DNA of 41,686 nucleotides from a candidate division WS6 bacterium GW2011_GWE2_33_157. Lineage in GTDB: Bacteria > Patescibacteriota > Dojkabacteria > SC72. The DNA is taken from NCBI GenBank assembly GCA_000989675.1, contig LBOT01000005.1, forward strand, positions 9,289 to 50,974, written 5' to 3'. Both the position numbers and the translations under genes were made by a program. A model generated the notes under the pieces. The model was not told where the DNA came from, searched no databases, and worked only from the letters and a program-made list of their open reading frames with translations. Below are positions 1 through 41,686 of the stretch, in pieces. The stretch's first letter is position 1, and every line of letters starts with the position of its first letter.

Positions 1-1448
1 TTCTCACTCCTAGCATCTCCCACTGTTAAAATCCAGTTACCATTGTCATCTGGTATTGCCGTTATATATCCAGAAGAACCTTGAGTACCAAGTTCATCAT
101 TATCAACTATTTTAAAAACTATAACCCAATCGTTTGAATCAGAGGCATTTATTAGAGTTCCAGAGCGAGTCTCAAATGGTGGAGTTGTAGATAGTGTAGC
201 AAATGTTTTAGTTGAATACTTCTGTCCATTATTATCAAACTTACTACTACCTGAGTAGATTTCAAAATAGTAAGTGGTATTTGGACTTAAACGATCTGTT
301 TCAACTACATGTGAAAAGTATGTACCCTTTGTTGCAAGACCATCTCTCACATCCCAAGCCTCTTTATCCAAATTAGTTTTACTTATTCCATATTTTATAT
401 ATCCTTCCTGTTTAGTTGCACTTCTCCATACAACTGTAAAACCTACATCTGTTAAATTTGAAATAAGGACTGTACCTGCACCACTTTCTAAACCAGAAAC
501 AATATCAGCAGAAACCAAATCTGTCCAAGGTATATCACGTTTTACAGAATACGGACCTGTATATGTATTCGTTGGAATTTCTCCATCACCACTATCTGTA
601 GGAGGTGTAACTTCTTCTTCCTCTTGTGGTTCTTCTTCTACTACATCTGGCTCTTTGGGAGGTGTTACTACAGTACTACCTATCCTAGCCTTATCTGGAA
701 AAAATGATATTAATTCATCCATTTCTTCAATTTCTAAAGACATAGTTTGATTTAATTTCCCATTACTATCAAAAAGGGAGGAGTATGCACCTTCTAGTGT
801 AGCACCCCTTGTTGTTCCACTCTTTGCTACGAGTAAGACCTCTGTTTCATCAGTAATCTTAAGCAAAGTTTTATCTTCTATCTTTCTCAAAAGTGATAAA
901 TCAACAATCCAGTTACCTTGATTTGGAATTACTGCCGAGACTGGATATGCTTCTCTGCTTTTTAGCATTGCATATATTATTACATCGTCTCCTGTAACAT
1001 TTTTTATAGTACCGTGGATAGGGTTTGCAACTGGAGAATCTGCTTGTACAGGTGCAGTTGTTACTTCATATCCTGTGCCATTTGCACCAGAGTATTTTTC
1101 TCCATCCGACATTATTACAAAAGAGTATTTTGTATCTGGTTCTAAATTTTTCATTTCTACATAGTGGGTAAAACGGTTACCTTCTCCTCTTTTATCAAAG
1201 ATGGGACTTTGCTCTGTACCGTTTAACATTGGAACTATATATGATTCTGTAGATTTTTCTGTAAACCAAGAAATTGATACTGAGGCTGTTGTTAGATTCG
1301 ACACAACAATATCCTTAGGAGTAGGATCAGAACTAGCCATTGTAATATATTGAATACCCTTGTATACGGCAAAAACTGTTGCTGGAATACCAATCAGTAG
1401 TATTAATACAAGCCTAATCTGTTTCTTTTGATATGGAGTTAAATGCAT
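1..1448 (-). CDS. Membrane-anchored surface protein with repeated FN3 / purple-acid-phosphatase-N-like beta-sandwich domains (C-terminus beyond window start)
   Basis: Absent from the ORF track because it is open to the window edge. My reverse-strand translation from ATG 1446-1448 reads MHLTPYQKKQIRLVLILLIGIPATVFAVYKG (TM anchor), then IVVSNLTTASVSISWFTEKSTESYIV...YSFVIMSDGEKYS. A second unit follows: LISNLTDVGFTVVWRS...TTYYFEIYSGSSKF. An acidic EEPQEEEEV linker separates the units. Confidence 0.7.
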   Translation of the reverse strand, partial: MHLTPYQKKQIRLVLILLIGIPATVFAVYKGIQYITMASSDPTPKDIVVSNLTTASVSISWFTEKSTESYIVPMLNGTEQSPIFDKRGEGNRFTHYVEMKNLEPDTKYSFVIMSDGEKYSGANGTGYEVTTAPVQADSPVANPIHGTIKNVTGDDVIIYAMLKSREAYPVSAVIPNQGNWIVDLSLLRKIEDKTLLKITDETEVLLVAKSGTTRGATLEGAYSSLFDSNGKLNQTMSLEIEEMDELISFFPDKARIGSTVVTPPKEPDVVEEEPQEEEEVTPPTDSGDGEIPTNTYTGPYSVKRDIPWTDLVSADIVSGLESGAGTVLISNLTDVGFTVVWRSATKQEGYIKYGISKTNLDKEAWDVRDGLATKGTYFSHVVETDRLSPNTTYYFEIYSGSSKFDNNGQKYSTKTFATLSTTPPFETRSGTLINASDSNDWVIVFKIVDNDELGTQGSSGYITAIPDDNGNWILTVGDARSE

Positions 1449-1454
1449 CTATTC

Positions 1455-1483
1455 ATAATACCTAGTAAAAAGCTCAATATCAA
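1455..1483 (-). promoter_or_regulatory. Sigma70-like promoter TTGATA-N17-TATTAT, 6 nt upstream of ATG 1448 (leaderless-type arrangement)
   Basis: Minus strand reads cat TTGATA ttgagctttttactagg TATTAT gaatag ATG. The -35 is at 1478-1483 and the -10 at 1455-1460. Confidence 0.5.
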
Positions 1484-1493
1484 TGAAGATACT

Positions 1494-1814
1494 TTACTTC
1501 TTTTTCGAACTAAACCCTTCTAAGAATCCTGAAGTAATACCCATTACAGTTGTAATCTTTCTAAGTGGAACTAATACTGCACTATTTACCTGATATACAG
1601 TACCTTTAACAGTTGTAACTATTTCAGTAACATCTTCTAAAATATCATTTAGTGTATCTATTGTCTCTTCAGCCTCATTAATGAGTTTCCTTCCATCAAC
1701 TACTGCACCTTTAGATTCTCTTAGTAACATCGCTAATTGGTAGAGAACAAAACATACAAATCCTGTAAATACCCCTATTATTATCATCCAATATATACTT
1801 GGTATACTATCCAT
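1494..1814 (-). CDS. Small membrane protein, DUF948-like (N-terminal TM plus coiled-coil)
   Basis: 106-aa ORF. The TM segment is IYWMIIIGVFTGFVCFVLYQLAML, followed by a helical acidic region (INEAEETIDTLNDILEDVTEIVTTV). This layout is typical of DUF948-type proteins, recognised by pattern only. Confidence 0.55.
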   Translation of the reverse strand: MDSIPSIYWMIIIGVFTGFVCFVLYQLAMLLRESKGAVVDGRKLINEAEETIDTLNDILEDVTEIVTTVKGTVYQVNSAVLVPLRKITTVMGITSGFLEGFSSKKK

Positions 1815-1890
1815 CTTTTAATTTTCTAAATTTATTTATTATCAATATACATGATAACCCCTTTATATTACTCTAATATATCAAGTTTAA

Positions 1891-1899
1891 TGATATAAT
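1891..1899 (+). promoter_or_regulatory. Extended -10 element TGATATAAT, 5 nt upstream of rsmE ATG
   Basis: Sequence tgatataat taaag ATG (ATG at 1905). No convincing -35 and no Shine-Dalgarno. Confidence 0.4.
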
Positions 1900-1904
1900 T
1901 AAAG

Positions 1905-2633
1905 ATGAATACGTTCTATATAAAACATAAAGTAAGTGAACAAGATATTGTACACCTATCAGATTCTGATAGTGAGTTTGTAATTAGAGAGTTAAAACTT
2001 GATATAGAGGATATTGTACAAATTGAAACATATGAGGCATTCTTTCTCGCAATGATTACAGATATAGAGGGTAATTCAGTAGAGATAGAAATAAGAGAGA
2101 AAGTTAAGGATAAAGAGAATATACAAGGAGTAGGTATTACATTAATACAATCTCTAGTAAATAGATCAAAATTTAATTACTTTTTAGAAAAATCTGTGGA
2201 GATAGGTGTAGACAGAATAATACCAATAGAGTCACAATATTCACTTCTTAATAAGAATAAAGCTTTAAAAGAATATGGTCTATGGCAAAAGATAGTAAAA
2301 GATGCAACAGAACAATCTAGAAATATTAAACCAACAAGTATTGAAAAACCAATTAAGATAGATGAGTTAAGGGTAGAAGAAAGAGAGAACAAAATTTGCC
2401 TTGCTACTGAGAATGTAAAAAGTACGACTCTCAAAGAGTATATGAAAGTGGCTAATATAAATAAATCTTTTACAGTAGCAATAGGCCCTGAGAAGGGTTG
2501 GAGTAGTGATGATATAAAGAGTTTTAAGAAACTAGGTTTTAGTTTTATAAAATTAAATGGAAATATTCTTAGAACTGAAAGTTCGGGATTGGTAATAACA
2601 AGTATAATTAAATATCTAAAAGGAGAAATATAA
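1905..2633 (+). CDS. rsmE: 16S rRNA (uracil1498-N3)-methyltransferase RsmE
   Basis: 242 aa. It has an N-terminal PUA-like region, then ITLIQSLVNRSKFNYFLEKSVEIGVDRIIPI, and a C-terminal SPOUT knot (VAIGPEKGWSSDDI...LNGNILRTESSGLV). Confidence 0.85.
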   Translation: MNTFYIKHKVSEQDIVHLSDSDSEFVIRELKLDIEDIVQIETYEAFFLAMITDIEGNSVEIEIREKVKDKENIQGVGITLIQSLVNRSKFNYFLEKSVEIGVDRIIPIESQYSLLNKNKALKEYGLWQKIVKDATEQSRNIKPTSIEKPIKIDELRVEERENKICLATENVKSTTLKEYMKVANINKSFTVAIGPEKGWSSDDIKSFKKLGFSFIKLNGNILRTESSGLVITSIIKYLKGEI

Positions 2634-3661
2634 TGAGAGGTAAAGGAAAAAGAAGTAATTATAAAAAATCTAGAGAGTCTTCTTTTAATAAACAACCAGG
2701 ACGATTTATTACAAAGGAAGATATCTTTATATCAAGGATAGCTAGTATATTAAATGTCCATAAGGCAGAGGTAATACCTTTGTTCAGCCAGAGAGCTAGA
2801 ACCACTATTCGTTTAAATACACTTAAAGCAAAACCTCAAGATACATATAGAAGTCTTAAATCCAGAGGATATGAGTTAGAGATTATACCTTGGGCTCCAA
2901 ATACATATTTCGTAAATAACAGAGATAAGGCAGAGATATCTCAAATTGAAGAGTACAGAAGAGGAGCATTTTATATACAAGATTTATCAAGTATTCTTGC
3001 AACCGTTATATTAGATCCAAAACAGAATCAAAAGATACTTGATATGTGTTCTGCTCCTGGTAGTAAAACTACACATATTGCAGATCTAACAAAAAACAGA
3101 TCCACTATTCTAGCAAATGATGTTGAAGTTAGTAGAACTAACTCATTAAAGAACGTAATTGAACAGTTTGGTGCTACTAGTGCAAAGATTACATTAAGTG
3201 ATGCTAGAGAATTTGGAAAGAGATATCCTGATTACTTTGACAGAGTACTTTTAGATGCTCCCTGTAGTGGAGAAGGAAGAATATATATGAAAGGAGATAA
3301 GCCTTTAAGATTTTGGAGTATAAAGAAAGTTAATGGATCATCTACATTACAAAAGGAGTTAATAGTGTCTGCATTTAGAACATTAAAAACGGGTGGTACA
3401 TTAATATATTCAACATGTACTTTAGAACCTGAAGAAAATGAAGCCGTAGTTTCATACCTTTTAGAAAGACACAAGAATGCAAAAATAGAGCCTATTGATT
3501 TAGTTCAAAGTAAAGAATTCAGTCAATACAGAAATCATATTACAAATGGAATAATACATTGGAGTGGAAAGGATTATAACAAAGAGGTTAGAAAGAGTGT
3601 TAGAGTACTTCCATCTTCTGAAATGATGGGCTTTTATATTGCAAAGATAGTAAAAAAATAG
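2633..3661 (+). CDS. rRNA cytosine-C5 methyltransferase, NOL1/NOP2/Sun (RsmB/RsmF) family, short form without NusB-like domain
   Basis: Motifs FYIQDLSS, DMCSAPGSKTTHIA, DAPCSGEGRI and YSTCTLEPEENEAVV. The start overlaps the rsmE stop (TAATG). Confidence 0.85.
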   Translation: MRGKGKRSNYKKSRESSFNKQPGRFITKEDIFISRIASILNVHKAEVIPLFSQRARTTIRLNTLKAKPQDTYRSLKSRGYELEIIPWAPNTYFVNNRDKAEISQIEEYRRGAFYIQDLSSILATVILDPKQNQKILDMCSAPGSKTTHIADLTKNRSTILANDVEVSRTNSLKNVIEQFGATSAKITLSDAREFGKRYPDYFDRVLLDAPCSGEGRIYMKGDKPLRFWSIKKVNGSSTLQKELIVSAFRTLKTGGTLIYSTCTLEPEENEAVVSYLLERHKNAKIEPIDLVQSKEFSQYRNHITNGIIHWSGKDYNKEVRKSVRVLPSSEMMGFYIAKIVKK

Positions 3662-3674
3662 GGGTGTTACCCCC
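3651..3674. terminator. Bidirectional hairpin terminator between convergent methyltransferase gene and pnp
   Basis: GGGGT-gtt-ACCCC hairpin at 3661-3673. On the minus strand it is followed by UAUUUUUUUA (complement of 3651-3660). On the plus strand it is followed by cuauuuaauu. Confidence 0.5.
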
Positions 3675-3685
3675 TATTTAATTCC

Positions 3686-5791
3686 CTATTCAGTTTCAGC
3701 TTTAGGTTCTGTTTTAGTATTAACTTGTTTAATACTTAACTTTAACTTTCCATCCCTATCCTTAGCAATCAATTTTACCTTGATAGTATCACCCTCTTTT
3801 AGATATTTTCTAACATCTTTTACAAATTCATCTGTAATTTCAGAAACGTGTACTAAGCCAGAGATTCCTGGAGCTATATCTACAAATGCACCATACTCCA
3901 TAATTGAAGCTACTTTACCATCATATATTTCACCAACAACAGGAACCATTCCTAGCATTTTTACATAGCTTAATGCCTTATCTATTGACTCTTGATCCAT
4001 TGCATAAATATTAACCATACCGTTTTCTTCAACTGCAATTTCTGCCCCTGTTCTTTCTGTTAATTCTCTAATATTCTTTCCTCCTGGTCCTATTAATTCT
4101 CCAATCTTTTCTACTGGTATTTCAGCTCTTGCAACCTTAGGAGCAAACTTTGATAACTGTCCTCTGGATTCTTTAAGAGCTTCCTCCATCTTTTCAATTA
4201 CCTTTAGTCTTGCTACTTTTGATTTTGCGAATGTCTCTTTAACTATCTCTATAGTTAAACCTGACATCTTGTTATCCATTTGTACTGCTGTAATACCATC
4301 TTTAGTACCAGTTACTTTGAAGTCCATATCACCGTAGAAATCTTCAACACCTTGCATATCTGTAAGGATATTAAACCCTCCCTTATCATCTGTAACTAAA
4401 CCACATGCTATTCCACCAACCATCTTTCTAATTGGTACACCTGCTGCCATTAAAGCAAGAGTTGAACCACATGCTGATGCCATTGAACTTGAACCATTTT
4501 CACCTTGTACCTCTGACATAACAAGTATTGTATATGGGAATTCATCTACCGAAGGAATGACTGGTATTAATGCTTTCTCTGCTAACATACCATGCCCTAT
4601 TGCTCTCCTACTTGGAGATAGTCTTAATCTCTCTGCCTCTCCATATGCAAATGGTAAATCGTTGTAGTAATGCATATATCTTTTCTCTTTCTCACCTAAC
4701 ATATCATCAATCAATTTCGCATCTTTAAGTGTTCCTAAAGTTGCAATTGAAAGTACTTGAGTTACTCCTCTAGTAAAAAGTGCCGAACCGTGTACTCTAG
4801 GTAATAGGTCTACCTCTACAGCCATTTCTCTAACTTCATCTAATCCTCGACCATCTACTCTCTTCTTACTTTCGATTACATACTTTCTCATAGCTTTCTT
4901 TAGAAGTTTCTCATATGCTTCACTCATTTGAACTTTAGAATATTTACCTTCAAACTTTTTAAACATCTCTTCTTTGGTTTCTTCATGTTTCTGTTTCTCA
5001 CCAACTAAGAGGTTCTCTATAGACTTATCTCCTAAGAATGTTGAGAGTTCATCTAACATTGTTTGATCTAATTTGAATGATGTATATATCTTTTCTTTCT
5101 TCTCAAGAAGCTTCATAAAGGAATTTTGTATATCTACCCATTTGTTCATTTCTGATAACCCAACTTCCATAGCCTTAAGTACATCACCTTCAGGAATTTC
5201 ATAACAACCTGCATCTATCATTGTAAACACCTTTCCATCACCACCTAATACATAGTTCATCTTATTCCTCTCATCTACATCTTCTAAACTTCTGTATATT
5301 GGTTTGATGCTTTCACCTTCCATACCAATTCTTACACCAGCTACTGGTCCATCAAATGGAGCTTTCGAGTTCATTAGAGCTACTGATGCTGCATTAATTG
5401 CAAGAATTACAGGATCATTTTCCTCATCATATGACATTACTGTAACAATCAGACTTAAATCATCCCTATAGTCATCAGGGAATCTTGATCGAAGTGCTCT
5501 ATCTATCATTCTAGCCTTTAGTACTGCATCATCACTTGGAAATCTCTCAACTTTAACAAACCTAGATCCACTTATCTTACCTGAAGCATAGAATCTCTCT
5601 ACATACTCAACTGCTAATGGGAAAAAGTCATTTTCCTGCTTTGCTTTCGCAGTATTAACATTAACTTCAACAACAGTATCACCCATTCGTGCAAGAATTG
5701 CACTTTCTGATCGTAGAGCTAACTTTCCTGTTTCAAAAGAACATTTTCTACCATCAATCTCAAATTCATAAATTTTATGATTAAACAACAT
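3686..5791 (-). CDS. pnp: Polyribonucleotide nucleotidyltransferase (PNPase)
   Basis: 701 aa with two RNase PH domains, then KH (IGPGGKNIRELTERTGAEI) and S1 (GKVASIMEYGAFVDIAPGISGLVHVSEI) domains. Confidence 0.95.
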   Translation of the reverse strand: MLFNHKIYEFEIDGRKCSFETGKLALRSESAILARMGDTVVEVNVNTAKAKQENDFFPLAVEYVERFYASGKISGSRFVKVERFPSDDAVLKARMIDRALRSRFPDDYRDDLSLIVTVMSYDEENDPVILAINAASVALMNSKAPFDGPVAGVRIGMEGESIKPIYRSLEDVDERNKMNYVLGGDGKVFTMIDAGCYEIPEGDVLKAMEVGLSEMNKWVDIQNSFMKLLEKKEKIYTSFKLDQTMLDELSTFLGDKSIENLLVGEKQKHEETKEEMFKKFEGKYSKVQMSEAYEKLLKKAMRKYVIESKKRVDGRGLDEVREMAVEVDLLPRVHGSALFTRGVTQVLSIATLGTLKDAKLIDDMLGEKEKRYMHYYNDLPFAYGEAERLRLSPSRRAIGHGMLAEKALIPVIPSVDEFPYTILVMSEVQGENGSSSMASACGSTLALMAAGVPIRKMVGGIACGLVTDDKGGFNILTDMQGVEDFYGDMDFKVTGTKDGITAVQMDNKMSGLTIEIVKETFAKSKVARLKVIEKMEEALKESRGQLSKFAPKVARAEIPVEKIGELIGPGGKNIRELTERTGAEIAVEENGMVNIYAMDQESIDKALSYVKMLGMVPVVGEIYDGKVASIMEYGAFVDIAPGISGLVHVSEITDEFVKDVRKYLKEGDTIKVKLIAKDRDGKLKLSIKQVNTKTEPKAETE

Positions 5792-5870
5792 AACGTAATA
5801 AAAAAAATATTAAATATCAAAAATCAACTAATCGCATAGTAGTTATATCAAGAGAAAGGAGAAAAGGAAA

Positions 5871-5886
5871 GGCTCGTTAAAGAGCC
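5871..5886 (-). terminator. Hairpin after rpsO / in pnp leader
   Basis: Minus-strand RNA GGCUC-UUUAAC-GAGCC followed by the pyrimidine-rich UUUCCUUUUCUCCUUUCUC. The stem is short (5 bp), so this may be an attenuator or processing site rather than a full terminator. Confidence 0.3.
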
Positions 5887-5891
5887 AATCA

Positions 5892-6155
5892 TTAAATCTT
5901 TATTTTCTTAGAAAAAGCATTATATCTTTCAGACTCATTTTCCTGAAGATATTGTAAAAGCCTACGTCTTTTTCCAACCTTTTGTAATAAACCTCTTCTA
6001 GAGTGGCTATCCTTCTTATGATCCTTTAAATGCTCACTTAATCTTTCAATCTCTTCTGTAAGTATAGCAACTTGAACCTCTGGAGAACCTGTATCACCCT
6101 CGTGAAGGGCAAACATGTTTATTATATTCTGTTTTTCATCTTTAGATAGTGCCAT
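5892..6155 (-). CDS. rpsO: 30S ribosomal protein S15
   Basis: 87 aa with [51 protein letters not shown]. Confidence 0.95.
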
Positions 6156-6214
6156 ATATTCTAGGTTATCATCATATATCTAATTTTACAATACCAAATA
6201 CAAACACAAAGCCT

Positions 6215-6243
6215 ATTGTATATCCTTATAGGATTTATGTCAA
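6215..6243 (-). promoter_or_regulatory. Sigma70-like promoter TTGACA-N17-TACAAT for rpsO (about 50-nt leader)
   Basis: Minus strand reads ag TTGACA taaatcctataaggata TACAAT agg. The -35 is at 6238-6243 and the -10 at 6215-6220. Confidence 0.55.
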
Positions 6244-6250
6244 ACTTTTA

Positions 6251-7819
6251 TTAACGAGAAACTTTGTAACAATACAATTCGTCACCCTCGTTAGCATCAA
6301 CTTCTATGCTCATTATAACTCCACACTCTTCTCCTTGCTTTGCTTCGTTTACCGTATCTTTATTTTTTCTAATTGACTTTATTCTTCCCTCTGCAAGTAT
6401 TTCATCATTCCTTACCAAGTAACATTTTGCATCTCTCTTCAAAATACCCTCTTTTACTCTTGAACCTAAAACTTTAGAGCCATCAGAAAGGGTAAACATC
6501 ATTTTAATAATTGCATTTCCTATCTCTTCTTCCTGCTCTTTAGGTGTTGAAAGCATATCTAGTGCACCTTCTACTTCTTCTATTAATTTATAGATTATAG
6601 AGTATGTTCTTACTAATACACCATTCTTTCTTGCTACATCTTCTATGTTTTTATCAATACCTACTTCAAATCCTAAAATGATTGCTTTTGATAATTTGGA
6701 CATATCAACATCCTTGATAGTGATATCTCCAACACCATCAGAAACAATATTTACAGAGAACTCCTCTTTCTTTAATTTTCCTAATGAATGTCTCAATGCT
6801 TCCAAAGAACCTTGAGACGAGCTTTTTATTATTACATTGAGATATTTTCCATCACTTTCTTTTTTCTCATTAAACATAGTACCAAAAAAATCGTCATCCG
6901 CAAGAGCAACTTCTTCGACACTTTCTTCCTTTTTGTATAAAGAATTAAGCAATTTAGAATCATTATCTTCAAGAATGTATACCTCAGACCCAAGTGGTAT
7001 TAATTCAGAGATACCTATTACTTTACCACCACAACCGTTATGTAAATCACAAATATTCTCACCTTCTTCTGAGATAATCCCTTTCACCTTCTCAATACTT
7101 ATCTTCCCCTCTTTTTTGTAACCTAACCATGTGCCCTTACATAAATCACCGCTTGTAAGTACTAATGTAGAAACATTTCCTTTCGATTGATCTTTAATAG
7201 ATTCTAAAACTAAAGCTTTAGCAGCAACCCCCTCAGGAAGCTCCTCTCTGTTTTGTAAACCTTCTACATCTACAACTAGATTTATTAAATCTAGTAATTC
7301 ATTCATACCTTTTCCTGTTTTAGCAGAAACTTGTATTACTGGAATAGTACCACCCATTCCTTCTAAAAGTAGACCGTTATTAACAATATCTCTTTTTATC
7401 TTTGCAATATCTATATCTGGTAAATCACTTTTACTTATTACTACAATTGGTTTTACGGTTGAATTCTTTATTATTTCAATAGATTCAATAGTTTGAGGTT
7501 TAACACCATCATTTGCAGCAACAACGAGTAAAACAATATCAGCAACAGCTCCACCCCTACTTCTCATTAAATCAAATGCTTCATGTCCTGGAGTATCAAT
7601 AAAGGTAATCTGCTTTGAAGTATCTCCCGATGGAGATACAGTAAAAATAGAGATCTTTTGAGTAATACCACCAGCTTCGCAACTTTGAACATTACTCTTT
7701 CTAATGTAATCTAGGATTGTTGTTTTACCATGGTCAACATGACCCAAGATTGCCACAATGGGAACTCGACTTTTGACATCCATATTTTTCTTGTTAGCAT
7801 CCTTAGCCATATATACCAA
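6251..7819 (-). CDS. infB: Translation initiation factor IF-2, short form (G domain starts about residue 20)
   Basis: 522 aa with VAILGHVDHGKTTILD, DTPGHEAF and the C-terminal IF-2 domains. No N-terminal extension. An alternative ATG lies 9 nt downstream. Confidence 0.9.
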   Translation of the reverse strand: MVYMAKDANKKNMDVKSRVPIVAILGHVDHGKTTILDYIRKSNVQSCEAGGITQKISIFTVSPSGDTSKQITFIDTPGHEAFDLMRSRGGAVADIVLLVVAANDGVKPQTIESIEIIKNSTVKPIVVISKSDLPDIDIAKIKRDIVNNGLLLEGMGGTIPVIQVSAKTGKGMNELLDLINLVVDVEGLQNREELPEGVAAKALVLESIKDQSKGNVSTLVLTSGDLCKGTWLGYKKEGKISIEKVKGIISEEGENICDLHNGCGGKVIGISELIPLGSEVYILEDNDSKLLNSLYKKEESVEEVALADDDFFGTMFNEKKESDGKYLNVIIKSSSQGSLEALRHSLGKLKKEEFSVNIVSDGVGDITIKDVDMSKLSKAIILGFEVGIDKNIEDVARKNGVLVRTYSIIYKLIEEVEGALDMLSTPKEQEEEIGNAIIKMMFTLSDGSKVLGSRVKEGILKRDAKCYLVRNDEILAEGRIKSIRKNKDTVNEAKQGEECGVIMSIEVDANEGDELYCYKVSR

Positions 7820-7831
7820 TTGTAAAATATC

Positions 7832-9052
7832 TTAACTTTTAGTTTCATCTCCGTTATTAGAAACTACATCTTCTTCTGTACTATCCGCATACTCTTCCAC
7901 TTCATCTTTCTTTGTTTCTTCTACTTTCTCTACCTTTTCCTCTTCGACTTCCTTTACCTCTTTTGCTTCCTCTTTTTCCTCAACCTTCTCTGTTTCTTCT
8001 ACCTCTGCTCCAACAATATCAATTTTAACACCTGTTAATTTCCAAGCTAATCTAACATTCTGTCCATCTTTACCAATAGCTAGTGAAAGTTGGTCTGATG
8101 GAGATACAACAGTTGCTGTATCACCAGAAATATCTACTGAATCAACTTTAGCAGGGCTGAGTGCATTTGCTACAAATCTATCTAAATTCTCATCCCACTC
8201 TATTATATCAATTTTTTCTTCACCAAGTTCATTCATTACATTTGCAATACGAATACCTCTTTGACCAACACATGCACCAATTGGATCAATACCATCTTGA
8301 TGTGATGTTACAGCTATCTTACTTCTTGAGCCTGCTTCTCTAGCAACCTCTTTAATTTCAACGACACCAGACTCTATCTCTGGTACTTCTAATTTAAAAA
8401 GCTCTATTAAAAACTTAGGATCTGCTCTTGATACTAATATCTGTGAGTCTTCAATACTTTTAAGCAATACCTTATATCTTTCCCCAACTCTATAGAATTC
8501 ATTTGAAACCTGTTCCTCTTGTGGCATAAATGCTGTAGCTTTACCAATTTCCATTACTGCACCTCCCTTTTGCATCCTCTGCATTAAAGCAGTATATACT
8601 TCACCAACCTTATCACTAAATTCACTAATAACTGCATCTTTTTCAGATTCTCTAATCTCTTGTAAAAGAACCTGCTTTGCAGTCTGAGTAGCAATTCTTC
8701 CTAAATCATCAGAAGGCATTTCAATTTGAACACTATCACCAACTTCAACATTTGGAGATATTAATTCTGCTTCACTTAAAGCTATTTCAACTTCCTTGTC
8801 TTCAACCTTTTTAACAACAACCTTTACTGCAAAAAGTTTAAACTCTCCAGTTTCCCTATCTACTTCTACAAATAGGTTACTACCCAATTTCTCTTCTGTT
8901 TCCCAATCTGTTCTTTCAATTTTCCCATACTTCTCTTTCTTTACAGCACTTAAAATAGCTGCCTCTAAAGCCTTAAATACATTCTCTTTATCTATTCCTC
9001 TCTCTGCTGCAATCTGATTTATTGCCGCTACCAATTCTGATGTTACTGCCAT
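7832..9052 (-). CDS. nusA: Transcription termination/antitermination factor NusA with acidic E/K-rich C-terminal tail
   Basis: 406 aa with an N-terminal domain, an S1 domain and two KH domains (GACVGQRGIRIANVMNELGEEKIDII; AIGKDGQNVRLAWKLTGVKIDI). Confidence 0.92.
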   Translation of the reverse strand: MAVTSELVAAINQIAAERGIDKENVFKALEAAILSAVKKEKYGKIERTDWETEEKLGSNLFVEVDRETGEFKLFAVKVVVKKVEDKEVEIALSEAELISPNVEVGDSVQIEMPSDDLGRIATQTAKQVLLQEIRESEKDAVISEFSDKVGEVYTALMQRMQKGGAVMEIGKATAFMPQEEQVSNEFYRVGERYKVLLKSIEDSQILVSRADPKFLIELFKLEVPEIESGVVEIKEVAREAGSRSKIAVTSHQDGIDPIGACVGQRGIRIANVMNELGEEKIDIIEWDENLDRFVANALSPAKVDSVDISGDTATVVSPSDQLSLAIGKDGQNVRLAWKLTGVKIDIVGAEVEETEKVEEKEEAKEVKEVEEEKVEKVEETKKDEVEEYADSTEEDVVSNNGDETKS

Positions 9053-9092
9053 GATTAATACTCATTAAAAAATTTATAATATTGTACATACT

Positions 9093-9120
9093 AAAAAAAA
9101 GGCGAGACCATAGCCTCACC
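9093..9120 (-). terminator. Rho-independent terminator downstream of dnaJ
   Basis: Minus-strand RNA GGUGAGGC-UAUG-GUCUCGCC forms an 8-bp stem (including 2 G-U pairs) followed by U8. Confidence 0.65.
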
Positions 9121-9178
9121 CTCTCTTAATATAACTTTCCAATGGTAATGATAGCAGAATAGTGGGTATATGTAAACC

Positions 9179-10264
9179 TTAGACAGCACTTAGTTTCTCC
9201 CAAAGTTCCTTTTCCTCCCTATTTAGTTTTGATGGAATCTCAACATCTATACGTACATACAAATCCCCTCTTGATCCCTCCCTATTAAGTATTGGTGAAC
9301 CCTCACCTCTAATCTTAAATATTGTTCCTGATTGTGTACCTTTTGGAATTTTAAGTTTTACCTCACCTTTAATTGTTTCAACCTCAACACTTCCACCAAG
9401 TACTGCTAAATGAACTGGAATACTTTCAACTGAATACAAATCGTTTCCTCTTCTATCAAACTTACCAGAAGGTTCTACTTCAATCTCTACATACAAATCT
9501 CCAAATCCACTACCTGCAGTACCAGCATTACCTCCATCTCTAAATCTTAAAACCATACCATCATATGCCCCTGCTGGGATTCTAATCTTTACTTCTTGTG
9601 ATTTTGATTCTAAACCAGTACCACTACAAACAGTACATACTTTTTCTGGAATAGTTCCAATTCCTCTACATTTTGAACACTGTGCCATTACTGCAATCTG
9701 TCCTAAAAAACTATTCTGAACTCTTCTTTCTCTTCCAGTTCCATTACAAACATCACACGTTTTCCTTTTACCATTCTCACTACCACTACCCTCACACTTT
9801 GAACATCTAACATTCTTTTTCATTCGCATACTGTACTCACCACCCTTCATTGCTTCCTCAAATGTAACCTTCATTCTGTATCTTAAATCCTCTCCACCAA
9901 CTTCTCTTGCTGATTGATTCTGGTTAAAACCAAAATCAAATCCAAAATTATTGTTACCACCAAAAAAGGTACTGAAAATATCACCCATATCAAATGGAGC
10001 TCCACCATACTCATATCCTCCATTACCACCAGGATTAAAACCCTGAGTACCTGCGTGTCCATACTGATCATATGCGTGTCTTTTAGATTCATCTGAAAGC
10101 ACTTCATATGCTTCCTGAACTTCTTTAAATTTCCCTTCTGCACCATCTTCTTTATTAACATCAGGGTGGAATTTTTTAACCAATTTACGGTATGCTTTCT
10201 TTATATCTTCTTTTTTTGCATCCTTGGCAACACCAAGAATTTCATAGTAATCTTTTTTGTCCAT
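9179..10264 (-). CDS. dnaJ: Molecular chaperone DnaJ
   Basis: J domain DYYEILGV...HPD, a G/F-rich region, and four CxxCxGxG zinc motifs ([32 protein letters not shown]). I place the start at [12 protein letters not shown] (ATG 10262-10264), supported by a promoter 7 nt upstream. The ORF-track extension to 10369 is rejected. Confidence 0.9.
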
Positions 10265-10271
10265 GAAGATA

Positions 10272-10301
10272 ATTTTAGCAGACAAATTAAAAGAGTGCCA
10301 A
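10272..10301 (-). promoter_or_regulatory. Promoter TTGGCA-N18-(TGC)TAAAAT, 7 nt upstream of dnaJ ATG
   Basis: Minus strand reads TTGGCA ctcttttaatttgtctgc TAAAAT tatcttc ATG. A TGn extended -10 is present. Confidence 0.55.
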
Positions 10302-10304
10302 CAA

Positions 10305-10333
10305 ATGACATTAAAATCTTTACTTGGTAAGAT
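10305..10333 (+). promoter_or_regulatory. Promoter ATGACA-N17-(TGG)TAAGAT, 6 nt upstream of sortase ATG
   Basis: Plus strand reads ATGACA ttaaaatctttacttgg TAAGAT atcaca ATG. It is divergent from the dnaJ promoter within a 75-nt spacer. Confidence 0.45.
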
Positions 10334-10339
10334 ATCACA

Positions 10340-11134
10340 ATGGAAGAAAATATCAAAATTGATAAGCAAAGCGAAAGAAAAATTATAAATACTAAAAGAA
10401 CACTCTCTTGGATATTTGCTACAGTTGGTATAGTAGTAATACTAAGCCAAGCAATACCTCTTACTAACTCATACATACAAGGTGAGTTTCAAATACTTAA
10501 ACAGAAGCTTATGAAAGATCCTCTTCCAGAGTCATACAAACAGTATATCTCTAATGAGTTTGCATACTATGACCCCGGTAAAAGCTATTTCGCAAACCTA
10601 TCAAGAAATGCTGAAAATGTTGAATACTCTGGAACATACTCATACGACCCTACAACAAAAAAGACTAGAGAGGTTGTTGTAGACAAGAATTACAACAAAG
10701 ATATGTATATAACTATTGAGGAGATAGGGATAAATAATATAAAGATAACACCTAATGTAGAAAGTAGTGAAGAAGAGGTCTACAACAAATACCTAAAATA
10801 TGGACTAGCACACTTTAAGGGAACTCCACTTCCAGGGGACGGAGGTAACTCCTTTGTATATGGACATAGTGCCGTTATTAGTTTTTTTAACAAACATGAT
10901 AATCTTCCTGAAACAATCTTTACCAAATTGGAAGATATTGATATTGGTGATAGTGTAAGTATAAGGAGAGACGATAACGAATTAAAATATATTGTAAGAA
11001 ATAAAAAAATTGTATCTCCCGAAGACTTTTCCATACTTAAAACAGAAGGCGACAAGGAAATTGTAACTTTGATGACATGTTGGCCACTTGGAGTTGGTAC
11101 TAAGCGATTGGTAGTAGTAGCAGAAAGATTGTAA
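10340..11134 (+). CDS. Sortase family transpeptidase (membrane anchored)
   Basis: 264 aa with N-terminal [18 protein letters not shown], catalytic His in FVYGHS, the TLxTC motif in VTLMTCWP, and the conserved Arg in TKRLVVVAE. Confidence 0.85.
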
Positions 11135-11152
11135 TTTTTGTACAATGAAACG

Positions 11153-12469
11153 ATGAATAGTAAACAGAAAAAACAAGTGATTTTCCTCTCGATATTGGCC
11201 GTAATACTTCTAGCAATAAACGGAGTGCTTGCAGTAATGGCTTTTAAACCAGAATCCACACCACAAGACATTGAGATAGTGTATTGGGGTATTTGGGAAC
11301 CAGATGCAGTTATGCATCCACTGATTGAGAAATACGAAGCAGAAAACCCAGGTGTGAAAATACTTTACTCTAAACAATCAATTAAAAATTTTGAGTCTCT
11401 TACATATGCTAGATTAGAGCAAGCTACGAAGTCATCAGAACCAGCACCTGATATAATAAGAATTAGTAATACATGGCTACCAAAATTTCAAAAATATCTC
11501 TATCCAATACCAGAAGATATCTTCTCCAAAGAAGAGTTTAAACAGGAGTTTTACCCAACAGTGATTGAAGATTTTACAGGAACAGATGGAGAAATATATG
11601 CAATACCACTACAAATAGATGGATTAATGGTCATATACAATAAACAACTACTTGCTAGGGAAGGATACTCTACCCCACCACAAGATTGGGACTCCTTTAT
11701 GTATGCAGCTCAAAAACTTACTAAAAGAGATGATAAAGATAAAATTACTCAATCTGGACTTGCAATTGGGACATCAAGAAATATTACCAATGCAGCAAGC
11801 ATATTAATGTACTTCTTCCTACAAAATGATGCCGATTTAATGAATGACGCAAACAATCAAGTTAATCTTACATCTGAAAGAGCAGTTTCTGCACTTGACA
11901 CATATACCTCATTTACAAAAGAAACCAATGCAACATGGGCACCATACCTTGCAAATGATTTAACTACCTTTATGAACGGAGATTTAGCAATGATATTTGG
12001 TACTACTTGGACTGCTTTTGAAATTTTAGAGTCTGCGCCAGAAATAGAGTTTGGACTAGCACCTCTTCCCCAATTACCAAACAATGAGAAAGTCTACTAT
12101 GCTTCCTACTGGGGTGATACTGTAAGTAAAACTAGCAAGAACAGAAATGAAGCATGGAAATTTATAAAATTCCTAAGTGAACCAGAACAACAAAGAAGAC
12201 TCTTTGCTAACTCTTCTAAGATACGTGCATTTGGAGAACCATACTCAAGAGTATCTATGAATGCAGAGTTAGCAGAAAACACATATACTAAAGCTATAGC
12301 TCAAATGGCACCATATATGAAATCATGGCAGATAGGTGAACAAACCTTTGTTGAAAATCTTCTAACTACTGCCATAACCGAAGTAGCAGAAAACAATAAG
12401 GAAAGTAGAAATATACTTGAAAGTATAGAAACACAAATAAATGAAAAACTTGCTGTAAGTAACAAATAA
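11153..12469 (+). CDS. Extracellular solute-binding protein (ABC-type family 1), TM-anchored, no cognate permease/ATPase nearby
   Basis: IVYWGIWEPDAVMHPLIEKYEAENPGVKILYSKQ...PDIIRISNTWLPKF is typical of the SBP_bac_1 N-lobe. The ORF track begins at TTG 11138. I prefer ATG 11153, which is preceded by TACAAT-N6. Confidence 0.75.
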   Translation: MNSKQKKQVIFLSILAVILLAINGVLAVMAFKPESTPQDIEIVYWGIWEPDAVMHPLIEKYEAENPGVKILYSKQSIKNFESLTYARLEQATKSSEPAPDIIRISNTWLPKFQKYLYPIPEDIFSKEEFKQEFYPTVIEDFTGTDGEIYAIPLQIDGLMVIYNKQLLAREGYSTPPQDWDSFMYAAQKLTKRDDKDKITQSGLAIGTSRNITNAASILMYFFLQNDADLMNDANNQVNLTSERAVSALDTYTSFTKETNATWAPYLANDLTTFMNGDLAMIFGTTWTAFEILESAPEIEFGLAPLPQLPNNEKVYYASYWGDTVSKTSKNRNEAWKFIKFLSEPEQQRRLFANSSKIRAFGEPYSRVSMNAELAENTYTKAIAQMAPYMKSWQIGEQTFVENLLTTAITEVAENNKESRNILESIETQINEKLAVSNK

Positions 12470-12487
12470 CCATTAATATATAGTCAA

Positions 12488-14347
12488 ATGAAGTTAAGAA
12501 ATGCCCCTAGAAAAAGAAAGAGTGGTAAAAGCCTATTACTAACCTTCCTGTTACTTTTTTCTCTACCAGTATTTGTATTTGGTCTGTTACAAGATAAAAG
12601 TTTTGATTGGAGGAATTTAGCATTCGATGATATTAAAGTGAGTGAAGAGAACCCATGTATAATTACATTTCCTAATGTAAATCCATACTCATTAGAAATA
12701 AATAAAAGTGTAAGAATACAAGTAGATGCTCTCTCAGAAATATTGGGAATTAAATCAGTAAATATACAAGACAGTATTGGTACTACTCTTTTAACAAAGA
12801 CATATGATGATAATCCTAAAAAGATTACAGAATCATTCCTCTTCACACCAATGGTTGCAAAGGCATATAACCTGACAGGGAGTATTACTGATGCAGGAGA
12901 ACAAACTTTTGAATGTGTTATCAGTAGTCCATATGATGTTCAAGGGGTAAGAGCAATCGCAAGTAATAGTAAACCAATATTCACTACTTTACCAAAATCT
13001 TCAATACCATCACAAAATATTCAAACAGGAATAACATATGAGTACACAATAGTAGCTGAAGACTCTGATAAAGATACCATAAACTATGCCTACTCATTCA
13101 CCCCAGGAGCTACATGGTTAAAAACTACAGTAATAGAAGATGGAGGAAATGGGAAATTAACAATAAAATTAAAGGGGTCAACTAATAATCCTGGTAGTTA
13201 CTTAGCAAACATATTTATACATGATGGATATAGTAAACACCTATCCTCTCAATCATGGGTCATTAGTGTAAGCCCAAAGGGTAATGATATACCAACAGTA
13301 AGTGTGATAAACCCTGTTGAATCTGTGCAAATAACAACAGAAAAAACCTTAAAGATAGAATGGGATGCAATAGATAGTAATGGGATTAAAAGATACGAAA
13401 TATATATTTCCTCTAACCCAGCAAATCAAAATAGTTGGACTCCCATTGATAAAAATATTAGTCCTTCAACCACCTCATACAACATAAATCTAGAAAGTAT
13501 TACAGATGGAACATATCGAATAATCGTTAGAGCCATTGATAATCAAACCCCTGAAGCTATAGGTATGGGTATCTCACCAGAGATAATAATATCAAGGGTT
13601 AAAGAAGACGAGAAACCTGATGATCAAGTGATACTACCAGAACCCCAAGTTATAAATATCTCTCCAACAAGTAAAGATGAGATTAGAAATACAACACCAA
13701 CAATAAAAGCGTCCCTTGTAGCACCAGTGGGGGAAACAATACAAGAAAGTAGTATAAAAGTTGTACTTGATAGTAAAGATATTACAACGAGTATTAAAAT
13801 CAACAAGATATCTGAATCAGAATATACAGTAATATATACTCCAGACTCTGCTCTTTCCGAAGGGGTACATAAAGTAGAACTCTCATTTAAAGATTCAAAC
13901 AATACTGAGAAAGAAACAGATTGGATATTCACTATCTCAGAAGATGAAACAATCGCAGATAAGGACAACTTTAATATCTTCGGATATAAATTAGCAAAAA
14001 GAACTGCATACATCATCGGAGGAGGTTTGGGGTTAATACTACTCGCAATCTTCATTCCAATAATCATCGTAGCTATGTGGAAAGACCAACCAAAAGATTC
14101 TAATGAAATAAATCCCTCACTACCACCAACAATACCAAGTACTCAAGAGATACCCATTGTTGAGGAAACTCCAAAAATAAAAGAATTAGTAACGGAGAAA
14201 TTCCAAGCACCAGAACCAGCATTAGAACCTACTAAAGAAGATAACAGTAATATACCAGAACCAGAGGATGATCTTTCCTTACTTTGCAAACAGATTGAAG
14301 ATTTAAAGCAAGAGGAAGATAAACAGAATAATGTTACAAAACAATAA
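12488..14347 (+). CDS. Type I membrane surface protein: signal peptide, cadherin-like/putative-Ig and FN3-like domains, C-terminal TM, roughly 90-aa Pro/Glu-rich cytoplasmic tail
   Basis: Signal peptide LLLTFLLLFSLPVFVFG. Dystroglycan-type putative Ig motif: PIFTTLPKSS...GITYEYTIVAEDSDKDTINYAYS...PGSYLANIFIHDG. FN3-like segment: LKIEWDAIDSNGIKRYEIYIS...GTYRIIVRAIDN. TM segment: AYIIGGGLGLILLAIFIPIIIVAMW. Confidence 0.75.
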   Translation: MKLRNAPRKRKSGKSLLLTFLLLFSLPVFVFGLLQDKSFDWRNLAFDDIKVSEENPCIITFPNVNPYSLEINKSVRIQVDALSEILGIKSVNIQDSIGTTLLTKTYDDNPKKITESFLFTPMVAKAYNLTGSITDAGEQTFECVISSPYDVQGVRAIASNSKPIFTTLPKSSIPSQNIQTGITYEYTIVAEDSDKDTINYAYSFTPGATWLKTTVIEDGGNGKLTIKLKGSTNNPGSYLANIFIHDGYSKHLSSQSWVISVSPKGNDIPTVSVINPVESVQITTEKTLKIEWDAIDSNGIKRYEIYISSNPANQNSWTPIDKNISPSTTSYNINLESITDGTYRIIVRAIDNQTPEAIGMGISPEIIISRVKEDEKPDDQVILPEPQVINISPTSKDEIRNTTPTIKASLVAPVGETIQESSIKVVLDSKDITTSIKINKISESEYTVIYTPDSALSEGVHKVELSFKDSNNTEKETDWIFTISEDETIADKDNFNIFGYKLAKRTAYIIGGGLGLILLAIFIPIIIVAMWKDQPKDSNEINPSLPPTIPSTQEIPIVEETPKIKELVTEKFQAPEPALEPTKEDNSNIPEPEDDLSLLCKQIEDLKQEEDKQNNVTKQ

Positions 14348-14367
14348 TTCTCCTTACTCACTCCTTT

Positions 14368-14376
14368 TGGTATAAT
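14368..14376 (+). promoter_or_regulatory. Extended -10 element TGGTATAAT abutting alaS start
   Basis: Sequence tgg tataat c ATG gac ATG. The first ATG (14378) is 1 nt from the hexamer and the second ATG (14384) is 7 nt from it. Confidence 0.4.
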
Positions 14377-14377
14377 C

Positions 14378-16132
14378 ATGGACATGAGAAATCTCACATA
14401 TGAACAATTAAGAAAAGAATATTTAGACTTCTTTAAAAGCAAAGATCACATTGAAATACCAAGTGCATCGTTAGTTCCAGATGGTGATGCATCTGTACTT
14501 TTTGTAAATGCAGGAATGTTTCCTCTAGTACCATTTCTAAAAGGAGAACAACACCCACAAGGAAAGAGATTAACCAATTCACAAAGATGTCTAAGAACAG
14601 GAGATATCGATGAGGTAGGAGATAAGACTCACTGTACTACATTTGAAATGTTAGGAAACTGGTCTTTAAATGATTATTTCAAAAAAGAAGCTATAGAAAT
14701 GACTGTAGAATTTTTTGTTGAAGTATTACAGTTCGATATAAATAGAATATATGCTTCTGTATTCGAAGGAGAAGGAGATATACCCCAAGATAACACATCA
14801 ATTGAAGCATGGAAAGGAATCTTTGCTAAGTACAATATAGATGCAAAGGTTGGTAAAACGGAAAGAATTATGCCACTTGGAAGAGCAGATAACTGGTGGG
14901 GGTTACCAACAGGAGGACCATGTGGACCAGATAGTGAAATATTTTTCAAAACAGATGATGGAGAATTAGTAGAGGTAGGGAACAATGTCTTTATGGAATA
15001 TCTACTAGAAAATGGAAAATACTTACCACTTGGAAGACATAATGTAGATTTCGGAGGGGGTTTAGACAGATTGGCAATGATTAGTCAGGGTGTAGAAAGT
15101 ATATTTGAGATAGATATATACAAACCAATATTGCAGAAAGTTCAAGAACTTTCTCTAAATAGTGATATACACTCTCAACGAATCATCGCAGACCATATTA
15201 AAGCAGCAACATGGATGATTATGGATGGTGTAACACCTTCTAATACGCAACAGGGATATGTTCTAAGAAGGGTAATAAGGAGGGCAATGAGACATGCAAG
15301 AAAATTAGGAATAGAGGGAGATTTTACAGGATTAATAGGAGAAATTTGTATTAACCAATTTGAAGACATATGGCCAAAACTCTTTGAAAAGAAAGGGCTA
15401 ATATTGAACACCTTAACGGAAGAAGAGAAGAAATTTAACAACACTCTTGGATATGGTTTAAAAGAATTAGACAAAATTATACTAAGGAGAAATGAAATAA
15501 CAGGTGAAGAGATATTTAAAATGTATGAAACATACGGATTACCAAAAGAGGTAACCCAAGAGATTCTTAAAGAAAGAGATATACAAATAACTAACCCTGA
15601 AGGATTTAATAAATCACAAGAATTACATCAAGAAAAATCTAGAACATCTTCTGCTGGTCTATTCAAAGGAGGGCTAGCTGATACATCTGAGATGTCTACT
15701 AAATATCACACTACAACTCACCTACTCCTCTCTGCATTAAGGAAAGTGTTAGGGGACAGTGTATATCAAAAAGGGAGTAATATTACCTCAGAGAGACTGA
15801 GATTAGATTTCCCATATGACAATAAACTAACAGATGAACAGATATTAGAAATAGAGAATATTGTTAATAAGGCAATTGGAGATAAATTGGGAATAACTTA
15901 CAAAGAAGTATCAAAAGAAGAAGCTCTTAAGTTAGTTCCCTTTGCTGCATTTGAAGAAAAGTATGGTGATACAGTAAAAATATATACAATTGGTGATTTA
16001 ACAAATCCATTTTCTACTGAAATTTGTAATGGACCACATGTATCTAATACTTCAGAATTAGGAAAGTTTAAAATTACAAAACAGGAAAGTGTTGGATCTG
16101 GAATAAAACGAATAAAGGGAATACTAGAATAA
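14378..16132 (+). CDS. alaS: Alanine--tRNA ligase, short form lacking C-Ala domain
   Basis: The N-terminus [20 protein letters not shown]...FVNAGM...[26 protein letters not shown] is class II AlaRS. Editing-domain motifs HTTTHLL and CNGPHV are present. The protein ends about 30 aa after the latter. The start may be ATG 14384 if transcribed from the adjacent -10 box. Confidence 0.9.
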   Translation: [584 protein letters not shown]

Positions 16133-16133
16133 T

Positions 16134-16586
16134 ATGCAAACAGAAAAACCAATACTAGCAATAGACTATGGAGATAAAAGATTCGGATTAGCAATATCAG
16201 ACAGTAAAGGAATAATTGCATCTCCCTTAGAGGTATTAGAGGTAACTAAAAATAGAGGAATAGAGAATGTTTTAAACTCTATATTAAAAATAATAGAAGA
16301 TTATAAAGTTAAAACAATACTTATTGGTAAACCTCAAGAATTTGAAGAAATATATAAAAGAACATCAAAGAAAATACAGAAATTTACAGACGAACTCTCA
16401 AAAATTACTGATTTACCAATAATATTTCAAGACGAAAGTTATTCTACCTCACAAGCACAAAATATGTTACTATCTTTAGGACAAAACAGTAGATCTTCCA
16501 AGAATAAAATTGATATGATAGCAGCTACAGTATTTTTACAAGATTTTCTAAATTCTGAATCAAAACAAAATGAAAAGCTTAACTAA
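16134..16586 (+). CDS. ruvX: Holliday-junction-resolvase-like putative pre-16S rRNA nuclease RuvX/YqgF
   Basis: ILAIDYGDKRFGLAISD at the N-terminus, then QDESYSTSQAQ and IDMIAATVFLQDFL. Confidence 0.85.
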   Translation: MQTEKPILAIDYGDKRFGLAISDSKGIIASPLEVLEVTKNRGIENVLNSILKIIEDYKVKTILIGKPQEFEEIYKRTSKKIQKFTDELSKITDLPIIFQDESYSTSQAQNMLLSLGQNSRSSKNKIDMIAATVFLQDFLNSESKQNEKLN

Positions 16587-17568
16587 AATTTTCCTCTTAG
16601 CTTTATTAACTGTTTTAGTAGCAGGTTTTCTAATAAAGAAAAACTACGACTCTGCAATAGAAACTCCAAATAATGATAGTACCGAAAAAGTTGCTTTAGA
16701 GATTGATACTGGAGAATCTGTAGATTCAATTGTTAATAAACTAGTAGAAGAAGGAATACTAAAAGAAAAATGGGTCTATTACTTTAAGCTCTACCTAAAG
16801 TTAAATGATCTCTCTTCTAAAATACAAGCTGGTAATTACCAAATACCATTAAATTTAAGTATTAAAGAAATAGCAGAGACAATACAACAGGCTAAAGATT
16901 TAGATATTTGGGTTACAATACCAGAAGGATTAAGAAAAGATGAGATAGCCAATATTCTTTCTACGGAGTTAGTAAAAGGTGGAAATGCTAATTTCTCAAA
17001 AGAAGAATTCCTCGCTTTAACAACAGATACTACATATATTTCTACATTAGGAATCCCATACGTAACTAGTAATCTGGAAGGTTTCCTATTTCCAGACAAA
17101 TACGCATTTTCAAAAGATGCTTTAACAAAAGATGTTTTAAAAAAATTGGTTGATACATTCATTTCGAAAGTAGGAATTAATGACACATACCAAGACATAA
17201 TAATAGCAAGTATGGTTGAAAGAGAAGCATATAATTCTGAAGATAGACCACTAATTGCAGATATAATAAAAAGAAGGTATGCAGAAGGTTGGTTACTACA
17301 AATAGATGCCACCCTCCTATATCCTAAAAAGGATTGGAAGTATGTCATAAGTAATAGTGACAAGGAGGAAAACAACCCATACAACACATACAAGGTACAA
17401 GGACTTCCTCCAACACCAATATGCAATCCAGGCCTATCTTCTATCAATGCTACTAGGAATCCAAAACCTAATAATTACTACTACTACATTCATGACACAG
17501 AAGGCAATGTATATTTTGCAGAAACTCTAAGTGAACATAACAGAAATATACAAACATACCTTAGATAA
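16570..17568 (+). CDS. mltG: Endolytic murein transglycosylase MltG (YceG-like)
   Basis: N-terminal TM, AGNYQIP, ASMVEREA, and YNTYKVQGLPPTPICNPGLSSINATRNP. Confidence 0.88.
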   Translation: MKSLTKIFLLALLTVLVAGFLIKKNYDSAIETPNNDSTEKVALEIDTGESVDSIVNKLVEEGILKEKWVYYFKLYLKLNDLSSKIQAGNYQIPLNLSIKEIAETIQQAKDLDIWVTIPEGLRKDEIANILSTELVKGGNANFSKEEFLALTTDTTYISTLGIPYVTSNLEGFLFPDKYAFSKDALTKDVLKKLVDTFISKVGINDTYQDIIIASMVEREAYNSEDRPLIADIIKRRYAEGWLLQIDATLLYPKKDWKYVISNSDKEENNPYNTYKVQGLPPTPICNPGLSSINATRNPKPNNYYYYIHDTEGNVYFAETLSEHNRNIQTYLR

Positions 17569-17586
17569 ATTACTTAACTCTGCCCA

Positions 17587-19020
17587 ATGGAAGTATCTTT
17601 AAACATATCAGATAGGGAACTCGAGAAGAGTAAACCCTTTAAACAAAATATGGAAGGAAAACCAAAAAGTAAAAAACGAAAATGGATATCCATTGTACTT
17701 ACCCTACTTCTCATATCAGCACTAGGAGTAGGTATTTACTCTGCATATAAAGGTTACAAAATTACAAAAGATATCGGTTTTAACTTTGATCCAGGTCAGT
17801 TAATAGAAAAACCAAAGGAACCAGAACTTAAGAAGGATAGTACTGGTAAATTTACAAATGTTCTCTTAGTAGGAATAGATACTAGAGAAAAAACAAAATT
17901 ACTTAATACAGATGTTTTAATAGTAGCCTCATATAACTATGAAACAAAAAACATAGTAATGGTTTCTATACCAAGAGATTTTGAAGCTCAAGTAAATCCA
18001 GATAAATACTGGTTTAACAAGATAAATTCGTCATATGCAGTAAATGAACAAAAGAAAGAGGGATCTGGTCTTCCTCAATTACAAAGAGTTGTAGAGGGTG
18101 TTACTGGTATGGAAATACAATACTATGCAATGATAGATTTTAAAGGCTTTGTAGATCTAATTGATTCTGTAGGTGGAATATATGTAAATGTTGAAAATAG
18201 TTTTACTGATTATAAATATCCACTTGGAAATGGCTATCAAAAAGTTTCATTTACTAGCGGACCACAGTTAATGGATGGAGATACTGCACTTAAGTATTCA
18301 AGGTCAAGACACTCCCAACAAAATGGTGAGGGGTCAGACTATGCTAGAGCAAGAAGACAACAAAAGGTATTAACAGCATTAAAAGATGTGATACTTACAT
18401 CTGAAACTTTGCTCAATCCAACTAAAATAATGGGTATGATTACAGCAATACAGGATAATATTAAGATATCCGAATTCACACTAGACGATATAGAAGCTGG
18501 GGTTAATATCTTAAAAGAATTAAAGGACTCTACCTCGGAAAGTTACTCATTTGTGCTTGATCCAATGGCAGGAAATAAATCACTCATTGCCGTACAACCA
18601 ACAGTAGCTTACTCAATTGCCCCTATAGCAGGATTAGGAAAATATGACAATATTCATGAATATCTAGATTTAGTACTAGCTAATCCAAAACTCTACTCAG
18701 AGAACCCCTCCATATATGTTTACAATGCAGGATTGGGGAGTAAAGAAGCATCAGAGAAAACAAAGGAATTGAAGCTTCATTTTAAATATCTAAACATTGT
18801 ATACAAACAAACTCTTTACAGTGATAAAGAGGGTATACATGTATTCTCAAATAAGGATGCAGAGTTTGAATATTCAGTTAATCAACTCTCCAAATATCTT
18901 AAAACTGAAAACATATTAAAACCTGAATACATAACTACCAAATTAAATAGAGAAGATATTTCAATACTACTTGGTAAAGAACCAATAGTAGTACAAGATA
19001 TACAAGAAAGTACAAATTAA
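17587..19020 (+). CDS. LytR-CpsA-Psr (LCP) family cell-envelope polymer transferase with LytR_C-like C-terminal domain
   Basis: TM anchor, then NVLLVGIDTRE...TDVLIVASYN...MVSIPRD...YYAMIDFKGFVDLIDSVGGI...ALKYSRSRH...DYARARRQQKVL. Confidence 0.85.
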   Translation: MEVSLNISDRELEKSKPFKQNMEGKPKSKKRKWISIVLTLLLISALGVGIYSAYKGYKITKDIGFNFDPGQLIEKPKEPELKKDSTGKFTNVLLVGIDTREKTKLLNTDVLIVASYNYETKNIVMVSIPRDFEAQVNPDKYWFNKINSSYAVNEQKKEGSGLPQLQRVVEGVTGMEIQYYAMIDFKGFVDLIDSVGGIYVNVENSFTDYKYPLGNGYQKVSFTSGPQLMDGDTALKYSRSRHSQQNGEGSDYARARRQQKVLTALKDVILTSETLLNPTKIMGMITAIQDNIKISEFTLDDIEAGVNILKELKDSTSESYSFVLDPMAGNKSLIAVQPTVAYSIAPIAGLGKYDNIHEYLDLVLANPKLYSENPSIYVYNAGLGSKEASEKTKELKLHFKYLNIVYKQTLYSDKEGIHVFSNKDAEFEYSVNQLSKYLKTENILKPEYITTKLNREDISILLGKEPIVVQDIQESTN

Positions 19021-19024
19021 AAAA

Positions 19025-19951
19025 ATGTTCAAGCTATACATAGGTAATGATACATATATTTCTTTAAGCCATGCTAAAGAATTGGTTAATCAATTAAGGA
19101 AAGAAACTAATTCTGAATATATTCTGATAGATGGAGATAAGACAGATAGCTCTAAAATATCTGATATCCTAACATCCTCCTCTCTTTTTAATTCCTCTAG
19201 ATTAATATTTCTAAAAAGAATATATAGAAATAAGGACAAAGAGCAATTAATACCATTTTTACTTGAATATTTAGAAAGAAATAGTACAGACAACATAATA
19301 ATATGGGAAGATCAAAAAGTTAGTGCTGTTACTAAATATGTTAAATATTTTAAAACTAAAAATCTTCTTGAAGAATACGATAAGCTAAATAAAAGAACAT
19401 TCATAACTTGGGCAAAAGAAATAGTTAAAAAGAATAATATACAGTTGGAAACAGATGCTATTAATTTACTAATACAGTACTCAAACTTTGATACCGAAAG
19501 GTTTGAAAACAATCTAAGAAAATTAAAACTTCTAGGAAAAGAACTCATTACAAGTGAAGATGTAAGAGAGATTGCACCAGATACATTAGAAGAAGATATC
19601 TGGAAATTACTTGATGAGATGAATATTCAAAATGGTAAACCACTCAAGGTACTAGAAAAAATCTTAAATCAAAAAGTAGATCCTAATTTCATATTCTCAA
19701 TGATTGCAAGAAATATGAAATTGATAACAATGACAAAACATTTAACTGATAAACATACCTCTTTTCAACAAATAGCCTCTATTCTTAAAGTACCACCATT
19801 TACAGTAAAACCTCTTTTAGATGCAAGTGAAAAATATTCATGGGAAAAGATAGTAAATAAGTATCATAAGTTATGTAATCTAGACTATGAAATCAAAACT
19901 GGAAGAATAGAACCCAAATTGGGGCTTACTCTCTTTTGTACAACCACATAA
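19025..19951 (+). CDS. holA: DNA polymerase III subunit delta
   Basis: 308 aa. The N-terminal LYIGNDTYI...SSSLFNSSRLIFLK pattern, the mid LRKLKLLG...ITSEDVREI motif (EleKL-like) and the C-terminal helical domain fit HolA. Position next to rpsT matches Firmicute synteny. Confidence 0.72.
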   Translation: MFKLYIGNDTYISLSHAKELVNQLRKETNSEYILIDGDKTDSSKISDILTSSSLFNSSRLIFLKRIYRNKDKEQLIPFLLEYLERNSTDNIIIWEDQKVSAVTKYVKYFKTKNLLEEYDKLNKRTFITWAKEIVKKNNIQLETDAINLLIQYSNFDTERFENNLRKLKLLGKELITSEDVREIAPDTLEEDIWKLLDEMNIQNGKPLKVLEKILNQKVDPNFIFSMIARNMKLITMTKHLTDKHTSFQQIASILKVPPFTVKPLLDASEKYSWEKIVNKYHKLCNLDYEIKTGRIEPKLGLTLFCTTT

Positions 19952-19959
19952 ATATCTTG

Positions 19960-19989
19960 TTGACATTACTACTGATATTCTCATAAACT
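19960..19989 (+). promoter_or_regulatory. Possible promoter TTGACA-N18-TAAACT upstream of surface-protein gene
   Basis: A perfect -35 hexamer at 19960-19965 and a weak -10 at 19984-19989. Confidence 0.3.
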
Positions 19990-20034
19990 CTATTAAGAAA
20001 ACATATTTTTTAACATAGCTAAAACTGCCTTTAC

Positions 20035-21786
20035 ATGGATAGACAGAGTAGAAATACTAAAAAAGCCCTCAAAGCCCTAGTTATAGTAGGAATCATACTA
20101 TTACTTGCTCTTGTTGGAGCTGTAGTCTACTTCTATGCACTAAATGATAAACAAAGCCAAGAAGAAGAACTTAATAAAATAACTTGTGGCTGTTACATGA
20201 TAGATCCAGCGGTTGTAAATGAGTGTGGTGATCCTAAGAGAGCATTTCTTTTCAATATCAATACAGTAGATTCAGATCAAACATGTAATGCTACATGTGA
20301 CATAAACCAAGTAGCTGATAATTTACTAAATAGTACTACTGCAAAAGAAACATATAAAAGTTGTACCGTTAGAAGTATCTCTGATACAAGATGTGAAAAT
20401 ATGATTCTTAAGGATCAAGACGGAAAGATAATAACAGGAAGAATTAAACCTACGGACGAAATTAATGTTGAAGCTACATTTGATAAATCAACGTATACTG
20501 ATTACTCGTTCAAAATAAATACAGAGAGTTTTACCCCAGATAGTACAGATGGAAATAAGATTACAAAGAAAATAACAAATTTTGAAGGATTAAGTTCTGT
20601 AGAAGTGCTCGCTACTGCCAAAGACTTGCAAGGTGACCAAATCAATTCAATAGTATGTAGAAGAGTTGTTGATATACAAACGGCAGGATCAACAACGGTA
20701 ACTACAATGTCCGCTATTACAGAACAACAAAGTGATGGAAAAACAAAAGTATCACAAATCTCTATATCAGTAGGGCAATTAGCTAGCAATAATGTAAAGA
20801 TAAAATACTCATTTGGAGATAAATTCGCCACTATTACAGCTAAGAGTGGAATTACAGTTGAATCCTCTAAAGGTTCAATAACAATGTCCAAATTAGATTT
20901 GTATGATGCCACAAACTTTGAAAGCCAATCCTTTGATATTCTTAATAATCATCTAGGAGATTTAACTATTACAACAGAGGTATTTGTTGATGATATTAGT
21001 ATTGGATCAGCATCTACCAAAGTAATTTTCACTCAAACAGATGTAACACCACAACAACCAGCAACAGAAGAACCCATAACAGAAGCTCAAAAGTCTAACT
21101 TCACAACAACAAAGACATCAGCTCAGTCATGTGTAGAAAGAGTTGAGGGAAGCAATTTAGCAACGTTTACAATCACAGTAAAGAATAATAAAGATGTAGC
21201 AGACAGTATTACCTCTATTAAAGATAAGTTACCACTTGGATTCATATACTCAGCAGCAACATCTACAGTGAATGGTTCAACTGTAACAGATGCGTCAATG
21301 GTAACGATAACACCTGTAGGAGAATCACAAGAAATTGTATGGCAGCCATCTAGTGCGTGGAGTCTTCCTGCACAAGGGAATTTAGTAATTACATTCCAGG
21401 CAACTGCAAGTAGCACTGCAATATCAGGACAAAATCAAAACGAAGTAATTGTAAATCCTGTTGAGATACCACTTGATCCAGCAACTTTAAGAGCAGAAGC
21501 TATGATTACAGTTGCACAGGATTGTGACAATATTACAGAAGAAGAGCAACAGGAAGTTCCAAGTACTGGTATATTTGATAACTTCATCATCAGAATTGGA
21601 ATAGGTATATTAATATTAATAACCGGGTGGATAATATATACAAGACCAGAGGGAACGACAATATCAAGTATGATAGTAGAATCAAGAATATATAGTGATG
21701 TAGAGCTAACAAAGTATAAAGTTACAGACCCAAAGAAGTACTTTGAAGAGAAAATATTAAGGGGAAAATCTAGAGGGAGTCGATAG
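20035..21786 (+). CDS. Surface protein: N-terminal TM anchor, Cys-rich region, DUF11-like repeat domain, VPSTG sorting-like motif, TM and 46-aa tail
   Basis: TM ALVIVGIILLLALVGAVVYFYAL with an eight-Cys segment. DUF11-like region: ATFTITVKNNKDVADSITSIKDKLPLGFIYS...GNLVITFQATAS. C-terminal end: QQEVPSTG-IFDNFIIRIGIGILILITGWIIY-TRPEG... Confidence 0.7.
   Translation: MDRQSRNTKKALKALVIVGIILLLALVGAVVYFYALNDKQSQEEELNKITCGCYMIDPAVVNECGDPKRAFLFNINTVDSDQTCNATCDINQVADNLLNSTTAKETYKSCTVRSISDTRCENMILKDQDGKIITGRIKPTDEINVEATFDKSTYTDYSFKINTESFTPDSTDGNKITKKITNFEGLSSVEVLATAKDLQGDQINSIVCRRVVDIQTAGSTTVTTMSAITEQQSDGKTKVSQISISVGQLASNNVKIKYSFGDKFATITAKSGITVESSKGSITMSKLDLYDATNFESQSFDILNNHLGDLTITTEVFVDDISIGSASTKVIFTQTDVTPQQPATEEPITEAQKSNFTTTKTSAQSCVERVEGSNLATFTITVKNNKDVADSITSIKDKLPLGFIYSAATSTVNGSTVTDASMVTITPVGESQEIVWQPSSAWSLPAQGNLVITFQATASSTAISGQNQNEVIVNPVEIPLDPATLRAEAMITVAQDCDNITEEEQQEVPSTGIFDNFIIRIGIGILILITGWIIYTRPEGTTISSMIVESRIYSDVELTKYKVTDPKKYFEEKILRGKSRGSR
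21556..21570 (+). other. VPSTG sortase-recognition-like motif
   Basis: GTT CCA AGT ACT GGT, immediately followed by a roughly 25-residue hydrophobic span. Confidence 0.5.
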
Positions 21787-22189
21787 AAAAGGAAATTGGT
21801 AAGCCAGACTTACCATAACTAATACCATCTGAAACAACAGAAAAATAATATATCTTAGAAGATAGTAAAGATTTTAATACAACAGTATGATTCTTACTCT
21901 CTATACCATTTTCCAAATCTATTCCAACCATTCTTAAATCTTTCATCTCAGTACCATACACAATATAACCTGAGCACTTACTTTTACTTTTCCATGATAT
22001 ATTAACAGTATTCTCCTCATCTCCCCTTTTTATATCAATATTGTAAGGAGTACAACCTTCAACAAATATAGAACTCTCTGAACCTGAGACCTTTACAACA
22101 AAAACCGTTACTACACAAACTAGTACAAACAGTACACCTACTACTAAAGGTCCATTCCTTTTTACCCTATTCCACAATAACATAATCAA
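21770..22189 (-). CDS. Small TM-anchored FN3 / purple-acid-phosphatase-N-like domain protein
   Basis: 139 aa with TM GPLVVGVLFVLVCVVTVFVV, then NISWKSKSKCSGYIVYG...HTVVLKSLLSSKIYYFSVVSDGISYG. This is the same signature as the domains in the gene at 1-1448. Confidence 0.6.
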   Translation of the reverse strand: MIMLLWNRVKRNGPLVVGVLFVLVCVVTVFVVKVSGSESSIFVEGCTPYNIDIKRGDEENTVNISWKSKSKCSGYIVYGTEMKDLRMVGIDLENGIESKNHTVVLKSLLSSKIYYFSVVSDGISYGKSGLPISFSIDSL

Positions 22190-22430
22190 CTAAATCTGAA
22201 CTTAATGTACCATCTGAAACAGTTAGAATTACTCTGTATGTACCAATATCTTGTATTGTTGGTATACCAACTACAAAACCATTTTCATCAACTGCCATCC
22301 AACTAGGTCCCTCCTGTATTGAGACGCTCAAATTCTCCGTATTTCCACCAACAATCCTTGGTACAAATATATACTCTTTACCCACATATGCTACATTAGA
22401 AATCATATTTGTAATATAAGGGGTACTCAA
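22167..22430 (-). CDS. Putative-Ig (cadherin-like) domain fragment; possibly the frameshifted body of a secreted protein
   Basis: 87-aa ORF with a TTG start. The motif is GKEYIFVPRIVGGNTENLSVSIQEGPSWMAVDENGFVVGIPTIQDIGTYRVILTVSDG. It has no signal peptide in frame, but one is encoded just upstream in another frame (see findings). Confidence 0.45.
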   Translation of the reverse strand: MSTPYITNMISNVAYVGKEYIFVPRIVGGNTENLSVSIQEGPSWMAVDENGFVVGIPTIQDIGTYRVILTVSDGTLSSDLVDYVIVE

Positions 22431-22539
22431 ACTGATGATGTAATCGTAATAGATGGGATAAGAATAATCAAAATATTAAGTAGTACTTTCTTTGTATTTA
22501 TTTGAACCATATAAAATAGTGTATCAGTAAAATTTTCTG

Positions 22540-22568
22540 TTTACAAACCTACAAGTAATGTATATAAT
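22540..22568 (+). promoter_or_regulatory. Sigma70-like promoter TTTACA-N17-TATAAT for rpsT
   Basis: Sequence TTTACA aacctacaagtaatgta TATAAT. It overlaps the ORF-track ATG at 22558, which argues for the MPNLK start at 22609. Confidence 0.65.
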
Positions 22569-22608
22569 ACACCCGAATACACTATCATTTTATTCACTTT
22601 TTGTAATA

Positions 22609-22905
22609 ATGCCAAATTTAAAAACATCTATAAAAGACCTTAGACAAACTAAGAGAAGGACAGTATATAACGATAGATTAAGAAAAAGAATAAAGAAGTC
22701 TGTAAAGAGATTCCAAGATCAGATAACTGCAGGAGAGAAGGACGGTGCTGAGAAATCTTTAAAACAAACTTTCAAAGTTCTTGACAAAGCATCTAAGAAA
22801 CATGTTATAAACAAAGGTAGAGCAAGCCGCAAAAGATCTAGACTTGCAATTCAACTTAACAAACTGTCCATAAATAATGTCAAAGATACTAAAAAGGGCG
22901 CTTAA
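22609..22905 (+). CDS. rpsT: 30S ribosomal protein S20
   Basis: MPNLKTSIKDLRQTKRRTVYNDRLRKRIK...ASKKHVINKGRASRKRSRL is a typical S20 sequence. Confidence 0.9.
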   Translation: MPNLKTSIKDLRQTKRRTVYNDRLRKRIKKSVKRFQDQITAGEKDGAEKSLKQTFKVLDKASKKHVINKGRASRKRSRLAIQLNKLSINNVKDTKKGA

Positions 22906-23425
22906 GAACACCATAGTTCCTGCAATAACAATGATTGCTGGTAAATCACTTGGGGTTTTTGTAGTAAGTGCAATATACGGTTTTTCGTTACAAATAGGTA
23001 ATGATATAAACGGTATTTTCTCAACACAAATATATTTTCAAGATAGAGAGGTTACACAATTTGTAAACTCAATGTCTGATTTAATAATGCTACTCTCTTT
23101 AGCAGTACCAACTATGTATCTAATCATCAAAACTGCAATATTCCAATCAGCATCCAATAATCCAAAAACAATTGTAAAAGTAGCAGAGTTTAATATGCTT
23201 AAATGGATAACAAAAGATGATACATCATTCCTTAAGATCTTCATTTGGTGTGCATTCCTTTGGATAGCATCAGCATTAGTGATAAGAAATGGAATACAAA
23301 ATGATACATATTCATGGATAGCAATATTAGCAGGTGGTATATCATTCATAACTGGCTTGGGAGCACTGAAGACATTTGAAGTTGAAACAAATAAAGTATA
23401 TCCTGATAGTAAGAAGTATTACTAG
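22877..23425 (+). CDS. Hypothetical polytopic membrane protein (about 4 TM)
   Basis: 182-aa ORF with hydrophobic spans (GVFVVSAIYGF, LIMLLSLAVPTMYLII, IFIWCAFLWIASALVI, WIAILAGGISFITGLGAL). No family recognised. The start is uncertain (alternative ATG 22931). Confidence 0.5.
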   Translation: MSKILKRALKNTIVPAITMIAGKSLGVFVVSAIYGFSLQIGNDINGIFSTQIYFQDREVTQFVNSMSDLIMLLSLAVPTMYLIIKTAIFQSASNNPKTIVKVAEFNMLKWITKDDTSFLKIFIWCAFLWIASALVIRNGIQNDTYSWIAILAGGISFITGLGALKTFEVETNKVYPDSKKYY

Positions 23426-23426
23426 A

Positions 23427-23981
23427 ATGAGAACAGAAAAATTTAAAAAATTTGCCACCTTTGTCTTAGAACCCATTGCATTTGGTTTACTTGCACTTCT
23501 TTTCATTCTCCCAACAATAACTGTAATGAATTTACAACCAATTACAAAAGCACTTAACAATATAAATGTGTTAGGTGTTGGTAATAAAGCAGAATTGAAA
23601 GTAAATATTGTTGGAGGAACACATCAAATATTCTCACAAGAGAAAATAGATGAAGTTGATGGACAGTATACATACAAGACAATCCTTACAAGAAGAGAAT
23701 CAGATAGATACTCTAAACCAATAATAGAAATCATAAATAATAAAGCTCAAGAAACCATTGTTGAAATATATGGAGGTACTCAATTACCTACAGGTTCCGA
23801 TATAACTATGATTATTAGTGACCAAGTATATAGATTACAAGCTCCAAACGGTGATGTTACATCACATAAAATAACATTAATACCAGGTCAAAAATATATC
23901 ATATTCTTAGCTGTAGAAACCTTTTCTGATGTACAATTCGAAGAAGACTTCCAGCTAAATATTAAAGAGCTTTCATTTTAA
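23427..23981 (+). CDS. Hypothetical N-terminally anchored beta-rich protein
   Basis: MRTEKFKKFATFVLEPIAFGLLALLFILPTITV, followed by a roughly 150-aa soluble domain. The start is placed at the ATG right after the upstream TAG. No family recognised. Confidence 0.5.
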   Translation: MRTEKFKKFATFVLEPIAFGLLALLFILPTITVMNLQPITKALNNINVLGVGNKAELKVNIVGGTHQIFSQEKIDEVDGQYTYKTILTRRESDRYSKPIIEIINNKAQETIVEIYGGTQLPTGSDITMIISDQVYRLQAPNGDVTSHKITLIPGQKYIIFLAVETFSDVQFEEDFQLNIKELSF

Positions 23982-24032
23982 CGCTTAGTTTCTCATTAGA
24001 AATGTAATATAATTACCCTGTATTCAATATAT

Positions 24033-25856
24033 ATGGGTAACAGCAATCTAAATAAAATACGCAATTTCTCAATAATTGCACATATAGACCATGGTAAATC
24101 TACATTAGCAGATAGGATGTTAGAAGCTGCTCATATAGATATATCTAGGGATAAAAGAGAATCAAGGATATTAGATAGATTGGATTTAGAACAAGAGAAA
24201 GGAATCACCATTAAACTACAAGCTTGTAGAATGATATGGAAAGGATATGAATTAAACCTCATAGACACACCAGGACATGTGGATTTCTCATATGAAGTAT
24301 CAAGATCATTAGCTGCATGTGAATGTGCAATACTCCTTGTAGATGCATCACAGGGTGTTCAAGCACAAACTATTTCAACAACTCAAAAAGCATTAGATTT
24401 AGGTTTAACATTAATACCTGTAATTAACAAAATTGATTTACCAAATGTAGATATTAAAGCTAGAGAAGATGAGTTAACCCAATTACTAGGATTTAACAAA
24501 GAAGACATAATTAAGGTATCTGGTAAAACAGGAGAAGGTGTAGAACAATTACTAGATGCAATCATTGAATACTGCCCTGCTCCAAAGGGTGATATGGATA
24601 ACACTCTTAAAGCATTAATATTTGATTCCTTCTATGATGAGCATAGAGGTGTAGTTGTTGCAGTAAGAATATTTGATGGTAAGGTCAAATATATACCAGG
24701 AAAATCAATAGAGCTTTACATACTTCAAAAAGGTGAAGTATTCAAACCAACAGAGGTAGGAATCTTTACACCAGATTTAGAAGAAACAACAGAATTAAAT
24801 ACAGGAGAAGTAGGATATATTGCAACAGGATTAAAAGAAATAAGCTTCTTTACAGTAGGAGACACTATCTCAGATTCAAAAGACACACCTCCATTAGAAG
24901 GATACAAAACTCCAAAACCGAATGTATTTGCTACATTTTTTCCTACTACTACAGATCAATATGAACCCTTAAAGATAGGATTAAACAAATTAAGCATGAA
25001 TGATGCATCTTTAACATTCTCTGATCAAAGATCTAGTCTTTTGGGAACAGGCTTTAGATGTGGTTTCTTAGGTTTACTACATATGGAAATAATTCAAGAA
25101 AGATTAGAGAGAGAATACAATGTTGAATTAATAATTACAGCACCAACAGTAGAGTACAAAGTTACAAAGACAGATGGAAGTAAGATAACAATACAAACTC
25201 CTCAAGAATTACCAGATCCATCTGAAATATCAGAAATATTTGAACCGTGGGTTCGATTAAAAATGATGACTCCTGATAGATATATGGGAATAATAATGGA
25301 GTTATGCCAAAATAAAAGAGGACAATATGTAGATACTAAATATTTAACATCACCATCTGGAGATATACAATTAAAGGATCAATATATAATCTTAGAATAT
25401 GATATCCCACTAGCCTCTTTAGTATCTAATTTCTTTGATCAATTAAAAAACAAATCTAGTGGATATGCTTCAATGGAATATGAACTCATAGATTTCTTTC
25501 CAGTAGAATTAGTAAAAGTAGCTGTACTTGTTAACCATGAAGAAATACCTGCATTAAGTTTCCTAGAAACAAAAGATCTCGCAAGAGGTAAAGCTGCTAA
25601 ATTGCTCGAGGTAATGAAAGAGGAAATACCAAGACAACAATTCCCTATTCCTCTTCAAGCATCAATAGGAGCAAAAATAATAGCAAGAGAAGATGTAAAA
25701 GCATTTAGAAAAGATGTAACAGCCAAACTATATGGTGGTGACTATACTAGAAGATTAAAACTTTTAGAAAAACAGAAAAAGGGGAAGAAAAGATTAAAGA
25801 TGATTGGTCAAGTTAATATCCCTCAAGAAGCATTCTTAAGTATACTTAAGACATAA
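24033..25856 (+). CDS. lepA: Elongation factor 4 (LepA)
   Basis: 607 aa with IRNFSIIAHIDHGKSTLADR, DTPGHVDF, NKIDL, and the LepA C-terminal domain (KLYGGDYTRRLKLLEKQKKGKKRLK). Confidence 0.95.
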   Translation: MGNSNLNKIRNFSIIAHIDHGKSTLADRMLEAAHIDISRDKRESRILDRLDLEQEKGITIKLQACRMIWKGYELNLIDTPGHVDFSYEVSRSLAACECAILLVDASQGVQAQTISTTQKALDLGLTLIPVINKIDLPNVDIKAREDELTQLLGFNKEDIIKVSGKTGEGVEQLLDAIIEYCPAPKGDMDNTLKALIFDSFYDEHRGVVVAVRIFDGKVKYIPGKSIELYILQKGEVFKPTEVGIFTPDLEETTELNTGEVGYIATGLKEISFFTVGDTISDSKDTPPLEGYKTPKPNVFATFFPTTTDQYEPLKIGLNKLSMNDASLTFSDQRSSLLGTGFRCGFLGLLHMEIIQERLEREYNVELIITAPTVEYKVTKTDGSKITIQTPQELPDPSEISEIFEPWVRLKMMTPDRYMGIIMELCQNKRGQYVDTKYLTSPSGDIQLKDQYIILEYDIPLASLVSNFFDQLKNKSSGYASMEYELIDFFPVELVKVAVLVNHEEIPALSFLETKDLARGKAAKLLEVMKEEIPRQQFPIPLQASIGAKIIAREDVKAFRKDVTAKLYGGDYTRRLKLLEKQKKGKKRLKMIGQVNIPQEAFLSILKT

Positions 25857-26929
25857 TGATACAAAAACTCATATTAAAAAACTTTAGGAAATTCACAGAC
25901 CGAACATTTGAATTTGATAAAAACATTACTATCTTCTACGGTAGTAATGCACAAGGAAAAAGCTCTGTACTAGAAGCAATCTATCTTTTAGCCAATGGTA
26001 AATCTCCATGGGCACCAACGGATGAATATATAAATGACGAACAGAACAAACAAATACATACACGTATAGAAAGTATTGAAGATAATAAATCATATGTATA
26101 TTTTAAAGATACGAATAGTAGAATATTAAAAATAGAAGGTAAGAGTGTAAAATCTAAAACATTTTTTGAGAATAGATCAGCAACAATATTCAATCCAGAA
26201 AAAATAGAACTACTTATGATATCTTCCTCTCAAAGGAGAGATTTCTTAGATGATACGATACAAAAATATAACTATGAGTATGAGACATTACTAAAAGATT
26301 TTAGAAAAATACTTAGACAAAGGAATGCATATCTAAAGAGATTGTCTAAACTCTTCTATGAGCAAGGAATAATAGCAATAAATGATCCTCAACTTAATTT
26401 CTGGAGCAAACATTTTTCATTAACATCTGCATATATAACACAAAATAGGATATCTCTAACAAAAGAACTCTCACATAAAGGATACGAGGTAAAGTATAAA
26501 ACAGGATTTACATTTGATAAAAGGAAGCTAGGAAATACAGAGTATCTTCAAGAAAGTATTGAACAAGATTTAGAAAAAAGTAAAAGGAGAGATATTGCAA
26601 CAGGATATACAAATATAGGACCACATAGGGATGATTGGAGTATATCAAAAGATAGAGATATTCATAAATTTGGATCAAGAGGTGAAAAAAGATTGGCAAT
26701 TGGAGAATTAATATTTCAAACTCAGGATACTGTATTTAATAAAACATCACACTACCCTGTCCTTTTACTTGATGATATAGCTTCTGAATTAGATATATAC
26801 AACACTAAAAAAATATTTGAAAAGAAGATACTTGATAAACAACAAACCTTTATTACAGTAATAGATTATAAAACATTACCTAAAGAAATACTTAAGGATT
26901 CACAACTTATACACCTAAATGGACAATAG
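25856..26929 (+). CDS. recF: DNA replication and repair protein RecF
   Basis: Walker A GSNAQGKSSVLEAI, GPHRDDW, signature SRGEKRLAI, and Walker B LLLDDIASELD. TAATG overlap with lepA. Confidence 0.88.
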   Translation: MIQKLILKNFRKFTDRTFEFDKNITIFYGSNAQGKSSVLEAIYLLANGKSPWAPTDEYINDEQNKQIHTRIESIEDNKSYVYFKDTNSRILKIEGKSVKSKTFFENRSATIFNPEKIELLMISSSQRRDFLDDTIQKYNYEYETLLKDFRKILRQRNAYLKRLSKLFYEQGIIAINDPQLNFWSKHFSLTSAYITQNRISLTKELSHKGYEVKYKTGFTFDKRKLGNTEYLQESIEQDLEKSKRRDIATGYTNIGPHRDDWSISKDRDIHKFGSRGEKRLAIGELIFQTQDTVFNKTSHYPVLLLDDIASELDIYNTKKIFEKKILDKQQTFITVIDYKTLPKEILKDSQLIHLNGQ

Positions 26930-26980
26930 AGGATATTCTCTCCACTATTTTACATAATTCTGGTAAACTATTTGTGAATC

Positions 26981-27805
26981 ATGAGACAACATCCCATACC
27001 ACAAAATGTCTTGGATGTAGAGTTCAAACTTTTTACAAAGTTTACTTTAAAAGAGTTTGCATACTTAGCTACAGGAGTAAGTATTGGAGGAATATTCCTC
27101 TATCTAACATCAAGAGGTGATATACCAGGAGTAATTGGTATACCAATATTCGTAATATTTGCGGGATTAGGAACATTCTTTGCACTTGTCCCTATCAATG
27201 ATCAACCTGCAGATAAAGCAATTGCGAACTTCTTTACTGCAATAAATAGACCTACACAAAGAGTATGGTTAAATGACAAACTAAAGGACGAAAGAATAAA
27301 GCCTGAATTAACAACAGGAGAGGAATTGAATAAACCTAAAATCATAGGTGCATCTGAAATTCCACCAGTACAAAAGATAGATGATTTTGATGAGAATCCG
27401 GGAGATGACATCCTTTCAGAAAAAAAACTGGTGGATATAGAACAAGTACAAAGTAGTAAACCTGTTGAGAATACAGAGAATATAATAACAATATCAGAAG
27501 AGAATATATCTAAATACCAATTCTCAATTAAGAGTGTGGACAAACTACCAGGTAACATTAATATATGGCTCTGTACTAAAGATAACCAACCACTCTCAGA
27601 TATAAACACATATCTAAAAGATATAAATGGTAAAATTCTGTATGCAAATAAAACTGGCCCAAATGGATATTTCCTTACAAATAAAGTATACCCAGAAGGT
27701 GTTTACATTATAGAGTTTGAAGGAGTACCAACTACAACACCTAGTTTAAGAATAGTTGTTAATAAAGATTTTAATAAATTACCATTAAGGATTACACTTA
27801 AATAA
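26981..27805 (+). CDS. PrgI/VirB3-like T4SS membrane protein fused to a C-terminal CarboxypepD_reg-like beta-sandwich
   Basis: The N-terminus IPQNVLDVEFKLFTKFTLKEFAYLATGVSIGGIFLYL plus a second TM (GIPIFVIFAGLGTFFALV) follows the PrgI-family pattern. The C-terminus INTYLKDINGKILYANKTGPNGYFLTNKVYPEGVYIIEF resembles carboxypeptidase-regulatory-like domains. Confidence 0.65.
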   Translation: MRQHPIPQNVLDVEFKLFTKFTLKEFAYLATGVSIGGIFLYLTSRGDIPGVIGIPIFVIFAGLGTFFALVPINDQPADKAIANFFTAINRPTQRVWLNDKLKDERIKPELTTGEELNKPKIIGASEIPPVQKIDDFDENPGDDILSEKKLVDIEQVQSSKPVENTENIITISEENISKYQFSIKSVDKLPGNINIWLCTKDNQPLSDINTYLKDINGKILYANKTGPNGYFLTNKVYPEGVYIIEFEGVPTTTPSLRIVVNKDFNKLPLRITLK

Positions 27806-36914: not shown

Positions 36915-37755
36915 TCTTTATATATATCTCCATCAAGTTATCTAGTAAACATGCAATTGTCATTGGGCCAACACCTCCAGGTACAGGAGTTATATATTCA
37001 ACAATATCTTTAACACTATTAAAATTAACATCACCTACTAACTTACCATCACTATTTTTGTTTGTACCAACATCTATTACAATACTCTTCTCTTTAACAT
37101 ACTCCATATCTATATATTCTGGTTTACCTATGCCAACTACTAATATGTCTGCCATTTTACATATCTCTTTTAAATTCTTAGTATGTGAATGACACACTGT
37201 TACTGTTGCATTCTCGTTTTGTAACATTGCAGCGGTTGGTAATCCAACAATATCACTTCTTCCAATTACCACTGCATTCGTTCCTTCTATTTGAATCATG
37301 TAATCTTCCAAAAGCTTCATTATTCCTTTTGCGGTAGCAGGTGCTATAGCTGTTGAATCATTTTTAAAAAGTTTTCCTAAATTTGTTGATGTAAGACCAT
37401 CAACATCTTTTTCAGGATTTATATTTTCTAAAACATATTTTTCATCTATATGATTTGGTAATGGTAATTGAACCATTATTCCATCTACTTCTTCATCTTT
37501 ATTTAATTCAACAATGAGGTCTGAAAGTTCCCTTTGTGATATATCTCCATCAAATGTATGTACTACTCCCTTTATACCAAGTTCCTGTGCTTTCTTACTT
37601 TTCATTTCTACATACTTCTTACTTCCAAAATCATCTCCAACAAGAATTATATCTAGTCTTGGAACTCTATACCCTAATGCGATATATTCCAAAATATCCT
37701 CCTTGATAGAGTCATTAATATCTAATGCAGTAAGTTTTCCATCTAATATTGCCAT
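36901..37755 (-). CDS. folD: Bifunctional methylenetetrahydrofolate dehydrogenase/cyclohydrolase FolD
   Basis: 284 aa with GDDFGSKKYVEMKSK, VQLPLP, GRSDIVGLPTAAML and TPVPGGVGPMT. It overlaps glyA by 14 nt. Confidence 0.93.
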   Translation of the reverse strand: MAILDGKLTALDINDSIKEDILEYIALGYRVPRLDIILVGDDFGSKKYVEMKSKKAQELGIKGVVHTFDGDISQRELSDLIVELNKDEEVDGIMVQLPLPNHIDEKYVLENINPEKDVDGLTSTNLGKLFKNDSTAIAPATAKGIMKLLEDYMIQIEGTNAVVIGRSDIVGLPTAAMLQNENATVTVCHSHTKNLKEICKMADILVVGIGKPEYIDMEYVKEKSIVIDVGTNKNSDGKLVGDVNFNSVKDIVEYITPVPGGVGPMTIACLLDNLMEIYIKNVQK

Positions 37756-37836
37756 ACTAATATGTTTAAAAATATTTCCTTACCTATGTATTTTACAGGA
37801 TATTTTAATATTTTATGAGTACCTATGAATATTCCT

Positions 37837-38511
37837 TTATATATCCCTAATTGCTGTAACAATTGTTCTCTTTATATTTGCTCCTGCTGGCCAACATGTC
37901 ATTAGAGTCAATGTATCTTCTTCCATATATCTTCCTAAGTACTTTACTTCGTCAGGATTTACAATTGTAACTTCTAATACCTTGTATTTGTATATTACAT
38001 TTTGATAGCTAACATATATTGGATCATCTTTTCTTAATTCATTGAGTAGATAGAAGTAAACATTGTATTTTCTTCTTTCATAGAAGTTTACTGCTGAGTG
38101 GGCAAAAAGAAACACATTTCCATCTTCAGATGGTAGTGCACTCCCTTTAGCATGTGCTACTCCAGATATTAATGCTTGGGTATATGCTTCCTGATTAAAC
38201 GGATCTACATTTTTAATTACTTCAGCATTAGCCTTTATCTTAGGAATGTAAAGGCCGAAATTGTTATCTACAAATACTACTTGAGTATCCTGTTTTACTT
38301 CTTTGGTAATTTCTTCATCAGCTGTTACTATTTCTACCTTTACTTGATCTTCCTTGGGTGTAGGAGCAAAGTAAAAATCCAGATATGCTGAAATAATGGG
38401 TTGAAAGGTAAAAAGGAGTATTACAATACCCAAGACAAGAAGCAGGATACCTATATATTTCCTCCATCCTGCTTTCTCGTTTTTAATTTCTGCTTTGTCT
38501 ACTTCTGACAT
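37837..38511 (-). CDS. Sortase family transpeptidase (second copy), translationally overlapping the giant adhesin gene
   Basis: TM YIGILLLVLGIVILLFTF, His in FLFAHS, TLxTC in LTLMTCWP, and Arg in IKRTIVTA. The 29-nt overlap with the upstream gene end suggests an operon. Confidence 0.85.
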   Translation of the reverse strand: MSEVDKAEIKNEKAGWRKYIGILLLVLGIVILLFTFQPIISAYLDFYFAPTPKEDQVKVEIVTADEEITKEVKQDTQVVFVDNNFGLYIPKIKANAEVIKNVDPFNQEAYTQALISGVAHAKGSALPSEDGNVFLFAHSAVNFYERRKYNVYFYLLNELRKDDPIYVSYQNVIYKYKVLEVTIVNPDEVKYLGRYMEEDTLTLMTCWPAGANIKRTIVTAIRDI

Positions 38512-41500
38512 ATGTATATCCTACAGTAGCTAGTATTATTCCTCCAAGTGCAATCAAGACATATTTAAACCAGTCCCAGAAGGTTGCTTCTTTTGTATCA
38601 GTTCCAGTATCCTCTTCATCTTCTTCATTTGGTGTACCATTATCATCTGCTTCTCCCCCATTTGTAGTTTCTTCTCCAGCTACTTCTCCCTCATCTGGAC
38701 CACCTGTACCATCTGGAGTTACTGTTTCTTCACCTGCTACTTCACCACCTGTTGTAGTTGTAGTAGTTCCTGTCCCAGTAGTTGTTGTACCTTGTACAAT
38801 TACTACCTTTACAATATTGTCTGTTACAAATGTTGAGGTATTGTTAAATACATCTACTGCTCTAATTGCATAGTAATATTCTTTACTACAATCTAATACA
38901 TCATTATCTGTATATGACACATCTGTATTTGGTGTTACTGGGAATTCATCAATTATGGTTGTACTGTTAGCAAGGAATGGTTGTACTGAAGATCTAAATA
39001 TTTGTATGTTAGATGTTTGTCCATCATTTGCTGTTTTAAATGTAAGAGTATATGTACATGTGCCTTTTGTTTTAAGATAGTTTGTAACTGGTGATGGTTT
39101 ATCTAAATCTACCTGTACTGTAACTTTGTTAGAAGATTTACTTTCTGCTTCTGAGCCTGATCCTGCTGTAGCTATTACATAGAATTCATATGTACCATTT
39201 GCAGTAATTAGGCTACTATTTACTTCACAACTTCCACTGTTTGCTACTATTGGCGAACCAAATGCCCCTTTTGTTGTTTCATAACATTGTACTGAAATTT
39301 CTCTTCCCTCAATATCTAATGCTACAAAACCTATCTTAAATTCATTTGCATTCGTTGGTGTCTGTGGTTGTTCGATTTGTACATCTATACTTTCAACTGC
39401 AGCATATGAAGGCATTGGTTTTACAAGAGTAAATACTCCTAAAAGTAATACACTTGCTAACAGTAATGTCTTTATCTTTTTCTTTGGATTAAATACCAAA
39501 AGTATGAATCCTAATATCATAGATATTAATGCACCTAATGTTAGATATGTTTCTGCTCCTGTTCTAGGTAATGTAATAGTTGCACCTAATACCTGTCCTT
39601 CTCCAATTTCTACTGGTTCTATAATCAAGACCTGTGTTCTTACAAAGTTACTACTCGGTTCTGTAACTGAAGTTCCAAGTACTTGTGCTCCTAATACAGA
39701 TTCGCCCTCTGTCCATGCTATGTCTTTGTATATTCCTGGGTCCTGAAGAAGATTTGTTTCTGCAACATATGTTAAAGTTACAGTTTCTCCCTCAATCATA
39801 TCTCCGAGATTCCACTCTCCTGGTATTCCATTTCCATATCCTGGTTCTCCAGTAATTAAGAGTGTCTTAAGATCTCCTCTTAAACTAGATATTGCTGTCC
39901 ATGTTCCTGGTTGATATATAAATCCAAATGGTAGTATATCTGTTACCATAACATCATTTACTACATATGTTCCTTCACTTTCATCATCTGGTGTTGTAAC
40001 AATTAAAGTATACGTCACTGTATTTCCTGCCATTTCCCCTGCTACATCACTATCATTTGATTTAGCAATTTCTAATATTGGTTCTATTACTTGATTCTCA
40101 CATATATATGTTACTGTTTCTCCATTCTCCACTTCAATTAGAGGGTTTTGTGATATTGGGTTAAAGAAATCCCTTATTGATTCCTCTTCTTGGATATATT
40201 CAGGGTAACATCCATTAAATTTATATCCATTTGTTACAATTTCTGATATTGAATACTCTCCAGCATCTAGCCTTGTAAATTGAGCTATATCAGGTTCTAC
40301 TGTATCTTTAATATCCTGTGTATCTATTATTCCTTCTTGACTTAATACAATATCAAATGAGTCATTTGAATATATATCTTCCTTATCACTATCTATTACA
40401 TCTTTCTTAACAATAATGGTTGCTGGTAGCGCTGTATTCGTTATTGTACATGTAACATCATCTTCTGAAGTTAAGGTTAATACATTTTTTACTAGTGAAC
40501 CACCTGTACATACCCAATCACTTGCTTCAAATTCTTCATCTAAATCCCCTTCGCCATCTTCTGTTAATATATATGGTATTCCTGGTGCTACATATTCAAA
40601 GTCTCCTTCATCTCCATAATTCCAGAAACTTTTTACTTCTCCTGTTGCATACAGAACCCAATCACTTTCATCTGAATCAGATCCAAACATATTAACTACT
40701 TCTTTTACAAGTTTTATAGATGGTACTGGTGTTAATGTTATAGTTTCATCATCTGTATCAGTATCACTCTTTCCATCATCATCAATCACCGTTGCTGTAA
40801 ATATATTTGTATGAGTTTCTGGTGCTATACCTGCTGGAATACTAAATGTTTCTTCAAATGAACAGCTAGCTCCACCTGATAAAACAGTTCCTACATAACA
40901 GTCTGCATCACCTACTAATGTGCCAAATTTATCATCTGACAATACTGTAATTTCTCCATCTTCTGTACTGTTATTTGTAACTACATAAGTGAATACTACA
41001 CTACCTCCTGTTTCTGGTACTGTTGAAACATTCCCAGTTTTTAGTACTGAGATATCTGGCAATACATCTGTAAATTCGACTATTGCATCATCAGTATCTA
41101 TGGCCTCAGTATTGTCATTATCTTCTGCCTTTGCTGTAAAGATGTTGTTATGATCTGGACCAGAATAATCACCTTGTACGAATCTTACTATTGAAAATTC
41201 ACAGCTAGCTCCTGCTATTAATACAGTTTCTAACATACAATCTGCATCCCCTGTTAATATTCCATAATCACTATCATTTAAATATGTAATATCTACTTGT
41301 TCTTCACTACTTGTATTCTTTACAGTAAATGTAAATGTTACATTAGCTCCCGTTTCAGGCACTGTAGTTGGGTTTGGGGTTTTAGTTACTTCTATTGTAG
41401 GCCATACGTCTGTGAGATATACAGTTTCATCATCATCATCCGTAGCATCTGTTCCATCGTCATCTTCTGCGACTGCAGTAAATTTGTTGTAGTGATCTGG

Positions 41501-41686
41501 GCCTGAGTAATCTCCTTCTACCCACCTAGTTATTGAGAATTCACAAAATGCTCCAGATGTTAATTCTGTTCCTACTCCACAATCTGTATCTCCTGCTAAT
41601 GTCCCATATACACTATCATTTAAACTTGTAATCGTTACTGATTCTTCACTACTTGTATTTAATACTGTAAATGTAAATGTTACATC
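38483..41686 (-). CDS. Giant cell-surface repeat protein (N-terminus beyond window end): DUF11/CARDB-like repeats, Cna-B/prealbumin-like domains, internal LPRTG sorting signal, then a second signal-peptide-like segment, two FN3-like domains, T/G/E-rich linker and a TM anchor
   Basis: The ORF-track start (41362) is an in-frame GTG. My translation of 41363-41686 stays open (DVTFTFTVLNTSSEES...TTVPETGAN), so the gene continues upstream of the window. See the repeat and LPRTG features. Confidence 0.85.
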   Translation of the reverse strand, partial: DVTFTFTVLNTSSEESVTITSLNDSVYGTLAGDTDCGVGTELTSGAFCEFSITRWVEGDYSGPDHYNKFTAVAEDDDGTDATDDDDETVYLTDVWPTIEVTKTPNPTTVPETGANVTFTFTVKNTSSEEQVDITYLNDSDYGILTGDADCMLETVLIAGASCEFSIVRFVQGDYSGPDHNNIFTAKAEDNDNTEAIDTDDAIVEFTDVLPDISVLKTGNVSTVPETGGSVVFTYVVTNNSTEDGEITVLSDDKFGTLVGDADCYVGTVLSGGASCSFEETFSIPAGIAPETHTNIFTATVIDDDGKSDTDTDDETITLTPVPSIKLVKEVVNMFGSDSDESDWVLYATGEVKSFWNYGDEGDFEYVAPGIPYILTEDGEGDLDEEFEASDWVCTGGSLVKNVLTLTSEDDVTCTITNTALPATIIVKKDVIDSDKEDIYSNDSFDIVLSQEGIIDTQDIKDTVEPDIAQFTRLDAGEYSISEIVTNGYKFNGCYPEYIQEEESIRDFFNPISQNPLIEVENGETVTYICENQVIEPILEIAKSNDSDVAGEMAGNTVTYTLIVTTPDDESEGTYVVNDVMVTDILPFGFIYQPGTWTAISSLRGDLKTLLITGEPGYGNGIPGEWNLGDMIEGETVTLTYVAETNLLQDPGIYKDIAWTEGESVLGAQVLGTSVTEPSSNFVRTQVLIIEPVEIGEGQVLGATITLPRTGAETYLTLGALISMILGFILLVFNPKKKIKTLLLASVLLLGVFTLVKPMPSYAAVESIDVQIEQPQTPTNANEFKIGFVALDIEGREISVQCYETTKGAFGSPIVANSGSCEVNSSLITANGTYEFYVIATAGSGSEAESKSSNKVTVQVDLDKPSPVTNYLKTKGTCTYTLTFKTANDGQTSNIQIFRSSVQPFLANSTTIIDEFPVTPNTDVSYTDNDVLDCSKEYYYAIRAVDVFNNTSTFVTDNIVKVVIVQGTTTTGTGTTTTTTGGEVAGEETVTPDGTGGPDEGEVAGEETTNGGEADDNGTPNEEDEEDTGTDTKEATFWDWFKYVLIALGGIILATVGYTYVRSRQSRN
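39557..39571 (-). other. LPRTG sortase recognition motif, internal to the long ORF
   Basis: TTA CCT AGA ACA GGA on the minus strand, followed by the hydrophobic AETYLTLGALISMILGFILLVF and the basic NPKKKIK. Confidence 0.7.
40727..41686 (-). repeat. Tandem coding repeats, period 342 nt (114 aa), at least 3 units, array continues past window end
   Basis: Units begin at VTFTFTV (41683), VTFTFTV (41341) and VVFTYVV (40999). Each contains GDxDC...GASCxF and an Asp-rich tail (AEDDDGTDATDDDDE / AEDNDNTEAIDTDD / VIDDDGKSDTDTDDE). The first two units are clearly similar at nucleotide level by eye. Confidence 0.8.

What the first reader, a model, noticed from the sequence alone, without database searches (positions are those of the whole stretch)
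39400..39571. Sortase sorting signal runs in-frame, without a stop codon, into a second signal peptide and a second surface protein
The minus-strand translation reads GATIT-LPRTG-AETYLTLGALISMILGFILLVF-NPKKKIK-TLLLASVLLLGVFTLV-KPMPSYA/AVESID.

A Gram-positive sorting signal (LPxTG, a hydrophobic span, a basic tail) is normally the extreme C-terminus. Here the frame stays open for about 330 more codons, to 38483.

The basic tail doubles as the n-region of what looks like a classical Sec signal peptide, with an A-x-A-like SYA/A site near 39400-39405. Two FN3-like domains follow, then a T/G/E-rich linker, then a final TM anchor (FWDWFKYVLIALGGIILATVGYTYVRSRQSRN).

The topology is self-consistent: TM1 runs out-to-in, the KKKIK loop sits inside, and TM2 runs in-to-out. 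One polypeptide could therefore be cut by sortase and by signal peptidase. That would yield a wall-linked adhesin plus a membrane-anchored FN3 protein.

There are two alternatives:
1. The distal protein initiates internally, at in-frame ATG 39518-39520 or TTG 39497-39499.
2. A stop codon was lost or mis-assembled.

I do not recall a described sortase substrate with this architecture, but I have not searched.
Basis: seen in the sequence. Interest (0 to 1): 0.7.

Follow-up and report, generated by a model that had tools for sequence, protein, structure and literature searches.

The report
Internal sortase signal joins two proteins
In a groundwater bacterium of candidate division WS6 (Dojkabacteria), one unbroken reading frame encodes a giant surface adhesin, its sortase cleavage signal, a second secretion signal and a second membrane-anchored protein; the arrangement is real, is shared by over a hundred related proteins, did not turn up in the searchable literature, and implies a bacterial polyprotein cut apart by sortase and signal peptidase.

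Summary
On the minus strand, LPRTG (39571-39557) is followed by a 22-residue hydrophobic span and NPKKKIK. The frame then runs without a stop into a 16-residue hydrophobic span, KPMPSYA|A, two FN3/Ig domains, an acidic linker and a C-terminal membrane anchor. A sortase gene overlaps the end.

It is not an assembly error. The junction is identical in 10 independent assemblies, and the same fusion occurs in about 24 loci from species-representative genomes and in 111 of 180 homologues examined. Some other CPR relatives encode the same three modules (adhesin, "X", sortase) as separate genes, in one case with TAA directly followed by in-frame ATG.

Both processing sites are under selection in the fused forms. 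L, P, T and G are invariant, and Ala at -1 of the signal-peptidase site is found in 41 of 41 sequences.

Best reading: a natural polyprotein separated by sortase and signal peptidase I.

One new complication: the strongest synonymous-site constraint in the alignment is a 33-nt block just 5' of an invariant in-frame ATG (39520-39518). X may therefore also be made by internal initiation.

I rate this a new variant of a known kind. No processing step has been shown experimentally.

The parts
39572..41686 (-). C-terminal part of the adhesin module. The ORF continues beyond the window; the full protein is 2354 aa. It contains SpaA_2 prealbumin-like and DUF11/DUF7507-type domains.
   Evidence: The N-terminal Sec signal peptide is seen in L001. 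A 342-nt tandem array explains why contigs break here.
39557..39571 (-). LPRTG sortase motif, internal to the ORF.
   Evidence: L, P, T and G are invariant in 20 Dojkabacteria species while x varies. 106 of 111 fused homologues have LPxTG.
39491..39556 (-). TM1, the hydrophobic span of the sorting signal (AETYLTLGALISMILGFILLVF).
   Evidence: AF2 helix at residues 16-36 of the model. Median TM1 length in fused homologues is 21.
39524..39556 (-). A nucleotide-level conserved element inside TM1 (GCA nnn ACA TAT nTA ACA TTA GGn GCA TTA ATn). It is a candidate internal translation-initiation region, or possibly a promoter.
   Evidence: Codon identity is 0.87 against 0.52 expected, the top peak in a 512-codon, 20-species alignment. 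The exact pattern occurs once in the window. All 12 metagenome matches lie in fused ORFs. There is no RNA structure and no Rfam hit. A promoter-like CTAACA-17-TATGAT site lies at 39544-39516.
39518..39520 (-). In-frame ATG (Met 17 residues after the L of LPRTG), a candidate internal start for the distal protein.
   Evidence: Invariant in 20/20 species. Gene callers start truncated copies here (P0009-P0012).
39470..39490 (-). Basic loop NPKKKIK. It serves both as the charged tail of the sorting signal and as the n-region of the second signal peptide; it is predicted to be cytoplasmic.
   Evidence: Median loop length in fused homologues is 8 aa.
39401..39469 (-). Second signal peptide: h-region TLLLASVLLLGVFTLV plus c-region KPMPSYA. 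The predicted signal peptidase I site lies between 39401 and 39400.
   Evidence: The h-region is 16 aa. Ala at -1 in 41/41 and T/A/V/S/I at -3. Pro at -6 and Ala at -1 are invariant amid low conservation. This segment aligns with the N-terminal signal peptides of unfused homologues.
38807..39400 (-). Mature distal protein X: two FN3/Ig-like beta-sandwich domains with conserved Cys pairs.
   Evidence: AF2 pLDDT >90 for residues 70-260. Foldseek hits are tandem FN3 domains such as Tie2 and gp130. No Pfam or NCBIfam hit.
38585..38806 (-). Disordered T/G/E/D-rich linker of X, with two GEVAG motifs (38746-38732 and 38689-38675).
   Evidence: pLDDT <50 for residues 270-339. Motif coordinates.
38483..38584 (-). 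TM3 plus basic tail (FWDWFKYVLIALGGIILATVGYTYVRSRQSRN) and the stop codon. This is the membrane anchor of X and has no LPxTG.
   Evidence: AF2 helix 341-371.
37837..38511 (-). Sortase gene (224 aa, with an N-terminal TM). Its start overlaps the end of X by 29 nt.
   Evidence: Pfam Sortase 1.2e-23. TIGR01076 scores 58.7 bits against a cut-off of 39.35, and no sortase class model reaches its cut-off. A sortase lies downstream of X in every locus inspected. Sources name it a sortase of candidate division WS6.

Best explanation
The locus is an adhesin / X / sortase cassette of a Dojkabacteria (candidate division WS6) bacterium. The stop codon between the adhesin gene and the next gene (X) has been lost, so both are translated as one 2354-aa precursor.

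Proposed mechanism (inferred, not shown):
1. The N-terminal signal peptide starts Sec export of the ~1990-aa adhesin.
2. TM1 of the sorting signal stops transfer.
3. The KKKIK loop stays in the cytoplasm.
4. The second hydrophobic segment re-initiates export as an internal signal peptide.
5. TM3 anchors the distal protein in the membrane.
6. Signal peptidase I cuts after SYA, releasing membrane-anchored X.
7. The adjacent sortase cuts LPRT|G and transfers the adhesin to its envelope acceptor.
8. The ~52-residue TM1-loop-TM2 hairpin is left as waste.

The mature products are then the same as in relatives that encode two separate genes. That is why the fusion is tolerated and why the boundary is evolutionarily labile.

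In the Dojkabacteria clade an embedded, nucleotide-level conserved element lies just upstream of an invariant ATG inside TM1. X (and the sortase, through translational coupling) is probably also expressed on its own from this site.
For: Shown:
- The frame is open and the junction is identical in 10 assemblies.
- The fused architecture occurs in about 24 loci from GTDB species-representative genomes and in 111/180 homologues. 41 of these have an N-terminal signal peptide of their own.
- The family has 528 clusters at 50% identity with E<=1e-30.
- Unfused relatives keep the order adhesin (LPATG-TM-KSSNKK-stop), X (with its own signal peptide), sortase. In L013 TAA is immediately followed by ATG in the same frame.
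- On a rough neighbour-joining tree of X, fused and unfused states are interspersed outside the Dojkabacteria clade.
- Both processing sites are under purifying selection in fused proteins. L, P, T and G are invariant. Ala at -1 is 41/41, -3 is small or aliphatic, and Pro at -6 is invariant.
- The second hydrophobic segment is short (16 aa) like a signal-peptide h-region, against 21-22 aa for TM1 and TM3.
- 10/108 fused proteins have no Met anywhere between LPxTG and the second h-region, so X cannot start at an AUG there.
- The Dojkabacteria clade has lost the ancestral Met of the signal peptide.

For the added internal start:
- The synonymous-constraint peak is 0.87 against 0.52 expected.
- The second-ranked unrelated window is KTANDGQTS, which is unexplained. 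The third covers the known embedded sortase start, which serves as a positive control.
- The ATG is invariant, and an SD-like AGG(A/T)G lies 11 nt upstream in 17/20 species.
Against: - No cleavage has been observed, and no signal-peptide predictor or proteomics data were available.
- Bacterial signal peptidase I cleavage of an internal signal peptide is rare in nature.
- The Pfam Gram_pos_anchor model scores below its cut-off (16 against 20 bits).
- In 45/108 fused proteins a Met is retained exactly at the n-region of the second signal peptide. Together with the constrained element before ATG 39520-39518, this shows that independent translation of X may be the main route, and the read-through product could be a minor or tolerated by-product.
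- Most genes in the window lack a Shine-Dalgarno sequence, so the SD-like motif is weak evidence.
- The function of X, and the acceptor used by this unclassified sortase, are unknown.
Confidence: 0.6

Rival explanations
1. Nested in-frame gene. X is made essentially by internal initiation at ATG 39520-39518, giving MILGFILLVFNPKKKIK-TLLL...SYA|A, or from an internal promoter. The fused read-through product is an unimportant or quickly degraded by-product. The missing stop reflects only that read-through is harmless.
For: - The strongest synonymous constraint in the alignment covers the ~33 nt 5' of an invariant ATG.
- All 12 exact matches to the element lie in fused junctions.
- A Met is retained in the n-region in 45/108 fused homologues.
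- The element is unstructured, as expected for an initiation region.
- A promoter-like site coincides with the element.
Against: - Ribosomes finishing the adhesin must read on into X, so the polyprotein is made whenever the adhesin is made.
- 10/108 fused proteins have no Met in the interval.
- The Dojkabacteria clade lost the original start Met.
- The product would carry an odd, 10-residue hydrophobic extension before the n-region.
- The promoter version lacks a conserved downstream start codon, and promoter-like sites are not enriched in this region (3 found against 5.6 expected).
Confidence: 0.28
2. X is the sortase's acceptor or anchor. After signal peptidase exposes the N-terminus of X, or through a Lys, the sortase joins the adhesin's LPRT to X. 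This excises the TM hairpin, giving a splicing-like re-ligation, and leaves the adhesin covalently attached to a membrane-anchored stalk.
For: - The strictly conserved adhesin-X-sortase synteny across CPR lineages argues that X belongs to the sortase pathway.
- The sortase's best, sub-threshold match is to pilin-polymerising class C.
- X has a long stalk-like linker and a TM anchor, and its C-terminus resembles a degenerate sorting signal (G[EQ]V[LA]G motif).
- Ala at +1 is the commonest residue (19/41).
Against: - No conserved nucleophile exists. The YxK Lys is Arg in P0022, P0026, P0036, P0037, P0040 and P0041.
- The +1 residue is Gln in 10/41, which would tend to cyclise.
- Ala at +1 is common at any signal-peptidase site.
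- Nothing here tests ligation.
Confidence: 0.07
3. The LPRTG is not cleaved in the fused form. The protein stays a single three-TM membrane protein displaying both the adhesin and the FN3 domains, and the sortase acts on other substrates.
For: The Gram_pos_anchor model is below its cut-off. The internal position violates the usual definition of a sorting signal.
Against: - L, P, T and G are invariant across 20 fused species while the surrounding residues vary.
- 106/111 fused proteins keep a canonical LPxTG.
- The sortase gene is always adjacent.
- No other terminal LPxTG signal was seen in the Dojkabacteria flanks held.
Confidence: 0.04
4. Sequencing or assembly artefact, or a recent pseudogene.
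For: A-rich loop sequence. One public assembly (L011) shows the distal part as a separate gene.
Against: - The junction is identical in 10 assemblies.
- The L011 split is caused by frameshifts about 50 codons upstream in an error-rich assembly, while the junction itself is open.
- The fusion is conserved in more than 100 divergent proteins.
Confidence: 0.01

Closest known systems
Canonical LPXTG cell-wall sorting signal of sortase substrates (Pfam PF00746 Gram_pos_anchor)
   Same: LPxTG, a ~21-aa hydrophobic span and a Lys-rich tail. The precursor has an N-terminal signal peptide, and a sortase gene is adjacent.
   Different: The signal is not C-terminal: 338 further codons follow. Its basic tail doubles as the n-region of a second signal peptide. 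The Pfam score (16 bits) is below the cut-off of 20. [quoted passage not shown]
Unfused adhesin / X / sortase cassettes of other CPR bacteria (e.g. L013, L015, L039, L041)
   Same: Homologous adhesin C-terminus (GxVLGA..LPATG-TM-basic tail), homologous X with the same AxA site, the same gene order and a downstream sortase.
   Different: A stop codon separates the adhesin from X (TAA directly before ATG in L013; TAA + 5 nt in L015), and X has an ordinary N-terminal signal peptide.
FbcH cytochrome b/c1 precursor of Bradyrhizobium japonicum, a bacterial polyprotein split at an internal signal peptide. This is recalled from memory (Thony-Meyer et al., about 1991); the primary paper was not retrieved.
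   Same: One ORF and an internal signal-peptide-like segment after a TM domain. Cleavage gives two separately functioning membrane-associated proteins.
   Different: No sortase is involved and the proteins are unrelated. That case rests on experiments; this one rests on sequence inference only.
midcut-by-XrtH proteins (NCBIfam NF033207)
   Same: The family name implies a sorting-enzyme recognition site in the middle of the protein rather than at the C-terminus.
   Different: It belongs to the exosortase/PEP-CTERM system of Gram-negative bacteria. The weak hit here (27.8 bits against a cut-off of 45) falls in the adhesin repeats, not at the junction. This protein is not a member.
Sortase-released C-terminal peptide (C-pep) sensed by a membrane signalling system in Streptococcus gordonii; also viral polyproteins cut by host signal peptidase (both recalled from memory)
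   Same: The fragment left in the membrane after sortase cleavage can have a life of its own. Alternating stop-transfer and signal segments let signal peptidase dissect a polyprotein.
   Different: Here the post-cleavage fragment would be a ~390-residue precursor of a folded surface protein, not a short peptide, and the system is bacterial and chromosomal.

Membership tests
LPXTG sortase sorting signal | LPXTG pentapeptide | tested here: met
   LPRTG at 39571-39557. L, P, T and G are invariant in 20 species.
LPXTG sortase sorting signal | Hydrophobic span of about 20 residues followed by a cluster of basic residues | tested here: met
   AETYLTLGALISMILGFILLVF followed by NPKKKIK. AF2 helix at residues 16-36.
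LPXTG sortase sorting signal | Location at the extreme C-terminus of the protein | tested here: not met
   338 codons follow LPRTG before the stop. The same holds in 111 homologues.
LPXTG sortase sorting signal | Score above the curated cut-off of the family model (PF00746) | tested here: not met
   16.0 bits against a cut-off of 20, E=0.012.
LPXTG sortase sorting signal | N-terminal signal peptide on the precursor, and a sortase encoded in the genome | tested here: met
   MRKPLKRSLYKIFVSLFVIVYSFIPPAIA|IDD in L001. The adjacent sortase scores Pfam 1.2e-23.
LPXTG sortase sorting signal | Cleavage between T and G, and transfer to an envelope acceptor | not testable with these tools
   Requires proteomics or biochemistry.
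Sec-type signal peptide cleaved by signal peptidase I | Basic n-region, 7-20-residue h-region, and a c-region with small uncharged residues at -3 and -1 | tested here: met
   KKKIK, then TLLLASVLLLGVFTLV (16 aa), then KPMPSYA|A. Ala at -1 in 41/41 and T/A/V/S/I at -3. The segment aligns with the N-terminal signal peptides of unfused homologues.
Sec-type signal peptide cleaved by signal peptidase I | Position at the N-terminus of the translated polypeptide | tested here: not met
   It lies about 2040 residues into the ORF. It would be near-N-terminal only if translation starts at ATG 39520-39518.
Sec-type signal peptide cleaved by signal peptidase I | Positive call by a trained predictor (SignalP/DeepTMHMM), or an observed neo-N-terminus | not testable with these tools
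Sortase (PF04203 / TIGR01076) | Sortase domain above the curated cut-off, with a TLxTC-type catalytic Cys | tested here: met
   Pfam 83.6 bits against 26.6, and TIGR01076 58.7 against 39.35. TLMTCWP is present in the sequence.
Sortase classes A-F | Score above the cut-off of a class-specific NCBIfam model | tested here: not met
   The best match is class C at 71.9 bits against a cut-off of 160. Classes D and E are also below cut-off. The sortase is unclassified.
Tandem FN3/Ig-like ectodomain (distal protein X) | Two beta-sandwich domains with structural matches to FN3 pairs | tested here: met
   AF2 pLDDT >90 for residues 70-260. Foldseek E=3e-6 to Tie2 FN3 domains 2-3, gp130 and others, with low TM-scores over the whole model because of the flexible parts. 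No Pfam FN3 hit.
midcut-by-XrtH (NF033207) | Score above the curated cut-off | tested here: not met
   27.8 bits against 45, located in the adhesin repeats.

The most novel reading that the evidence does not exclude
The TM1-loop-TM2 hairpin acts as an excisable topogenic cassette. Signal peptidase exposes the N-terminus of X, and the sortase then resolves its LPRT-acyl intermediate on X (in cis or in trans). The giant adhesin ends up covalently joined to a membrane-anchored FN3 stalk. This would be a sortase-driven, splicing-like re-ligation, and a way for cell-wall-poor CPR bacteria to anchor adhesins to a protein instead of to peptidoglycan.
Probability: 0.07. Interest if true: 0.9.

Novelty: new variant of a known kind. 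Interest (0 to 1): 0.63.

Why it matters
Sorting signals of the LPXTG type are defined as C-terminal. Here is a large natural family in the Candidate Phyla Radiation in which the signal is internal and is followed in frame by a second signal peptide and a second surface protein. The family has hundreds of clusters at 50% identity, and about two thirds of the members examined are fused.

If the inferred processing is right, this matters in four ways:
- It is a rare bacterial polyprotein, dissected by two membrane-face enzymes (sortase and signal peptidase I).
- It shows that sortase tolerates large extracytoplasmic extensions after the charged tail.
- It defines a three-part adhesin / X / sortase cassette, probably central to how these episymbiotic, uncultured bacteria build their surface.
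- It warns annotators that 'LPXTG cell wall anchor domain-containing protein' entries in CPR genomes hide a second gene product.

The embedded, synonymously constrained element next to an invariant ATG is also a clean candidate for internal initiation inside a TM-coding segment.

Tried and rejected
1. Assembly error or frameshift. Rejected: the junction is identical in 10 assemblies. The apparent separate gene P0011/L011 is caused by indel errors upstream, and the junction there is open.
2. Internal start at TTG 39499-39497, preceded by AGGA. Rejected: the codon is not conserved in any other species, and the genome rarely uses SD motifs.
3. Pilin-motif-like conserved Lys (YxK between the two domains of X) as the sortase nucleophile. 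Not supported: Lys is replaced by Arg in several homologues.
4. RNA structure or a known RNA family as the explanation for the constrained 33 nt. Rejected: folding z-scores are about 0 in 20 species, and there is no Rfam hit.
5. An antisense or alternative-frame ORF as the explanation. Unlikely: one antisense frame is open, but over very variable lengths (47-318 codons), while the constraint covers only 11 codons.
6. The constrained element as a general feature of sorting signals in these genomes. All 12 exact metagenome matches are in fused junctions. No terminal LPxTG signals were found in the Dojkabacteria flanks to serve as a control.
7. Pfam and NCBIfam give no family for X. The Foldseek PDB search gives only generic FN3/Ig pairs.
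8. Literature searches for an internal LPXTG, a sortase polyprotein, or sortase in CPR, Dojkabacteria or Patescibacteria found no description of this architecture. Only a general note that sortases are widespread in CPR turned up (PMC6744442).
9. The first search for related loci attempt, with the 27-sequence alignment, failed for lack of a conserved stretch. A narrower alignment worked.
Full report
**Observation**

The minus-strand ORF that ends at 38483 reads exactly as reported...EGQVLGATIT-LPRTG-AETYLTLGALISMILGFILLVF-NPKKKIK-TLLLASVLLLGVFTLV-KPMPSYA-AVESID... It stays open for 338 codons after LPRTG.

LPRTG is 39571-39557, and the SYA|A site lies between 39401 and 39400. The ORF runs off the window. 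On longer contigs carrying the identical sequence it is a 2354-aa protein with an ordinary N-terminal signal peptide.

The next gene, 37837-38511 on the same strand, overlaps the ORF end by 29 nt. It is a sortase: Pfam 1.2e-23, and TIGR01076 above its cut-off. No class-specific model reaches its cut-off. Public records name the identical sortase as belonging to candidate division WS6 (Dojkabacteria) genomes from groundwater.

**Not an artefact**

The 401 nt around the junction are identical in ten contigs from different samples and assemblers.

A scan of one genome per GTDB species returned 33 related loci. In about 24 of them, LPxTG, a hydrophobic span, a basic loop, a second hydrophobic span, an AxA-type site and the distal domain lie in one frame without a stop. 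The loop sequences differ between species.

The one case that looked like a separate gene (P0011/L011) comes from an indel-rich assembly. The stops lie about 50 codons upstream of LPKTG and the junction itself is open.

**How widespread**

A profile of the distal protein (X) finds 528 clusters at 50% identity with E<=1e-30. Of the 180 sequences in hand:
- 111 carry an LPxTG-type signal upstream in the same polypeptide, 106 of them canonical LPxTG;
- 54 are stand-alone;
- 41 fused proteins have an N-terminal signal peptide of their own.

Source labels include Dojkabacteria, Moranbacteria, the Microgenomates group and the Patescibacteria group. NCBI names some of them 'LPXTG cell wall anchor domain-containing protein', without remarking that the anchor is internal.

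**Origin**

Unfused relatives have the same three modules as adjacent genes, in the order adhesin, X, sortase.
- In L013 the adhesin ends ...LPATG-ASPAWLMLAFVCFVYGIRFI-KSSNKK. Its TAA is followed immediately, in the same frame, by ATG AAA CTT AAA... (MKLKLFLLTALTVVGLLLPINAQA|V).
- In L015 five bases separate the stop from the start.

Loss of that single stop gives exactly the fused architecture. On a rough neighbour-joining tree of X, the Dojkabacteria form one all-fused clade that has lost the original start Met. Elsewhere fused and unfused forms are interspersed. The boundary has therefore changed state repeatedly, which implies the two encodings are functionally equivalent.

**Are the two processing sites still used?**

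In 20 fused Dojkabacteria species L, P, T and G are invariant while x and the flanks vary.

In the second hydrophobic segment the sequence is poorly conserved (pairwise identity 0.1-0.45). The exceptions are an invariant Pro at -6 and an invariant Ala at -1.

Across 41 fused and unfused homologues, -1 is Ala in 41/41 and -3 is T, A, V, S or I. This segment aligns with the N-terminal signal peptides of the stand-alone proteins.

The h-region is 16 residues, against 21-22 for TM1 and TM3. The median loop length is 8 residues.

The topology is coherent. TM1 runs out-to-in, the Lys-rich loop is inside, TM2 runs in-to-out, and TM3 runs out-to-in with an Arg-rich tail. I infer that both sites are cleaved. 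This has not been shown.

**The distal protein**

AlphaFold2 (42-sequence alignment, mean pLDDT 76.8) gives:
- helices for TM1 and TM2;
- two beta-sandwich domains with pLDDT >90;
- a disordered T/G/E/D linker;
- a C-terminal helix.

Foldseek against the PDB returns only generic tandem FN3/Ig pairs such as Tie2 FN3 domains 2-3 and gp130. Pfam and NCBIfam have no family for it.

Its function in the cassette is unknown. Its strict position between adhesin and sortase suggests a role in the sortase pathway. It has no invariant Lys and no conserved +1 residue that would mark it as the sortase acceptor.

**A new complication**

In a codon alignment of 20 species, the 11 codons after LPxTG-A show codon identity of 0.87 against 0.52 expected. 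The consensus is GCA nnn ACA TAT nTA ACA TTA GGn GCA TTA ATn, at window 39556-39524. This is by far the strongest synonymous-constraint peak in 512 codons.

The next-ranked unrelated windows are:
- KTANDGQTS, which is unexplained;
- the stretch where the sortase start is embedded in the end of X, which is a natural positive control.

The element ends three bases before an ATG (39520-39518) that is invariant in all 20 species. An SD-like AGG(A/T)G lies 11 nt upstream in 17/20.

The element is unstructured as RNA, matches no Rfam family, and occurs once in the window. All 12 exact matches in the metagenome collection lie in fused junctions. A sigma-70-like CTAACA-17-TATGAT match coincides with it. 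However, no conserved start codon follows that site, and promoter-like sites are not enriched in the region.

The most economical reading is an embedded translation-initiation region. On this reading X, and by coupling the sortase, can also be made independently of the 2000-residue adhesin. The signal peptidase site would then trim both precursors to the same mature X.

Outside Dojkabacteria, 45/108 fused proteins keep a Met at the n-region of the second signal peptide. This fits the same idea. Ten have no Met at all in the interval and must rely on the polyprotein route or on non-AUG starts.

**Comparison with what is known**

The junction has every feature of an LPXTG sorting signal except the defining C-terminal position. 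Haft's criteria are quoted. It also falls below the Pfam cut-off. The junction has every feature of a Sec signal peptide except an N-terminal position.

The closest relatives are the unfused CPR cassettes. The closest mechanistic precedents are recalled from memory, not verified here:
- the FbcH cytochrome b/c1 polyprotein, split at an internal signal peptide;
- viral polyproteins cut by signal peptidase;
- experiments in which sortase processed substrates carrying C-terminal extensions.

The NCBIfam family 'midcut-by-XrtH' is a conceptual parallel in the exosortase world. The weak hit to it is sub-threshold and lies in the adhesin repeats.

Full-text searches found no description of an internal LPXTG followed by a second secreted protein.

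**Verdict**

The finding is real and conserved, and no description of it turned up in the literature searches. I rate it a new variant of a known kind: sortase substrate plus signal peptide, joined as a polyprotein or nested gene. The main uncertainty is the relative weight of polyprotein processing against internal initiation, and what X does.

Noticed in passing
window 39584-39598 (GQVLG), 38732-38746 and 38675-38689 (GEVAG); alignment A1: A G[EQ]V[LA]G motif immediately precedes LPxTG in the adhesins. It recurs, often twice, in the linker just before the C-terminal TM of X in both fused and unfused homologues. The C-terminus of X therefore looks like a degenerate sorting signal without LPxTG.
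   Followed up: partly
window ~41084-41686 and beyond (L001 6039-7428): There is a tandem array of 342-nt units (4.1 copies, 77% matches) encoding ~114-aa DUF11/DUF7507-like repeats. Several independent contigs, and the window itself, end inside it. The NCBI assembly GCA_003488205.1 splits the gene there into 1036-aa and 1088-aa products.
   Followed up: partly
window 38483-38511: The sortase start codon lies inside the TM3/tail-coding end of X, with a 29-nt overlap. That stretch shows raised synonymous constraint, suggesting translational coupling of sortase to X.
   Followed up: partly
whole window (gene starts listed): Most genes lack a Shine-Dalgarno motif. Several first-in-operon genes have a TATAAT-like box only 5-7 nt before the ATG, which suggests leaderless or very short-leader mRNAs. 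SD-like motifs appear mainly before genes that abut or overlap the preceding gene.
   Followed up: no
L044 (Microgenomates group genome), junction region: This is a fused homologue in which LPxTG is absent (…GQVLGAATGSPTSHLILALLMIITGLII…), while the hydrophobic hairpin and X are retained. It may be a variant recognition motif or a non-cleaved form.
   Followed up: no
P0039 (1009 aa): This is a fused homologue with a ~55-residue insertion in the cytoplasmic loop between TM1 and the second signal peptide, ending in ...KEMTHKKLSIALAV. The loop can therefore be long, and a Met is retained at the n-region.
   Followed up: no
window ~28430-30820 (+) and neighbours; L001 17692-20675: VirB4/TraC-like ATPase (P-loop_TraG, DUF87) and TraC-like genes lie a few kb from the cassette, pointing to a type IV secretion or conjugation-like system in this CPR genome. 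Between the two lie thymidylate and folate genes (FolD, SHMT, ThyX, dCTP deaminase).
   Followed up: no
window residues 223-276 of the partial ORF (about 40860-41020): There is a sub-threshold NCBIfam hit to 'midcut-by-XrtH protein' (27.8 bits against a cut-off of 45) in the adhesin repeat region. It is probably shared repeat-domain similarity rather than a sorting relationship.
   Followed up: no
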